From the NCBI GenBank assembly GCA_963697895.1, contig OY969100.1, positions 896,001-960,000 on the forward strand: DNA of 64,000 nucleotides, read 5' to 3'. The position numbers were made by a program, and so were the translations under genes. The notes beneath the pieces were generated by a model. That model did no database searches. It was not told the origin of the DNA and was given only the letters and a program-made list of their open reading frames with translations. Numbering within the stretch: the first letter of the stretch is position 1; each line of letters begins with the position of its first letter. Shown piece after piece: positions 1 to 64,000 of this stretch. This DNA comes from an uncultured Methanomicrobiales archaeon (GTDB taxonomy: Archaea > Halobacteriota > Methanomicrobia > Methanomicrobiales > Methanospirillaceae).

Positions 1-462
1 CCCCTCCATCGCCTTGCCCCATGAGATACGTTCTGTTTCGCTCGAGATCACGATATTCCTCCATCCGCCAGCCCCTGTCCGCGGTTTCAGGAAGGCGGGG
101 TATGAACCCTCTGCGGCGATCCTCGGCACGGGGAGATCCAAGTCCTCAAAGAAGTGCTGAAGAAAGAGCTTGTCCAGGAATGGTGCCACTTTTTCGGGGC
201 TGGTCCCACAGACTGGAATCGGGGTTGCAAGCGTTTCGGCTCCCGATGTGGCGACAAGCATGTCTATCCGGTGTCGCCCGCTCATCTCCGCAACCGCATC
301 GGGGAGTTCTTCAAGCTCCTCGAATTGCAGGGAATCCGCGGCATACCAGCCCAGATCCTGGTCACAGAAGTGATCTATCGCATAAACGGTATACCCTGCC
401 CGGCTGGCCGACTGTGCTACGTGGCGTGTAGCAAACCCGACCACAAGAACGGATGGTTTCAC
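1..462 (-). CDS. ATP-grasp domain protein (COG2232-like), 5' part only; runs off the window start
   Basis: Hand translation from GTG at 462 (GTGA overlap with the trm56 stop): [37 protein letters not shown]...FLDK...[13 protein letters not shown]. This is a typical archaeal ATP-grasp N-terminus plus the KP..GAGG loop. Absent from the ORF track because it is open-ended. Confidence 0.8.
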
Positions 463-983
463 CACTCCTCGGTTGTTTTTCCCGCTTTCGTCGGGATCAC
501 CCGGATCCGCGACCCGGGAAATTCATGGGCCAGTTCTCTCCCCTCGTACAGGTGGTCGAGGAAGACGGCGAGGCTCGAGATCTCGGAGTGCGGCTGGTTT
601 GTGACCGCCACATTGTAGTCTGCAAGGCCGAAGAGTTCCCCGGGTACTTTTTCGGCACCGACCACCACCAGGATGCGTTCCTCCGCCCGGATCTCCCTCT
701 CCCGGTCGCGGAGGCGCTCGCCATACATTGTCAGGTGAACAACGACTCCCCCGGTTTCCTTCCATTTCCGGATACAGCCGCGCCATTTCACCTCGTCCCT
801 GATGAAGAATTCTCCCCCCCACCGTGTAACCACATCCGTGATACTCTGGACTACCCCTTTGTCTGCCGCTGCGAGATACATGCCCTCGGCGCCCAGCGCC
901 CTGGCGGTAAGACCGACGTGGGTGGTCACCCGCTGGTCCCGTTCGGGCCGGTGCCCCAGACGGAGAATGGCGACCTCTTGCAT
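459..983 (-). CDS. trm56: tRNA (cytidine(56)-2'-O)-methyltransferase (SPOUT, aTrm56)
   Basis: [48 protein letters not shown] and NQPHSE are signature motifs. Start moved to the ATG at 983. Confidence 0.95.
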
Positions 984-984
984 C

Positions 985-1266
985 TCACGGCCCTTCCTTC
1001 TTTTTTGACCGGATAATGCCGCCCTCGATGGTAAAGGGGAGTTCCCGGTCATGCCTGCAGTGACATTTTACCAGCATCTCCTGGAATGCCAGCGTCCGGT
1101 ATCCCGTTTCACCGGCCTCTATCAGCAAATAATTGGCAAGCCGGGAGAGAGAGGCTTCTATTTCAGCTTCTGGACAAGGTACGGCCTGAGAAAGTTCCCC
1201 TGCAGTTCTGCCGGTTCCCTGGAGGATCAGGTGATATACCAGCCAGTCCAGATCGGCATCGTTCAC
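985..1266 (-). CDS. Small winged-helix/MarR-like hypothetical protein
   Basis: C-terminal part of ORF 985..1545, from GTG at 1266: [15 protein letters not shown]...TAGELSQAV...[16 protein letters not shown], an HTH-like pattern. Ends 1 nt before the trm56 start. Confidence 0.65.
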
Positions 1267-1384
1267 CTGTACTGATGATTCAGGTGCGGGAATATAGCTT
1301 ACCACCCGTACTGGTTCGTAGTCACCTAAGGAACCGGTTTCCCCGAGGCAGCGGTGAACTTTTCCCCTTGGGAGGCAAGTGGTG

Positions 1385-1798
1385 ATGATGACAGCCGGCG
1401 AGCCGATCCCGACGTACCAGGATCTCGGAGATATTGCAGAAGAACTGTTCGAGGAGAGCAATGATGACCCCGTGAAACTCGCCGGACTTATCGACCGCCT
1501 CGATCCCCTCATCCGGAACGAACTTCTGATATCCGACTTCCTCAATGCATACCAGACTTTTTATTATTTTTTCCGTGAAGAGCCCGGTGATCTTGAGAAA
1601 GACCGGATGATCCTGGAACCCGCATCGTCGCTCGAGCAGGGGATCCTGATTCATGAGATCGATCTTTTTGAAGTCATATTCCGGGTGGAGGATGCGGAGC
1701 CGGTCGTCTCGGTCGGCGACGGGGAGCAGATCCTTGCCAATTATCATGGTACCGATGCGTATCGCCGGGCAATCCGGTTCATCGACGAAAATCTCTGA
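1385..1798 (+). CDS. Acidic conserved hypothetical protein
   Basis: Protein-like composition (MTAGEPIPTYQDLGDIAEELFEES...), GGAGG upstream, divergent from the trm56 unit. Confidence 0.75.
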   Translation: MMTAGEPIPTYQDLGDIAEELFEESNDDPVKLAGLIDRLDPLIRNELLISDFLNAYQTFYYFFREEPGDLEKDRMILEPASSLEQGILIHEIDLFEVIFRVEDAEPVVSVGDGEQILANYHGTDAYRRAIRFIDENL

Positions 1799-1927
1799 AT
1801 TGAATAGTCCCGCCATGAACCTCCCCGGAGAGGGAACCGGACCGTGCAACCGTATCGGATAATAAAAGATGTATGAAATTCCTGATTCAGGAGTTTTTTT
1901 AACTCCCAAGATCTCGAAAAAATGCAT

Positions 1928-2650
1928 CTAATGACCGGTAAGCGATCTCCCTGCGGTGATCAGCCCCTCGTCTACCCGGGCCCGATTCAGGCGCGGGATC
2001 TTTCCCCATGAAGTAATATAATCACCGATGACTACCCAGACGCCACAGACCGATTTCGGGTCCAGGGTGTTGAAGACCTGTGTCTCTCCCGGCCTTACCG
2101 TATTGCAGATCGCTGTGGCAAACGCATCAGCGATCGCGACATCCCGGGAGAACACCGTGACCGCATCGGCAATACCGAACGATATGGATGGGCCGACCGT
2201 CGCCGACGAGGTGCAGCATCCGAGGATCTTCCGCTGGGGGGGGATTTCAAAAGCATACCGGTTGCTGACCGGAGCATCTCCCGCATGCACCCCGATACGT
2301 ACCTCCCGGTCGCTTATGATTGCAATGTCGCCTCCGTTATCGATGATGCCGAAGGCTGCCCCTTCCTCCGCCATTGCTTCCACTCCCGCCCAGGCGATTG
2401 CCCCTGCCACCGCCGCCATCGGACCGACTCCTGCTGCCTTCCCGGCATAGGCCATCCGCCGTACGATCAGGTCTTCACATTCGGGTGAATATGGTTCGAG
2501 AGTTGCGCCAAAGAACGGATCTCTGGCAATACACCGCTCAACCGCCTGACGGGCGGCGATCAGCCCCCGGCATGCTGCATCGATCGCTGTCTGTTCGTCT
2601 GCCAGGATCGTTGCGATCGTCTCACGGAGCTCGAAATGGTGCCTGATCAT
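1928..2650 (-). CDS. UPF0280 / COG2122 ApbE-like protein (MA1715-type sulfur-assimilation protein)
   Basis: MIRHHFELRETIATILAD, VGPMAAVAGAIA, IIDNGGDIA, CTSSATVGPSISFGIADAVTV and ADAFATA motifs. Start moved to 2650. Confidence 0.9.
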   Translation of the reverse strand: MIRHHFELRETIATILADEQTAIDAACRGLIAARQAVERCIARDPFFGATLEPYSPECEDLIVRRMAYAGKAAGVGPMAAVAGAIAWAGVEAMAEEGAAFGIIDNGGDIAIISDREVRIGVHAGDAPVSNRYAFEIPPQRKILGCCTSSATVGPSISFGIADAVTVFSRDVAIADAFATAICNTVRPGETQVFNTLDPKSVCGVWVVIGDYITSWGKIPRLNRARVDEGLITAGRSLTGH

Positions 2651-2922
2651 CACTCTCACCCTCTTCACAGGTGAATAATCGAAAGAAAAGGTGCTCCCTC
2701 CCTGCTCATAAGGGTAGGGGGTAGACCGGATCATCATCAAACAGGCCTTCATGGAGCACCGCGGCAAGCAGGAGAGGGTCTTCCCGCACACACCATCTGC
2801 AGAGACGGTCACCGGGGGCGGCGATGTTCATCGCAGCAGAATTGCTAATTCTGAAGCATTTGGCGGCTTTTTTGGTCACCCACTATCTATTTATCATCAG
2901 GAAAAAGAGCGATGATGAGAAT

Positions 2923-4242
2923 ATGCATCGGGATCCCAGATTCAGCCACCGTTCCCGTCACCGGACAGGTACACCCCCGGATGAACGGTACCTGATCATG
3001 ATCCGGGTGAACGACTGGCAGATATCCCGGCTCACCGGGGAGATTTCCCGGCTGTTCCTGAAACGCGGCGATATTTCCCGGTTTCCGCATGTCACCCTGT
3101 ACGGCACTTTCCGGCTGACGACCGGAATGGGACCCGGGATACTCCGGGATCTCATCGAACAGGCCGCATCTCATGCCCATCACCTCCCGTTTACCATCTC
3201 AGAATGGACACGGATGCAGGGGAGGAAAGGGGAAGCTGTCGGATACCATGTAGACCCTTCTCCGGGTCTTGATATGTTCTACCGTCATCTGACCGCGTCC
3301 CTTATCCCTGCGACTGAGAGCCGGATCTGGATTGACCGTGCCCCGGAAAAACGGCGGATGCACATCACATTTGCGTTCAACCTGGCCGAGGCGGATGCTG
3401 AACGGATATGGGAGTTTCTTCACCAGGTCACCCCATCTGCGGAAGGGGAAACCGGCGGGCAATACCGGCATCTGGGGCAAGCGGGTAAACAGGGGAAAGG
3501 TGAATGTACCGATCTTGAGGGGTTACGGGTTGCACTCTTCCGGAACGGCGCCCTTATGGCTGAATATGATCTCCCGACCCGGCAGTGGCTCGACCGGGCG
3601 GGCTGTTTCAGTCCCACTGCCTGGAGGAACACGCTCGCGCACTTCCGCAGGCTCCAGGGATACGAACGGGATCTCCCCCAGTATGCCCGGGACCCCGAGA
3701 CCTATCTCATCTCCGATCTTCATCTCGACCATGAGAACATCATCCGGTACTGCCGGCGACCCTTCGCCGATGCCCATGAGATGAGCCGGATTCTGATTAG
3801 AAACTGGAACTGTACCGTCCGCCCGGATGAGACCATATACCACCTCGGGGACTTGCGGTACTCTTCCGGAAAGAGCATGCCCGGGATCTCCGGCCCTGCA
3901 CCAGATCTCCGGGGAAAAGTATGCCTGGTCCGGGGAAACCATGATAACGATCTCCCCAATACCGCCACGGCCCTCGAGATCTCCTGCGGCGGTGAACAAT
4001 TTCTCCTGATTCACAATCCCGACAATGCACCGGCCGGGTTCCCGGGATGGGTGATCCATGGGCATACGCACAATCACGATCTCTGCACATACCCGTTTTT
4101 TAATAGGAAATGCAGGAGAATCAACGTCAGCGCAGAAGTGATAGGGTATCTCCCTGTCGGCACGATGCAGGTGCTGGCGTTAATCCATTCCGGCGTGGAT
4201 ATCCTCCGGACCCTGCCGCGGGAAAAAGAGCCGGAGCCTTAA
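2923..4242 (+). CDS. 2H phosphoesterase (2'-5' RNA ligase-like) fused to a calcineurin-like metallophosphoesterase
   Basis: The N-half has two HxT motifs (PHVTLYG, MHITFAF). The C-half has SDLHLDH, HLGDL, RGNHD, LIHNP and IHGHTH. Start uncertain (2923 or 2998). Confidence 0.85.
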   Translation: MHRDPRFSHRSRHRTGTPPDERYLIMIRVNDWQISRLTGEISRLFLKRGDISRFPHVTLYGTFRLTTGMGPGILRDLIEQAASHAHHLPFTISEWTRMQGRKGEAVGYHVDPSPGLDMFYRHLTASLIPATESRIWIDRAPEKRRMHITFAFNLAEADAERIWEFLHQVTPSAEGETGGQYRHLGQAGKQGKGECTDLEGLRVALFRNGALMAEYDLPTRQWLDRAGCFSPTAWRNTLAHFRRLQGYERDLPQYARDPETYLISDLHLDHENIIRYCRRPFADAHEMSRILIRNWNCTVRPDETIYHLGDLRYSSGKSMPGISGPAPDLRGKVCLVRGNHDNDLPNTATALEISCGGEQFLLIHNPDNAPAGFPGWVIHGHTHNHDLCTYPFFNRKCRRINVSAEVIGYLPVGTMQVLALIHSGVDILRTLPREKEPEP

Positions 4243-4631
4243 TATTCTTCCTTCTGAACAAGTGCCCCGTGCGGGCATACATCGACACACCTGCCGCAGA
4301 GAACACATCGCTCTTCGACGAGCCGGAGCTTCCAGTCTTCATCAAAGTAGAATACCTCCTGCGGGCAGATACTGATGCATGCGCCACAGTCGACGCACTC
4401 GCTCTCGTCCAGGCTGATGCTGTGTTCCAGCACCCTGACCGTGGCCCCGAGTCTCGCAAGTTCCTCCTTTACGAGCTGACACGTATCATCCGGGATGTCG
4501 ATCAGGGCTTCGCCTTCTGACGAGTCTATGAGGGCGCGTTCCACATTGACGAGCACTCCGGTATTTTTCACAACCTGCGCAATGATCGGTTTTTTCCCCG
4601 TTTTTCGTGAGAATGTGACCAGGAGCTTCAT
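4239..4631 (-). CDS. NIL-domain 2x[4Fe-4S] ferredoxin (MA1822-like partner of homocysteine biosynthesis)
   Basis: N-terminal NIL-like domain and two CxxCxxCxxxCP motifs (CVDCGACISICP, CVLCGRCVDVCP). ATGA overlap with the DUF39 gene. Confidence 0.9.
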   Translation of the reverse strand: MKLLVTFSRKTGKKPIIAQVVKNTGVLVNVERALIDSSEGEALIDIPDDTCQLVKEELARLGATVRVLEHSISLDESECVDCGACISICPQEVFYFDEDWKLRLVEERCVLCGRCVDVCPHGALVQKEEY

Positions 4632-6136
4632 TTGAGCCATCTCCCGCCGACCAGCTTGGACAGGTCCATTGCCGTCAGCAATGCGAGAACATGGTTCTCA
4701 CGGTCGATCACCGGAAGCGCACTGATATTATGCCGTTCGAGTTTCTGAACGGCGATGTCGACCGGTTCATCCGGGGTCGTGGTGACGACTTTCTTCTTCA
4801 TGATATCCTTCACATGTGAAGCCTTCCCCGGATTTACCACCGCTTTGGAGATATCATAGGTGGTGACTATCCCCACCAGTTCTCCATCCCGGTTGAGTAC
4901 CGGGAGGTGATTGGACTCTCCCTTCAGGAGTGTGCGGGCTGCCGTCCGGATATCCTCGTCTTCCCCGATGCTGACGAACCGGCGGTCCATGATATCGATG
5001 ACCCTCGGCACGTGAATGGTTTCATGCATCGGTTTTGCCCCCTTTTTCGTATCTATTCTCCGGGCCGGGGCGACCATCTGCATCTTCCCCTGTTCCACCC
5101 AGTCTTTCAGCAAAACAGCCACTTCCCTTGCCTTCCGGAAACTGGAGAGAGAGGAGGTCCGGACTTCTTCTCCCCCGATCTCGATAATTCCTTTCCTGAG
5201 TTCTGCATAACTTACCTTCCGGAGGGATGGCCGGTTCCTGCTCGGCACTCCGTAGTCCATCAGATCCACAAGGATATCCTCATCACGGACCGCAGTGCTT
5301 CTCACCATGCCGATATTGGTGATCGGGAGCGGGATTCCAAGCCCAACGTAGAGCGTCACACCATATTCGGTCATCGTTGCCGCCCGGATAAAATCACGCG
5401 ACATTCCCTGCATCTCACCGGTCACCATCAGGGTGCCAAACCCACCCGCGGGTGAAGCCTGCGTTCCTTCACCGATCACCATCCCCGGACCACCCCCGAG
5501 GAAGAGGGGGACACCGCCCCCGATTGCGGTGAATGACGGATCGTTCATGATCGGGTTTAAAAGTCCTGCCCCCGAGTACGTGACATTTCCGCAGCCCGGC
5601 AGCAGGGTGCCCATGTAGGTGTGCAGTACACGGTCTGTCGTGTTTGCGGCTGCATTGTACCGCTGATATCCATTCCGGGGATTGCACATGATCGCCTGGT
5701 TCAGGTCATCGAGAACCAGTTCCGTGGTGATCGTGCGCCGGGGATAACAATCGGTCCCGCGTGAGATTGCCCGGAGCTCTATCGATTTCCCCGCGATAAA
5801 ATCCTCCATTACATGGGCCCCGCCATAGTTCTCCCCCCGGGTGGTCGACTCTTGGGTCGCTCCGATATAGGCGTCCACTGCAGCGAGACCACCATACGCC
5901 TCGACATCGTTCAGCCATACCCGTTCCATCCGTATGGGAGGCTCTGCATGGCCGAAATTTAAAAAAGCGCCGGATGAACACATCGCACCGAAGGTCCCCG
6001 TCGTGACCACGTCCACCTCGCGGAGCGCTTCCTCCTCCCCGAGTTCCTGCACGATATCCGGCATCTCCTCAGCGGTAACCACGCGGGCATTTCCATCATG
6101 GATCCGCTGATTGATCAGCTCGATGGACTTGTTCAT
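4628..6136 (-). CDS. L-aspartate semialdehyde sulfurtransferase / homocysteine biosynthesis protein (DUF39 + 2 CBS; MA1821-like)
   Basis: VDVVTTGTFGAMCSSGAFLNFGH, GTDCYPR and NPRNGYQRY motifs, plus a C-terminal CBS pair. Confidence 0.93.
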   Translation of the reverse strand: MNKSIELINQRIHDGNARVVTAEEMPDIVQELGEEEALREVDVVTTGTFGAMCSSGAFLNFGHAEPPIRMERVWLNDVEAYGGLAAVDAYIGATQESTTRGENYGGAHVMEDFIAGKSIELRAISRGTDCYPRRTITTELVLDDLNQAIMCNPRNGYQRYNAAANTTDRVLHTYMGTLLPGCGNVTYSGAGLLNPIMNDPSFTAIGGGVPLFLGGGPGMVIGEGTQASPAGGFGTLMVTGEMQGMSRDFIRAATMTEYGVTLYVGLGIPLPITNIGMVRSTAVRDEDILVDLMDYGVPSRNRPSLRKVSYAELRKGIIEIGGEEVRTSSLSSFRKAREVAVLLKDWVEQGKMQMVAPARRIDTKKGAKPMHETIHVPRVIDIMDRRFVSIGEDEDIRTAARTLLKGESNHLPVLNRDGELVGIVTTYDISKAVVNPGKASHVKDIMKKKVVTTTPDEPVDIAVQKLERHNISALPVIDRENHVLALLTAMDLSKLVGGRWLK

Positions 6137-6230
6137 TCAGGCGAGATATGTTTTTAAGAATATTTATAGATACTGGTTATTACTGGTGTTAATAAATTCT
6201 CTTATAACATATTCGGGCATATCAGTGAGT

Positions 6231-6938
6231 ATGGACTTGGGTGCATTCATCCGCGAGATGGAGCTGATTGCGCCTCCGGAACTGGCGGAACCCTGGGATA
6301 CGAATCGGATCGGGCTTATCATAGAAGGAGGAGAAGATATCGGGCGGGTCTGCTCTGCACTTGATGCAACTCCAGCGGTGGTTGCCGGAGCTATTGAGCA
6401 CGATGCCGATATGATCGTCCTGCACCACACCCCCCTCTGGGATCCGGTTACCCGCCTCGGCGGTTCCCTCATGCCCATTCTCCGGTCGATCCTTGCGGCG
6501 GATATTGGTCTGTACGTCATGCACACGAACTTCGACCGGGCACCGGGAGGAGTGAATGACACCCTCGCATCGCTCCTATCGGTAACCGGTATGGAACCGA
6601 TGACGACAGGCCTGATCGGTACCTGTAACCTCTCACCGGCAGAAATCCGGGACCGGCTCGGGTCCCCGGTACAGGTATGGGGGCGTATCGACCGGATCCG
6701 GCGTATTGGCCTGGTTGCCGGGAGCGGGTTTGATCCTCGCCTGATTAGAGAAGCCTCGATGCTCGGTGCGGATGCCTTCCTCTCTGCCGAGTTGAAACAC
6801 TCGGTCTTCCGGGACTCACCCCTCCCCTGCATCGAAGCGACCCATTATGCCCTGGAGGCCCCCGGTATGCAGGCGCTGGCGGCCCGGATGGGTTGGACAT
6901 TTATCGACGACCCGCCGCTGGTCACCTGCTATGGATGA
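6231..6938 (+). CDS. Nif3-like dinuclear metal centre protein (DUF34)
   Basis: APPELAEPWD..IGL, ALDAT, LHHTPLW, MHTNFD, AELKH and ATHYALE motifs. Start at ATG 6231. Confidence 0.92.
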   Translation: MDLGAFIREMELIAPPELAEPWDTNRIGLIIEGGEDIGRVCSALDATPAVVAGAIEHDADMIVLHHTPLWDPVTRLGGSLMPILRSILAADIGLYVMHTNFDRAPGGVNDTLASLLSVTGMEPMTTGLIGTCNLSPAEIRDRLGSPVQVWGRIDRIRRIGLVAGSGFDPRLIREASMLGADAFLSAELKHSVFRDSPLPCIEATHYALEAPGMQALAARMGWTFIDDPPLVTCYG

Positions 6939-7263
6939 AGAACTCCGGGCCCTGCTCTCCCGGGAAGGATCCCTCACCCCCGCGGTGCGGGATGCCATCA
7001 TACAGGCATGCGGTGAACGGGGAAAGAAGGCGCTGAAGGCGATCGATGAACGGCGTATCAAACAGTACCGGGATTTTACCGTCGTGGTCGGCATCTCGGA
7101 TGAATACATCGTCGACGAGGAGTTCTGTACCTGCCAGGCGTCCCTGTACCGGCGTGGCCGGTGCTGGCATATTCTCGCGGTGGAGATCGCAGGCCGGGTA
7201 AACGCCTTTGAGGTCATCGATGCCTGGTACCAGGAGAACCTGAATGAAGACGGGGCCTCCTGA
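6931..7263 (+). CDS. SWIM zinc-finger protein
   Basis: CTC-x9-CWH SWIM motif (FCTCQASLYRRGRCWHILAV). Overlaps the nif3-like stop. Confidence 0.85.
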   Translation: MDEELRALLSREGSLTPAVRDAIIQACGERGKKALKAIDERRIKQYRDFTVVVGISDEYIVDEEFCTCQASLYRRGRCWHILAVEIAGRVNAFEVIDAWYQENLNEDGAS

Positions 7264-7316
7264 CAAACAATATTTATCGTTCGCAGCCGAATAAATGGAT
7301 AAGTTCGTGGTTTTTC

Positions 7317-10058
7317 ATGCTGGAAGAAGAATATCAGCTCGAATACTTCAAAACAAATGGGTTGCTGCGGAAGTCCTGCAAAAAGTGCGGGGCCGCGTTC
7401 TGGACGAGGGACCCAACCCGTGATATATGCGGCGATGCTCCCTGCGAACCCTATAATTTTATCGCCCACCCGGTCTTCCGGCGTCACAGCGTTGAAGAAA
7501 TGCGTGAAGCCTTTCTCTCTTTCTTCGAACGGAACGGCCACACAAAGATAGAGCGGTACCCCGTCGTTGCCCGCTGGAGGGATGATATATACCTGACAAT
7601 CGCATCGATCGCTGATTTCCAGCCCTTTGTAACCTCCGGGGTCGTTCCCCCGCCGGCAAATCCTCTCACCATCTCGCAGCCCTGTATCCGTCTCAACGAT
7701 CTGGATTCAGTCGGCCGGTCCGGTCGTCATCTGACAGAATTCGAGATGATGGCACATCACGCATTCAATACCGAACACGAAGAGGTGTACTGGAAGGACC
7801 GGACGGTCGAGCTCTGCGACCAGTTCATCGCGTCCATCGGGGGCGACCTGAACCGGGTCTCCTACAAGGAGCACCCGTGGATAGGCGGGGGGAACGCAGG
7901 ACCAAGCCTGGAGGTGCTTATCGGTGGTCTTGAGGTGGCCACCCTCGTATTCATGAACCTCGGGCGGGAGAAGACGGACCAGCCGGGGATCGATATCGGC
8001 GGTGAACGGTACTACCCGATGAAGACCCGGATCGTCGATACCGGGTACGGGCTCGAACGGTTCGTCTGGGCATCACGGGGTTCCCCGACGATCTATGATG
8101 CCGTTTTCCCGGAGATGGTCAGCACCGTGATGGAATCGGCGGGTATGGAACATCTCCTGAACGACCCGGAGTATACGAAGATCCTCGCATTGAATGCGAA
8201 ATTCGCGGGGCTTATGGATATAACGGGAGCGAATCTCTACCAGCTTCGCAAACGGGTTGCCTCGGCGATCGATGTCCCCCTCGAGAAGCTCGACCGGATG
8301 ATCGCACCGATCGAGAAGGTGTATGCGGTCGTCGACCATACCCGGTGCCTCGCCTATATGCTCGGGGACTGCATCGTCCCGTCCAACGTCCGTGAAGGAT
8401 ACCTTGCCCGACTCGTACTCCGGCGGACTCTCCGCATGATGAACGATCTGGGAATGAAGAGCGATATCGGGGATCTCGTCGAGCAGCAGATGCGGATCAT
8501 CGGCACAGGGACATTCCAGCAGGATGTCGTTGTTACCCGCGAGATCATTGCACGGGAGGTGGAGAAGTACGCCCAGACGCTCTCGCGGGGGACGAAAATT
8601 GTCCAGAAGATCGCACGCAGCTACAAGACGAAGAGCCAGCGTGTACCGCTCAAAGAGATCATCACGCTGTATGATTCTCATGGGATCTCCCCAGAGATAA
8701 TCCGCGATGTTGCCGCTGCAGAGGGTGCGGTTATCGAACTGCCGGATAACTTCTACTCGCTGATCGCCGATATGCATTCGGAATCGCGAAAAGAGGAGGT
8801 TCCGGATCGGTTCGGTGGGTATCGTGAACGGATCAGGGGACTGCCGCCGACCCGGAAACTCTATTATGAACAGCCCTGTGATATGGAATTCGATGCGATG
8901 GTGATCGATTCCTTCGACGGGTGGGTCGTCCTCGATCAGACCCTCTTTTATCCGGAAGGAGGGGGACAGCCGTCGGATACCGGGATGCTGATCAGTGCGG
9001 AGAACATGGCCCGGATCGACGAGGTGGTAAAGGAAGACGACGTCGTCATGCATCATATCACCGGAGGGATGCTGAAACGGGGCGAACGCCTGAAAGGCAT
9101 CGTCGATGAAGAGCGGCGCTGGTCGCTGATGCGACACCATACCGCGACCCATCTCCTTCTCCGGGCGGCAAAAGACATCCTGGGTGCCCATATTCATCAG
9201 GCCGGGGCCCAGAAAGGGGTGGAGAGCTCCCGCCTCGATATCCGGCATTTCAAGCATATCACACCGGATGAACAAAGAAAGATCGAGATCGCCGCAAATC
9301 GCATGGTCATGGCCGACCAGCCGGTGGATATCCGGTATGAGGACCGGGTCAGTGCGGAGCAGGAATTCGGGTTCGAACTCTACCAGGGAGGCGTTCCACC
9401 CGGAAGAGATATTCGGATCGTGCATGTCGGCGGGGAGGTAGAGGCATGCGCCGGTACGCACTGCCGTACAACGGGCGAGATCGGGATAATTAAGATCACC
9501 GGCATCGAGCATATTCAGGACGGGATCGAACGGGTTGAGTTCTCCTCCGGGATGGCGGCGATCGAGTATATGCATCGCCTGGAAGGAATCGTTGACCAGG
9601 CAGCGGACGTGGTCTCTGTCCAGCGTGAATACCTTCCGTCGACCGTATCCCGTTTCTTCTCAGAGTGGAAAGACCAGAAGAAAGAGATCGACCGGCTCAG
9701 CCAGAAACTGGTGGAACTGGAGATCCTGCAGATGCACCCGGAACTCGTGAACGGGGTACCGGTCATGGTCCGGCAGATCGATCTTCCTCCCCGCGATCTG
9801 GTCGAGATCGCCGGAAAGGTATCGGAACAGGGAGGGGCGGCCCTTCTCGGCAGAGGTGGCGATCGCGCCCACGTGGTGCTGCTGTCCGGCCACCCGCAGG
9901 TCAATGCCGGGGAGATCATCGGCCAGGTCTGTTCCCTGCTCGGCGGGAAGGGGGGAGGATCCGGCACGATGGCCCAGGGGGGCGGCCCGGAGACCGGTCA
10001 GCTCGAGCTGGCACTGAAAGTCGGGCGGGAACGAATCATCGCGGCTCTCCATGACTGA
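7317..10058 (+). CDS. alaS: Alanine--tRNA ligase (archaeal type)
   Basis: 913 aa with LTIASIADFQP, QPCIRLND, DTGYGLER, DHTR, editing HTATH...CAGTH and a C-terminal GGKGGG...AQGGG. Confidence 0.98.
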   Translation: MLEEEYQLEYFKTNGLLRKSCKKCGAAFWTRDPTRDICGDAPCEPYNFIAHPVFRRHSVEEMREAFLSFFERNGHTKIERYPVVARWRDDIYLTIASIADFQPFVTSGVVPPPANPLTISQPCIRLNDLDSVGRSGRHLTEFEMMAHHAFNTEHEEVYWKDRTVELCDQFIASIGGDLNRVSYKEHPWIGGGNAGPSLEVLIGGLEVATLVFMNLGREKTDQPGIDIGGERYYPMKTRIVDTGYGLERFVWASRGSPTIYDAVFPEMVSTVMESAGMEHLLNDPEYTKILALNAKFAGLMDITGANLYQLRKRVASAIDVPLEKLDRMIAPIEKVYAVVDHTRCLAYMLGDCIVPSNVREGYLARLVLRRTLRMMNDLGMKSDIGDLVEQQMRIIGTGTFQQDVVVTREIIAREVEKYAQTLSRGTKIVQKIARSYKTKSQRVPLKEIITLYDSHGISPEIIRDVAAAEGAVIELPDNFYSLIADMHSESRKEEVPDRFGGYRERIRGLPPTRKLYYEQPCDMEFDAMVIDSFDGWVVLDQTLFYPEGGGQPSDTGMLISAENMARIDEVVKEDDVVMHHITGGMLKRGERLKGIVDEERRWSLMRHHTATHLLLRAAKDILGAHIHQAGAQKGVESSRLDIRHFKHITPDEQRKIEIAANRMVMADQPVDIRYEDRVSAEQEFGFELYQGGVPPGRDIRIVHVGGEVEACAGTHCRTTGEIGIIKITGIEHIQDGIERVEFSSGMAAIEYMHRLEGIVDQAADVVSVQREYLPSTVSRFFSEWKDQKKEIDRLSQKLVELEILQMHPELVNGVPVMVRQIDLPPRDLVEIAGKVSEQGGAALLGRGGDRAHVVLLSGHPQVNAGEIIGQVCSLLGGKGGGSGTMAQGGGPETGQLELALKVGRERIIAALHD

Positions 10059-10791
10059 AGAGGTGATCCTCCTGGAACCGGGCGATGAGCGGGCCCAGAA
10101 GATAGCAAAGGCGATAGCGAGCCCTACCGCGGGGGATATTCTGCAATCCCTGAAGGACGGGCCCAAGACCTCGACGGACCTGACCGACCTGCTCCACCTC
10201 CCGATGAGCACCGTTAAGTACCACATCGAAAATCTCCTCGATGCAGGCATCGTCGAAGTGTCCGAGACCCGTTACAGCGTCAAGGGAAGGGAGGTAAAGG
10301 TGTATACCCTGCGCGATCAGCTCCTCATTGTGGCACCCCGGATGATGAGCATCCGCTCCCTCCTCCTCAAATATGCATCGATATTCGGGGTAATTCTCCT
10401 TGCGACCCTCGTGGTGATCGCGTTGACCCCGCTCTTTTCGCAGACCGCGCCCCCCGGTCAGTACACCGGAGGAGGCGTTCCGGTGACCCCGGTACCCACC
10501 GGGTCCGTGTCGTCGACGGATATGCAGAAAGAGAGCGAAGCGGGCGGAACAAGCGGTGTCACCACCACCGGAACCGGAGAACCGGCGATAACTACGGTGC
10601 CGGGAACGATGGTCCCCACAACGGAAGGAACGAGGGAGCTTACAGGGACCCCTGTGCCCTCGATCCCGGGACCGGTCACTGGTTCGTCTCCGTTCGTCCC
10701 GTTCAGCCCCGGTCTTCTCTTCTTTACGGGGGGCTTACTGGTCCTTGCGGTCGTCATCATCGCCGATGTTGTCGTCCGGTACTGGAAATAA
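10051..10791 (+). CDS. Membrane-anchored ArsR-type HTH transcriptional regulator
   Basis: N-terminal HTH (STVKYHIENLLDAGIVEV...YSVKGREVKVY), TM1, a Thr/Gly/Pro-rich loop and TM2. Overlaps the alaS stop. Confidence 0.85.
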   Translation: MTEEVILLEPGDERAQKIAKAIASPTAGDILQSLKDGPKTSTDLTDLLHLPMSTVKYHIENLLDAGIVEVSETRYSVKGREVKVYTLRDQLLIVAPRMMSIRSLLLKYASIFGVILLATLVVIALTPLFSQTAPPGQYTGGGVPVTPVPTGSVSSTDMQKESEAGGTSGVTTTGTGEPAITTVPGTMVPTTEGTRELTGTPVPSIPGPVTGSSPFVPFSPGLLFFTGGLLVLAVVIIADVVVRYWK

Positions 10792-10930
10792 CTCGATGGG
10801 AGGGTATCCTCCCCGTCGCCAAATATTAAAAACAGGGGAAAATTAATTTTTTTTGAGGATCGCTCAGAGCTCTGTCGGTCTCAATCCATATTAAAATTAA
10901 AGAGGAAGGAAAATGGACCGGATAGGTCGG

Positions 10931-11734
10931 TCACTTCTTCCGCCGAAGCCCTGAACCGTATAAGATTCCCATCACACAGAGGGCACCAATTACAACAAAG
11001 ACCGAAAGGGGAACCCGTCCTCCACCCGGCATTGTTATGGGGATCCCGGTGGTCTCCGTGGTCGTCGGCTGTGTGGTGGGAGGGGCCGCTCCGGAGACGG
11101 TAAATTTGTACGTTCCAATGTATCCATCGGGGTCGGAAAACTCGACATAATAATTCCCGGGTTCTGTAACCGCGATGCTTCGGGATATATATCCATCCGT
11201 TGATCCCTGCTGCGCCGTGGTCGAGATGTAACGCGGGCCGAATACGTTGCCACTCGGACCGATGACAGAGAGCTCGATCGAAGTCACCCCTGCCCCCGGA
11301 ATATACGCATTGATCACCAATGCGTCCCCGAGGGTCTGGTTCAGGGGGGAGGTGATATGTACCTCACCCGAGCGATCGATCAGCTGAACCACCCGGATGG
11401 TCACCGACCCGGAGGAGAGCTTTGCAGCAAGATCCGGGCTCAGGACCGCTTCGACCTTGTACTGACCTCCCTCGAGTCCCTTCGTCTCGAACGGCACGGT
11501 AAAGACTTTGGTATCATCTATAACAACGAGCCGTCGTGCGACTTCAGACTGGGTGATCTGCGAACGCGAGAAGATCATGTCGAATTGCGTTCCTGTTGGA
11601 AACGTGGTGTCTCCGGTTACGATCAACGGTGCCCCTGCCTGCAGGGAGTCCGGTGCATAGATATTCAGGACATACGCCTGGGCAGAAGAGATGCAGAGCA
11701 CGATCAGGACCAGGGATAATCCGATCTTATTCAT
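10931..11734 (-). CDS. Secreted/surface protein with a C-terminal membrane anchor
   Basis: Signal peptide (…SSAQA), beta-rich body, Thr-rich linker, TM and basic tail RRKK. Confidence 0.85.
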   Translation of the reverse strand: MNKIGLSLVLIVLCISSAQAYVLNIYAPDSLQAGAPLIVTGDTTFPTGTQFDMIFSRSQITQSEVARRLVVIDDTKVFTVPFETKGLEGGQYKVEAVLSPDLAAKLSSGSVTIRVVQLIDRSGEVHITSPLNQTLGDALVINAYIPGAGVTSIELSVIGPSGNVFGPRYISTTAQQGSTDGYISRSIAVTEPGNYYVEFSDPDGYIGTYKFTVSGAAPPTTQPTTTETTGIPITMPGGGRVPLSVFVVIGALCVMGILYGSGLRRKK

Positions 11735-12132
11735 GCAGAAGCTCTGGAGCGGATGGGGTTTATAGATATGGAGCTTTATAAATCGGGGATGGGAAACCTT
11801 TTTTTTATTGCATACATCGGTTATTTCCCTGGTTAATCCGTCTTAAGAAACTACAACGAGTTTTTTTTGCTTCGTCCTTTTCCCTTTCTGCAGCAGCAGG
11901 AAATCGTAATGAAACAATCCCGCTAAACCGCAGAAGTCTTTATCACCAGCCCGGATGAAGATTTGTCAGATAGACCGGTCTCGTTTGGAAAACCTGATCC
12001 AGGTGAATCAATGCAAGTCCTGTTCGTCCGAATGTCTTTCAATCATCCACCGGTTCGAATACCGTTGCGGAAATCAGGGAGTCATTCGAATGTCAGGATG
12101 ATCTTGGAAGCCGGGACCCCTGGAGTGAGCTT

Positions 12133-13086
12133 ATGAATCTGTATGGAAAAATCCTGATGACCATCGGGCTCATTATCGCCGCAATCGTCCTCTGGCTGGT
12201 CTCTCCGCTGTACCCGGGATTATATCTCCCGCAGATCTCCCTGAGCCTGTTTGCCATTTCCATCGGGTATCTCTTCGTCGGAATTCTGCTGGGTGATATC
12301 CTCTTCAGGCGTATTAAGGACGACAAAACGCGGTACTCCCTCAACAAGGTCAGCACGATACTTACCGCGCTGGTAATCCTGCTGCTCCTGTTATGGATAT
12401 GGGTGACCGATCTAACTGCGTTCATCGTCGCACTCGGAGTCATCGGGGCAGGCATTGCGATTGCACTCCAGGATGTCTTTAAAAATTTTGTCGGGGGAAT
12501 CCTCATCCTTGCAAACCGGATGTACGAGGTGGGGGACCGGATCGAGATCGGCGGGGAGATCGGGGATGTTATCGACATCGGGGTGATGAGCACCACGCTC
12601 CTCGAACTCGGGGCATGGGTGCATGGGGATCAGCCGACCGGGAGGGTTACCCTTCTTCCGAACGGGAAGATCCTGACCCAGCAGCTGCACAACTACACGA
12701 AAGATCACAGTTTCATCTGGGACGAGCTGACGATCCCGATCACGTACGCCTCCGATTGGGAACGGGCGAAGGATATCATCCTCACCATCGTCCGCCAGGA
12801 TACCGCGGAGACGACGAAGAGGGCAGAAGCGGATATAGAACGACTGGGCGAAAGATACTATTTCTCGAGACGGGTCGTCGAACCGATGGTCTACATCACC
12901 CCTACCGATAACTGGATCACCTTCAATGTCCGCTATGTCACCCTCGTCCGTGATCGCCGCATATTCCGTGCGAAACTCTATGAGCACATCCTCAGGGAAC
13001 TTCAAAAGGCAGAAGGAATAAGTATCTCGTCATCGACCGTCACCGTTACCGTGGTTAAGCCGCCGGAGAGTCCTGAACAGAAATAA
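12133..13086 (+). CDS. mscS: Small-conductance mechanosensitive channel
   Basis: LGVIGAGIAIALQD...NFVGGILIL...YEVGDRIEI...GDVIDIG, LPNG and N-terminal TMs. Confidence 0.92.
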   Translation: MNLYGKILMTIGLIIAAIVLWLVSPLYPGLYLPQISLSLFAISIGYLFVGILLGDILFRRIKDDKTRYSLNKVSTILTALVILLLLLWIWVTDLTAFIVALGVIGAGIAIALQDVFKNFVGGILILANRMYEVGDRIEIGGEIGDVIDIGVMSTTLLELGAWVHGDQPTGRVTLLPNGKILTQQLHNYTKDHSFIWDELTIPITYASDWERAKDIILTIVRQDTAETTKRAEADIERLGERYYFSRRVVEPMVYITPTDNWITFNVRYVTLVRDRRIFRAKLYEHILRELQKAEGISISSSTVTVTVVKPPESPEQK

Positions 13087-13168
13087 GATCCGGGCTGAAG
13101 ACATCCCCGTAACTTCCGGGAAGTATCCCCTGTCAGTTCTCGGCGCAGGGGAGAAACGATCCTGAGCT

Positions 13169-13774
13169 TCATGTGAGTTCGATGAAGTTCCGGAGGAGCC
13201 GAAGACCAGAGGGGCCGCTCTTTTCCGGGTGGAACTGGACGCCATAGACCGTTCCACTTGAGATCACCGAGGAAAACCGGCAGATATAGTCCGTTGTCGC
13301 GAGGGAGTGCTCCGGCACTGTATCCGCATAGAAAGAATGGACAAAGTAGAAATAAGACCCGCTCGTAAGTCCGGTGAAGAGAGGGTCATCGGGTTGTTCC
13401 AGCACGACCGCGTTCCAGCCCATGTGAGGTACCTTGAATCCCGGGACCCTGGGAAAACTCCTGACCATCCCGGGGATTAAAGAACAACCGCGGTGAAGAC
13501 CGTGTTCCTCGCTCCATTCCATGAGCATCTGCATGCCGAGACAGATGCCCAGCACGGGCGTTCTCCGGCTTACTTCATGAAGGGCTGACTCAAGGGCTCC
13601 CAGTTGCTCCATTCCTTCATGGAATGCGCCTACTCCCGGCAGAATGATCCCGTCGGCCGACCCGATTACGGCAGGATCGCTGCTGATCTCCGTGCAGGCA
13701 CCCGCCCGCTCCAGTCCGCGGAGGACACTCCGGAGATTACCCAGCCCATAATCAACAATTACTATCCGTTTCAT
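13169..13774 (-). CDS. hisH: Imidazole glycerol phosphate synthase glutaminase subunit
   Basis: DYGLGNLRSV, LPGVGAF, GICLGMQ, VPHMGWN, YFVHSF and QFHPEKS. Confidence 0.97.
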   Translation of the reverse strand: MKRIVIVDYGLGNLRSVLRGLERAGACTEISSDPAVIGSADGIILPGVGAFHEGMEQLGALESALHEVSRRTPVLGICLGMQMLMEWSEEHGLHRGCSLIPGMVRSFPRVPGFKVPHMGWNAVVLEQPDDPLFTGLTSGSYFYFVHSFYADTVPEHSLATTDYICRFSSVISSGTVYGVQFHPEKSGPSGLRLLRNFIELT

Positions 13775-15161
13775 CTGTACACGATCCCTTTATTCTCCAT
13801 CGTTCTTCGGTTACCCATTCGGCCGGGAGCTGATGGGAAGCACCCCATACTCTCAATGCTTCACCCCAGTACTCCCAGAGAACCGGGTAGCGCGCCTGGA
13901 TCATTCTGATAACGGCAATATCACTCGACGGGCACATAAAACACCCGATCCGGTCGAGACCGTTCTCATAGAGGACGTTATAGGGAGCATTCTCCCGGAA
14001 AAGGTACAGCCACACGTGAAGTGCCGTCCAGTGCTGTATCGGAGCGGCAGATACCTGATTCCGGACATGCGGGTTCTGCCACACCCGCCGGCTCTGCATC
14101 CGGCGGAACGATTCGTATTTTCGCTGGCCGATGAACGAGACGCATCTGCCCCACTCCCGGTGAATCGTCTCAGAGACCGGAGTCAGTTTGCAGACGCGGC
14201 AACACCAGCGTGCATCTACGGCGGGGGGTCCTTCGCGGGAAAACCGCTCCCAGAACGCCGCCTCCCCGGATGCCCGCACGACCGGCAGATCGTACCGGGT
14301 CGCCACTGTCTCGACGTTTTCAGAGGTCTCCGGGAATTCGAGACCGGTATCGGCGAAGAGGAGCGGTACACGGCCGAGCGCCTTCAGCACCACCAGGAGC
14401 GTGGCCAGGCTGTCTTTCCCTCCGGAATAGGAGACATTGACCGGCAGCCGGTACTGGTCGGCAACATCCTTCACGAACCGGACCGATGCTTTCTCCGTCT
14501 CGTCCAGAACCGTTGCATTCGCCCTGACCGCGTCAGCCCAGGTGGCATCTCCCGGAACCAGCCGGGAGATAACATTCTTCCGCGTACGGATGATCGCCCC
14601 CCGCGCCATTCCCTCTGCCACCGCGGCACTGACCTTTGCCCTGCCGACACCCGCGCACGTTCGTTCCGGGTCGAGTATGAAGACCTCGTCTCCCTTCCGC
14701 ACGCCCGGGTCGATCGCGAGGAGACCGGGTGCCAGTACACTCGCACCCTCGTTACGGATCGAGGCGACCGCCCCGGGGTCGACGATAACGAACCCGCGTT
14801 CAGGCCGGATCAGGGCCGCTGCTTCCGGCCGCGGGATTGGCTCCCACCGTTCTTCGTCTGCGATGAAACGGATGGATCCGATGACCGCACCACCGACAAC
14901 GATCTCTTCCATCCGGTCCCGGTCGGGGACTTTGTTGAGGAGGACGAGGGAATGCCCGGGAAGGAGCTGTGCTCCGTATGCTTCCTCGTAGATCCGGTTG
15001 ACATGAGCGATATCGGACGGGAACGCGGGACGTGCATCACCGGGAGGAGTTACCGGGACGGGACGTGTAGACGCCCCACACGAACAATGCCCGGATAATA
15101 CCGGTGTATGGCAGTGATCGCACCACCGGAGGAGCGGTTTGCCGGGATAGGGGGGACGCAT
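13752..15161 (-). CDS. Phosphoadenosine phosphosulfate reductase family protein with PUA domain
   Basis: N-terminal Zn ribbon, PUA (GASVLAPG), SYSGGKDS PP-loop, RWCCRVCK and RIGCFMCP. Confidence 0.92.
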   Translation of the reverse strand: MRPPYPGKPLLRWCDHCHTPVLSGHCSCGASTRPVPVTPPGDARPAFPSDIAHVNRIYEEAYGAQLLPGHSLVLLNKVPDRDRMEEIVVGGAVIGSIRFIADEERWEPIPRPEAAALIRPERGFVIVDPGAVASIRNEGASVLAPGLLAIDPGVRKGDEVFILDPERTCAGVGRAKVSAAVAEGMARGAIIRTRKNVISRLVPGDATWADAVRANATVLDETEKASVRFVKDVADQYRLPVNVSYSGGKDSLATLLVVLKALGRVPLLFADTGLEFPETSENVETVATRYDLPVVRASGEAAFWERFSREGPPAVDARWCCRVCKLTPVSETIHREWGRCVSFIGQRKYESFRRMQSRRVWQNPHVRNQVSAAPIQHWTALHVWLYLFRENAPYNVLYENGLDRIGCFMCPSSDIAVIRMIQARYPVLWEYWGEALRVWGASHQLPAEWVTEERWRIKGSCTDETDSNC

Positions 15162-15359
15162 CAGGGTACTATCTGATAATCCCCGGATAAATAATCCTGC
15201 ATTCCGGTGAGCAGATTTTTAACTGACCTCGTGACAGAGGAATCATCAGGCGATCTATCCTGTTTAGTCCTCACGTTCTCCCAAAAAGGGGTCTTCCTCC
15301 CTGCCAGAGGCGCGGGACTTTAGTCCCTTCGCGGAGATACCTGGACCCGCTTTATCATC

Positions 15360-16565
15360 CTAGTCCTGCGATATTACTGGTTGCCCGTTTACCGGGGTTT
15401 CTCCCTTGTAAAGCCAGTTTCTGAAGAGGATAGGGGTGACGATGGTGGTAAGCAGGCTCATCAGGACAAGGGAGACGTACAGACCCTGGTCGATATACGC
15501 CTCGGTCAGGCCGATGAGTGCAACGATCATGGCCACCTCGCCCCGGGGTGACATCCCAAACCCGATGATAAGGGAATCCCTTCGAGCCCATCCCAGTAAT
15601 TTGGCCGGAATGCCGCATCCGATCACCTTGGTAAGGATCGCTACAACCGTGATCACCACGAGGAACAGGATGATCTCCGGGGTAAGGGTCCTGAAATCCG
15701 CAAGCACGCCGAGAGAGACGAAAAAGATCGCGGCAAATATGACCTGGAGATACTCCGCCCCCTCGCGGATATCCCTGCTGTGCACGAGACAGACCTCGCA
15801 GAACGAGACGCCCGCGATGAATGCACCGACGATTGCAGAGAGCCCGACGAGTTCGGCCATGAAAGCGTAGAAGAACGCGACCATCAAGGCGCTCATGAAG
15901 ACAAATTCAGGATATTTCTGTGCCAGGGGAGTTTTATCGATCTTAATGAGCACTTTGCTGATAACAAAATAACCGATCGCACCCCCGATCCCGATAAATG
16001 CGATCGCCTTGATCACCACCAGGGCGACCGACGCGATTGAAAGAACACCCGAGACGACGTCTCCCGTGATGGAGAGCGCGATCAGGCCGAGGACATCGTC
16101 GATCACGGCAGCACCGATGATCGCCTTGGCGGCTTCTGTCTGGAGCTTTCCCATCTCCTGGAGCACATTTGCAGTTATCGCGATACTGGTCGCAGTAAGA
16201 GCCGTCCCCACAAAAATGGCGCTTACGGTATTATAGCCGAAGAGGACCGAAACACCGTATCCCCCGATCCAGGGGACAATCACCCCGAGGAGGGCTATGA
16301 TCCCGTACCGAATATCGAGGAGATCCTTGGGATTGAATTCAAACCCGATCACGAAGAGGAGGATCACTGCACCGATGAGGGCCAGGCCCTGCACAAAATC
16401 GGTATACGTGATGAGTCCGAGTACGCTTGGTCCCACAATAATACCGACGAGGATCTCCCCGATCACCGCAGACTGATTGAGCCGTGATGCAATGAGATAT
16501 CCGGCAAGCGCAACGAAAAGGAGCAGGCTCATCTGGAAAACGATCGAAGCGGTCACTCCTTCCAT
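15360..16565 (-). CDS. CPA2-family cation:proton antiporter (NapA/KefB-like)
   Basis: About 12 TMs with GEILVGIIVGP, ATSIAIT, AAVIDDV, TKVIGC and PRGEV. Confidence 0.93.
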   Translation of the reverse strand: MEGVTASIVFQMSLLLFVALAGYLIASRLNQSAVIGEILVGIIVGPSVLGLITYTDFVQGLALIGAVILLFVIGFEFNPKDLLDIRYGIIALLGVIVPWIGGYGVSVLFGYNTVSAIFVGTALTATSIAITANVLQEMGKLQTEAAKAIIGAAVIDDVLGLIALSITGDVVSGVLSIASVALVVIKAIAFIGIGGAIGYFVISKVLIKIDKTPLAQKYPEFVFMSALMVAFFYAFMAELVGLSAIVGAFIAGVSFCEVCLVHSRDIREGAEYLQVIFAAIFFVSLGVLADFRTLTPEIILFLVVITVVAILTKVIGCGIPAKLLGWARRDSLIIGFGMSPRGEVAMIVALIGLTEAYIDQGLYVSLVLMSLLTTIVTPILFRNWLYKGETPVNGQPVISQD

Positions 16566-16933
16566 GTCCAAAGAACAGGTACCGATCATATAAAAACGTC
16601 GCGATTTTTAAGGGATTTGTCCTGGGTATGATCGGAAAATCACTGCCTGTTCATAAAGGCCATAATGATACCCGGCTCTCCGGTTATTTCAACCGTGCGC
16701 GCCAATATATCTTTGAAATTCGGTAAGAACCTATTTTTTTTGATTAAACAGGGAATTATCAAATTTAAACGTTTATTTTGTGGCCTTCGTTCTGCGTAGT
16801 TCTTTGGACCACACCTCGATTTTAAATCAGATTCTATCGACACGGGGGGCAAAACGGGCAGATTGAGCGCAATGTTTTTATTCTAAAAATAGCATAAGCT
16901 TTTTAACCCTATCCGGTGGGAGGTGTATTGCTT

Positions 16934-17017
16934 ATGGCAGAAAAGAAGAAGACCGCGGCAAAAAAGCCTGAAGCAAAGAAACCTGCGGCGAAGAAGCCGG
17001 CAGCGAAGAAGAAATAA
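16934..17017 (+). CDS. 27-aa Lys/Ala/Pro-rich peptide (histone H1/AlgP-tail-like)
   Basis: MAEKKKTAAKKPEAKKPAAKKPAAKKK*. Strong RBS GGGAGGTG (16918-16925), AT-rich TATA candidates at about 16875-16882 and 16900-16906, and a T-tract at about 17039-17044. Below the ORF-track cut-off. Confidence 0.75.
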   Translation: MAEKKKTAAKKPEAKKPAAKKPAAKKK

Positions 17018-17252
17018 AGCTGCAACAGCACCTATCCCTTTTTCTTCGGGGATCGTCCTGATCTCCGAATAATATCGTTTTCCCTCCATATCCTCTTCTC
17101 TGACCAATCCCATCCTTTACACAGGGTATTTCATTCCGGCCGAAAAACCTGTCATGCCAAAAATCGATGCCGTCAGGGAAAGCATCATTACCCATGAGGG
17201 ATGAAAAAATGGTCATCCGGGGTTTTAACGATCCCCAATTCGTGCTAAGAAC

Positions 17253-18395
17253 ATGACTGCCGGGAAAGATGACATACGAGGATCAGGACACGAATCGATT
17301 AATTCCGGGACTATTTCGTCGGAGAGAGCGAACATACCCCGTATGGTCTCCTGGAACGTGACTTCCCGCTGCCACCTCCGGTGCCCGCACTGCTACATCG
17401 CTGCCCGGAGTGATTGGCCATCCGATGAGCTCTCCGGAATTGAAGGGAGGAATCTCCTATACGAACTCGCCGGGGCGGGAACATCAGTAGTCATCCTCTC
17501 CGGCGGAGAGCCGCTCCTCCGGAAAGATATCTACAGCCTGATCGGATGGGGCACGGAACTGGGTCTCCATATGGCGATGGGCACATCCGGAACCCTGATC
17601 ACACAGGACGTCGCCGGACAACTGAAGGATGCGGGGATCGTCCGTATTGCGGTCAGCCTTGATTCCCACGAACCGAAAGCCCATGACCGGTTCCGGGGTC
17701 GGCCCGGCGCCTGGAAGCAGGCAGTGCAGGGCATTACGGCCGCACGAAAAGCGGGTATTCCCGTGCAGCTCAACATCTCCGTGACCCGGGAGAACTACAC
17801 GCATATCGACGACCTGATCTCTTTTGGCGAATCGCTCGGCATAGAAGATTTCCAGGTCTTCTTTGTGGTGCCGGTCGGGCGGGGAAAGATGGTGAAAGAT
17901 GTAAGTCCCCATCAATACGAGCACCTGATAAGAGAGATTCTGGAACGGGTTGCGGTTTCGGATCTTCGCATCCGACCGACCTGCGCCCCGCAGTTCATGC
18001 GCATTGCCCGACAGATGGGGATACGTGACCGGGGATGGGTGCGTGGGTGCATCGCGGGGATAAGCTACTGCAGGGTCGGCCCGGACGGAGAGGTCACCCC
18101 CTGCCCGTACCTTCCGGTCTCCGCCGGTAATGTTCGGAAAAATACTTTTAAGGAGATATGGTACCATTCACCGCTGTTGAACGATCTCCGGGATCCATCC
18201 CTGATCGAAGGGAAATGCGGAATCTGCGAGTACCTGGCAATCTGCGGCGGCTGCCGGGCACGGGCATACGGAATCAGTGCCCCGACTGCGGATCATTGTG
18301 GAAGCAGGGCTGTCGCAGGAGGAATGGACATTGCGAATGTCTTTGGTGAAGACCCATGGTGCCCGTACGAGCCGGAGGGAGAGATCGGTACATGA
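17253..18395 (+). CDS. ahbD: Radical SAM/SPASM heme b synthase-type protein (NirJ2/AhbD)
   Basis: CHLRCPHC, SGGEPL, RPTCAPQF, GCIAG, PCPY and GKCGICEY..ICGGCRARA. Adjacent to ahbAB. Confidence 0.75.
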   Translation: MTAGKDDIRGSGHESINSGTISSERANIPRMVSWNVTSRCHLRCPHCYIAARSDWPSDELSGIEGRNLLYELAGAGTSVVILSGGEPLLRKDIYSLIGWGTELGLHMAMGTSGTLITQDVAGQLKDAGIVRIAVSLDSHEPKAHDRFRGRPGAWKQAVQGITAARKAGIPVQLNISVTRENYTHIDDLISFGESLGIEDFQVFFVVPVGRGKMVKDVSPHQYEHLIREILERVAVSDLRIRPTCAPQFMRIARQMGIRDRGWVRGCIAGISYCRVGPDGEVTPCPYLPVSAGNVRKNTFKEIWYHSPLLNDLRDPSLIEGKCGICEYLAICGGCRARAYGISAPTADHCGSRAVAGGMDIANVFGEDPWCPYEPEGEIGT

Positions 18396-18892
18396 CCGAG
18401 CAGGCACAGATAGACGATATGGACCGGCCACTGCTTCAGCTCCTGCAGGATGATTTCCCGGTCACGGCATACCCATGGGATGAGATAGGAGAACGGTTGC
18501 ATATTCCCGCAGAAGAAGTGCTCGAACGAATTACCCGGCTCTCCCGGGATCATGCCCTCCGGAGCATCGGGCCCGTGATCGAGGCGAGTGCGATCGGGCT
18601 AACCGCATCCACTCTGATGGGGATAGAGGTTCCGGAAGAGCGGTTCTCCGAAGTCGCCCGGATCATAAATGCCTATGACGCTGTCTCCCATAACTACCGG
18701 AGAAATCACCGCATAAATCTCTGGTTCACCATTACCTGCCGGGATCGGGAAGAATTGAACCGGGTGCGGGAGGAGATCCTTGCACAATGCGATCTGAACG
18801 GAAGAGAGGTGCTGGATCTCCCGGTGAAGAAACGCTTCAAGATCGATGTCAGGTTTGCTCTCGTGAAGAAAGGAGACGCGGAAAATGGATGA
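18392..18892 (+). CDS. ahbA: Siroheme decarboxylase subunit alpha (Lrp/AsnC-like)
   Basis: LQDDFP..YPW, VSHNYRR...NLWFT and FKIDV. ATGA overlap with ahbD. Confidence 0.88.
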   Translation: MTEQAQIDDMDRPLLQLLQDDFPVTAYPWDEIGERLHIPAEEVLERITRLSRDHALRSIGPVIEASAIGLTASTLMGIEVPEERFSEVARIINAYDAVSHNYRRNHRINLWFTITCRDREELNRVREEILAQCDLNGREVLDLPVKKRFKIDVRFALVKKGDAENG

Positions 18893-19373
18893 TACGGACC
18901 GGAGGGTCCTCATGGCAGTACAGGACGGCCTCCCCCTGGTAAAAGACCCGTTTGGTGCGGTCGGTTCTGTGTTGGATCTCGACCGGGACGAGGTGATCCG
19001 GAGGATACAGGCCCTCATCGGGAACGGTGTCGTGCGTCGTTTCGGCGCCCGCATCAACCACCGCCGGCTGGGTATCGTGGTCAATGCGATGGTCGGATGG
19101 AACGTGCCGGAAGACCGGGTAGAACGCATCGGGATGCAGATGGCCGGGTCCCCCGCGGTCACCCATTGTTACGAGCGGGAGGTCCGCCGGGGAGACTGGA
19201 ACTACAATCTGTTTACGGTTCACCACGGGTATAGCCGGGAGGAGGTCGAAGACCAGATCGCTTCCCTCGCAAGAGAGACGGGGATCGACGAGCACGTCGT
19301 TCTCTATAGTGTGGAAGAATGCAAACGATCTACCGCCGGCCGGTTGTATCCCAGCGGGAAGAGGAGACTATGA
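18885..19373 (+). CDS. ahbB: Siroheme decarboxylase subunit beta
   Basis: RRFGARINHRRLG, NAMVGW, VTHCYER and WNYNLFTVHHG. Confidence 0.9.
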   Translation: MDDTDRRVLMAVQDGLPLVKDPFGAVGSVLDLDRDEVIRRIQALIGNGVVRRFGARINHRRLGIVVNAMVGWNVPEDRVERIGMQMAGSPAVTHCYEREVRRGDWNYNLFTVHHGYSREEVEDQIASLARETGIDEHVVLYSVEECKRSTAGRLYPSGKRRL

Positions 19374-19491
19374 TCGGATCCGTTTCTGCCGGTCCATATC
19401 GGGGATGGGTGGGGATTCCGATAATCCCGGTTTTGACTTCACTGCCAGGCCTTGACCTGAGCTTTCCTGGAATTGCGGAGGACCTAGCCGC

Positions 19492-20667
19492 ATGATACGG
19501 ATAAGCAGGTATATTCATGGTGACGAGGGGGTTTCTCCCGCGATCCGAAGTCACACCCTTCCGGTAGCGGATGCGATAACCACGGCTCCTCCAGTGATCT
19601 TCTGGAACATCACCCACCGCTGCAATCTCTTTTGCACCCATTGCTATGAAGATGCAGGACCGGATCGTTCCATCCGGGGTGAGCTCTCTACCCGTGAATC
19701 CTTCGCCCTCATCGATGACCTCGCGGAGATGCGGGTTCCGGTGATCCTCCTTACCGGGGGAGAACCCCTGTTGAGACCGGATTTTTGGGAAATCGCCGGG
19801 CATGCCACGGAACAGGGGCTGAATACTGCCCTCAGCACCAACGGGACCCTTATTGGGGAAGAGACCGTCGGGCGGCTGATCGAATCAGGTATCAGCTACG
19901 CCGGGATCTCGCTTGACAGCGCTTCTCCCGCAATTCATGACCGGATCCGCGGAATCCCGGGAAGCCATGCCCGTTCCGTGCAGGCACTCCGGCATTGTGT
20001 CGGGCGGGGACTGACCTCCGGGGTCCGGGTCACGGTAACCCGGGAAAATTACCGGGAACTCGACGAATTAATCACCCTCGCCCGGGAACTGAAGGTGCCC
20101 CGGTTCTGCGTATACTGGCTCGTGCCGAGCGGAAGGGGACGGGCCATCCATAGTAAGAGCCAGCTCTCACCCGCACAGGTCTCCAGGGCGCTGGATCTCC
20201 TCTATCGCCGGGCGAAGGAGATCGATCCCGCCGAGATGGAGTTCCTGACCGTCGATGCCCCCCAGGATTCAGCCTATTTCCTCGCAAGGATGCAAGACGA
20301 TAACGAACCCGGGTATGAACGGGCCCGTGCCCGGATCGAAGCCGCCGGGAAGGGTTGCAGTGCCGGTGTGCGGGTGGCCTGTATCGACCCTGGAGGGAAT
20401 GTATACCCCTGCCAGTTCGCCCGATATCCTGAATTCCTCATAGGAAGCATCCTGAAACGCCGGTTCTCCGAGATATGGCCTGACAACGGGAACTCCGTCC
20501 TTGCTGCCTTCCGGGAGGACGGGAGCGGGATACCTGAGGGATGCAATGGATGCCGGACGGTACAGTTCTGCGGGGGAGGATGCCGGATGCGCATATTTGC
20601 GGAATCCGGATCTCTCAAAGGAAAAGATCCCCTGCAATGTCTGCCCGGCGGACAGGATCCCCTTTGA
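19492..20667 (+). CDS. ahbC: Radical SAM/SPASM Fe-coproporphyrin III synthase-type protein (NirJ1/AhbC)
   Basis: MIRIS N-terminus, PPVIFWNITHRCNLFCTHCY, ISYAGISLD, RFCVYWLVPSGRG, LTVD, GCSAG, PCQF and CNGC...CGGGCR. Confidence 0.78.
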   Translation: MIRISRYIHGDEGVSPAIRSHTLPVADAITTAPPVIFWNITHRCNLFCTHCYEDAGPDRSIRGELSTRESFALIDDLAEMRVPVILLTGGEPLLRPDFWEIAGHATEQGLNTALSTNGTLIGEETVGRLIESGISYAGISLDSASPAIHDRIRGIPGSHARSVQALRHCVGRGLTSGVRVTVTRENYRELDELITLARELKVPRFCVYWLVPSGRGRAIHSKSQLSPAQVSRALDLLYRRAKEIDPAEMEFLTVDAPQDSAYFLARMQDDNEPGYERARARIEAAGKGCSAGVRVACIDPGGNVYPCQFARYPEFLIGSILKRRFSEIWPDNGNSVLAAFREDGSGIPEGCNGCRTVQFCGGGCRMRIFAESGSLKGKDPLQCLPGGQDPL

Positions 20668-20875
20668 TCACTCCGATGACCCGATCGCTATTCATCCGGT
20701 CATTAGGAATCTCCTTCCCTGATGCCCCGTCCTTTTCGCCTGCGGATCTCTCTTATGATCTTTTTCGTATCGTCCAAACAACCGATAACGATAATCCGGA
20801 GATAAACCTTCCTGTAACAGGTCTGTGTTGTACAATGATCTCTCAAGAGTGTAAATACAGAAAAAAAGAGATTAT

Positions 20876-22924
20876 TCAGACGTACAACGCTGCGAGCACC
20901 AGGGTCAGGGTGGCAAGAAGCTTGATGAGCACATGCAGGGACGGGCCTGCCGTATCCTTGAACGGGTCACCGACGGTATCCCCGACGACCGCCGCCTTGT
21001 GCGCCTCGCTCCCTTTCCCGCCGAGCGCCCCGTGTTCGATGTATTTCTTTGCGTTATCCCAGGCACCTCCGCTATTGTTGAGGACGAGGGCCATCAGGAC
21101 ACCCGCGATCGTGGCGACCATCAGGAATGCTGCCATCGCCTCGTATTTCAGGACGAACCCGACAAAGATCGGGAACGCAACAGCGAGCACCCCCGGGGCC
21201 ACCATGTTTCTCAGGGCGCCCTTCGTCGTGATATCGACGCAGCTCGCATAGTCGGGTTTCACGGTACCCTCGAGGATCCCCTTGTTCCGGAACTGGCGGC
21301 GCACATCCTGGATGATGTACTGGGCGGTCTTTCCGACCGCACGGATGGCTAATGAGGCAAAAAGGAAGACGAGCATTGCGCCGAGGAATGCACCGATGAA
21401 TACCGGTACGCTTGCCAGGTTCACGACGGTGAACGGGATCCCCCTGATCCGCGAGACCGTCACCAGGAATGCCGAGAAGAGCAGGAATGCCGAGAGGGCT
21501 GCGCTTCCGACCGCATATCCCTTGGTGAGCGCCTTGGTGGTGTTTCCCGCTGCGTCCAATGCGGATATCTTCTTCTGGACCTCTTCCGGCTGTCCGCTCA
21601 TCTCCACGATCCCCCCGGCATTATCGACGATCGGGCCGAAGGTGTCCATCGCGAGAATATACGCAACGCTTGCCAGCATTCCCATCGTTGCGACTGCGGT
21701 GCCGTAGAGACCCCCGTTTTCAATACCTGTCAGCGTCCCGAGGTAGTACGAGAGACCGAGTGCCACGCTGATCGCGATCGCCGGAAGTGCCGTGGTCTCC
21801 AGGCCGACCGAGAAGCCGGAGATGACATTGGTCGCGGGGCCGGTCTTCGATGCTTCGGCGATCTCCGTGACCGGCCGGTACCGGTGATCGGTATAATAGA
21901 GGGTGAGGAGGAGAAATACCAGTGAGAGGCCGATACCTACCAGTCCGGCATAGAAGAACAGGATGTTTTTGAGGAGCCATGTCACCGAGATGTATAGGAA
22001 TATCGCCACCAGAATCGCGGTGACATAGAAGCCCCGGTACATCGGTTTCATCGGGTCCTGGGTATCCGCGCTTTTTTCTGTTACGGTGAAGATCCCGATT
22101 ATCGTCGCGATCAGCCCGAGTGCCCCGATCAGGAGCGGGAAGATGACACCGGCCGCACCAAAGACGGCGAAGAGGGCCGGTGCGAACCCGATCACCATCG
22201 CCCCGATATTTTCCGCGCTGGTGGACTCGAAGAGGTCGGCACCACGACCGGCACAATCCCCGACATTGTCACCGACCAGGTCGGCGATAACCGCCGGGTT
22301 CCGGGGGTCATCCTCCGGGATACCGGCCTCGACCTTCCCGACCAGGTCAGCACCGACATCGGCTGCCTTCGTGTAGATCCCGCCCCCGAGCTGGGCAAAG
22401 AGCGCGATGAAAGAGGCCCCGAACCCGAATCCCAGGATGAGTTCTGGATTTTCCCCGAATGCGAGGTATATGGTCGTGATCCCGAGGATGGAGAGGGCAA
22501 CGATCGTCAGGCCGGATACTGCCCCGCCCCGCAGGGCGTAGATCAGTGCCCGGGCGGGGCTGGTTGTTGCCGCAACCGCTGCCCGGAGATTTGCCCGAAC
22601 CGCGATCGACATGCCGATAATGCCGGCGAGTGCGGAGAGGAACGCCCCGAAGATGAATGCGACGGCAGTATGCCATGCAATCTCGAACTGCCCGCTGATT
22701 ACGTACACTACGAAGAGAACGATAGCCAGAATTACAGCAAGGATTGCGATGGTCGTATACTGTCGTTTCAGGAATGCTTCCGCCCCTTCCCGGATCGCGT
22801 TGGCGATCTCCTGCATCTTCGCGCTGCCCGTATCTGCCGAAATTACCTGCCGGGCAAAGTACCCGGCCACGGCGAGCGCGACCAGTGAGGCCACCACGAT
22901 CACGATAAATTCATTTTGAACCAC
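20876..22924 (-). CDS. hppA: Membrane-bound H+-translocating pyrophosphatase, K+-independent type
   Basis: GGGIYTKAADVGADLVGKVE, EDDPRNP, DNVGD, DNAGG, GNTTKA (Lys determinant), GGAWDNAKK and GDPFKDT. Probable GTG start at 22924 after AGGTGA. Confidence 0.95.
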   Translation of the reverse strand: MVQNEFIVIVVASLVALAVAGYFARQVISADTGSAKMQEIANAIREGAEAFLKRQYTTIAILAVILAIVLFVVYVISGQFEIAWHTAVAFIFGAFLSALAGIIGMSIAVRANLRAAVAATTSPARALIYALRGGAVSGLTIVALSILGITTIYLAFGENPELILGFGFGASFIALFAQLGGGIYTKAADVGADLVGKVEAGIPEDDPRNPAVIADLVGDNVGDCAGRGADLFESTSAENIGAMVIGFAPALFAVFGAAGVIFPLLIGALGLIATIIGIFTVTEKSADTQDPMKPMYRGFYVTAILVAIFLYISVTWLLKNILFFYAGLVGIGLSLVFLLLTLYYTDHRYRPVTEIAEASKTGPATNVISGFSVGLETTALPAIAISVALGLSYYLGTLTGIENGGLYGTAVATMGMLASVAYILAMDTFGPIVDNAGGIVEMSGQPEEVQKKISALDAAGNTTKALTKGYAVGSAALSAFLLFSAFLVTVSRIRGIPFTVVNLASVPVFIGAFLGAMLVFLFASLAIRAVGKTAQYIIQDVRRQFRNKGILEGTVKPDYASCVDITTKGALRNMVAPGVLAVAFPIFVGFVLKYEAMAAFLMVATIAGVLMALVLNNSGGAWDNAKKYIEHGALGGKGSEAHKAAVVGDTVGDPFKDTAGPSLHVLIKLLATLTLVLAALYV

Positions 22925-23411
22925 ACCTATCACCTGATTCCCGTCGCCCCGGAATATACCGGAGGACAATCTGAAAATGTTGCACATTAGTGTCCGTTCC
23001 CATTTTTAAAAAGATGCTGATTTCAATCGTCGTCGGAATGTTTTCGTCCCTTCCGTTATTCCCGGTTTTTCGAAAACCGCCGGGTTCCCATTCAGTCTCG
23101 GGGTTGGCTTGCACCTGGCTTCTGGAATCCCGCTCACCCTGGATACCCGCATTCCCGCGGGAAACGCTAATGGATCTTCGGGTGCGTGTGCCGATATCAC
23201 TTCAAAGGTCTCTTTCGACGGCACCCTCACGACCGGAATTGACGAAAAGACGGTTAACGAAGTTACCGTGATCGAATTCCGGTCCAAAAACGGGGACATC
23301 CCGGAAGATCGATCCTGATGATCCGGCCGACAAGCTCGGTCTGTCCCCCTAAGGTCCGGGAATCCCTATCAGCTTTGGGAGAGATACCCGTACATTCAGG
23401 AAGTGCATGCG

Positions 23412-24104
23412 ATGAAATACGAGATCAAGTATAAACCGTCCTATGCCCTGCTCGTGGTCACCCTGGAACCCGCCGAGTCCATCACCGCCGAGGCAGGGTC
23501 AATGACCTATATGCAGCCGGCGATCGAGGTACATACCCGGAAGCGCGAGAAGAGTTTCTGGGGTACGCTCGGGCTGTCCCTTATGGGACAGAGCTTCTTT
23601 GTGAACGATTTCACCGCGGCAGGCGGCACCGGGGAAGCCGGGTTCTCCGCCGCACCGCTCGGCGACATCGAAACACTCGCAGTTGCCCCCGGCAGGGGGT
23701 TCATCATCCAGAAGTCTGCCTATATCGCATCCCAGCAGGGGATCGATCTCGACGTGAAGTGGGAGGGATTCACCAAGGGACTCTTCGGCCAGGGCCTCTT
23801 CATGATCAAGGCGACGGGGAACGGGCTTCTCTTCATCAACACCTTCGGCGCGATCGACAAACATACCCTCGCCCCGGGGGAGCGGATGATCGTAGATAAC
23901 TTCCACCTGGTCGCGTTCTCCGACAGCTGCACGTACAAGGTCACCAAGTTTGGCGGCCTGAAAGAGACGATCCTCGGCGGGGAAGGGTTCGTCACCGAGA
24001 TCACCGGGCCAGGGGAGATATATATCCAGACAAAGAACATCCGCGAATTTGCCGACTGGATCTGGACGATCATCGAGCCCCGGGTGGAGGCAAAGGCGCG
24101 TTAA
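23412..24104 (+). CDS. TIGR00266 / AIM24 family protein
   Basis: LEPAESITAEAGSM, GLFGQGLF, FGAI, VDNFHLVAF and GGEG...GPG..YIQT. Confidence 0.9.
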   Translation: MKYEIKYKPSYALLVVTLEPAESITAEAGSMTYMQPAIEVHTRKREKSFWGTLGLSLMGQSFFVNDFTAAGGTGEAGFSAAPLGDIETLAVAPGRGFIIQKSAYIASQQGIDLDVKWEGFTKGLFGQGLFMIKATGNGLLFINTFGAIDKHTLAPGERMIVDNFHLVAFSDSCTYKVTKFGGLKETILGGEGFVTEITGPGEIYIQTKNIREFADWIWTIIEPRVEAKAR

Positions 24105-24270
24105 GCGGAAAATCTGCACCATTTTCTGTAAATGCCTTGACTTCCTTACTAGAAAAGGGTTCTTTGTCAAACGGGGAAAAAGGGATGATAAGAAAAGCAT
24201 CCTCACGATCAATCATCCGATGACCGGGGAGAGATTGAAGTGGTAAGCGGTATCAGGTCTGAATGATACG

Positions 24271-25431
24271 GTGACGGACAGGATACCTTCCCCCGCAAGT
24301 CTTTCCGGCTTTCTCGACGCATACCCGGAACGGCTCGCCGCGCTTCAGGAGGAGAAGGCGGCAGGGAAAAAGATCATCGGGACATTCTGCCTCTTTGTAC
24401 CGGACGAGATCATCTTCGCTGCAGGGGCCGACCGCGTGATCCTCTGTGGGGGTGGCGAAGAGACGATTCCGGTCGGGGAGGAATACCTGCCGCGGAGCGT
24501 ATGCCCGCTGGTAAAATCATCTTTCGGGGCCGTTATGGATAGTTGCTGCAACGGGCAACTCTCCTGCCCCCACCTCGGGCTGGTCGATCTCGTGGTCGCG
24601 GAGGCGACCTGCGACAGCAAGAAGAAGATGTACGAGATCCTTTCCCGCTTTGTCAGGACCTACGTGATCGATCTCCCGCAAAAACCGGATACCCGGGAAG
24701 CCATGGATTATTTCACCGGAGAGCTCCACAACTTCGGGCGTTTTCTCGAAGGAATGACCGGGAACACCATCACGGATTCGGCCCTCGAACGGGAGATCAG
24801 GTCGGCGAACAAAACCCGGAGACTGCTCATGAGGCTGTACGATCTCCGGAGAAAGGACCCGCCTCCCATCCGGGGAATGGATGTTATCCGGGTGATGCAG
24901 AAGCAGTTCCTCCTTTCACCCGGGCTCTTCAGGCGTCAGCTCGAACGGCTCTGCGACGAACTGGAACAGGTCGCCCCGGAACGGGTCGGTACGAGCCCGC
25001 GGATCCTCCTCTCCGGCTGCCCGATGGCGTCAGGGAATACCAAAGTCCCTGAGATCGTGGAAGAGCGGGGAGGAGTGATCGTGGTAGAGGAGAGCTGCAC
25101 GGGCACCCGGTCTTTCTGGGAGCCAGTCGATGAAGAAATGGAACCATGGGCCGCCATTGCAGAGCGCTATATCCATATCCCCTGCTCCTGCATGACCCCG
25201 AACGAGCGCCGGGTGGACCACATCCTCGAACTGGCAGAGCGGTTCCGGATCGATGGCGTGGTCTACTATACCCTCCAGAACTGCCACGGGTACAACATCG
25301 AGAAATACCAGGTACACCAGGCCCTGAAAAAGAAAAAAATTCCCCTGCTCGCGATAGAGACCGATTACGGGGATTCTGACCGGGAACAGATCGGGACCCG
25401 GGTAGATGCGTTCCTGGAGATGATCACCTGA
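24271..25431 (+). CDS. 2-hydroxyacyl-CoA dehydratase-family protein, double-cubane-cluster reductase (DCCP) type
   Basis: GTFCLFVP, LPRSVCPLVKS, EATCDSKKK, SGCP, EESCTG, CSCMTPN, LQNCHGY and IETDY...TRVDAF. Confidence 0.8.
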   Translation: MTDRIPSPASLSGFLDAYPERLAALQEEKAAGKKIIGTFCLFVPDEIIFAAGADRVILCGGGEETIPVGEEYLPRSVCPLVKSSFGAVMDSCCNGQLSCPHLGLVDLVVAEATCDSKKKMYEILSRFVRTYVIDLPQKPDTREAMDYFTGELHNFGRFLEGMTGNTITDSALEREIRSANKTRRLLMRLYDLRRKDPPPIRGMDVIRVMQKQFLLSPGLFRRQLERLCDELEQVAPERVGTSPRILLSGCPMASGNTKVPEIVEERGGVIVVEESCTGTRSFWEPVDEEMEPWAAIAERYIHIPCSCMTPNERRVDHILELAERFRIDGVVYYTLQNCHGYNIEKYQVHQALKKKKIPLLAIETDYGDSDREQIGTRVDAFLEMIT

Positions 25432-26195
25432 TCACGGGGGGGATCGATTCCGGGGCTGCGACGACGAAGGTCGTGATCCTGAACGGTTCTGAGATCGCCG
25501 GGTACCTCATACGGCCCACCGGGTTTGACTTTCTCGCGGCTTCCCGGGATACCTACCATGAAGTCCTGTCTGCAAGCCGGCTCCGGAAGGAAGACGTTTG
25601 CGGGGTCTTTGCGACGGGGTACGGACGAAACATGATCCGCTTTGCGGACCATGCGGTGAGCGAGATCACGGCGCATGCAAAAGGAGTCTCTTTCCTCTTC
25701 CCGGAAGTGAGGGGGATCATCGATATCGGCGGCCAGGACAGCAAGATCATCGCGCTCGAAGACGGCAACGTGGCGGATTTCCTGATGAACGATAAATGCG
25801 CTGCCGGGACCGGGAAGTTTCTCGAATACACCGCAAAGGCACTTGAAGTCCCGGTGAGCGAACTCGGGGACCTTTCTCTCGCATCGGATACCCCTGCCCG
25901 CATCAGCAGCATGTGCACGGTCTTTGCCGAATCCGAGGTGATATCGCTCCGGGCGCGGGGTGTTTCGCGGGAGGATATCGCTGCCGGCCTCATCGACGGT
26001 ATCGCACGGCGGATCGTGGTGATGGCAAAACAGGTGGGATTGAAAGACCGGGTCGCGTTTGTCGGTGGGGTGGCGAAGAACCGGGGAATGGTGGCAGCTC
26101 TGGAGAAGGAACTGAAGATCTCTCTCTTTATCCCGGCTGAACCCCAGATCACCGGCGCACTGGGTGCGGCGATCCTCGCCCGATCCCATTGCTGA
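25428..26195 (+). CDS. ASKHA-type [4Fe-4S] ATPase activase (HgdC/DCCP-R-like); probable CTG start
   Basis: In frame from CTG 25428: LITGGIDSGAATTKVV, TGYGR, EITAH, IDIGGQDSK, MNDKCAAGTG, SMCTVFAESE and GGVA. Confidence 0.9.
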   Translation: MITGGIDSGAATTKVVILNGSEIAGYLIRPTGFDFLAASRDTYHEVLSASRLRKEDVCGVFATGYGRNMIRFADHAVSEITAHAKGVSFLFPEVRGIIDIGGQDSKIIALEDGNVADFLMNDKCAAGTGKFLEYTAKALEVPVSELGDLSLASDTPARISSMCTVFAESEVISLRARGVSREDIAAGLIDGIARRIVVMAKQVGLKDRVAFVGGVAKNRGMVAALEKELKISLFIPAEPQITGALGAAILARSHC

Positions 26196-26397
26196 TGGAT
26201 CAAGGGTATCTTTATCCGTTTCAACCCGTTGACGGGGGAGAGATCGTGGATTGAATTAAATCCTTCTCCAACGGGAGAAAGGAGTATATAGAAGAATCGT
26301 GACAATCGGACCAGGCGGATGGTCAGCAGCCCCTATCCGGTGCTCCATACCTTTATCCATCCATCGCGAACAGAGACTGGTAGTGGAGCAATCCCGC

Positions 26398-26820
26398 ATG
26401 CATGACAATCTGTTCCCGGTTTATGGGCCGATCCTGATCGTTGTTCTCGTTCTGACCCTCATCATGGGCGGGTGCACAACCGCCCCGCAGACACCGGTTC
26501 CGTCGGTAACTCCCTCGCCGGTTACAACGACCATCCAGCCACCGGATGCGGGGGAAGTGACAATCATCATCGAAAATTATTCCTTCAATCCTCCGGAGAT
26601 TACAATTCCCCGGGGCACGATGGTCACCTGGGTGAACCAGGATCCGTTCGATCACCAGATCACCAACGATGCAACCACTTCGTATGAACTCGGGGCGATA
26701 TTCAGGAGCGATCCGCTATCGGAGGGGGAAAGTTATGCATTCACATTCAATACGTCCGGCACGTATCCGTACTATTGCGCTATTCATCCGTTTATGAAGG
26801 CAACGATTACGGTAACCTGA
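26398..26820 (+). CDS. Cupredoxin (plastocyanin/amicyanin-like) lipoprotein
   Basis: Lipobox-like MGGC, Thr/Pro linker, FNP..ITI..G..VTWVN.D...H and YYCAIHPFM type-1 Cu ligands. Confidence 0.9.
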   Translation: MHDNLFPVYGPILIVVLVLTLIMGGCTTAPQTPVPSVTPSPVTTTIQPPDAGEVTIIIENYSFNPPEITIPRGTMVTWVNQDPFDHQITNDATTSYELGAIFRSDPLSEGESYAFTFNTSGTYPYYCAIHPFMKATITVT

Positions 26821-27004
26821 TCGCCGGTTCTCCCTTTTGCGGCTCAACAGAGCGGTACCTTCAGGGGATGCGCTCCCTCACGTATTCTGATCGAGAATTT
26901 CGCCGATAGTAATCCCTGCTTCGATCTTCCCCAGTTTATCCTCGTATTTTCCTGCCCGGAGAACTTTCTGACCCGACCGGTTGCCGACGCGATCTTCATG
27001 ATTT

Positions 27005-28300
27005 CTATTTTTCCTTCCGGGGATCGGGGTGCGGGGTTCTCATCCGGGTCGGGAGTTCCACGACCTCTCTTCTTTCCGGGGCTTCCGGGGATAGGATCGC
27101 GACTTTCCGGGCGTACCGGTCGATGAGAGGTGCAGCGCTGATTCCATGGGCAAAGACGCTGATAAGAATCGTCGTTGCGACCACCACTCCTATCGTCCCC
27201 AGACCGGGTAACTCCGGCGCCTCGTCTAATACGATGAGCAAAAGAACGATAGATGCGAGTCCCCGCGGACCAAACCAGCCGATGAAACCCACCGAAGTGC
27301 GCTGTAACCGCGTTCCGATAAGAGAGATCGCCACCGGGACCATCCGGATAACAGTAAGGCTCAATACCGCATAGAAGATTACCGCAACGGTGATCCCGGA
27401 GAGAGAGTTTGCAAAGACGATCCCGAAGATGAAGAAGACGCCGAGACTTAGGATCTGTGCCCCGGTCTCGGTGAATTCGATCACCGCCTCCCCTACATAT
27501 TTTCCCGTTGCTGCGGTAACCATACCCCCGATAAAAGCGGCGATGAAACCGCTGCCCCCGACCGCATCTGCCGCGATGAACGAGATAAGGGCGAGGGCGA
27601 GGAACCCGATCCAGGCGAATCTTCCCTTCATATACCCCCTCTGGATGGCGGCATTCACCAGGTACCCGCCGACCAGGCCCACGGCTGCCCCCACCAGAAT
27701 CCCGAGCCCGATCTGTTCGACCGCAATGACAACTCCGGTCGCGAGAGGATAGTTGAATACCTCGGTTGTTGCGATTATCAGAAAGAATGCAAAGAACGGG
27801 ATTGCTCCACCGTCATTAAGTCCGCTCTCCACGTTCAGGGCCTGGCGTATTCGAACCGGGATCTTCGGGCTGTTCACGATCGCCTGTCCAAGGCCCGCAT
27901 CCGTGGGGGCAAGAATGGCCCCGATAAGTGCGGCTTCGGCAAGGGCAATACTGGTAAAGATCGCGATTGCGGCAAGAGCACCGGCAAAGATCGTGATCGG
28001 AAGGCCGATGAGCAGCAACCGGGAGGGGAGCTGACCGTTCCCCTTCAGTGCCCGGAGATCGATACGCGCAGCATCTGAGAAGAGCACCAGGACCAGCGCG
28101 ATCTCGGCAATTACCAGGATCAACCCGCTGTTGGCACTGAGCGTGATGATATCGAATCCGTCCGGGCTGAGAAGGAGCCCGGCCGCGACAAAGACCATCG
28201 GGGCCGTAATGACGGTTCCCTCAAGACGGTTTGAGATCAGTGAGTACAGGAACATGATGATCGAGAAAAGAATAATAACGACGAGGAGGGGTGGCAGCAT
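27005..28300 (-). CDS. NhaP-type (CPA1) cation:proton antiporter
   Basis: LAPTDAGL, LNVESGLNDG, SGFIAAF, WFGPRGLAS and SVFAHG. Confidence 0.92.
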   Translation of the reverse strand: MLPPLLVVIILFSIIMFLYSLISNRLEGTVITAPMVFVAAGLLLSPDGFDIITLSANSGLILVIAEIALVLVLFSDAARIDLRALKGNGQLPSRLLLIGLPITIFAGALAAIAIFTSIALAEAALIGAILAPTDAGLGQAIVNSPKIPVRIRQALNVESGLNDGGAIPFFAFFLIIATTEVFNYPLATGVVIAVEQIGLGILVGAAVGLVGGYLVNAAIQRGYMKGRFAWIGFLALALISFIAADAVGGSGFIAAFIGGMVTAATGKYVGEAVIEFTETGAQILSLGVFFIFGIVFANSLSGITVAVIFYAVLSLTVIRMVPVAISLIGTRLQRTSVGFIGWFGPRGLASIVLLLIVLDEAPELPGLGTIGVVVATTILISVFAHGISAAPLIDRYARKVAILSPEAPERREVVELPTRMRTPHPDPRKEK

Positions 28301-28871
28301 ATCCGGACTTCCCTGTACAGAGCATGAGGGGATATGAGGCGGAATTATTTAAAGCGTATGAAACGAGGTTTTTCCGACATTCATGGGGGTGTGAGATCGG
28401 GACAGTCAGAATTTATCACCGACCCGGGTCCCTGATGCATCCTGAAACAAGATGATTTACAAAGAGCAAATCTGCTCTGAAGTTTTACACCTTTATTTTT
28501 TTGGTCTTTTCATCCTTTTGCTTTTTATTCCTGCACGTATCTGTCGCGCTCCCGGCTGCGGATTGGTTCCCTGATTTTTTCTTAGAAATTAAACTTTTTA
28601 TATTTACTTCATTTACCCGAGGATCCCGGGCTGCATGGTTTTTTAGTCCGGCAAAACCGGGTGTAAGAAAAATTGTCCTGCCATTCCGATCGATCCGCCA
28701 GGGTTGTTTTTTGGAAAAATAGGCAGTACAAGTGCCTGAATTTAGATAAACCCCCTGCTAATTTCGATTATTTATTGACGGGAATTAATTCACCGGGCCT
28801 ATCAGGGGATGTATACCGAAGTATCTTTCGCAGTTCCCCGGACCCGGGACAAAGTGAGCCGGATTTCCGAA

Positions 28872-28910
28872 AGGTATATATATTCATCCGTGCACTCTTG
28901 TTTTGAGGTG
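28872..28910 (+). promoter_or_regulatory. Probable BRE/TATA promoter and RBS of the histone gene
   Basis: CGAAAGG followed by TATATATT (28875-28884), then GAGGTG at 28905-28910 just before the ATG at 28916. Confidence 0.6.
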
Positions 28911-28915
28911 GCATA

Positions 28916-29122
28916 ATGGCTGATTTACCTATTGCTGCAGTTATTAGAATTGCAAAGAAGAGTGGTGCAGAAAGAGTCGGCAGCGACGCAGCTACTGCAC
29001 TGGTTGAGAAGACCGAAGATTATATCGCAAACCTGGTCAAGGAAGCGAACCGGCTCGCGATGCATGCGGGAAGGAAGACGATCAAGGAAGAGGATGTTGA
29101 ACTTGCGGTAAAATCCGCATAA
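28916..29122 (+). CDS. Archaeal histone (HMfA/B family)
   Basis: 68 aa: MADLPIAAVIRIAK..GAERV...HAGRKTIKEEDVELA. Confidence 0.97.
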   Translation: MADLPIAAVIRIAKKSGAERVGSDAATALVEKTEDYIANLVKEANRLAMHAGRKTIKEEDVELAVKSA

Positions 29123-29341
29123 CTTCTTCATTTATTCTGAAAATTGTTTTTCCATTTTTCATTATATCGGAAATGTTCATTTTACCCGATCGGGAATAAC
29201 TGGTTGGGAACACAGTGGATCACCTTTCATCCGTAAATGCAGGACAGTCGCATGTCTCTGCTGTATAAATTTTCCGTAATTTTGAAAATGAAGGATAATC
29301 TTTAAATATTTACTATGCGCTGAATTTAGGTGGTGATGTAT

Positions 29342-29923
29342 ATGACAGAACAAATGACATCTGCCGAGATGGGAATCTGCAAAGTCAAATGGGGCGGATT
29401 CGCCTTTCTCGGAATTCTCGGTATCATATTTGGTATTCTCATGATTCTCTACCCGCAGATCACCACGCTGCTTGTCGTGGTGCTGTTCGGGGTTATTGTA
29501 TTGATCCTTTCACTTCTCGCCCTGATCGCGGTTCTTCAGGCACCCGTCGGGGCAAAAGGCACTATGTGGTTGCTCCTCGGAGCAGTGTTGGGTTTCATCA
29601 TCGGTATTGCGTGTTTCGTGGTCCCGCAGGTCATCGCAGGGGTTCTCACGATCATCATCGCCATCGCCCTCTTCATCATCGGTATTCTCTACATGATCTG
29701 GTCTATCACGGAGAAGATGATGGCACACCGCTGGCTCCTCTTCCTCATCGGTCTTCTTTCGTTCATATTCGCGATCCTGTTCCTGATCTATCCGTTAATC
29801 GGGGCGGTCATAATCTTCGGAGTACTGGTCGGCATTTACTTTGTGATCTATGGTATACTCAGCCTCATTGCAGGCCTCATGATCCGGAAGTACCAGAAAG
29901 GGTGCACGACAAAGGGCATGTAA
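29342..29923 (+). CDS. HdeD/DUF308 membrane protein
   Basis: Six TMs with repeated G.L.IIFG.L...YP hairpins. Confidence 0.85.
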   Translation: MTEQMTSAEMGICKVKWGGFAFLGILGIIFGILMILYPQITTLLVVVLFGVIVLILSLLALIAVLQAPVGAKGTMWLLLGAVLGFIIGIACFVVPQVIAGVLTIIIAIALFIIGILYMIWSITEKMMAHRWLLFLIGLLSFIFAILFLIYPLIGAVIIFGVLVGIYFVIYGILSLIAGLMIRKYQKGCTTKGM

Positions 29924-30195
29924 TACCCGATTATACTTTTTTTAACTCATTTTCCGGACCACCTGAGACCAACCAAAGGGCCGCGACCTACAAGAAGGAG
30001 GTCCCTGCCTGGCTCATGGGGGATCGATCGGAGACCTGGCCAGATGTATCCTACTTCCCATTTATCATTTTTTTTCATGATCACCTAATATTCAACTTTA
30101 AATCGGGTTCATGGGTTTTTTCCGGTTAAAGCGAATCCCTTCTTTCCTCCAATCGGGATATCATATTTTAAATACCCGGTGGATGATCCTCCTCC

Positions 30196-30672
30196 ATGCA
30201 ACCATCAGTCTGGATACTGGGATGTCTCCTCATCGCGGGTGCAATTGTAATCTCGGGGTGTAGCGCATTCGTAAAGACCCCCGACGTCTCGGTGCAGCAG
30301 GTCACCCTTGCCTCGGTGAACCTGACCGATCTTTCGCTCGACGTGACGCTTGCAGTGGATAACCCGAATTCTTTCGGTATTACCCTCAAATCACTTTCAT
30401 TCGATGTATATTACCTGAAGGACAATGCCTGGGTCTACCTCACCCACGGGGAACAGGCCGGTATCCAGATCCCGCCGGGGACGAGCATGATCACGATCCC
30501 GGTTTCAATTAAAAACGCAGACCTGATCGGTTCCCTGATCAGTTTCGTCAGCCAGGGGGAGATCACGATCCAGATCCGGGGAATCGCATCGCCGGACATC
30601 TTTGGCATTGAACCATCCATCCCGTTCACCCATACTACTACCGTCCCTCTTCGTCTGGGAACGCAGGGCTAA
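30196..30672 (+). CDS. LEA type 2 (WHy) family lipoprotein
   Basis: ISGC lipobox, P.VSV..V and LAVDNPNSFGITL..LSFDVY. Confidence 0.87.
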   Translation: MQPSVWILGCLLIAGAIVISGCSAFVKTPDVSVQQVTLASVNLTDLSLDVTLAVDNPNSFGITLKSLSFDVYYLKDNAWVYLTHGEQAGIQIPPGTSMITIPVSIKNADLIGSLISFVSQGEITIQIRGIASPDIFGIEPSIPFTHTTTVPLRLGTQG

Positions 30673-30808
30673 GCCGAAAGGGGAAATTCATCTGAAGGGT
30701 ATGCAATAGTAACATATTTAATCCATAATGTAAAATATGTTTTACAATCGGGTGCATCCGGTCCGTTGAACCGTGCCGGTGCATCCGGAATCCAACGAGG
30801 AATTATCC

Positions 30809-31213
30809 ATGAAAACAAAAATCGCACTGTTCGCTTGCGCCATGGTATGCATGGTAGGGATGCTGGTGCTCCCGGTATCGGCAGCGATCGGCCAGCCGTC
30901 CGGAAATCCGATCAACGAGAGTCTTAAAAACGATCTCTGGAACGTGCACGCACACCACCGGCTCGCCGCGTTTGAAAATAACGTGAATTCGACCGGAGGC
31001 GCGATCGCCGTTCTCAACCAGTACAATTATGATACCACCATCCTCGGGGCTATACACAAGAACATCAGCGGGAAGCATGATGCACTGCAGACAGCCCTGC
31101 AGAATGAAGACCGGGATCAACTGCGCACAATCAATACCGAGCTGAAAGGCCAGTGGAAGGACTTTGGCAAGGAGATGCGCCAGCTGATACGGAATAGCAC
31201 GCAAACCGCGTAA
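30809..31213 (+). CDS. Secreted helical hypothetical protein
   Basis: Signal peptide ending PVSA and a helical body. Confidence 0.75.
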   Translation: MKTKIALFACAMVCMVGMLVLPVSAAIGQPSGNPINESLKNDLWNVHAHHRLAAFENNVNSTGGAIAVLNQYNYDTTILGAIHKNISGKHDALQTALQNEDRDQLRTINTELKGQWKDFGKEMRQLIRNSTQTA

Positions 31214-31535
31214 TCCCGACAGACCGGAAAGGGGTGAATACCCTTCCTCCGCTTTTAAACCCTTATGTTCACCCCCATCGGGAGGATCTTTTCAGAGAAA
31301 GCCATGAGGTCCGGCGGGTTACCCGTTTCCTTGAAGACACCGGATCCGGCAGTTTGTCCGTTTCAGTGAAGAAACGGGATCGTCAGGTGCTTTTTCATTC
31401 AGATTTCCAGCTCCCGGTACTGATCCTCACGGGTTAAAGACGTTCTCCCCCGAGCCGATAACGGGGAACCGGGGAAGCCTTTTTCGTATTGGATGACGCC
31501 CGTATTTTCACGGAACTCCCGGGGGGCTGAACGGA

Positions 31536-33530
31536 TTGAACGGGCAACAGCACGATCCCGCCGGAATGGGCGGGCGACCGATGGCGGGCGGTCACCGGCA
31601 TATGCTAGAGGACTTCCGGAGACGGTTCATCGTCTCCCTGGTCCTGACCATCCCCATCCTTATTCTCTCCCCCTCTTTCCTGTCTTTCTTCGGCATAACG
31701 TTCAGCTTCCCGGGTTCGAATTTCATCCTCCTCGTCCTTTCCACTGCTATCTATGCGTACGGCGGGTACCCGTTCCTGAAGGGGTTCGTGCAGGAGATAC
31801 GGGAACGCCTGCCAGGAATGATGACCCTGATCGCAGTAGCGATCAGCGTTGCCTACTTCTTCAGTGCAGCGGTCGTTCTCGGCGCGGTCCACGGGGACCC
31901 GTTCTTCTGGGAACTGGCAACCCTGATCGACGTGATGCTCCTCGGGCACTGGCTGGAGATGCGGTCCGTGCTCGGTGCTTCCCGGGCGCTCGAGGAGCTG
32001 GTGAAGATCATGCCTTCCGGCGCTCACCGGGTAAAGAACGGCCGGACCGAAGATGTCGGTATCGGGGATCTCGTCGTCGGTGATCGGGTCCTGGTTAAAC
32101 CGGGGGAGAAGATCCCGGTAGATGGGAAGGTGACGGAAGGAAGAACGAACATCAACGAGGCGATGCTCACCGGGGAGTCAAAGCCGGTTTCCAAACAAAC
32201 GGGGGACAAAATAACCGCCGGCTCGATAAACGGGGAAGGGTCCATCGTGGCCGAGGTGGAGAAGACCGGGAAGGACACCTACTTAAGCCAGGTGATTGCG
32301 CTCGTGAAAAATGCCCAGGAGAGCAAGTCTCATGCGCAGGACCTGGCAGACCGGGCGGCATTCTGGCTGACGGTAATCGCCCTGTCTGTCGGGACGCTCA
32401 CGTTCATCGGGTGGTATATCATCGACCAGAACCTGGAATTCGCGGTCGCCCGTGCCGCCACCGTGATGGTGATCACCTGTCCCCATGCCCTCGGGCTTGC
32501 GGTTCCCCTCGTAATCGCCGTATCCACGGCCATTGCAGCGAATACCGGGCTCCTCATTCGCGAGCGCGAGGCATTTGAACGGGCGAGAGATCTCCAGGCG
32601 GTGGTATTTGACAAGACCGGGACCCTGACCCGGGGTACGTTTGGCGTCACCGATCTGATCGGGTTTGACGGGTCCGGTGAAGAAGAGATGCTTCAACTCG
32701 CGGCATCCCTGGAAGCGAAATCTGAGCACCCGATCGCGGGAGGCATCGTCGACGAGGCCCGGAAGAGAGGGATCGATCTCCTTTCCCCTGAGGATTTCCG
32801 GGCGATCCCGGGGAAAGGAGTTGAGGGCCGGATATCGGGAAGGCGCCTCCGGGTAGTGGGCCCCGGCTCACTGCAGGAAGAGGGGATACCGGTCACCGAC
32901 GACCGGGTCGGGAGGGCGATGCAGCAGGGAAAGACCGTGGTGTTCCTGCTTGAAGACGGGTCACTCCGGGGAGCGATAGGGCTCGCTGATATCATCCGGG
33001 ATGAGTCCCGGGAGGCGGTCGCCCGCTTAAAGGAGATGGGCATCCGGGTTATGATGCTCACCGGCGACAACAGGGACGTTGCCGCATGGGTGGCGGGCGA
33101 GATCGGCCTCGACGAGTACTTTGCCGAGGTGCTTCCGCACGAGAAGTCCGGAAAGATCCAGGAGATCCAGCAGCAGTTTCGCGTGGCGATGGTCGGGGAC
33201 GGGATCAACGATGCACCCGCACTCGTCCAGGCCGACATCGGTATCGCCATCGGTGCCGGGACGGATGTCGCGGTGGAGAGCGCGGATATCGTGCTCGTGC
33301 GAAACGATCCCCGCGATGTCGCCGATATCATCCTTCTTTCCCGGAAGACGTACAGAAAGATGGTGCAGAACCTGGTTTGGGCGACGGGGTACAATTCGTT
33401 TGCTATCCCGCTCGCGGCCGGGATTGGTGTCGGTTACGGGATCGTTCTCTCCCCTGCGGCCGGAGCAGCGCTCATGAGCGCAAGTACCATTATCGTCGCC
33501 ATAAATGCGCAGACCCTGAAATTGCGCTGA
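31536..33530 (+). CDS. copB: Heavy-metal P1B-3 ATPase (CopB-type copper exporter)
   Basis: TGES, CPHALGLA (CPH), DKTGTLT, SEHP, GDGIND, YN and MSAST. Short His-containing N-terminus; start uncertain. Confidence 0.92.
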   Translation: MNGQQHDPAGMGGRPMAGGHRHMLEDFRRRFIVSLVLTIPILILSPSFLSFFGITFSFPGSNFILLVLSTAIYAYGGYPFLKGFVQEIRERLPGMMTLIAVAISVAYFFSAAVVLGAVHGDPFFWELATLIDVMLLGHWLEMRSVLGASRALEELVKIMPSGAHRVKNGRTEDVGIGDLVVGDRVLVKPGEKIPVDGKVTEGRTNINEAMLTGESKPVSKQTGDKITAGSINGEGSIVAEVEKTGKDTYLSQVIALVKNAQESKSHAQDLADRAAFWLTVIALSVGTLTFIGWYIIDQNLEFAVARAATVMVITCPHALGLAVPLVIAVSTAIAANTGLLIREREAFERARDLQAVVFDKTGTLTRGTFGVTDLIGFDGSGEEEMLQLAASLEAKSEHPIAGGIVDEARKRGIDLLSPEDFRAIPGKGVEGRISGRRLRVVGPGSLQEEGIPVTDDRVGRAMQQGKTVVFLLEDGSLRGAIGLADIIRDESREAVARLKEMGIRVMMLTGDNRDVAAWVAGEIGLDEYFAEVLPHEKSGKIQEIQQQFRVAMVGDGINDAPALVQADIGIAIGAGTDVAVESADIVLVRNDPRDVADIILLSRKTYRKMVQNLVWATGYNSFAIPLAAGIGVGYGIVLSPAAGAALMSASTIIVAINAQTLKLR

Positions 33531-33635
33531 TAGACCTGTCGGGAAAGACGTGATCAAAAGAGTAGGGGATACTTTTTTCTTCGGAATCCTTATATATCAT
33601 GAATCCAAGGTTGTCAGCTGTAGGTAGAGATATCC

Positions 33636-34964
33636 ATGAGATCAATTACCCTTTCCATACTTGTACTGGCTTGTCTGCTGCTTTCCTGCATACCCGCAGG
33701 TGCACAGACGGTGACCCTCCCGGTAATCCCCGGCGGAGAAGCGGGTTATTTCTCGATCAGTTCCGTCCCCCAGGGGGGCGAGGTTTATTTCGATGGGAAT
33801 TACTGGGGTGAGGCCCCGCTCACCGTGACTGTCTCCACGACAGGGAGTCCCCAGCACACCATCAAAGTCACCTATCCGGGGTATGAGACATATCAAAGCA
33901 CCTATAACGGAAATCCTGGTGTCGGGCAGACGATTTATATCACCGCCACCCTGGTCCCCAGCGGAAACAGCGGCCAGATCCAGGTCACGTCGACCCCTTC
34001 CGGTGCAACTGCGGTACTGGACCGTTCGCAGTCCATGACGACCCCTGCATACTTCACCAACGTCCCTGTCGGCTCCCACGAGATCTCCGTATACCTTTCC
34101 GGGTACCAGACGTATTACACCACGGTATCGGTCAATAAAGGCCAGACCACGTATGTAACCGTACAGTTCACTCCGCCGGTCACCATCGGGGCACTCTCGA
34201 TACAATCGACGCCCTCGGGTGCAGCAGTCACGGTGGATGGCGGGTACCAGGGGATAACCCCAACCGTCGTGGGGAACCTGCTTCCTGGATCGCATACCGT
34301 GATCCTCTCCAAGGCCGGATACCAGGACTGGATCAGTACCCAGAGTGTTGTATCCGGCCAGACGACCTACGTGACCGCGACGCTGGCGACCGATCCGAAT
34401 CCGATATACGGTACAGTAAGCATCACCTCCACCCCAACCGGTGCTTCCGTCTATGCGGACGGCGTGTACGTGGGCATGACCAGCCCGAGCGGTCCCCTGG
34501 TCTTCACAAAAGTGACCCCCGGTGTCCATACGCTCCTTGTCTCTAAGACTGGATACCAGGACTACACCGGGACGGGAACGGTCGTCGCCGGCCAGAACTA
34601 TGTTCTGAACGTCCCCCTCAGCCCCAACCCCCAGACACCGACGACCGGGAGTATCTCCGTGGCGTCTTCCCCCTCGGGTGCAGAGATGTACCTGGACAAT
34701 GTCTTCAAGGGGCTCACCCCGATCACCCTTGATTCCATCACCCCGGGAACCCATAGCGTCCTGATAAAACTGAGCGGGTACCAGGACTTCAGTTCGCAGG
34801 TGCAGGTGACCGCAGGGCAGACTTCCCAGATAACAGCGACCCTGATCCCGGCTGCCACACCGACCCCGACTCCCACCGCGAGCGGTGCCGCATTCCCCCT
34901 GGTAGTCCTCGGTGCCCTTGCGGCATTGGTGCTCCTGGCAGGCAGGAAAGGAAAGAACCATTAA
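33636..34964 (+). CDS. PEGA-domain surface protein
   Basis: Signal peptide, about five S.P.GA.V..DG..G.TP...G.H...GY repeats, PT linker, TM and basic tail. Confidence 0.93.
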   Translation: MRSITLSILVLACLLLSCIPAGAQTVTLPVIPGGEAGYFSISSVPQGGEVYFDGNYWGEAPLTVTVSTTGSPQHTIKVTYPGYETYQSTYNGNPGVGQTIYITATLVPSGNSGQIQVTSTPSGATAVLDRSQSMTTPAYFTNVPVGSHEISVYLSGYQTYYTTVSVNKGQTTYVTVQFTPPVTIGALSIQSTPSGAAVTVDGGYQGITPTVVGNLLPGSHTVILSKAGYQDWISTQSVVSGQTTYVTATLATDPNPIYGTVSITSTPTGASVYADGVYVGMTSPSGPLVFTKVTPGVHTLLVSKTGYQDYTGTGTVVAGQNYVLNVPLSPNPQTPTTGSISVASSPSGAEMYLDNVFKGLTPITLDSITPGTHSVLIKLSGYQDFSSQVQVTAGQTSQITATLIPAATPTPTPTASGAAFPLVVLGALAALVLLAGRKGKNH

Positions 34965-34965
34965 C

Positions 34966-34972
34966 TTTTTTT
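34966..34972 (+). terminator. Oligo-T terminator candidate
   Basis: T7 run immediately after the PEGA gene stop. Confidence 0.45.
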
Positions 34973-35141
34973 GAAACAGGTCAGGATCCGATCTCTGACT
35001 ATATTTATCTGTTTTCGTTTCCCGATTCAGCGGGAGAGTTTACACAATCATGGAGAGGATCGGGCGGATCCGTAGAGAGGAACCTTTATCCGAATAGCGG
35101 ACAGGGAAGAATCATTCAGCGCATATCAGGAGGTGCAGAAG

Positions 35142-35372
35142 ATGGTGTACAAAAATATCAGCGAATTACCCGGGAGCGTCCGGAGTCATCTTCCGGTCCA
35201 TGCCCAGGAGATCTACAAGGATGCCTTCAACAATGCCTGGAAACAGTATGCCGACCCGAAACACCGCCGGGGGAGCGAGAGCCAGGAGGAAGCGGCACAC
35301 AAGGTCGCCTGGGCTGCGGTGAAGCAGAAGTACGAGAAGGACGAGAAAACGGGGATGTGGAGAGAGAAATAA
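35142..35372 (+). CDS. chaB: ChaB family protein
   Basis: ELP.SVR.HLP.HAQEIY..AFNNAW..Y...EEAAHKVAWAAVK.KYEK. Confidence 0.93.
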   Translation: MVYKNISELPGSVRSHLPVHAQEIYKDAFNNAWKQYADPKHRRGSESQEEAAHKVAWAAVKQKYEKDEKTGMWREK

Positions 35373-35518
35373 ATTACGGATTTGAACGAATCAATTTTTT
35401 TTACGTGTCGGTGCGGGGATGAACAGGGTCCTGATTGTGAACATCCAATCTTGGTATTCAGGGATATGATCATCACTCTTCATCGGTTATCATTCTTTCA
35501 AGGATCTTCAGATCTGTT

Positions 35519-36892
35519 TCACCCTGCTTTGTTAACGGCCTGCTTTTTTAAATCCGGGATACCGATCGCACGCACGGTCTCCTCGTACGCATCCCTGACC
35601 CGCTTGCGGTCATACTCGGAGGGCAACCCGATATGGCTGTCCTGTTCGATGAGGCGGGCGTGCATAAGGAGAACCTGTCGCTGATCGTCGGCCCTGACCC
35701 GGGAAGCGATTACGGATATCGTCCTGAGCATATGCAGGAGCAGATCGGCATTTTCCCGGCCATACTGGCGGATCTGATTGAAGGCGGTGCCGGCAAGGTA
35801 ATCGAAGGTGACCGGATCCGCGATGATACGGAGCTGATGAGCCTCGTCGTACTGATACGGGGAGGGCATCGTTCTCTCGGCCACCGCCGCGAGCGCGACC
35901 CCCATCCGGTCCAGGCACATGACCGGGGAGGTGGGATCATTCACCGCAGGGGAAAGCGCCCGTGAGGCAATATTCAGCAGGAGGGAGAGGCCGAAATCGG
36001 TATCCTGGATCATCGTCCGGTATGTGCCGAGGAAGAACGCCTTGTTCAACGCTTTCTCCACGTGGGTACCGGGGTGATCGGGCCAGGCAAGCAGGAGAGT
36101 ATCTCCCCGTGCAACGAACTTGCCCGCAGAACGCTGTAAGAGGAATACCTGGTTGTATTCCCGGGCGGTATCCATCAGTTCTTCAAAATTTATAGCCCTG
36201 ATATATCCTGTCCGCGTCGCCCTGACGGGTATCCCTTCCCCCATGACGATCTTTCTTTGCACCTCAGCCGGTTCATCAACCGTAACCTCCACGGATCCGG
36301 GTTTGGCGGGGGGAAACTCACTCACAATCGACTTCTCCAGCTCGGTACCGAGATAGGCAATGATATTGCTCGCTTGCAGGGAGTTTGCGACATGGTGGAA
36401 GAAGTAGAGAAGCATTGCCAGGCAGAGCAGGAAAAAAGCGAATGCAATGGTGACGGATATCTGCGGCCCGTACACCCGGGCCGGGATGTACGAGATGAGC
36501 CGGAGAATGACAATGTTATAGACGATCGCTGCGCTGAACGTGCCGAGAACGATCTGGGTGCCGATATCCCGCATGAATGCCCGGAGAACGATGGAGCCAT
36601 ACGAGGAGATGGCGATGGTGAGGGGCACCAGGGTGATCGAAAATACCACCCCGATCACCCCTATTTCCGTTGTGGAAAGGAGCGTCAGCGTGGAGTGCAC
36701 GTTGGCGAGGTCAATTCTGAGCAGAAAAAATAATTCCTGCACGATGGTGCCCGAAACGCGTGTATCTGTCTCGAACGCAAGAACTGCAATACCGATCGCA
36801 ATAAGTATCATGATCGCGGGAATGAACCAGAAAGTCCCGCGGATTTTATCGAAGAAGTTGATAAACCGGGTTTTTATGCGGAATTTTACCAT
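35519..36892 (-). CDS. DUF2254 membrane protein
   Basis: FWFIP, VFSITLV, QIVLGTF, GYI, G.FV, RT..QD..FG and RALSPAVNDPT. Confidence 0.9.
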   Translation of the reverse strand: MVKFRIKTRFINFFDKIRGTFWFIPAIMILIAIGIAVLAFETDTRVSGTIVQELFFLLRIDLANVHSTLTLLSTTEIGVIGVVFSITLVPLTIAISSYGSIVLRAFMRDIGTQIVLGTFSAAIVYNIVILRLISYIPARVYGPQISVTIAFAFFLLCLAMLLYFFHHVANSLQASNIIAYLGTELEKSIVSEFPPAKPGSVEVTVDEPAEVQRKIVMGEGIPVRATRTGYIRAINFEELMDTAREYNQVFLLQRSAGKFVARGDTLLLAWPDHPGTHVEKALNKAFFLGTYRTMIQDTDFGLSLLLNIASRALSPAVNDPTSPVMCLDRMGVALAAVAERTMPSPYQYDEAHQLRIIADPVTFDYLAGTAFNQIRQYGRENADLLLHMLRTISVIASRVRADDQRQVLLMHARLIEQDSHIGLPSEYDRKRVRDAYEETVRAIGIPDLKKQAVNKAG

Positions 36893-37160
36893 GGAACCAC
36901 CCTGTGTGCATTCCTACACGTGGACTGATCCAGATGAGATGGTGAGGCTATCCCTATAATCATTGTTACGTTCTGGTATCTCCGTAACAAAAACAGGCCC
37001 TTGCTCTTCTCTCCTATTAACGTTGTGATGAGTTACCCCCTAATTCGTTCCCCAACCACCCTTTTTATCCCTGTTCCCGGTTACCGAAAGGTACCGGAAG
37101 ATTGGCAGGAAAAAGATCAGAGGATGAACTCTTTATAAAAACAAACCTCACGGTAACCTG

Positions 37161-37748
37161 ATGGCATCCGGTGACCCGGAAGATATCGCTTGTTTCAGCC
37201 AATGGGCGAAATGGTACGAGAAATCAGAGCTCCAGTGGCTCTTTTTCGACCGGGTGCAGCGGACGGTCCTGGACGCAGTGGATCGGGAAACCCGTCCGGA
37301 AAGCATCCTCGATGTCGGGTGCGGGACGGGCCGGTTACTGCGCAAGACCCGGGAACAATGGCCTGCAGCACGGTTGTCCGGTGTCGACCCGGCGGAAGGC
37401 ATGATCGGGCAGGCACGGATGCTGATGCCTGAAGCGACGTTCTTCCTCGGTGCGGCTGAATCGCTTCCGTTCCCCGGTGCATCGTTCGACCTCGTGTTCA
37501 GCACCCTCTCCTTTCACCACTGGGCGGATCAGCAGCAGGGTCTCCGCGAGATAAGACGTGTTTTGCGCCCCGGTGGCCGCTTTATCCTTGGGGACATGAT
37601 CATGCCCTGGGGCTTATCAAGCATTATCCGGCATTTCCACCCGAATGATCCGGTAAAAATGAGAGAGATGTTTACTTCGGCCGGGTTGGATGTACAGATG
37701 CAGAAGCGGGTGATGGGACGGTTCGTGCTCGTAACGGTGGGGGTATGA
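37161..37748 (+). CDS. Class I SAM-dependent methyltransferase
   Basis: ILDVGCGTG, GVDP, AESLPF...FDLV and EIRRVLRPGG. Confidence 0.92.
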   Translation: MASGDPEDIACFSQWAKWYEKSELQWLFFDRVQRTVLDAVDRETRPESILDVGCGTGRLLRKTREQWPAARLSGVDPAEGMIGQARMLMPEATFFLGAAESLPFPGASFDLVFSTLSFHHWADQQQGLREIRRVLRPGGRFILGDMIMPWGLSSIIRHFHPNDPVKMREMFTSAGLDVQMQKRVMGRFVLVTVGV

Positions 37749-37845
37749 GGGTAATGTTAATGTTACAGACCGATCGAGACCCATTACCTTTAACGGAGAT
37801 GTGGGTAAAGCACCCGGGATGCTCATAACCGGGAAAATGAAAAAA

Positions 37846-37917
37846 TGCGCCGACCGGGACTCGAACCCGGGTTTAGGCGTTGGCAACGCCTAGTGATAAC
37901 CACTACACTATCGGCGC
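37846..37917 (-). tRNA. tRNA-Gly(GCC), no intron, CCA not encoded
   Basis: Reverse complement GCGCCGATAGTGTAGTGGTTATCACTAGGCGTTGCCAACGCCTAAACCCGGGTTCGAGTCCCGGTCGGCGCA folds as a cloverleaf with anticodon GCC. TATA-like TTATAA upstream and a T-tract downstream. Confidence 0.97.
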
Positions 37918-38079
37918 AGTGCTCTAAAACGTAAGCAGTGATGGATTATAAGTATATCGGATTTCGCCGGTTATCCGCGAATTCCCGCTTCACCGGCCGG
38001 GAAAGGGAATATTTTCCGGTGACCGGCCGACTCAAAATTCCAACACCTTAATTTGAATCACCGGCTACATATGGTAGTA

Positions 38080-38706
38080 ATGATCCCCCTGATGATCGAT
38101 TTTTCCGGCCGTTCCGTGGTGATCTTCGGAGGCGGGGAAGTCGGTGCACGAAAGGCGGTCTTCTTCTCCCGTGATGCGGATGTAACGGTGATCAGCCGCT
38201 CGTTCGTGCCGGTCTTTTCGCAGCTTCCGGTCGGGCAGGTCGCAAAGGATATCGGCGGGATGAGCGAGGGGGAACTGGAGGATGCGATCTCCGGTGCATT
38301 CCTGGTCGTGGCGGCAACCCCGGATGCCGGGATCAACAACCGTATCGGGGACCTGTGCAAGCGGCACGGGATCCTGTTCAATAACGCCCGGGGGGAGGAG
38401 GGGACAGTCCTGGTTCCCTCGGTGGAGCGGGGGGAGCACTTCCTCCTGGCGATCAGCACGGAAGGGGTCAGCCCGGCGGTTTCCCGCTATATCCGGGAAC
38501 TGATCGAACTCGCTTGCCCTGACCTGGACCTGATGATCTCGCTGCAGGCACGCCTGCGGGTGGCATTAAAAGACCAGGTCCCAGACCAGGAAATGCGGTC
38601 CCGGATCCTCGGGGACGTGCTGCACGACCGCGAGGTATGGAATCTGCTTGACCGGGACCCGGAGGCGGCATGGCGCATGGTTGCTGCGAGGTATCGGTGT
38701 GAATGA
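38080..38706 (+). CDS. sirC: Precorrin-2 dehydrogenase / sirohydrochlorin ferrochelatase (SirC/Met8-like)
   Basis: MIPLMIDFSGRSVVIFGGGEVGARK, LVVAAT and AISTEGVSP. Confidence 0.9.
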   Translation: MIPLMIDFSGRSVVIFGGGEVGARKAVFFSRDADVTVISRSFVPVFSQLPVGQVAKDIGGMSEGELEDAISGAFLVVAATPDAGINNRIGDLCKRHGILFNNARGEEGTVLVPSVERGEHFLLAISTEGVSPAVSRYIRELIELACPDLDLMISLQARLRVALKDQVPDQEMRSRILGDVLHDREVWNLLDRDPEAAWRMVAARYRCE

Positions 38707-39974
38707 GGAATTGAACACCCCGATCGCGATTGCAGGGGTGAGCCATCACACGGCCGACGTTCAGGCGCTCGAGGAGTTCCGGTTCCATAACGAGGAGGCG
38801 TTCCTGAAGCATGCCCGGGATCACTTCCGGGGGGCGGTGCTCCTCCAGACCTGCAACCGGGTCGAGGCGATCGTCCACGGGGAGGAGTTGGCACTCGCGG
38901 GGTTTCTCGAGGAATACGGGCGGAAGAACTTCTCCCTCCTCACCGGCACGGATGCCCTCCGTCACCTCCTCGAGCTCGCCTCCGGGGTCGATTCGATGAT
39001 CGTCGGCGAGGACCAGATCATCGGCCAGCTCGAAGAAATCCCTCGCCGTTTCGCAGGAACTGAACTGCTGCAGCCCGATCCTCGAGCTCTCCCTGAACAA
39101 GGCGGTCCACGTGGGAGCAGAGGTGCGGAAGCGGACCCAGATCAACCGGGGAGCCGTCTCGATCGGGTCTGCGGCGGTCCTCCTCGCCGAGGAGCAGCTC
39201 GGGAGCCTGAAAGGAAAGCACATCCTCGTGATCGGGAGCGGGGAGATGGGGATGCTCGTCGCCCAGGCACTGGCGGCAAAGGACCTGACGGCGATATACG
39301 TGGCCAACCGTACGCACGAGCGGGCGGAGTTCCTTGCCCAGAAGATCGGGGGCAAGGCCGTGCGTCTCGACGACCTGTACCGGTACATGATCCTCTCGGA
39401 CCTCGTCATCTCCTGCACCTCGGCACCGCACCCGATCATCCGGTGCGACGACCTTCGTGAAGCGATGAAAGGCCGGTGCTGGCCGATCGACGGGCACCCG
39501 CGGCCGATCGTGATCATCGACATCGCCCAGCCGCGGGACGTCGAGGAGGGGGCGGACCGTATCGAAGGGGTGCACCTCTTCACGATCGACAGCCTCCGCC
39601 GGATCAACGACCACACGATGGAGAGCCGGAGATCGGAGGCGGAACGGGCGCAGGAATTTATCGGGGACGAGCTGGACCAGTTCGTCCGGCTCCTGAACCG
39701 GAAGGCGGCGGACGACCTGCTCGCGGTCCTCCACAGCTGGGCGGAGGCGATCCGCCTCCGGGAACGCGACCGGGCGCTTGGCCGGATCGGGGCGAAGGAT
39801 GAACGGACGACCGAAGTCCTCGATGACCTGACCCGGGTGCTCGTGAGCAAGATCCTCACCGATGCGACCCTCTCGATCCGGTCCTGCGCGGAGGCCGGCG
39901 ACCTCGATGCGGCCGAGGCGATCGTCCGGTCGATTACCACGGGAGAGAAACCATGTATCCGCAACGAAGATTGA
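38699..39974 (+). CDS. hemA: Glutamyl-tRNA reductase, interrupted by a +1 frameshift at about 39031
   Basis: LQTCNRVE and SMIVGEDQI lie in one frame. KKSL...KAVHVG..VRKRT.I..GAVSIGS, GSGEMG, ANRT and DIAQPRDVE lie in the next frame. Confidence 0.9.
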
Positions 39975-40933
39975 GAAGGCTCCGGGGGAAGGCGATCCAG
40001 CCGCTCCTCCGGGAGCTGACGATCCAAAAAGAGGACCTGATGGCCCCGCTCTTCGTCGACGAGACCTGCCGCGATCCGATCCCCATCCCTTCGATGCCGG
40101 GCCAGTTCCGGTACCCGGTCTCGGCGATCGGGGAGGTCGCTGGGAAGCTTCGCGACCGGGGTATCCACGCGGTGCTCCTCTTCGGGGTTCCGGCAGATAA
40201 GGACGAGGCGGCGATCTCCGCCTATGCCGAAAACGGGGTTATCCAACAGGCGATCCCCGAGATTCGCGCCGCGGCAGCCGACCTGGTGATCTGCACGGAC
40301 GTCTGCGCCTGCGAATACACCAGCCACGGGCACTGCGGGATCGTCGGGGAAACCCGGCGGGGGTTGGACCTGCTCAATGACCCTTCCCTCGCCCTGATGG
40401 ATCGGATCGCGGTAAGCCACGCGGAGAGCGGGGCGGATATCGTCGCCCCGTCCTGCATGCTCGACGGGATGGTCGCCTCGATCCGGGCGGCACTCGACGG
40501 GGCGGGATTCTCGGATACCGCGATCCTCTCCTATTCGACCAAATTCGCGAGCGCCCTCTACGGCCCGTTCCGGGATGCCGTGGACTCCGGGTACCGGTTC
40601 GGGGACCGGAGCACCTACCAGCTCGACCCGGCAAATGCGAACGAGGCCTACCGGGAGTCTGAGATCGATGCGAAGGAGGGGGCCGACATCCTGATGGTCA
40701 AGCCGGCCGGGATGTATCTCGATCTCGTCGCCCGGATCAAGGCGATCGGCCTCCCGGTGGCCGCATACCAGGTGAGCGGGGAATATGCCCAGATAAAGGC
40801 GGCGGCCGCGAACGGGTGGCTCGATGAACGGGCAGTGGCACTGGAGAGCCTCGTCTGCATAAAGCGGGCGGGGGCCGACCTGATGATCACCTATTTTGCC
40901 GGGGACGCGGCGGGATGGCTTGATGAGACATAA
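39953..40933 (+). CDS. hemB: Porphobilinogen synthase (Zn-type)
   Basis: [34 protein letters not shown] and AYQVSGEY. Confidence 0.97.
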
Positions 40934-40968
40934 AGAAAATAAGCCGGGGATACCCGGCGGAGTATCCC

Positions 40969-42210
40969 ATGAAGAGTGAACATCTGTTCGATGAGGCGAA
41001 GGAACTGATGCCGGGTGGAGTCAGCAGCCCGGTCCGGGCGATCAAGCCCTATCCGTTCTATACGAAGAGTGCCCACGGTTCCCGGATCACGACCGTGGAT
41101 GCGGTATCTCTGATCGACTGCTGCATGGGATACGGCCCCCTGATCCTCGGCCACGCCCACCCGGCGATCCGGCAGGAGATTGCATCGCAGCTCATGGAAG
41201 GGTGGCTCTACGGGACTCCCACGCCGCTTGAGCCGGAGCTCGCCGGCATGATCACGAAAGACCATCCCGGGCTCGATATGGTCCGGTTCGTCTCGACGGG
41301 AACGGAAGCGACGATGGCCGCGATCCGGGTCGCCCGCGGGTTTTCCGGGAAGAAGGATATTGTGAAGGTGGAGGGCGGGTACCACGGGGCCCATGATGCG
41401 GTGCTTATCCAGGCCGGTTCGGGTGCGACAACGCTCGGGATCCCGGATTCGGCCGGTGTGCTTCCGGATATTGCCGCCCATACCTGGCAGGTGCCCTACA
41501 ATGACCCGGAAGCGCTGGAACTGCTCCTCTCGACCCATCACGACATCGCGGCCTTCATCGTCGAGCCGGTCATGGGCAACATCGGCCTGATACCGCCGGC
41601 GCTCGGGTACCTCAAGGAGGTCCGGAAGATCACGAGCGAACACGGGGTCCTGCTCATCTTCGATGAAGTGATCACCGGGTACCGACTCGGGATCGGCGGC
41701 GCCCAGGCATACTACGGGGTCCGGCCGGATATGACGACGCTCGGGAAGATCGTCGGGGGCGGGGTCCCGATCGGGGTCTTCGGCGGGCGCCGGGATATCA
41801 TGGAGACGGTCTCGCCGTCCGGACCGGTGTACCAGGCGGGAACATTTAACGGGAACCCCCTGAGCCTGGTGGCGGGCCGGGCGACGATCCGGTGGCTCCA
41901 CGAGCACCCGGAGACCTATGTGGAACTGGCCGAAGCGGCAAGGATGCTCGAGGAACTGATCAAACCGTCTGCAAAGGGCTCGTTTGTCCGACTCGGTTCG
42001 ATGTTCACGCACTTCTTCCGCCAGACACCGCCGCGGGATTACCGGGATGCGAAAGAATGCGATACCGGAAGATTTGGAGAGTTCTTTGCAGGGATGCTCT
42101 CCCGGGGGATCTTTCTTCCTCCGTCCCAGTTCGAAACGGACTTCCTCTCCACCGCTCATACCCTGCAGGATATTGAAGAGATAGGAGCCGCGTTCAACTC
42201 ATGTCTCTGA
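40969..42210 (+). CDS. hemL: Glutamate-1-semialdehyde 2,1-aminomutase
   Basis: [46 protein letters not shown] and PSQFE. Confidence 0.97.
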
Positions 42211-43127
42211 AAATAGGAACCCGGGGGAGCAGACTCGCGCTCGCGCAGGCAGACCGTGTCTGCCAGATGCTCAAACGGAGGAATATCAGCGTCGAACGGG
42301 TCATCATTACCACGGAAGGGGACACCGAGACCAGTGTTCCGCTGCACGAGATCAGCGGCCAGGGAGTTTTTGTCCGGGCCCTGGATAACGCGATCCTTGC
42401 GGGGGAGATCGATGCCGCCGTACACAGCATGAAGGATATCCCGGCAGCGCGCCCGAACGGCCTCCTGACGAGTGCCATCCTCAAGCGGGACTCTCCGGCG
42501 GATTTCATCGCACTCAATGTCGAGATGTGCGATGTGCACGTGATTGGCACCTCGAGCACCCGGAGGCGGGCTCAGATCCTTCGGCATGACCCGACGGTCG
42601 AGGTAAAGGACCTCCGGGGGAACGTCGACACAAGGCTCCGCAAAATGCTGGCCGGCGAGTACGATGCAATCGTCCTCGCGGAAGCCGGGATCGAGCGGCT
42701 CGGGCTGATCGTCGACGGGGAACGGCTCCCGCCGGAGACATTCGTCCCCGCTGCAAACCAGGGGACGATCGCGGTGGTGAGCAGGAACGACCCTTCGATC
42801 ACGGAGGTGATGAGCATGCTCGATCACGACCAGACCCGGTCGGATGTGGCGATGGAGCGGGCGGTGATGGAACAGGTCGGGGGAGGATGCTATACCCCTC
42901 TCGGTATCTACTGCGCAAACGGGCACCTGATCGCCCAAGTCCTCTCCCTGGACGGGAAACGGGCCGTCCGTATAGAGGACGACGTGGAGAAGATCGACCA
43001 GGCCCGGGAACGGGGGAGAGAACTCCGTCTGACCGCCCGGGAACTGATCCGGGAGGCCTACCAGCAGCTCGGGATCAAAGACGTGCCCCGGTGGGCGGCG
43101 TTCCCGGATGCAGGTGACCAGCGATGA
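42201..43127 (+). CDS. hemC: Hydroxymethylbilane synthase
   Basis: [35 protein letters not shown] and GGGC. Confidence 0.97.
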
Positions 43128-43242
43128 AAGGAAATGAACATTCACCAGGGGACCATTGGATAAGGGCGATCGTGCGAAACTTGAAGGGAGATTTTCGTGG
43201 GACGGGAAGAGCTGAATGCGGCATGATCCCGGGGGGACAGGG

Positions 43243-44081
43243 ATGATCGGCGCCGGCGGGTACCCGACAGCGGGCAGTTTGACCGGGAATACGAAACGGA
43301 CCCGAAAATCAGTCCCCGCAATAACGGGAAAGGTGTACCTGGTCGGGTCAGGCCCCGGCGGTCTGGCCCACATGACGCTCCGGGCACAGGACGTGATCCG
43401 GGAGGCGGACGTGATCCTGTACGACCAGCTCCCGGGCGACGAGATCCTCGCGAGCCTGCCGGAGACGGCAGAGCGGATCGACTGCGGTAAGTTCGGAGGC
43501 AGGCACACCCGGGAACAGGAGGAGATCGAGGCCCTGATGGTCAGACGTGCGGCCGAAGGGAAGACGGTTGTCCGCCTGAAGGGAGGCGACCCCTTTGTCT
43601 TCGGTCGCGGGGGGAAGAACTCGAGGTGCTCCGTAAACACCGGATCCCCGTCGAACTTGTCCCGGGGGTGTCGAGTGCGATCGCGGTTCCCGGATCGGTC
43701 GGGATCCCGCTCACGCACCGGAAGTACGCATCCCAGGTCACGATCCTCACCGGCCACGAGGATCCGGCAAAGCCGGAATCCGCCCTGGACTGGGAACTCC
43801 TCGCCCGTGGCCGGGGGACGATCGTCATCCTCATGGGGGTGAAGAACCTCCCGCAGATCGCCGCCTCCCTCCTCAGGTACGGAAAAGACCCGGATACCCC
43901 GGTCGCGATCATCGAGCGGGGGATGCGGCCCGACCGGCGGGTGACCACGGGGCCGCTCTCCGGGATCGGGCGGATCGCGGAGGAAAAACAGGTCAAACCT
44001 CCCGCGGTCATCGTGATCGGCGGCGTGGTGAACCTTTACGATGAGTCCGCACCCGATCTTATCCCCTTCTCTCCCGAGTGA
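43243..44081 (+). CDS. cobA: Uroporphyrinogen-III C-methyltransferase, interrupted by a -1 frameshift in a G-run at 43609-43614
   Basis: GKVYLVGSGPG...VVRLKGGDPFVFGRGG continues as EELEVL...VPGVSSA..P...GIPLTHR...ILMG only if the G6 run is G7. Start uncertain. Confidence 0.88.
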
Positions 44082-44212
44082 TCCCGGATCCGATCCTTTT
44101 TTTTCATAAGATCGCGGTTACTCATGTTCCGTGACGCGTTCCCCGGGAGCGACGAGATTATAAGGCAGATGGAACATATCTCTATCTATACCCCATAAAA
44201 GAGAGGAATGTC

Positions 44213-44392
44213 ATGGATAAGAAGGTAAAAAACAATATCAGTGTCGTATCATTCATCATCGGGTTCATCCTGATCCTTATGCAGGACTTCAGCCGGTTGC
44301 AGACGATCGATGTAGGCTTCAGCTGGCCGTGGGCGGTCATGTTCTATGTCGGGCTTCTCCTGATCCTGGTCGGGTTCCTGCTCCGGGGATAA
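44213..44392 (+). CDS. 59-aa two-TM small membrane protein
   Basis: MDKKVKNNISVVSFIIGFILILMQDFSRLQTIDVGFSWPWAVMFYVGLLLILVGFLLRG*. RBS GAGAGG, TATA-like ATTATAA at about 44157-44163 and a T-tract after. Not in the ORF track. Confidence 0.75.
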   Translation: MDKKVKNNISVVSFIIGFILILMQDFSRLQTIDVGFSWPWAVMFYVGLLLILVGFLLRG

Positions 44393-44659
44393 CCCTAATC
44401 CCGATATCTGTCTTTTTTCCCTGTTTGCGGTTCAAGAATATTCGATCATCCGAACCATTTCCGCTCATAAGCCGATTTTTTGCTTCAGAGCCGGAAGAGC
44501 CGACTAAATATCAGATTGTGAGATCATCTTTCCTCTGAGATATCCCTTCCAAAATGTACTGCGCACGAGAAGATATCCAAGGGAATCATGCCATCCCGAC
44601 CCCACAAACCTGCTCATCGTATAAAAATATATATGCATGAAACTGCATCTCCTTCTGGT

Positions 44660-45148
44660 ATGCAAGACTATGTGACGTTAAAGGTGAAGGTGAGAGCCTT
44701 CCCGAGCAAAGGGCGGGCCCGGTTACACGAGTCCGTTCTTCCCGAATTAGCGGTTAAAGAAGGCGAAAGCCTCTCTCTCATGAAATATCCGCAGGTCTCC
44801 GATGACAAGACCAAGCCGGTATCGGTCACGGCGTACGGGGACAAGCAGGTGGGGAAGGGAGTGATTATGTTAAGCCCCGAGGACATCGCCGCTCTCGGCG
44901 TTGCGGAGGGTGATACTATCGCCGTGAAACGGAAGGTGCCGCTCACCGAGAAGATCACGAAGAAAGCCGCCCCCACGGGTACCGCGGTCAAGGAAGACGC
45001 TGTCAAGGCGGGTGCTGCGGTCAAGGGAGGGGCAGTCAAGGCAGGTACCGCCGTCAAGACAGGAGCAGTCAAGGCGGGGAAGGCCGTCGAAAAAGGGGCA
45101 AAAGACGTCTCCGCGAAGGTCAAGCCCCCCAAAGAAGAGAAGAAATGA
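44660..45148 (+). CDS. Stand-alone Cdc48/VAT/NSF N-terminal double-psi-barrel-like domain with an Ala/Lys 11-mer repeat tail
   Basis: Two internally similar halves, GRARLHESVLPELAVKEGESLSL and GVIMLSPEDIAALGVAEGDTIAVKR, match the G(D/E)-box symmetry of double-psi barrels. No AAA domain. Confidence 0.7.
   Translation: MQDYVTLKVKVRAFPSKGRARLHESVLPELAVKEGESLSLMKYPQVSDDKTKPVSVTAYGDKQVGKGVIMLSPEDIAALGVAEGDTIAVKRKVPLTEKITKKAAPTGTAVKEDAVKAGAAVKGGAVKAGTAVKTGAVKAGKAVEKGAKDVSAKVKPPKEEKK
44981..45100 (+). repeat. 33-bp (11-aa) tandem repeat, about 3.6 copies, in coding sequence
   Basis: TAVKEDAVKAG / AAVKGGAVKAG / TAVKTGAVKAG / KAVEKGA, starting at 44981, 45014, 45047 and 45080. Confidence 0.85.
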
Positions 45149-45162
45149 AGGGGATCTGACCT

Positions 45163-45576
45163 GTGGCGAACGAAACGACGATCGTGACCTCCACCTCGCC
45201 CTACTGGACCTGGTTCGAGACGGTGTTCTGGATCATCATCCTGGTCATCATCCTGGTCATCATCTACTACATCATCAGGGAGATCCGGCAATGGAGCGTT
45301 ACACCCAAGCTGGCACAGATCGACCTCGAGAAGGAGAAGCTGAACCTGATGAAACTGGAGATGGCCCAGCGGGGCACTCCCTTCTTCCGGGTCTCTCCCG
45401 AGAAGCTCGGGGAGATCAAGGACCTTGCCGACGAGAATGTCGCGCTCGAGACCGATATCTTCGCGCAACACAGTGCGGTGGACAAGCGGATCGAGCGGCT
45501 GGAGAATAAGGTGAAACTGACCAAACTCGACCGCATGGTGGAAAAGATCAAGGATGAAGAGAGAAAGATCGGGTGA
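45163..45576 (+). CDS. Single-pass membrane coiled-coil protein
   Basis: GTG start, TM (VFWIIILVIILVIIYYII) and heptad-rich C-terminus (DKRIERLENKVKLTKLDRMVEKI). Confidence 0.8.
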   Translation: MANETTIVTSTSPYWTWFETVFWIIILVIILVIIYYIIREIRQWSVTPKLAQIDLEKEKLNLMKLEMAQRGTPFFRVSPEKLGEIKDLADENVALETDIFAQHSAVDKRIERLENKVKLTKLDRMVEKIKDEERKIG

Positions 45577-45893
45577 ATCAGATGACCGAAACAGAAACAG
45601 CAACAGAACAGACGGCCAAAAAATCATCCTTCACGAGCTCGGTGAAGGCAGTACCTGCTACTGTCGATTCATGGCTCCCGACGATGGACAAGAACCTTGA
45701 CAAGTACTTCGATTCCCATATGGCCGCTATCATCGAGGAATGGGGACTGGTCACGGAACCCTTCCTGGATGAACTCGAGCACCGGCTGGCAGTCGTCCAC
45801 ACCGACCTCCTGAAGCTGGAGAAGGGCCGGACCCGGCTGGAGAAGAGAGCGGAATACCTCGACGCCGGGATCCGCGAGCTGGAGGGACAGTAA
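45573..45893 (+). CDS. Coiled-coil protein, paralog 1 (YFD..IEEW.L motif)
   Basis: MDKNLDKYFDSHMAAIIEEWGLVTEPFLDELEHRL...LEKRAEYLDAGIRELE. GTGA overlap with the upstream gene. Confidence 0.8.
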   Translation: MNQMTETETATEQTAKKSSFTSSVKAVPATVDSWLPTMDKNLDKYFDSHMAAIIEEWGLVTEPFLDELEHRLAVVHTDLLKLEKGRTRLEKRAEYLDAGIRELEGQ

Positions 45894-45914
45894 TGGTCGG
45901 CACGGACAGACTAC

Positions 45915-46118
45915 ATGAACAAGTACCTGGACCGGAGGATGAAGGTCCTCATCGAGGAATGGGATCTGGGTACGAAAAACGACCTTGGTAACTTTGAGGA
46001 CCGTCTTGTCGCGGTCGAAGAGGGGACCCGGGAGATCGAAGCCTTCGAGCTGAACGCGGATGTCAGGATGGACGAACTGGAAGCACGCCTGTACAGACTC
46101 AAGGAGGCGAATAAATGA
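45915..46118 (+). CDS. Coiled-coil protein, paralog 2
   Basis: MNKYLDRRMKVLIEEWDLGTKNDLGNFEDRL...MDELEARLYRLKE. The true start may be ATG 45893 (TAATG overlap) with a 1-nt indel. Confidence 0.78.
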   Translation: MNKYLDRRMKVLIEEWDLGTKNDLGNFEDRLVAVEEGTREIEAFELNADVRMDELEARLYRLKEANK

Positions 46119-46456
46119 CCCCACTCGAGGGATTCCTGGTCTTCCTCATCATCGTGATCATCGCATTCCTGATCTATTACTATTTCCGGGGCTCATCCGG
46201 GAAGGTATCCCTCGGCCGGCCGATCGAGAGCCGGGTGGACGAGTACCTTGACCGGCGGTTCGAGATGATGATCGATGAATGGTCGCTCACCGACCGGACA
46301 CGGGTGAACTCGTTCCGCGAATCGAAGGGAAAATTCCTTCTCGATGATGAAACACGGGTTGCCTCCCTGAAAGAGTTCAAAGACGGGATGAGTGAGAACC
46401 TGTCCCGGATGGAGGAGCGCCTGAATGCTCTTGAAACCCAAATCGACAAAAAATGA
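46115..46456 (+). CDS. Membrane-anchored coiled-coil protein, paralog 3
   Basis: N-terminal TM, then VDEYLDRRFEMMIDEWSLT...LSRMEERLNALETQI. ATGA overlap. Confidence 0.82.
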   Translation: MTPLEGFLVFLIIVIIAFLIYYYFRGSSGKVSLGRPIESRVDEYLDRRFEMMIDEWSLTDRTRVNSFRESKGKFLLDDETRVASLKEFKDGMSENLSRMEERLNALETQIDKK

Positions 46457-46748
46457 ACGGGCCAAACCCCGGGAGGAGCAGGAGTTCTTCTCCCGGGTCA
46501 AGGGGGATATCACCACCATCCGTGAGCAGGGAACTCCCCCGGAGAAAGATACCGGCAGCTTCTCCCGGTTCCGGTGCGATCTCTGCAACGGTACGTTCCC
46601 GCTCACCGAGCTGAAGCAGTGCACCCTCTGCGGGAGGTGGGCCTGCTCCTCCTGCTGGACAACGGAATATTATATCTGCAACTCCTGCAGCGGCATCGTC
46701 AGGCTACACCTGATTCCCGCCCAGCAACCGGGGAAACCCCGGAATTGA
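46425..46748 (+). CDS. 8-Cys zinc-finger protein (FYVE/Rab-effector-like spacing)
   Basis: Cx2C-x11-Cx2CG-x3-Cx2C-x7-Cx2C (CDLC..CTLCGRWACSSC..CNSC). GGAGG upstream and a T7 tract at about 46752. Confidence 0.8.
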   Translation: MLLKPKSTKNERAKPREEQEFFSRVKGDITTIREQGTPPEKDTGSFSRFRCDLCNGTFPLTELKQCTLCGRWACSSCWTTEYYICNSCSGIVRLHLIPAQQPGKPRN

Positions 46749-46916
46749 TCCTTTTTTTACCTATAAAAATCCACAGAACCCGGATATTTTTTTTGTTTGC
46801 GTTCGCCGGGGTACCGAAATCTACCTGATAAATCCAAAAAAATATTTTGTGCATGCATTGTTTCTCCCCGTGATGTTTTTATTGCGTCCGGGAACCAAAC
46901 TGCCCGGAGGGTACGA

Positions 46917-47732
46917 ATGAGGACTGTGCGGACCTACGGGAAGCCCCCGTTCTCTATCTCCGTTATCCACGGGGGGCCGGGTGCACCCGGGGAGATGGCA
47001 CCGGTGGCAAGGGAGCTCGCCCAGACCCACGGTGTGCTGGAGCCCTTGCAGGCGAAACCCACTATCGACGGTCAGGTGCAGGAATTAAAGCGGGTTCTCG
47101 AAGAGAATGCCCGGCTTCCTGTCACCCTCGTCGGCTTTTCCTGGGGAGCGATCTTAAGTTTTATCTTCACCGCGGAAAATCCGGCCCTTGTAAAAAGACT
47201 GATCCTGGTCGGCAGCGGGGTATTCGAGGAGAAGTATGCCGGCGATATCGCGAGAATCCGTCTCAGCCGGCTCTCCCCGGAAGAACAGAGGGAGATGAAG
47301 ACGCTCCTCGTCCGGCTGAACGATCCCCTTGAAGCGGGGAAAGATATTTTCTTTGCCCGGGTGGGGGAATACCTGGCCAAATCCGACTCCTTCGATCCCC
47401 TTCCCGTACCGGAAGAGGTCATCGCCTACCAGTACGATATCTTTGCATCGGTCTGGAGGGAGGCCGAATCTCTCCGGAAGAGGGGAGATCTGCTCGCCAT
47501 GGGCGGGCGGATCTGCTGCCCGGTCGTCGCGATCCACGGGGATTTCGACCCCCATCCGGCAGACGGGGTAAGACTTCCGTTATCCCGGGTACTCTGCGAC
47601 TTCCGGTTCATCCTTCTCGAACGGTGCGGCCATCGCCCCTGGATAGAACGTGCTGCGAGAGAGCGGTTCTTTGGGATTTTGCATGCCGAGCTGGAAGCGG
47701 ACAGCCCCGGAAATTTCTCCCCGGCGAAATAA
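46917..47732 (+). CDS. Alpha/beta hydrolase
   Basis: IHGGPG, GFSWG nucleophile elbow, HGDFD and CGH.PW.E. Confidence 0.9.
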   Translation: MRTVRTYGKPPFSISVIHGGPGAPGEMAPVARELAQTHGVLEPLQAKPTIDGQVQELKRVLEENARLPVTLVGFSWGAILSFIFTAENPALVKRLILVGSGVFEEKYAGDIARIRLSRLSPEEQREMKTLLVRLNDPLEAGKDIFFARVGEYLAKSDSFDPLPVPEEVIAYQYDIFASVWREAESLRKRGDLLAMGGRICCPVVAIHGDFDPHPADGVRLPLSRVLCDFRFILLERCGHRPWIERAARERFFGILHAELEADSPGNFSPAK

Positions 47733-47940
47733 CGATCGGATCTATACGGAGATTCGGTCCTGATGCCGGAAAGAAAATGGAGAGAGAAGACGGCATATAT
47801 CCTCAAAATCATCCTCGATCCTGGTCATACAATAAGAATCACCGGAACGTTCTGCCTGACGAAATCAGACTTTAAGGGAATATCCCAGGAACCCCGAACC
47901 GGAATATATTAATGGGTTACGAGGCTGATTTATTTCATTC

Positions 47941-48321
47941 ATGGTGAAAAATGGTATTTTACTGTTTTTCCTGGTCCTATTGATCCTCGGTGCGGGATGC
48001 ACGACCGTTCCCCCCAATCCGGACGTGGAGGTGCGTATCACGAATGTGACGGTAACTCCGCTCTGGTTTACGCTGAACCGGACCGATCTGTACACCGTAA
48101 CCTACGAAGTCACCAATACCGACGACCACGTAATCGACCTGGTCCAGGTAAATATTACGAAGAACGGGGGAAAGGAGTTTGAACAGGAACGGGATACGTT
48201 CCTCAACCTTCAGCCGGAATCGACGGTGAGGAAGGTATGGGTATTTACGGGATCCTGCTGCAGGCCTTATTCGTTTACTGTCCGGCAGGACCCATATTTC
48301 AAGTTCTTTTGGATGAAATAA
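47941..48321 (+). CDS. Putative lipoprotein (Ig-like)
   Basis: Signal peptide with GAGC lipobox and a beta-rich body. Confidence 0.7.
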   Translation: MVKNGILLFFLVLLILGAGCTTVPPNPDVEVRITNVTVTPLWFTLNRTDLYTVTYEVTNTDDHVIDLVQVNITKNGGKEFEQERDTFLNLQPESTVRKVWVFTGSCCRPYSFTVRQDPYFKFFWMK

Positions 48322-48636
48322 ATCGATATAGTTTTTTTCATTTTTGAAGTGATTTCACATTCCTGTATCCGGTATCCCGGTAAAATCCGGATTCACTTCA
48401 TGAAGGAATCCTCCACGATCCGTTATGGCCATCTGCCCGGGCCGGAAGGCTGATTCTGTTCAACACGTGATACCCCTCCTGGCCTGATAGCCTGTGGATC
48501 TATCTCGATATCAGGAGCCGAACCGGCCATTCGTTCCATCGATCCCCGGGCCGGGACGGGATATCCCGATCCGAGGCCCCGGGTGATCTCATTCCCAGGA
48601 GATCTTTTTTATGAAGAGGAGTCGAATGATAAACCT

Positions 48637-48930
48637 ATGGCACCCAGACATTCACCAAAATCCGAACCTGAAAATACCACTCATGAATCCGGAACCGGGC
48701 CGAGCCAGGACCGGGAGCGCCACCGGGAAGATTCGCAGCATCATCCCTACGATCATCCGCTTCCCCATCCCCCCCACCACCCGCATGAACACCCGACGCT
48801 GTCCCCGCGGCATTATCCCCATACGCAGCCCGAGGAGTTCGCCCTGGACGCGGACCACGGCACCCATGAAGATCGGCCGCGACCGGGCAAGATCGCAAAA
48901 AAAGGGAATAAAAATATCCATAAACCCTGA
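48637..48930 (+). CDS. His/Pro-rich low-complexity hypothetical protein
   Basis: QHHPYDHPLPHPPHHPHEHP, followed by a T-tract at about 48944-48952. Confidence 0.45.
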   Translation: MAPRHSPKSEPENTTHESGTGPSQDRERHREDSQHHPYDHPLPHPPHHPHEHPTLSPRHYPHTQPEEFALDADHGTHEDRPRPGKIAKKGNKNIHKP

Positions 48931-48995
48931 CCTCTGATCGTCCTTTTTTTTTCGGAGAGTCATTCCCACCATTCAGACGAAGGCCGCAGATCATC

Positions 48996-49586
48996 ATGAT
49001 AGTCCCCCGGACATTCTATGCGCAGGATACCGTCCAGGTTGCCCGGGACCTCCTCGGGTGTTATCTGGTACACCTCGAGGGGGCGGAGACGACGCTCGGG
49101 CGGATCGTCGAGACGGAGGCATATCTCCGGAACGATGCCGCCGCCCATTCCTTTATCGGAAAAACCGCGAGAAACAGCGTTCTTTTTGGCCCGGCAGGGC
49201 ATGCATACGTATATTTCATCTATGGAATGCACTACTGCGTCAATGTCGTCACCGGCGAGGAAGGAACCGGGGAGGCCGTGCTCTTCCGGGCACTGGAACC
49301 CCTGCAGGGTATTCCCGTGATGGAACGGAGGCGGAGCGTGGAGAAACCACGACTCCTGTGCAACGGTCCCGCGAAACTGGCGGAGGCGCTCGGTATCGAT
49401 CTCGCGTTCAACGGCCTTCCCCTTTTCTCCGGGCCGCTGCAGATCTGGTCCAGGGACAGCCTTGCTCCTTCCCCGGGGACTGACGATGAGGATATCGTGC
49501 AGACGACCCGGATCGGCATCACCAAATCGACAGACCTTCCCCTCCGGTTTTACCTCCGGGGAAACCGGCATATCTCGCGGAAGTAA
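48996..49586 (+). CDS. mpg: DNA-3-methyladenine glycosylase (MPG/AAG family)
   Basis: VARDLLG, GRIVETEAY, YVYFIYGMHYC.N, AVLFRALEP, NGPAKL and RIGI. Confidence 0.95.
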   Translation: MIVPRTFYAQDTVQVARDLLGCYLVHLEGAETTLGRIVETEAYLRNDAAAHSFIGKTARNSVLFGPAGHAYVYFIYGMHYCVNVVTGEEGTGEAVLFRALEPLQGIPVMERRRSVEKPRLLCNGPAKLAEALGIDLAFNGLPLFSGPLQIWSRDSLAPSPGTDDEDIVQTTRIGITKSTDLPLRFYLRGNRHISRK

Positions 49587-49689
49587 CGAGAAGGTCATTT
49601 TTTGCCCGATGTCGCTGACCCATGACCCCATAAAGGCGGCGGAGCACAATCGTGGTTAACCGGGGGGGTTTTCGATCTCGAAAGCCCCT

Positions 49690-50313
49690 TCACCAGTTCT
49701 TCCGGTAGGGGTCGAGATCTCCCTGCAAGGGAATCTCTTCTCCGGGAATCGACCAAGATTGTTCCCTTCGCCAGAGCAGGAACGACCCGACCAACGCGAC
49801 GATTCCCGCACCCACGAGGAATATCCCAAGCAGCCGGATGATGAAGATACCCGTGAACTCCGCATGAAAGAAGATCAGGATACCGAGCGCGGCAAGGAAC
49901 AGCCCCCCGATGATCGAAAGGATCCGTCTCGCCGGGGATCCGCCCTGCAAAATCGCCGTGAATACCATCCCGAGCCCGCCGATCAGGAACACCAGGGCGA
50001 CGATCACCGCGAGAAAAGCCCCGATCAGGGAAGGGTTTGTAAAAGAGACAATGCCAAGGATGATTGCACAGATCCCGAGTATCAGGGGCACCGCCGCGAA
50101 CCAGGTCCCTCCGCGGGAGAGGGAGAACGCACCGACAAAAAGCGCGATCCCGATGAGAAAGACGATCGCCCCGAACAGGTAGATGATCAGCCGGAGAGAG
50201 CTCTCCGGGAAGAAGAGGAACAGGCTCCCGATGAGGATGCTGGCGAGCCCGAGACCCAGCGGGAGTTTCCAGGAGCCGAGGACTCCGTTGCGCGAAACCC
50301 AGTATACAGGCAT
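49690..50313 (-). CDS. HdeD/DUF308 membrane protein
   Basis: Six TMs with repeated G....G.....P hairpins. Confidence 0.82.
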   Translation of the reverse strand: MPVYWVSRNGVLGSWKLPLGLGLASILIGSLFLFFPESSLRLIIYLFGAIVFLIGIALFVGAFSLSRGGTWFAAVPLILGICAIILGIVSFTNPSLIGAFLAVIVALVFLIGGLGMVFTAILQGGSPARRILSIIGGLFLAALGILIFFHAEFTGIFIIRLLGIFLVGAGIVALVGSFLLWRREQSWSIPGEEIPLQGDLDPYRKNW

Positions 50314-50464
50314 AGGGGAAGTATCTGCCCTTTTATCCAGATAAGGGTTACAGGTCAATTCCGCCGGATCTCCCCGATTCACGGTACAATGATCTGCAGT
50401 TCCCGGACAGCACCTTCCCGGGAAGTTCCATATCGGTAAATATTCCGCCCACCCACCCGTAGGT

Positions 50465-51658
50465 ATGCAGGAAAGAGTTCCCGGCCCGGAACTTGCGGAA
50501 CGGATGAGCCGTTTCCGTGACCGGATGGGGAGAGAGAACCCGGATTGGGAGTTGGCCGCGATATTTGGCAGGATTAACCTCTATTATTTCACGGGGACGA
50601 TGCAGGACGGGGTGCTCCTGATCCCCCGGCACGACGAAGCCGTCTTCTGGGTCCGAAGGAGCTATGAGCGGGCATTAACGGAATCCCTCTTCCCCGACAT
50701 CCGGTCGATGGGCAGCTTCCGCGACGCCGCAGCCGGGATGAAGGCCATTCCGCCCGTGGTCCATCTCGAGACCGAACGGGTCCCCCTCGCCTTGTTCGAA
50801 CGATTCCGGAAATATTTCCCTGTCACCCGGGCAGAGCCGCTCGATATGCAGGTGGCAATGGTCAGGGCGGTGAAGAGCGATCTCGAACTGCACCTGATGA
50901 AACGGGCGGGGAAGATCCACCGCGAGGTGCTGGAAGACCGGATTCCGGAGATACTGATGGCGGGGATGAGCGAGGCCGAATTCGGCACCGAAGTGTACTC
51001 CCTCATGGTCCGGGAGGGGCACCAGGGCATTGTCCGGTTCGGCATGTTCGAGACGGAGATCGTCGTCGGGCAGATCGGGTTTGGGGAAAGCTCCCTGTAC
51101 CCGACTTCTTTCAACGGGCCGGGTGGCTGCTACGGGATGAGCCCGGGGGTGCCGGTCCTCGGCAGCCGTCACCGGAGACTGAGGAAAGGCGACATGGTCT
51201 TCATTGATAACTCCTGCGGGGTCGACGGGTACCAGACCGACAAGACCATGAACTATATGTTTGGCGAACGGCTCCCCGAGACCACCGTAGCGATCCACCG
51301 CGAGTGCGTGGAGATCCAGGAACAGATGGCAGCGCTCCTGAAACCCGGCATCACCCCGTCGGAGATATACTCGACCATCATGAACGGGCTGGATCCCGGG
51401 TTCCTGCAAAATTTCATGGGATTCGGGGACCGGAAGGTGAACTTCCTCGGTCATGGGGTCGGCCTGCAGGTCGACGAGATGCCGGTGATCGCGAGAGGGT
51501 TCGACGAGCCGCTCCAGGAGGGGATGACCATCGCCCTCGAACCCAAGAAGGGGATACCGGATACCGGGGTGGTCGGGACCGAGAATACCTATCTGGTCAC
51601 TCCCCGCGGGGGGAAGAGCCTCACCGGGAATAACCCCGGCCTGATCCCGGTCTATTGA
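50465..51658 (+). CDS. Xaa-Pro peptidase family (M24) protein
   Basis: Creatinase-like N-domain (NLYYFTG), RAVKS..E, D...DGYQTDKT, GHGVG, ALEPK and GTENTY. Confidence 0.92.
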   Translation: MQERVPGPELAERMSRFRDRMGRENPDWELAAIFGRINLYYFTGTMQDGVLLIPRHDEAVFWVRRSYERALTESLFPDIRSMGSFRDAAAGMKAIPPVVHLETERVPLALFERFRKYFPVTRAEPLDMQVAMVRAVKSDLELHLMKRAGKIHREVLEDRIPEILMAGMSEAEFGTEVYSLMVREGHQGIVRFGMFETEIVVGQIGFGESSLYPTSFNGPGGCYGMSPGVPVLGSRHRRLRKGDMVFIDNSCGVDGYQTDKTMNYMFGERLPETTVAIHRECVEIQEQMAALLKPGITPSEIYSTIMNGLDPGFLQNFMGFGDRKVNFLGHGVGLQVDEMPVIARGFDEPLQEGMTIALEPKKGIPDTGVVGTENTYLVTPRGGKSLTGNNPGLIPVY

Positions 51659-51782
51659 TGTCGGACGGGATTCCAACGATGCACGGGACCTGCCCATGAC
51701 ACGGTTCACCACTATCCAAAAATTTATGCCTTCATGGAGTGGAGAGAAGTTCTGAAAAGAACGAATCAGGAGGCTGTCTTGA

Positions 51783-51902
51783 ATGGCAAAAGAACGGATT
51801 CATAACCCCGAAACGCATTCCGATTACCGGATTCGGCAGAGAACGACGAAGAAGGGGAAAAAAGGGCAGATCATGGGGAAGTACCATGAAAAGAAAGAAT
51901 AA
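51783..51902 (+). CDS. 39-aa basic small protein
   Basis: MAKERIHNPETHSDYRIRQRTTKKGKKGQIMGKYHEKKE*, with RBS CAGGAGG about 9 nt upstream. Not in the ORF track. Confidence 0.7.
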   Translation: MAKERIHNPETHSDYRIRQRTTKKGKKGQIMGKYHEKKE

Positions 51903-51967
51903 CCCCCGATGATCGACAATGCCCCCGCTCTCAATAATATGGGATCACTGAGTTCCGGAACGGCTTT

Positions 51968-52627
51968 ATGCCGGATTTGAAACGGTACCTCTCTGTGAAA
52001 TGGCCCGTCGGCGCCATCGCCGGGATAGCCGCAATAGTCATCTTCTGCATATGCACAGTCACCGCGGTCGTCCTCTATCCCGGACCCTATAACCCGCTCT
52101 ACGCCTGGTTGAGCAACCTCGGGAATGTCAATCTGAATCCCCGGGGAGCATTTTTCTTCAACACAGCAAATGTCCTTGCCGGGATACTGCTGATACCCTT
52201 CTTCCTCGGGTTGTTCATCTGGTATGATCCGCTCCGGTGGCGAAAGGCACTCCTTATCCTGGGGCAGGCTGTCGGCATCCTTGGATCAGTTGCCCTGATC
52301 TTCATAGGGATATATCCCGAGACCCGGATCCCCGAACACCTGATCGCCGCGGATCTCTTTTTCAGCTCCCTCGTCGTCTTTCTGCTCATCCTGAACCTGG
52401 CTCTTCTGACCCATCCCCGGTTCATGCGATGGGTGGGGTGGTACGGGTTCCTGGTTGTCGCTATGAACCTGGTCTTTGCATCATCCCTGTTCGTATACAA
52501 AGACCTTCTGGCCGATTTTAATCCTCCGATACCGGTACCGGGGCTTGAATGGGCCTCGGTATGTACGGCCCTCGTCTGGGTCGGGGCGCTATCATACAAT
52601 ATGGTGAAGACGGGCTGCCGGGGATAA
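51968..52627 (+). CDS. DUF998-like membrane protein
   Basis: YPGPYNP...LSNLG...FFN, IGIYPE...HL and several TMs. Confidence 0.8.
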   Translation: MPDLKRYLSVKWPVGAIAGIAAIVIFCICTVTAVVLYPGPYNPLYAWLSNLGNVNLNPRGAFFFNTANVLAGILLIPFFLGLFIWYDPLRWRKALLILGQAVGILGSVALIFIGIYPETRIPEHLIAADLFFSSLVVFLLILNLALLTHPRFMRWVGWYGFLVVAMNLVFASSLFVYKDLLADFNPPIPVPGLEWASVCTALVWVGALSYNMVKTGCRG

Positions 52628-52766
52628 CCGGCAGGGTATTACCCGGGGATACCCGGGCCGTTCAAGGGAACATACGGACGATGCCGGGCCTGATACCACT
52701 GTCGTTTCCGATCTCCCCGGATGAGGAGGCGATAACCTTGATGGAGTGTCCGGCTGACACATTCAC

Positions 52767-53951
52767 ATGTACGACCTTGTGCAACTCCGGCAGGAGTTCC
52801 CCGTCCTGGCGAGGTGCATCTACCTGGACAGCGCATCCACCTCGCCGACACCGGTACGGTCGGTGGCAGCGATCCATGATTATTTCTCTCATTACGGGGT
52901 CAATTACGGGAGAAGGGGCCATCACCTGGCACGGATGGCCGCAGAGAAGTTCGAGGAGACCCGGGACCAGCTGGGAGGGTTTCTCGGCGTTCCCCCGGAC
53001 CAGGTGGTCTTCACCCGGAATACCACCTCGGCGATCGACCTGGTGGCCCGGGGCATCTGCTGGGAACCGGGCGACGAGGTGATGACCACTGCCCTCGAAC
53101 ACCATGCCAACCTGATCCCCTGGCTGGCATTGCGGGATCGCGGGGTAAAGGTCCGGGTGGTCCCCCAGCAGGACGGATTTGTTTTGCCAGCGGATCTGCA
53201 GGAAGCGGTTGGCCCTGCCACCCGCCTGGTTGCGGTCAACCACATGACAAATGTGCTCGGCACGGTACAACCCGTGAGGGAGTTCGCCCGGATCGCCCAT
53301 GACGCGGGTGCAGCCATACTCCTGGACGCCGCCCAGTCGGCCGGGCATATCCCTCTGCCACCTGCAGGCGGGTTTGATTACCTGGCTGTTCCGGGACACA
53401 AGGGGCTGCTGGGACCCCAGGGAACCGGGGGCCTGTACCTGTCCGACCCGGACTCTCTCGCTGTCGCCTGTGCGGGGGGCGGTATGGGTAAAGAGGCGAT
53501 GTACGATCTGCTTTCGATTCAACCCTGCCCGGACCGGTTCAGCCCCGGTACCCCGGACCTCGCCGCAGTGATCGGGCTTGGACCGGCGATCGGGCTCGTG
53601 GAGGAGCTCGGCGTCCCTGCCATCGAGGCCCATGAGAGGGCGATGGGAGATCTCCTCCGGGACGGGCTTGTGACGATCCCGGGGGTACGGGTGTACAGCC
53701 CGCCGGAAAGTACCATCATCTCGTTCGCCCTCGATACCGTGCACCCGGACGAAGTCGCTCTCCTCCTGGACAATATGGCCGGTATCTGCGTCAGTGCCGG
53801 TTTCCATTGTGCACTGCCCCTCACCCGGTCCCTCGATCCCCGCGGAACGGTGCGGGCTTCCATCGGGTGTTACACGAGCCCGGGCGATGTGGAGGCACTC
53901 GTCGAACAGGTCCGGGTGCTCGCGGCGCGGACGGGAACAGATAAGAACTAA
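52767..53951 (+). CDS. Class V PLP aminotransferase / SufS-like cysteine desulfurase
   Basis: YLDSAST, EHHAN..PW, DAAQS, GHKGLLGP.GTG, GTP, AGFHCA and RAS. Confidence 0.9.
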   Translation: MYDLVQLRQEFPVLARCIYLDSASTSPTPVRSVAAIHDYFSHYGVNYGRRGHHLARMAAEKFEETRDQLGGFLGVPPDQVVFTRNTTSAIDLVARGICWEPGDEVMTTALEHHANLIPWLALRDRGVKVRVVPQQDGFVLPADLQEAVGPATRLVAVNHMTNVLGTVQPVREFARIAHDAGAAILLDAAQSAGHIPLPPAGGFDYLAVPGHKGLLGPQGTGGLYLSDPDSLAVACAGGGMGKEAMYDLLSIQPCPDRFSPGTPDLAAVIGLGPAIGLVEELGVPAIEAHERAMGDLLRDGLVTIPGVRVYSPPESTIISFALDTVHPDEVALLLDNMAGICVSAGFHCALPLTRSLDPRGTVRASIGCYTSPGDVEALVEQVRVLAARTGTDKN

Positions 53952-54065
53952 TTCCCGGCGCTTCTCCTTTTATTCCCGGGGTTATGGAAGGCCTGATACG
54001 TATCTTAGTTTCATGGTTTTTATTAAGAAAATCCCTATATACGTATAGCCCGGTGAAAAGACCTC

Positions 54066-54701
54066 ATGAAAAAGGACGAAACCACAGAATTTAAGGAAGA
54101 GATCCGCAGTTTCTGGAGATTATCCCTCTGGAACCTGGTATTTGGATCCCTCGTCATGGCCTTTGGGATCATGTTCGTGGTGACCCGGGTGCAGGCGATG
54201 GCCCTTGCCGGGACGATCTCGGCGCTCCCGGCCGTCACGGTGGCCTTCGGGCTCATCGCCGCAGTGGTAGGCATGAAATGGATCCTGTCGAGCGTGAGAA
54301 TCTTCCGGGACGTAAAAGACATAAAGATCGCCAGCGATGCGGCCGGTGCCGGGGCGACCGAGGAAGATCTCACGGGATTCCGGATCCGGATGATGGCCCA
54401 GTACCGGGAGAAAAAGCCGATGATCCACACGATGATGCTTGTTTCCCTCGTTGGCGGCGCCTGCTTCCTCGGCCTCGGCGTCGCGAATGTGGTCCAGATC
54501 GTGATCGCGGTTGGTGCGGGAACCTTCCCGGAAAATTACCTGCTGGTCCCGGCTGCCCTGTTAAACCTCGCCATCGGGGTGATATGCCTCCTTAATTCTC
54601 TCTATTTCAGGCGATACTCGGCGGTCTGGGACAGGAGGCTCGGGGAGATCTCGCGGTCGGAGAAAATGCTCGCGGACGCGATGGAGCAGGATCACGCATG
54701 A
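54066..54701 (+). CDS. Four-TM hypothetical membrane protein
   Basis: Two TM hairpins. ATGA-coupled to the downstream wHTH gene. Confidence 0.8.
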   Translation: MKKDETTEFKEEIRSFWRLSLWNLVFGSLVMAFGIMFVVTRVQAMALAGTISALPAVTVAFGLIAAVVGMKWILSSVRIFRDVKDIKIASDAAGAGATEEDLTGFRIRMMAQYREKKPMIHTMMLVSLVGGACFLGLGVANVVQIVIAVGAGTFPENYLLVPAALLNLAIGVICLLNSLYFRRYSAVWDRRLGEISRSEKMLADAMEQDHA

Positions 54702-54973
54702 CCGGGAGACGGAGCGAGTACGAGATCTACTGGGAGATACTCGTCTTCTGCAAGACACCGAAGTCGTTCACGGGGATCATCAACCGGTGCGATCTCAATT
54801 CCCGGACGGGGCAGGAGTACCTTGAGTTCCTCGTCTCCCGGGATTATCTCTCCATCGTCACGGGCGGGGGCAAAACCGCGTACCAGGCGACCGATCGCGG
54901 CCGGGAATATATCGCCCGCTTTACCGAGCTGTACCGGTCTTTGTTCGATGCGATACCCGGCTTCAAACTCTAA
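54698..54973 (+). CDS. Winged-helix DNA-binding protein (HTH_45-like)
   Basis: RRSEYEIYWEIL..C..P...T.I...CDLNS....YL..L...YQATDRG. Confidence 0.88.
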   Translation: MTGRRSEYEIYWEILVFCKTPKSFTGIINRCDLNSRTGQEYLEFLVSRDYLSIVTGGGKTAYQATDRGREYIARFTELYRSLFDAIPGFKL

Positions 54974-55301
54974 CGGGTATCCGCGATCTTCCGGATACGT
55001 GTTACCCCGGTTGATTCCACGGAGTCATATGAAAAACAGAATCGCCGGGTTAAAGGACTATGAATCATAATCACCGGATCACGTTACCGGGCTCTACCAT
55101 TCGCCACATGCCGCAGATGGTTCCTAATCAGCCGGGTCCAAAAAAAGAACAGTAATTATCTCAGGACTCTATACACAGTTTGATCATTCCCATAACCGCC
55201 TTCTCAAATCCGGGTATGAATACGAGGAAACCATGGAACCCTCCCGTCAAACCGCTGATGGACATACAGAAATGACGTCTATTCCGGAGATCGGCGGCCG
55301 G

Positions 55302-56402
55302 ATGACCGAAGACATGGACGACCGTTACTGCCGCCGGCTCCTGGACGAGAGCATCGACCGTGCCGTCCGGCAGACGATCCGAATCATCGTCGCAAACCCG
55401 TCCCTCGCCCTGTTCGCGGCAAATACCCTGATTGCGCAGAAAAAAGCCGCACGGCGACGCGATCGATACGGCCGGGAGGGGATCCCTGTGCCTGCGGTGT
55501 TGATCGTGAGCATCACGAACCGGTGTAACCTTTCGTGCAAAGGGTGCTATATGCGGGCGCAGCACCGGCCGTCCGCACCGGAGATGACCCCGGACCAGCT
55601 CCGGTCTGTGGTATTCCAGGCCGCAGAACTCGGTGTCTCGTTCATCGTCCTCGCCGGGGGAGAACCCCTGGTCAGGAAGGACGAGATTTTCCGGCTCTCC
55701 TTGGAATTCCCCGCAATGATCTTCGCTGTTTTCACGAACGGCCTCCTAATCGACGAGCTGACGGCGGCATCTTTCTCCCGGCAGAAAAACATCGTCCCGG
55801 TCCTCAGCTTCGAGGGGTTCGAGCGGGAAACGGATGCCCGTCGGGGGGAAGGGGTGTTCCGGCATCTCATGAGCACCTGCGCAATTCTCACCCGGAAGGG
55901 GGTCTTCTTCGGGTGTTCCTTAACCGTAACCCGCGCCAATCATGCCCTCGTCACGGACAAGACCTTCATCGGCCGGATGATAGGGGCCGGTTGCAGGATA
56001 TTCACGTTCGTCGATTACGTCCCGATTCAGCCGGATACCGAAGATCTTTTCCTGACCGGACCGCAGCGGCAGTCCCTGATCGCCCGCATCGGGGATTTCA
56101 GCCGTAAATTCCCCGCACTGTTCATCGGGTTCCCCGGCGACGAGGAGATCTTCGGCGGCTGCCTTTCGGCAGGGAGGGGTTTTATCCACGTCAGTGCATC
56201 CGGAGACCTCGAACCCTGCCCCGCCGCTCCGTTCTCGGATGCGAACCTCACGAAGGTTCCGCTGAAGGATGCCCTTCAGTCCTCCTTCCTGGAAAAGATC
56301 CGGAGCCACCACGAAAAGCTCACCGAGACCGAAGGGGGCTGTGCTCTTTGGACAAACCGCGAGTGGGTATCGGCTATTCTCTCCGGAAGCAAAGGGGAAT
56401 GA
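55302..56402 (+). CDS. Radical SAM protein with a SPASM/twitch-like C-terminus
   Basis: SITNRCNLSCKGCY, GGEPL, FTNG, GCLSAGRG..H....G..EPCP and GGC. Confidence 0.9.
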   Translation: MTEDMDDRYCRRLLDESIDRAVRQTIRIIVANPSLALFAANTLIAQKKAARRRDRYGREGIPVPAVLIVSITNRCNLSCKGCYMRAQHRPSAPEMTPDQLRSVVFQAAELGVSFIVLAGGEPLVRKDEIFRLSLEFPAMIFAVFTNGLLIDELTAASFSRQKNIVPVLSFEGFERETDARRGEGVFRHLMSTCAILTRKGVFFGCSLTVTRANHALVTDKTFIGRMIGAGCRIFTFVDYVPIQPDTEDLFLTGPQRQSLIARIGDFSRKFPALFIGFPGDEEIFGGCLSAGRGFIHVSASGDLEPCPAAPFSDANLTKVPLKDALQSSFLEKIRSHHEKLTETEGGCALWTNREWVSAILSGSKGE

Positions 56403-56470
56403 AATCCCCGATCACCGCGTGATACGGAAGGGGATCGGGGGAATTTCTTTTCGAGAGACGGGGGGACCCA

Positions 56471-57229
56471 TTACGAAGCAGGCGTTCCGAAGGTGACATA
56501 CCCGACGATGGTGCTGTTCCCGGCACTGTTGCTGACCATGAGGGTGACGATGAACGTGCCGTTGCGGGGGTACGTATGGACCGGGTTCTGCAGGTCCGAA
56601 CTCGCACCGTCTCCAAAATCCCACTCCCAGCTGGTCGGAATGCCGGTGGAGCGATCTATAAATTCAACCGTCGTCGGTTGTGCAGCCGTCGGGGGGTTTA
56701 CCGCAAACGCTGCGTTCGGAGGTACCGCTTCTGGATTCACCGTGATATAATACGATTTGGTCTCCGTGTTGCTCCCTCCGCTGTTTGACGCCTCCAGCCG
56801 GACGGTGTAGGAACCGGGTTCGGAATAGACATGCACGGGGTTCTCCCCGGTGGAAGAATTGCCGTCTCCAAAATCCCATGCCCAGCTGGTCGGGGATCCG
56901 GTGGACGAATCGGTGAACCTGACCGTGAGAGGAGCCTTGCCAGCGGTCGGGTTCGCGGTAAAATCGGCGATCGGATGTGGGACCATGCTGGGGGTTATCA
57001 TAGGACTCATGGTAAATGCCGGTGTTTCCGTTACCGAAGCGATCGGGGTGGGAGGGGGTATCGTGCCCTGGCATTCCCTGCAGGGAGTTGCGGTCGTTTC
57101 CGGAGAAGCGGGCGTTCCCATCGGGGTAATCGTATGAGTGAGCGGGGGACCGGGGGGCTGGCTTACGCATCCTGCCAGGAGCATGACGATGATGATCCAT
57201 ACCAACAGGGATACAGTCAGTAGTTTCAT
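56471..57229 (-). CDS. PKD-domain lipoprotein
   Basis: LAGC lipobox, Pro/Thr linker and two PKD domains (WDFGDG...NPVH.Y). Confidence 0.92.
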   Translation of the reverse strand: MKLLTVSLLVWIIIVMLLAGCVSQPPGPPLTHTITPMGTPASPETTATPCRECQGTIPPPTPIASVTETPAFTMSPMITPSMVPHPIADFTANPTAGKAPLTVRFTDSSTGSPTSWAWDFGDGNSSTGENPVHVYSEPGSYTVRLEASNSGGSNTETKSYYITVNPEAVPPNAAFAVNPPTAAQPTTVEFIDRSTGIPTSWEWDFGDGASSDLQNPVHTYPRNGTFIVTLMVSNSAGNSTIVGYVTFGTPAS

Positions 57230-57293
57230 GATCCGAAATCTCCGAACGTTCGACGAAAGAAAATGGCGATTCTTATCAAAATAAAAATACCCT

Positions 57294-57968
57294 CTACCCG
57301 TCGCTCACGACTTTCCCGTCCTTTAACCGTATTATCCTGTTGAAATACTCCCGGTGCCACTCCTCGTGGGAGACCATCACGATCGTCTGCTGCATCTGGC
57401 TGTTGATCTCCCGGAAAAGGTCGAGCACCATCCGCGAGTTCTCGGTATCCAGGTTCGCGCACGGTTCGTCGGCAAAGAGGATCTCCGGCCGGTTCACCAT
57501 CGCCCGGGCGACGGCGACCCGCTGCTGTTGTCCCCCGGAGAGCTCGCTCTGGAGATGCCCGCGGCGGTCGCAGAGCCCGATCCGGTGGAGGATATCTATG
57601 GTGGCCGCGGTGTACTCCTCCTCCGTCCGGTCCTGCCGGAGCATCGCCGGGAGCGAGACGTTCTCCATCACGGTCAGTTCCGGGATGAGGGCATAGTCCT
57701 GGAAGACATAGCCGAGTTTGTACAGTCGGAACATCGTCTTTTCATAGTCGGTGAGGGTGCCCACATCGATCCCTTCGATCTCGATCCGTCCGCTCGTGGG
57801 GACGTCGAGCAGCCCGAGCATATGAAGGAGTGTCGTCTTGCCGCTCCCGCTCGCCCCCATGATCCCGACGAACTCGCCCTTCCCGATGGTGAGATCCACC
57901 CCGTCGAGCGCTTTCACCTCGACCGTGCCCATCTGGTATATTTTTCTGAGGTCTTTTGTTTTGATCAT
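57294..57968 (-). CDS. ABC transporter ATP-binding protein (LolD/MacB-like)
   Basis: GASGSGKT, LSGGQQQR, FADEP and VSH. Confidence 0.95.
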   Translation of the reverse strand: MIKTKDLRKIYQMGTVEVKALDGVDLTIGKGEFVGIMGASGSGKTTLLHMLGLLDVPTSGRIEIEGIDVGTLTDYEKTMFRLYKLGYVFQDYALIPELTVMENVSLPAMLRQDRTEEEYTAATIDILHRIGLCDRRGHLQSELSGGQQQRVAVARAMVNRPEILFADEPCANLDTENSRMVLDLFREINSQMQQTIVMVSHEEWHREYFNRIIRLKDGKVVSDG

Positions 57969-57973
57969 CGAAA

Positions 57974-59188
57974 TCAGCCCTTCATGACATCCTGGATGTT
58001 CTCACGGGCCACTTTCCAGGCAGGGACATACCCGGCGATGACCGATGCGACGAAGAGGATGATGCCGTTGTACATCAGGTCCCCGATCGTCACATACGGG
58101 GTCGCAGAGAACTCAGGGGTCACCATCGGGTAGAACGTCATGTAGAGGACGAGAAGCCCGGTGAAGGCGAATCCAAGCAGGATCCCCGCGATGGAGAGGA
58201 TGATCACCTGGAACCCGTAGCTGTGCATGATGACGGTCCTGTCCACCCCGATCGCTTTCAGGATCCCGATCTGGCGGCGGTTATTCAGGGTTTTGATCAT
58301 GATGACGATGAAGAGGACGACGACCGCGATCACGAGGCTGACGAGCATCGAGACGAGACCGATGATCGAGAAACTCGCGAGTGCCCGGCCCATCCCTTTC
58401 GCGATCACGTCCTGGGTGGTCTGGACCTTCTCCATGACCCCGTATTGGAGGAGTTCGTTCTTGACGGATTGCTCGGAATATCCAGGTTTTACCTTCACCG
58501 TGATGTACGGTGCATGATCGAGCGTCTCCCCGGTCACCTCCTCCATATCCGACCAGGTGGTGTACACCCGGCTGTCCATGTCGTAATTCCCGGTGGTGAA
58601 GATCCCCTTGACCCGGTACTCCCGGGAATAGCCGTTCGCGTATTCGACGGTGATCGAATCCCCGACCCGGACCCCGCCAAGGGACGGGGTATATTCATCC
58701 TCCTCGAGTACATTCGGGGAACCGGCTACTGCACTCCCGATGATAGCCTCGCCGATGTCACCGTCCCCGAGGTAACTCCCCGCGATCATCCGGGTATAGA
58801 GGGGCGATACGTACATCTCTTCCCGCGGTTCTATCGCGTTGACCGAAGCCCCGAGTATCCTCCCCCTGAATTTCAGGGTCGCCCCCATCTCATAATGCGG
58901 GGTCGCCCGCTCGACACCGGGCATCCCGTTGATCAGGTCGAGCGTCGCACCGAGATCGCTGATGTACTGGTCGCCCGATTTCGGTGTGACCAGGATATTT
59001 GAGGTCTGGTAGTCCACGATCTGCTTCGTGATATCCACCCCGATCCCGTTGATCAGGGCAGGGAAGAAGATCATGTTCGTGAAGACCATGCTGATGATCA
59101 GCACGTTGAGGAATACGCTCGAGCGGTTCCCCCGGATCAGTGAACGCCAGGCAAGGAATAACGCGACCTTCAGTTCTTTTTTACCCAT
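57974..59188 (-). CDS. ABC transporter permease (LolE/FtsX/MacB-like)
   Basis: Starts MGKKELKVALFLAWR; TM1, large extracellular domain, RRQIGILKAIG and three TMs ending YVPAWK. Fused to the upstream gene in the ORF track. Confidence 0.88.
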   Translation of the reverse strand: MGKKELKVALFLAWRSLIRGNRSSVFLNVLIISMVFTNMIFFPALINGIGVDITKQIVDYQTSNILVTPKSGDQYISDLGATLDLINGMPGVERATPHYEMGATLKFRGRILGASVNAIEPREEMYVSPLYTRMIAGSYLGDGDIGEAIIGSAVAGSPNVLEEDEYTPSLGGVRVGDSITVEYANGYSREYRVKGIFTTGNYDMDSRVYTTWSDMEEVTGETLDHAPYITVKVKPGYSEQSVKNELLQYGVMEKVQTTQDVIAKGMGRALASFSIIGLVSMLVSLVIAVVVLFIVIMIKTLNNRRQIGILKAIGVDRTVIMHSYGFQVIILSIAGILLGFAFTGLLVLYMTFYPMVTPEFSATPYVTIGDLMYNGIILFVASVIAGYVPAWKVARENIQDVMKG

Positions 59189-60439
59189 GGGAAGGCTCCG
59201 TTCCCGTTCTTCCTCGGGAGGTACCAGGTACCGGTACGCAACGAATCCGCCGCCGATGATGACCAGGACGATGACGATGATTATCCCGGTATTATCCTGG
59301 GGTATCACCCGGAGGGACATCTCCCGGACCTCGGTATGCGTCCCGAGATCGTCGACATAGGTGATGGTCGCGTTGTACGCATACGTCCCGCCCGATCCGC
59401 CGTCCATCATGAAGATGGCAGGTGCATCGTTGCCCGGCTTGATCTTCCCGATAAACGACTGCTTGGTCCCGGTCATCGGCAGGTCCACGATTGCCGCCAC
59501 CTGCTTCGCCTCGCCGGTGCCGGTGTTCTCGATCCGGATGGTCAGATCGAACGGCTGGTTCGCGGCGACCCTCCTCGGGCTGGTATCGACCGAGACGAAC
59601 CCCAGTTCGCCCTTGCCCTGGAGCATCACGTCGATCCCGGTCGACTGGGTCTGGGGAGTACCGTCGATCGCGGTATACTGGATGGTAAGCGGTATCCGGA
59701 TCAGTCCCGGGCTTGCTTTTTTGTCGGAGAGGAGCATCAACGGGGTGCTCTGCTGCCCGCCTGCGGGGATCATCCCGAGGTGATAGACATCCGTGGTCTT
59801 CGGCGCAACCATGGCGCTGACGTTCTCGATGGTGACGACCACGTCATCGGCGAGGGTCTCTCCCCGGTTGTTCACGGTCAGCGTGACCGGGATCTCCTCG
59901 CCCGGGTTCACGACATCGGGGAGCGTGCTCTCCGCGATGAGGATCGCCCCCTTCTGGATCCCGATCGCGGTGTTGACATTTACCGGGATCGGGTACCGAG
60001 TGCTCCTCCCCCCCGAGGTGTCGATCCATACCTCCGGGTAGTACATCCCGCTCTGGTCCGGGGCACGGATGGTGAACGTGATCGGGATGGACTGGCCGGG
60101 ACCGATCTCACCGACCCGGTCGAAGTCCTGGCTGGTGACGGTGATCCCGTTCCCCGACAGGCTCACGTGCTCGATATTCACGTTGATATCCGTGATCTTC
60201 GTCGAGGTGAACTCGCTGGGGGAGACCATGCCGTTATTTTGCGTCATGACCGCGCTCGATGCGGTATTCTTGATCGTGACGGTGATCGTCCCGAGGCTGC
60301 CGGGCATGAGCACCGACGGGTTCACCCGGTAGTCGGTGATCATCACGGTCGGTTCGCCTTCGGCAGACGCCGGGATTACAAAACCCGCGATGAGGCTGAG
60401 TGCAATTGCGAATATGATACTGATGGGAATTAATTTCAT
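59170..60439 (-). CDS. COG1361 S-layer-domain protein, with a +1 indel near 59227
   Basis: Signal peptide, repeated CARDB-like domains (I.NTG.GEAK, IGKIKPG) and a TM. Removing one C restores YRYWYLPRKNGNGAFPWVKKN*. Confidence 0.82.
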
Positions 60440-60529
60440 GGTACTCTTATCCTTTCAGATTTTTTTTTGAAAGATACGGGTGATGCCTTCGGCGGCACTC
60501 CGTCGTGGTTCCGCTGGTACACGGGATGT

Positions 60530-61015
60530 TCATGGGGCAGCACCTGCCGCGGTAACGAGGGTAAGAAGTTCGTGGATCTTCTGATCGTCCCCGATCTCTT
60601 TTCTCGTGAGGGTGATCTCTCCCGCGACCTTCTCTCCTTTCGCTTCGAGCGCCCTGCGAAGGATCGGGAGGGTATCCCCGGACTTTGCTCCACAGGTCGC
60701 GAAGATCACGGCGGACTTCCCTTCGCATCCCTCGAGCGCCGCAATGGCTGCGTTGATCGCGGGCGTCGCTTTCCATGCCCAGACCGGCGTGCCGATCACT
60801 ATCTGATCGTACGGAGAGACATCGATCTTCTCCGGGACGATCGGATCCCGGTCCTCCCTTCGTGCCCGTAAACACCCGGATGTGTATGCGGTGAGTGAGG
60901 AATAGTGCTCTTTGGGCTGTACTTCGACGAGGTCTCCCCCGCAGGAATTCCGGATCTTTTCCGCGACACCGCGGGTGATGCCGGAATATGAATGGTAAAT
61001 GATGCAGGTCTTCAT
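60530..61015 (-). CDS. Flavodoxin family protein
   Basis: IIYHSYSGITRGVA, YD.IVIGTPVW and VIFATCG. Confidence 0.9.
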   Translation of the reverse strand: MKTCIIYHSYSGITRGVAEKIRNSCGGDLVEVQPKEHYSSLTAYTSGCLRARREDRDPIVPEKIDVSPYDQIVIGTPVWAWKATPAINAAIAALEGCEGKSAVIFATCGAKSGDTLPILRRALEAKGEKVAGEITLTRKEIGDDQKIHELLTLVTAAGAAP

Positions 61016-61413
61016 GGTCTTCCCGCTCCCTTTTCCGGGTATACGTCTCCGGTGCGATTTCCCGGGTCCGGTTCACTATCCTGCCGGGCGTACCCCTCAT
61101 CCTGATCGCATTTTCCCATGATGCAATTGTTCAGGAATGCGGACTGCCCCTGGTAGTGCAGCAGCCGTTCCCGGTTGAAGCTGAAGTACATGCGGTATCC
61201 CTCCTTCCGGGCTTCGACGATCTGCACCCCCTTCAGGATCTTCAGGTGCTGGGTGACTGCCGGCTGGGATATCCCGAGGAGCCGGGCGAGATCCCCGACC
61301 CCGAGGGTCCCGCTTGGATCTGTCGCGAGGAAATAGATGATCTTGAGGCGGTTTGGGTCGCCAAGGGCCTTGAAAAAGCCGGCCATCTCCCCGAGGACAT
61401 CTTCGGTGCTCAT
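61012..61413 (-). CDS. ArsR/SmtB family transcriptional regulator
   Basis: FKALGDPNRLKII, VGDLA..LGISQPAVTQHLKIL and RKEG. ATGA overlap with the flavodoxin gene. Confidence 0.92.
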   Translation of the reverse strand: MSTEDVLGEMAGFFKALGDPNRLKIIYFLATDPSGTLGVGDLARLLGISQPAVTQHLKILKGVQIVEARKEGYRMYFSFNRERLLHYQGQSAFLNNCIMGKCDQDEGYARQDSEPDPGNRTGDVYPEKGAGRP

Positions 61414-61608
61414 GATTCTCCATAAGTTATTGACTATAGAGTTATATGCTTTCTGGATATGCCCGCAAAATATCCAGGTGCGGAGATCGTCCCCGCGACC
61501 GAATCGATTCGGGGATGACCCCCGATAACGTATGAGAAAAGGGTGGAGGAGGATCCCGATACGGGATCCGATCCCTCCTTTCATTCATTCATCCGGCACT
61601 TCCGGGGG

Positions 61609-62970
61609 TCAATGCTTCTGTTTCACCGCAAAAATAATCTGGATCGAATCGCTGTACTCCCCGCGGTACAGGTCAGTGCCGTTGAAGTGCGCACGGAAAC
61701 AGTATTTGCCGGCGTCAAACATCCCACTGAAGTTATATTTGCCGTTTGCATCGGTGATGGCGGGGGTGGCGTTGAAGAGGGTCCAGTTGTGGCAGTCGGG
61801 GGAGACCTCAAGGGTGATATTCATCCCGGAGAGCGGGGCGTGCTTCTCGGTCTTCAGGAACCCGGTGAACGTGATCGTCTGGTTCGGTAACGGCTTCGTG
61901 TTGTTTATGTACAGGGAGAGATCAGTATCTCCTCTTTCCACCTTCACCTGCTCCGAATCGCTGTACTCCCCGCGGTACTGGTCTGTGCCGTTAAAGTGCG
62001 CACGGAAACAGTATTTTCCTGCGGTGAACATCCCGCTGAAGTTGTATTTGCCGTTTGCATCGGTGATCGCCGGGGTTGTGTTGAAGAGGGTCCAGTTATG
62101 GCAGTCGGGGGAGACCTCGAGGGTGATATTCATCCCGGAGAGCGGGGCGTGCTTCTCGGTCTTCAGGAACCCGGTGAACGTGATCGTCTGGTTCGGTAAC
62201 GGCTTCGTGTTGTTTATGTACAGGGAGAGATCAGTATCTCCTCTTTCCACTTTCACCTGTTCCGAATCGCTGTACTCCCCGCGGTACTGGTCTGTGCCGT
62301 TGAAGTGCGCACGGAAGCAATATTTGCCGGCGTCAAGCATCCCGCTGAAGTTGTATTTGCCGTTTGCATCGGTGATCGCCGGGGTGGCGTTGAAGAGGGT
62401 CCAGTTATGGCAGTCGGGGGAGACCTCGAGGGTGATATTCATCCCGGAGAGCGGGGCGTGCTTCTCGGTCTTCAGGAACCCGGTGAACGTGATCGTCTGG
62501 TTCGGTAACGGATTCGTATCGTTGATGTACAGGGAGAGATCGGTATCTCCTCTTTCCACTTTCACCTGTTCCGAATCGCTGTACTCCCCGCGGTACTGGT
62601 CTGTGCCGTTGAAATGGACACGGAAGCAATATTTGCCGGCGTCAAGCATCCCGCTGAAGTTGTATTTGCCATTTGCATCGGTGATGGCGGGGGTGGCGTT
62701 GAAGAGGGTCCAGTTGTGGCAGTCGGGGGAGACCTCGAGGGTGATATTCATCCCGGAGAGCGGGGCGTGCTTCTCGGTCTTCAGGAACCCGGTGAACGTG
62801 ATCGTCTGGTTCGGTAACGGATTCGTGTTGTTTATGTACAGGGAGAGATCGGTATCCCTGCCGCCCGAATACGCGCCGACCGGGCCGGCTATGCAAAAAG
62901 TCGCCAGTAGGATGAGAAGAACACAGAGAAATATCCCTGAGTTCTTGTGTAGTCGTATCGTGTTATCCAC
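61609..62970 (-). CDS. Secreted protein of four near-identical Ig-like domains
   Basis: Signal peptide, then 4 x 103-aa units DTDLSLYINNT...ITDANGKYNF...YSDS. Confidence 0.88.
   Translation of the reverse strand: MDNTIRLHKNSGIFLCVLLILLATFCIAGPVGAYSGGRDTDLSLYINNTNPLPNQTITFTGFLKTEKHAPLSGMNITLEVSPDCHNWTLFNATPAITDANGKYNFSGMLDAGKYCFRVHFNGTDQYRGEYSDSEQVKVERGDTDLSLYINDTNPLPNQTITFTGFLKTEKHAPLSGMNITLEVSPDCHNWTLFNATPAITDANGKYNFSGMLDAGKYCFRAHFNGTDQYRGEYSDSEQVKVERGDTDLSLYINNTKPLPNQTITFTGFLKTEKHAPLSGMNITLEVSPDCHNWTLFNTTPAITDANGKYNFSGMFTAGKYCFRAHFNGTDQYRGEYSDSEQVKVERGDTDLSLYINNTKPLPNQTITFTGFLKTEKHAPLSGMNITLEVSPDCHNWTLFNATPAITDANGKYNFSGMFDAGKYCFRAHFNGTDLYRGEYSDSIQIIFAVKQKH
61645..62856. repeat. 309-bp tandem repeat, about 3.9 copies
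   Basis: Unit starts recur at 62856, 62547, 62238 and 61929 (exact 309-nt period) with only scattered substitutions. Confidence 0.95.
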
Positions 62971-63121
62971 CTCGTGTAGTGAATTTGGGTAAAGGCATAA
63001 ATATTTTTCGTATGATATATTAAGGAGATTATGGTCTTGTTCCCGGATTAAACCGGATATCCGCCCCTCGTTTCAGTTTAGACAAACCTTAACGTCCTCA
63101 CCTTTCCAAGTTATTGGCACT

Positions 63122-64000
63122 ATGTGGAAGGCAGTCGGGATCGATGCATGGATCGCAGGGAGGAAGTCGAGCCTCGAGGAGGCCCGGGCAACGGTTACCG
63201 GTATCATCGACCGCGTGCAGAGCCGTGGGGATGCAGCCCTCCGGGAGCTCTCCCGGCACGTGGTGCTGACGGATATCGCGGTGAGCGATGAAGAGCGGGA
63301 AGCGGCGTACGAACAGGTGGAACCCGCGATCGTCGAGAGCCTGATCGAGGCGCATGCACGGATCGAGCACTTCCACGAGCGGCAGCGGCCGCGGGATCTC
63401 TGGCTGGAAGAGGTCGAGCCGGGTATCGTCCTCGGCGTGAAGACGACGCCGCTCCACCGGGTCGGGATCTATGTTCCCGGCGGCCGGGCGGCCTACCCTT
63501 CCTCCGCGCTCATGTGTGCGGTCCCTGCCCGGGTCGCCGGTGTCCGCGAGATCTGCGCCTGCTCACCGCCGCCGATAAGCCCGCTGACCCTCGCCGCGCT
63601 GGATATTGCCGGGGTGACAGAGATCTACCAGTCGGGCGGGGCCCAGGCGATCGCCGCGATGGCGATCGGCACCAAGAGTGTTCAACCCGTGCAGAAGATC
63701 GTCGGGCCGGGGAACATCTACGTCACGCTCGCAAAGATGATGCTTCGCGAACGGGTCGAGATCGACTTCCCGGCCGGACCGAGCGAGATCGGAATCATCG
63801 CGGACCACACCGCCGATCCCCGGTTCATCGCGGCCGATATCCTCGCACAGGCAGAACACGACCCGAATGCTGCCTGCATCCTGATCACGACAGATCCCGG
63901 CCTCCCGGATAAGGTCGGGCGCGAGGTGATGGCGATGACAGAGAGGGCGCCACGAAAGGAGATCATCGTACAGGCCCTCAACAATTCGGGATATGCAGTC
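63122..64000 (+). CDS. hisD: Histidinol dehydrogenase, 5' part only; runs off the window end
   Basis: Hand translation from ATG 63122: ...RVGIYVPGGRAAYPSSALM..VPARVAGV...GGAQAIAAMA.GT..V..V.KIVGPGNIYV..AK...IDFPAGPSE...AADILAQAEH. Confidence 0.96.
   Translation, partial: MWKAVGIDAWIAGRKSSLEEARATVTGIIDRVQSRGDAALRELSRHVVLTDIAVSDEEREAAYEQVEPAIVESLIEAHARIEHFHERQRPRDLWLEEVEPGIVLGVKTTPLHRVGIYVPGGRAAYPSSALMCAVPARVAGVREICACSPPPISPLTLAALDIAGVTEIYQSGGAQAIAAMAIGTKSVQPVQKIVGPGNIYVTLAKMMLRERVEIDFPAGPSEIGIIADHTADPRFIAADILAQAEHDPNAACILITTDPGLPDKVGREVMAMTERAPRKEIIVQALNNSGYAV

Follow-up and report, generated by a model that had tools for sequence, protein, structure and literature searches.

Our analysis of the window, the whole stretch of 64,000 nucleotides of DNA from an uncultured Methanomicrobiales archaeon, shows that positions 44660-46748 contain six co-directional open reading frames on the + strand, abutting or overlapping one another (Table 1). 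An earlier note on this DNA had described them as one unit, and the analysis supports reading the six genes, g1 to g6, as a single operon. From g1 to g6, the intergenic gaps in the window are +14, -4, +21, -4, and -32 nt, and the median gaps across 20 related loci are +16, +2, +17, -4, and -32 nt. The TATA-rich stretch previously placed before g1 was recovered as an A/T-rich element, and most of the 20 related loci have, as judged by eye, a similar element 22-40 nt 5' of g1. Likewise, the T-tract reported after the last gene corresponds to two T-runs, and a run of at least five T lies at most 70 nt past the g6 stop in 11 of the 18 related loci checked for it. A scan for sigma-70 promoters and hairpin terminators, which is inapplicable to an archaeon, gave background counts. 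A more upstream start for g1, at 44588, was rejected, as the N-termini of the orthologs fit 44660.

Table 1. Genes and putative transcription signals of the six-gene operon (window coordinates).
Feature	Position	Strand	Description
TATA-like A/T-rich element	44620..44634	+	putative archaeal operon promoter; TATAAAAATATATAT; 26-40 nt 5' of g1 ATG
g1	44660-45148	+	162 aa; barrel residues 1-~100, tail ~101-162
g2	45163-45576	+	137 aa, GTG start; N-terminal TM + cytoplasmic coiled coil
g3	45573-45893	+	106 aa, GTG start (alternative ATG 45582); soluble coiled coil
g4	45915-46118	+	67 aa; minimal version of the Y-[LF]-D...E-W-x-L core common to the paralogs + coiled coil
g5	46115-46456	+	113 aa; N-terminal TM + g4-type core + coiled coil
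g6	46425-46748	+	107 aa; short helix + binuclear finger (~46-97) + C-terminal helix
two T-runs	46752-46758, 46787-46794	+	putative archaeal terminator, 3' of g6 stop

In agreement with the claim that the six products have no recognisable catalytic motif, none of them matched an enzyme family in Pfam, NCBIfam, or PADLOC. NCBIfam gave zero matches above cut-off for the six proteins, PADLOC gave no defence match, and no E2, SNARE, or PspA match was found for the operon products. A literature search whose scope excluded subscription papers and supplements retrieved no description of the six-gene operon, and the portions available of PMC11188069, PMC10120694, and PMC11354881 do not mention it.

On its AF2 model, the first product is a stand-alone double-psi beta-barrel of the Cdc48/p97/VAT-N type, which confirms the fold proposed in the earlier note. 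The barrel is modelled with a pLDDT of ~90 and the tail with a pLDDT <50, that is, as disordered. Foldseek retrieves p97/Cdc48 N-domains and isolated archaeal VCP barrels (E 1.3e-7 to 1e-6), and residues 1-~95 superpose on the Nn barrels of p97, plant CDC48A, and archaeal VCP with an rmsd of 1.4-1.9 Å over 87-94 columns; for the isolated barrels, TMt is 0.80-0.86. The g1 family profile also finds Cdc48-derived designed barrels (E 1e-6), and many close g1 homologs have a precomputed match to Pfam CDC48_N (PF02359); g1 itself matches this model at E 2.2e-7 over residues 58-93 only, with 31.4 bits, below the cut-off of 35.1. Unlike Cdc48, p97, and VAT, g1 stands alone, without the Nc beta-clam subdomain and the AAA+ D1/D2 domains, and it carries an 11-mer tail; moreover, its profile was run on five Methanobacteriaceae genomes and misses their Cdc48 genes (E<=0.01). 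This tail is rich in Lys, Ala, Gly, and Glu and varies among orthologs from 20 to 87 residues. As had been suspected, it has an 11-residue period: over 20 tails, hydrophobic positions are enriched 3.57x at lag 11 and 3.14x at lag 22, with periodicity also at lags 4 and 7. In composition and periodicity it is similar to apolipoprotein A-IV, apolipophorin-III, LEA group 3 proteins, and alpha-synuclein, a resemblance of these two properties only and without demonstrated homology; a profile of the tail reaches apolipoprotein A-IV at E 3.7e-4 and apolipophorin-III at E 0.29. Judged by period and composition alone, the tail may bind lipids. Both the tail and the linker of the Methanobacteriaceae relatives consist of low-complexity repeats.

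The four central genes code for small coiled-coil proteins, two of them with predicted membrane anchors. The TM segments occupy approximately residues 20-38 of g2 (KD19 maximum 3.12, with no K/R in the flank on the N side and three on the C side) and 6-24 of g5 (KD19 maximum 2.68), and both are thus N-terminal, as previously noted, unlike those of most SNAREs. A heptad signal is present in g2 (lag 7 at 1.43x), which is conserved in all 20 loci, and hydrophobic residues are enriched at lags 7 (1.86x) and 14 (1.62x) in g3. Translation signals are interlaced, the g3 start overlapping the g2 stop (GTGA) and the g4/g5 pair sharing an ATGA overlap that is also present in 14 of the 20 loci. Profile comparison with hhalign upholds the paralogy of g3, g4, and g5 (g3 versus g4, 98.3%, E 1.4e-14; g5 versus g4, 98.0%, E 2.3e-13), and the tree separates g3 from the other two as a distinct group (support 91/90). 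The comparison of g2 with g5 gives 66% only, and we therefore treat g2 as a separate family. The PDB matches of the coiled coils are all of a generic or designed kind, so that their fold gives no functional clue. The families appear to be narrow: the g5 profile has only 86 matches at E<=1e-3 among 1.84 billion representatives, and the ESM Atlas returned nothing at >=0.9 for g5 and, for g3, archaeal clusters of its own family together with a faint PHA_synth_III_E lead (0.77). The g2/g5 pair invites comparison with PspB and PspC, which act with PspA in the bacterial phage-shock system for membrane stress. These, too, are small and bitopic with the TM at the N-terminus; they have a leucine-zipper-like cytoplasmic helix and keep soluble helical proteins attached to the membrane. 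Both g2 and g5 match PspB models weakly (g5, E 0.0017, 18.8 bits versus a cut-off of 25.6, over 21 residues; g2, E 0.025), as does one of the 20 g5 orthologs. Unlike in the Psp system, however, the g2/g5 matches span 21-34 residues below the cut-offs, no PspA/IM30 gene lies in the cluster or its flanks, and none of the six proteins matches PspA/ESCRT-III or BMFP/UbiK at E<=1.

The last gene, which overlaps g5 in all 20 loci (by 23-50 nt, 32 nt in the window), codes for the eight-cysteine zinc finger that had been predicted. Its spacing is CxxC-x11-CxxC-x4-CxxC-x7-CxxC, and all 18 aligned sequences keep the eight cysteines (C51, C54, C66, C69, C74, C77, C85, and C88) as well as a GRW motif. It matches the Pfam family Prok-RING_2 (PF14445) end to end (profile positions 1-55 of 56, E 2e-26, 92.3 bits, cut-off 22.4), and the copy on the metagenome contig L147, described below, does so with 61.8 bits. 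The family, which is a name without a tested function, was reportedly named by Burroughs, Iyer and Aravind in 2011, a reference listed in PMC4678705. In structure, by contrast with this label, the g6 model (AF2 pLDDT 83.6) is closer to FYVE-type fingers. The top 12 VIA-align matches are all FYVE or FYVE-related fingers with Z 4.1-5.9, the best being 2yw8 (Z 5.9, rmsd 1.9 Å over 51 residues), all of them values below 8, which the tool warns may reflect a common arrangement. FYVE domains also head the Foldseek list, in which nothing reaches E<=0.001. With its structural neighbours among Rab-effector FYVE-type fingers (RUFY, endofin, Hrs, EEA1, RIM, melanophilin, Rubicon), g6 shares CxxCG-x3-CxxC and a C-terminal helix, and its helix-finger-helix layout is similar to that of FYVE_2. 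However, its scores are far under the Pfam cut-offs (FYVE, PF01363, 15.4 bits versus 27.8; FYVE_2, 15.1 versus 27.2, E 0.026; melanophilin, E 0.06), and the spacer between C6 and C7 measures merely 7 residues. FYVE domains bind phosphoinositides through the motifs WxxD, R(R/K)HHCR, and RVC. These are absent from g6, whose alignment has SFSRxxCDLC, ELRQCxLCGRW, and YYxCxSC at the corresponding places. The earlier description of a FYVE-like finger is thus sustained for the fold and fails for family membership. As for RING-type E3 ligases, they follow a C3HC4-type consensus in which ligands 4 and 5 are spaced by 1-3 residues, whereas the ligands of g6 are all Cys and four residues lead from C69 to C74; the RING/IBR entry 1wim reaches a Z of 2.6 and the Slp4 finger deposited as ‘RING’ 3.5. 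Fusions of the finger to other domains were sought among proteins of 229-2000 aa without success, a weak negative result. The proximity to FYVE-type fingers, combined with the lack of ubiquitin-type genes beside g6, weakens the assumption of an E3 ligase and calls for a correction of the label ‘prokaryotic RING’.

All 20 Methanomicrobiales loci examined, distributed over three families of the order, carry the six genes in the same arrangement and on one strand, with flanks that differ and are unrelated to one another. Such synteny is far beyond chance. The same six families recur on one strand, in the permuted order 6-1-4-5-2-3, on the unrelated metagenome contig L147 (profile matches A2, E 1e-30; A1, E 2e-19; A3, E 2e-15; A6, E 3e-16), and contigs L146 and L145 carry part of this arrangement. 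The core-domain tree is without resolution at its deep forks, and the three L147 paralogs are not assignable as orthologs of g3, g4, and g5. In Methanobacteriaceae, 77 of 80 loci have a two-gene core, in which a g2-like gene is directly followed by a g5-like gene at a median distance of 8 nt. Neither g1 nor g6 occurs at any of these 80 loci, and five Methanobacteriaceae genomes have no g1 match and g6 matches of 20-22 bits only; g1 and g6, missing from this version, may perform a distinct task that was added to the module. The permuted six-family order and the two-gene core are new here. Searches via P0152 in genomes and via P0208 in metagenomes returned no related loci. Taken together, the 20/20 synteny, the permuted copy, and the Methanobacteriaceae core support the functional linkage of the products assumed in the earlier note and make it highly probable that the six genes are one conserved functional module. 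Within the order, the g6 finger is present in 33 of 121 genomes (by family, 20/22 in f1, 8/22 in f4, 3/20 in f2, none in f3 and f5, and in f6 one weak 21.9-bit match, below cut-off, among 22). The 18 genomes of the order that match the g3-5 profile are all finger-positive, and genomes G053 and G091 have neither. The patchy distribution within Methanomicrobiales indicates that the module is dispensable. Some module copies have Hsp20 and LEA_2 genes nearby, and on L147 a PRC-barrel gene lies just 3' of the permuted module (E 1.5e-9), a position seen on this contig only.

We propose that the operon probably builds a non-enzymatic protein platform at the inner face of the cell membrane. Our overall reading, a membrane-anchored coiled-coil scaffold with two small recognition modules, has in our estimation a probability of about 0.45, and the physical association of the six products taken by itself is rather likely. 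The products would assemble at the cytoplasmic face of the membrane, where g2 and g5 would be inserted with a short N-terminus outside. Together with the soluble paralogs g3 and g4, the coiled coils of this anchored pair would make up a hetero-oligomeric helical scaffold. This scaffold would bear g1, with its peptide/adaptor-binding fold, and g6, with its FYVE-like/Prok-RING_2 finger, both as non-enzymatic parts, and the amphipathic 11-mer tail of g1 is similar to lipid-surface helices of apolipoprotein/LEA type. In its most likely role, the platform would recruit or hold client proteins at the membrane, organising or maintaining its surface. A specific role in membrane maintenance or as an adaptor, drawn by analogy, is a tentative idea that we find somewhat unlikely. 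The weak matches to PspB and Phasin may hint at a different one. The gene blocks kept in both arrangements suggest the sub-pairs g2-g3, g4-g5, and g6-g1, and, since g2 and g5 are the sole part kept in Methanobacteriaceae, we infer that they are the ancient core to which g1, g3, g4, and g6 were added later.

Alternatively, the module might be a membrane-bound adaptor platform for Cdc48/VAT and the proteasome, loosely ERAD-like, whose anchors would present membrane proteins to the unfoldase, g1 being the Ufd1/Cdc48-N-like substrate barrel and g6 a RING-like or Npl4-like finger. Ufd1/Npl4 would provide a parallel for such a pair of barrel and finger, and the kinship of the g1 barrel with p97/Cdc48/VAT N-domains, the Pfam assignment of g6, and the presence of Cdc48-type ATPases in the genome all fit. 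However, the 87 flank ORFs of 19 loci include no Cdc48, E1, E2, Ubl, or JAB gene and, as sole ATPase, one AAA gene near one locus. In addition, the N-domain part of g1 is limited to the Nn barrel and lacks the Nc subdomain, which in p97 makes the cofactor cleft, the g6 model is nearer to FYVE than to RING/IBR, and the Methanobacteriaceae core has neither g1 nor g6. A weaker argument is that the genome matches neither UQ_con nor Prok-E2_A, in a search of these two families with silent controls. We consider this explanation unlikely. We give less credit to an accessory of division or the cytoskeleton, an EzrA-, ZapB-, or FtsB/FtsL-like tether or regulator of FtsZ/SepF/CdpB, despite the apt architecture of small TM-anchored and soluble coiled coils and a weak match of g2 to the EzrA model (E 0.009, far under cut-off). 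The PRC-barrel neighbour would also suit it, as such proteins function in archaeal division and often adjoin Cdc48 genes (PMC10120694), but it occurs on a single contig, ftsZ, sepF, and cdp are absent from the 20 Methanomicrobiales flanks, and the absence of the module from many genomes of the order would be odd for a core divisome part.

That the genes are co-transcribed without forming a single complex, their products being small stress/hydrophilin-like proteins working separately, is an explanation that we rank lower again. It would accommodate the low-complexity repeats and the Hsp20 and LEA_2 neighbours, but gene content survives a full rearrangement of gene order and tight overlaps exist in all 20 loci, which is typical of subunits made in fixed ratios. 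Least probable of all is a SNARE/NSF-like fusion or tethering machine or a phasin-like inclusion-body coat, ideas of the earlier note for which the analysis gave no support. The set of four coiled-coil proteins with its two membrane anchors, the NSF/Cdc48-N-like barrel, and the faint Atlas lead could be interpreted in this way. The same holds for Phasin (PF05597, cut-off 28.8 bits), which is matched by five of the 20 orthologs of g3, at E 6.6e-4 or weaker, and by three of seven Methanobacteriaceae relatives, at E 1.8e-6 or weaker. Yet the Phasin model gives matches in 6 of 14 control genomes as well, only one of them above cut-off, and hence looks non-specific, and it finds nothing among the window proteins (E<=1) or in the genome (E<=0.1). 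PhaC_N is absent from the genome (93.85% complete) with a positive Caulobacter control, in a search limited to this family. Furthermore, SNARE, synaptobrevin, BMFP/UbiK, PspA, and Snf7 are absent at E<=1 from all window proteins, the TMs are not C-terminal tail anchors, and no ATPase is linked to the module. The platform that we favour is probably neither a ubiquitin-type ligase nor a fusion machine.

In a much bolder version, which we regard as very improbable, the module would be a self-contained methanogen machine for membrane remodelling or protein sorting, in which a FYVE-like finger would read lipids or partners, a Cdc48-N/Ufd1-like adaptor barrel would carry a curvature-sensing 11-mer helix, and four coiled-coil proteins, two anchored and two soluble, would zip into a defined bundle, with g2 and g5 as its ancient minimal engine. 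If true, euryarchaeal methanogens, far from Asgard archaea, would possess a prokaryotic equivalent of the trafficking modules of eukaryotes, of either ancestral or convergent origin. For the platform of our preferred reading, the sub-pairs and the minimal two-gene version of Methanobacteriaceae provide testable handles, and the stand-alone g1 barrel could reveal which partners the ancient double-psi fold binds when free of an ATPase. If the six products do form one platform, it would be a compact enzyme-free archaeal system uniting three modules of eukaryotic trafficking and quality control, namely a Cdc48-N-type barrel, a FYVE/RING-type finger, and short coiled coils. The module spans two major methanogen orders, one of them including, with the Methanobacteriaceae, human and animal gut methanogens, and to our knowledge the membrane biology of both orders is almost unstudied.

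Our analysis shows that the window genes g1 to g6 encode six co-inherited families, that two of their products are bitopic membrane anchors and three are coiled-coil paralogs (g5 being both), one a Cdc48-N-type barrel ending in an 11-mer tail and one a two-zinc-type finger, and that this module lacks any catalytic domain. The ORF coordinates and the successive gaps from g1 to g6 (+14, -4, +21, -4 and -32 nt) bear out the earlier note, which had described one co-directional unit of abutting or overlapping genes with a TATA-rich stretch on its 5' side and a T-tract (in fact two T-runs) 3' of the g6 stop; the six genes thus form one operon-like unit, 44660-46748. A longer g1 starting at 44588 is unlikely, since the ortholog N-termini line up with the Met at 44660 and the extension would contain the TATA-like element.

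Features of the gene cluster and its surroundings (window coordinates)
Feature	Coordinates	Strand	Remark
TATA-like A/T stretch	44620-44634		26-40 nt 5' of g1 ATG; from sequence
g1	44660-45148	+	ORF
g2	45163-45576	+	ORF
g3	45573-45893	+	ORF
g4	45915-46118	+	ORF
g5	46115-46456	+	ORF
g6	46425-46748	+	ORF
DUF308 (HdeD-like) gene	49690-50382	-	3 kb 3' of cluster, opposite strand

That the six products may work together is best supported by gene content that persists through reshuffling. Three metagenome contigs of 40-43% GC, L147 in full and L146 and L145 in part, encode the six families on a single strand, arranged as finger, barrel, short coiled coil, TM-core protein, g2-like protein and coiled coil, with E-values on L147 of 1e-30 for the finger alignment A2, 2e-19 for the barrel alignment A1, and 3e-16 and 2e-15 for the cluster family alignments A6 and A3; the L147 finger also scores 61.8 bits against PF14445. 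The gene content has therefore survived a complete reshuffle of the order. Two neighbour pairs, g2-g3 and g4-g5, recur in either gene order, and g6 and g1, which lie at opposite ends of the window operon, are neighbours on L147; such kept adjacencies suggest which products may touch. On the 3' side of the permuted module and on the same strand (L147:5501-6668) lie a small CxxC...CxxC ORF with no Pfam match and genes for a PRC-barrel (E 1.5e-9) and an LSM protein, followed by an Hsp20 gene.

Within the order, the finger family occurs in 33 of 121 sampled genomes, distributed over its families as f1 20/22, f4 8/22, f2 3/20, f3 0/12, f5 0/22 and f6 1/22, the f6 match being weak. In a set of 401 genomes from the phylum, the 29 strong matches (88-131 bits) all fall within Methanomicrobiales; the other matches are to small ORFs at 21-32 bits. 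Synteny, proposed earlier as a check, held in every locus compared: in 20 of 20 finger-positive loci, picked to spread over genera, g1-g6 keep the same order and strand, with a g5/g6 overlap of 23-50 nt in every locus and a g4/g5 ATGA in 14. The flanks are not constant. Pfam annotation of 87 of the 136 listed flank ORFs, from 19 of the 20 loci, revealed no constant neighbour; DUF308 turned up in 4 loci, VTT/DedA in 2, META in 2 and an AAA ATPase in one. Of the 20 related loci, 4 have the DUF308 (HdeD-like) membrane protein gene close to the cluster, and 2 have the VTT/DedA gene directly 3' of it (L033, L038, L039 and L049 being the loci named for the two); the association may be fortuitous or may reflect a loose link to the membrane.

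In the window, the cluster lies between haem/sirohaem genes (aminotransferase-, deaminase- and TP_methylase-type ORFs) on its 5' side and an alpha/beta hydrolase on its 3' side, neither of which is kept beside it in other loci. The low-GC stretch separating the cluster from the haem genes holds an ORF of 59 aa (44213-44392), with two hydrophobic segments, that has no Pfam match and gave no tblastn match at any of the 20 related loci. The TP_methylase (uroporphyrinogen methyltransferase-type) gene, 43216-44081, is apparently split over two frames: ORF 43216-43842 is good at its start and then of low complexity, and ORF 43626-44081 covers profile positions 102-209. The window genome, a single contig of 2.09 Mb, carries a second Cdc48-type gene (L149, G000:C1:184824-188069) whose N-domain (1177-1773, -), one AAA domain (380-1192, -) and more AAA sequence (in the frame 168-1529, -) are read in different frames. 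Either this gene is broken or the single-contig assembly has indel errors here. With the split TP_methylase, it is a hint that the assembly contains frameshift errors.

Outside the order, the g5 profile retrieves only 86 proteins at E<=1e-3 from 1.84 billion representatives. The relatives in Methanobacteriaceae combine a TM segment, a linker of 7-residue-periodic Gly/Lys/Ser/Glu repeats and the same core. Among 80 loci of this family, retained out of 108 relatives, 79 have a g5-like ORF and 77 a g2-like ORF directly 5' of it on the same strand (median gap 8 nt), and in no locus does a relative of g1 or g6 lie within 8 kb; five whole genomes yielded no g1 match and only finger matches of 20-22 bits elsewhere. 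At L070, the one locus scanned, the pair adjoins a divergent M24 peptidase gene, and by eye ORFs of like size and sequence occupy that position in seven other loci.

The g1 product matches a single Pfam family, CDC48_N, at 31.4 bits, below the cut-off of 35.1. Its AF2 model, built with 20 orthologs in the alignment, has a barrel of pLDDT about 90 that Foldseek superposes on p97/Cdc48/VAT N-domains (E about 1e-7, rmsd 1.4-1.9 Å) and on the isolated archaeal VCP barrels 7dg9, 7dg7 and 7dbo (TMt 0.80-0.86), and the family profile matches Cdc48-derived designed barrels (E 1e-6); unlike the Cdc48 N-domain, g1 has the Nn barrel alone. Residues ~101-162, rich in Lys/Ala/Gly, are disordered in the model. 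The 20 ortholog tails show a hydrophobic periodicity at lags 4, 7, 11 and 22 (1.8x, 1.8x, 3.57x and 3.14x), a pattern characteristic of 11-mer amphipathic helices; the profile also gives a match to apolipoprotein A-IV (E 3.7e-4). Both the double-psi-barrel-like fold and the 11-mer tail claimed for g1 thus hold. Fifteen of the 20 ortholog tails (L031-L050) end in [DE]-L (KDL, KEL, DEL, DDL, NDL), a candidate docking motif; the window g1 ends in EEKK, and its 93%-identical, same-length relatives also end otherwise. One ortholog of 245 aa (L037:2934-3671, genome G111) carries a TrkA_C ligand-binding domain C-terminal to the repeat tail (E 2.6e-9).

The FYVE-like finger proposed for g6 stands in shape and falls in membership. 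The motif CxxC-x11-CxxC-x4-CxxC-x7-CxxC with GRW is kept in 18 of 18 aligned sequences, and Pfam assigns the protein to Prok-RING_2 (PF14445) at 92.3 bits versus only 15 bits for FYVE and FYVE_2; the lipid-binding motifs of FYVE are not present. The AF2 model (pLDDT 83.6) found no Foldseek match at E<=0.001. With the independent VIA-align, the top 12 rows were all FYVE or FYVE-related fingers (among them RUFY, Z 5.9, rmsd 1.9 Å over 51 residues; endofin 5.8, Hrs 5.5, RIM 5.2, EEA1 5.0, melanophilin 4.9, Rubicon 4.8), against about 2.8-3.0 for PHD fingers and 2.6 for a RING/IBR entry. All are modest values, and Z < 8 can, by the tool's warning, reflect a common arrangement. As modelled, g6 is a cross-braced binuclear finger of the Prok-RING_2 family with a FYVE-like shape, but not a canonical FYVE or RING finger.

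The products of g2 and g5 each have one strongly hydrophobic N-terminal segment with no K/R before it and three after, and by the positive-inside rule their coiled coils would be cytoplasmic. The paralogy claimed for g3, g4 and g5 is upheld by hhalign (g3-g4 98.3%, g5-g4 98.0%) and by a common core, Y-[LF]-D...E-W-x-L followed by heptads, present in the window genome in exactly three copies by profile search, all inside the cluster; g2 (66% against g5) is a separate family. In the core-domain tree g3, g4 and g5 form one group each (support 91/90, 92/95 and 97/89, with deeper forks not resolved), so that the triplication would be older than the split of the three families of the order. PDB profile searches with g2, g3 and g5 matched generic or designed coiled coils only.

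What might such a module do? At E<=1, Pfam gave no SNARE, synaptobrevin, PspA/IM30, Snf7, BMFP/UbiK or enzyme family for g1-g6, which leaves the SNARE-like proposal unsupported and the suggested comparisons with PspA/ESCRT-III and BMFP/UbiK negative; NCBIfam and PADLOC returned nothing. An inclusion-body coat fares no better: PhaC_N is not found in the window genome (the control was positive), nor is Phasin (PF05597) at E<=0.1. Phasin does match weakly in g3 orthologs (5 of 20) and in Methanobacteriaceae relatives (3 of 7), which we read as probable coiled-coil noise with a common 'W-x-L-x-T...L..R...LE' flavour; the model also matched 6 of 14 control genomes, 1 alone above cut-off. After a membrane-surface platform we rank an adaptor for an ERAD-like Cdc48/proteasome system, which seems unlikely, and then an accessory of cell division, which we consider more doubtful still and which rests in part on the PRC-barrel gene beside the L147 module and on the PRC-Cdc48 gene adjacency reported in PMC10120694. 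The 87 flank ORFs from 19 loci include no E1, E2, Ubl, JAB, Cdc48, FtsZ or PspA, and UQ_con and Prok-E2_A had no match in the window genome, but their controls were silent too.

Named homologs of the cluster genes are all 'hypothetical protein', save some g1 homologs mislabelled FwdD or selenocysteine dehydrogenase. The literature that we searched does not describe this operon; a 2011 comparative-genomics paper, which reportedly named Prok-RING_2, may cover the neighbourhood. We place the module with the known prokaryotic RING-like finger neighbourhoods, although here the ubiquitin-type partner is missing and a barrel and coiled-coil anchors stand in its stead. The six products probably form a physical complex. 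The coiled coils would assemble a hetero-oligomeric scaffold at the cytoplasmic membrane face, on which barrel and finger would dock as recognition modules, with the g1 repeat tail running along the lipid surface; in Methanobacteriaceae a repeat linker within the anchor itself would serve instead, and the g2 and g5 pair would be the ancient core. By analogy, the most likely role, to which we give a probability of roughly 30%, would be that of a platform organising or maintaining the membrane surface.
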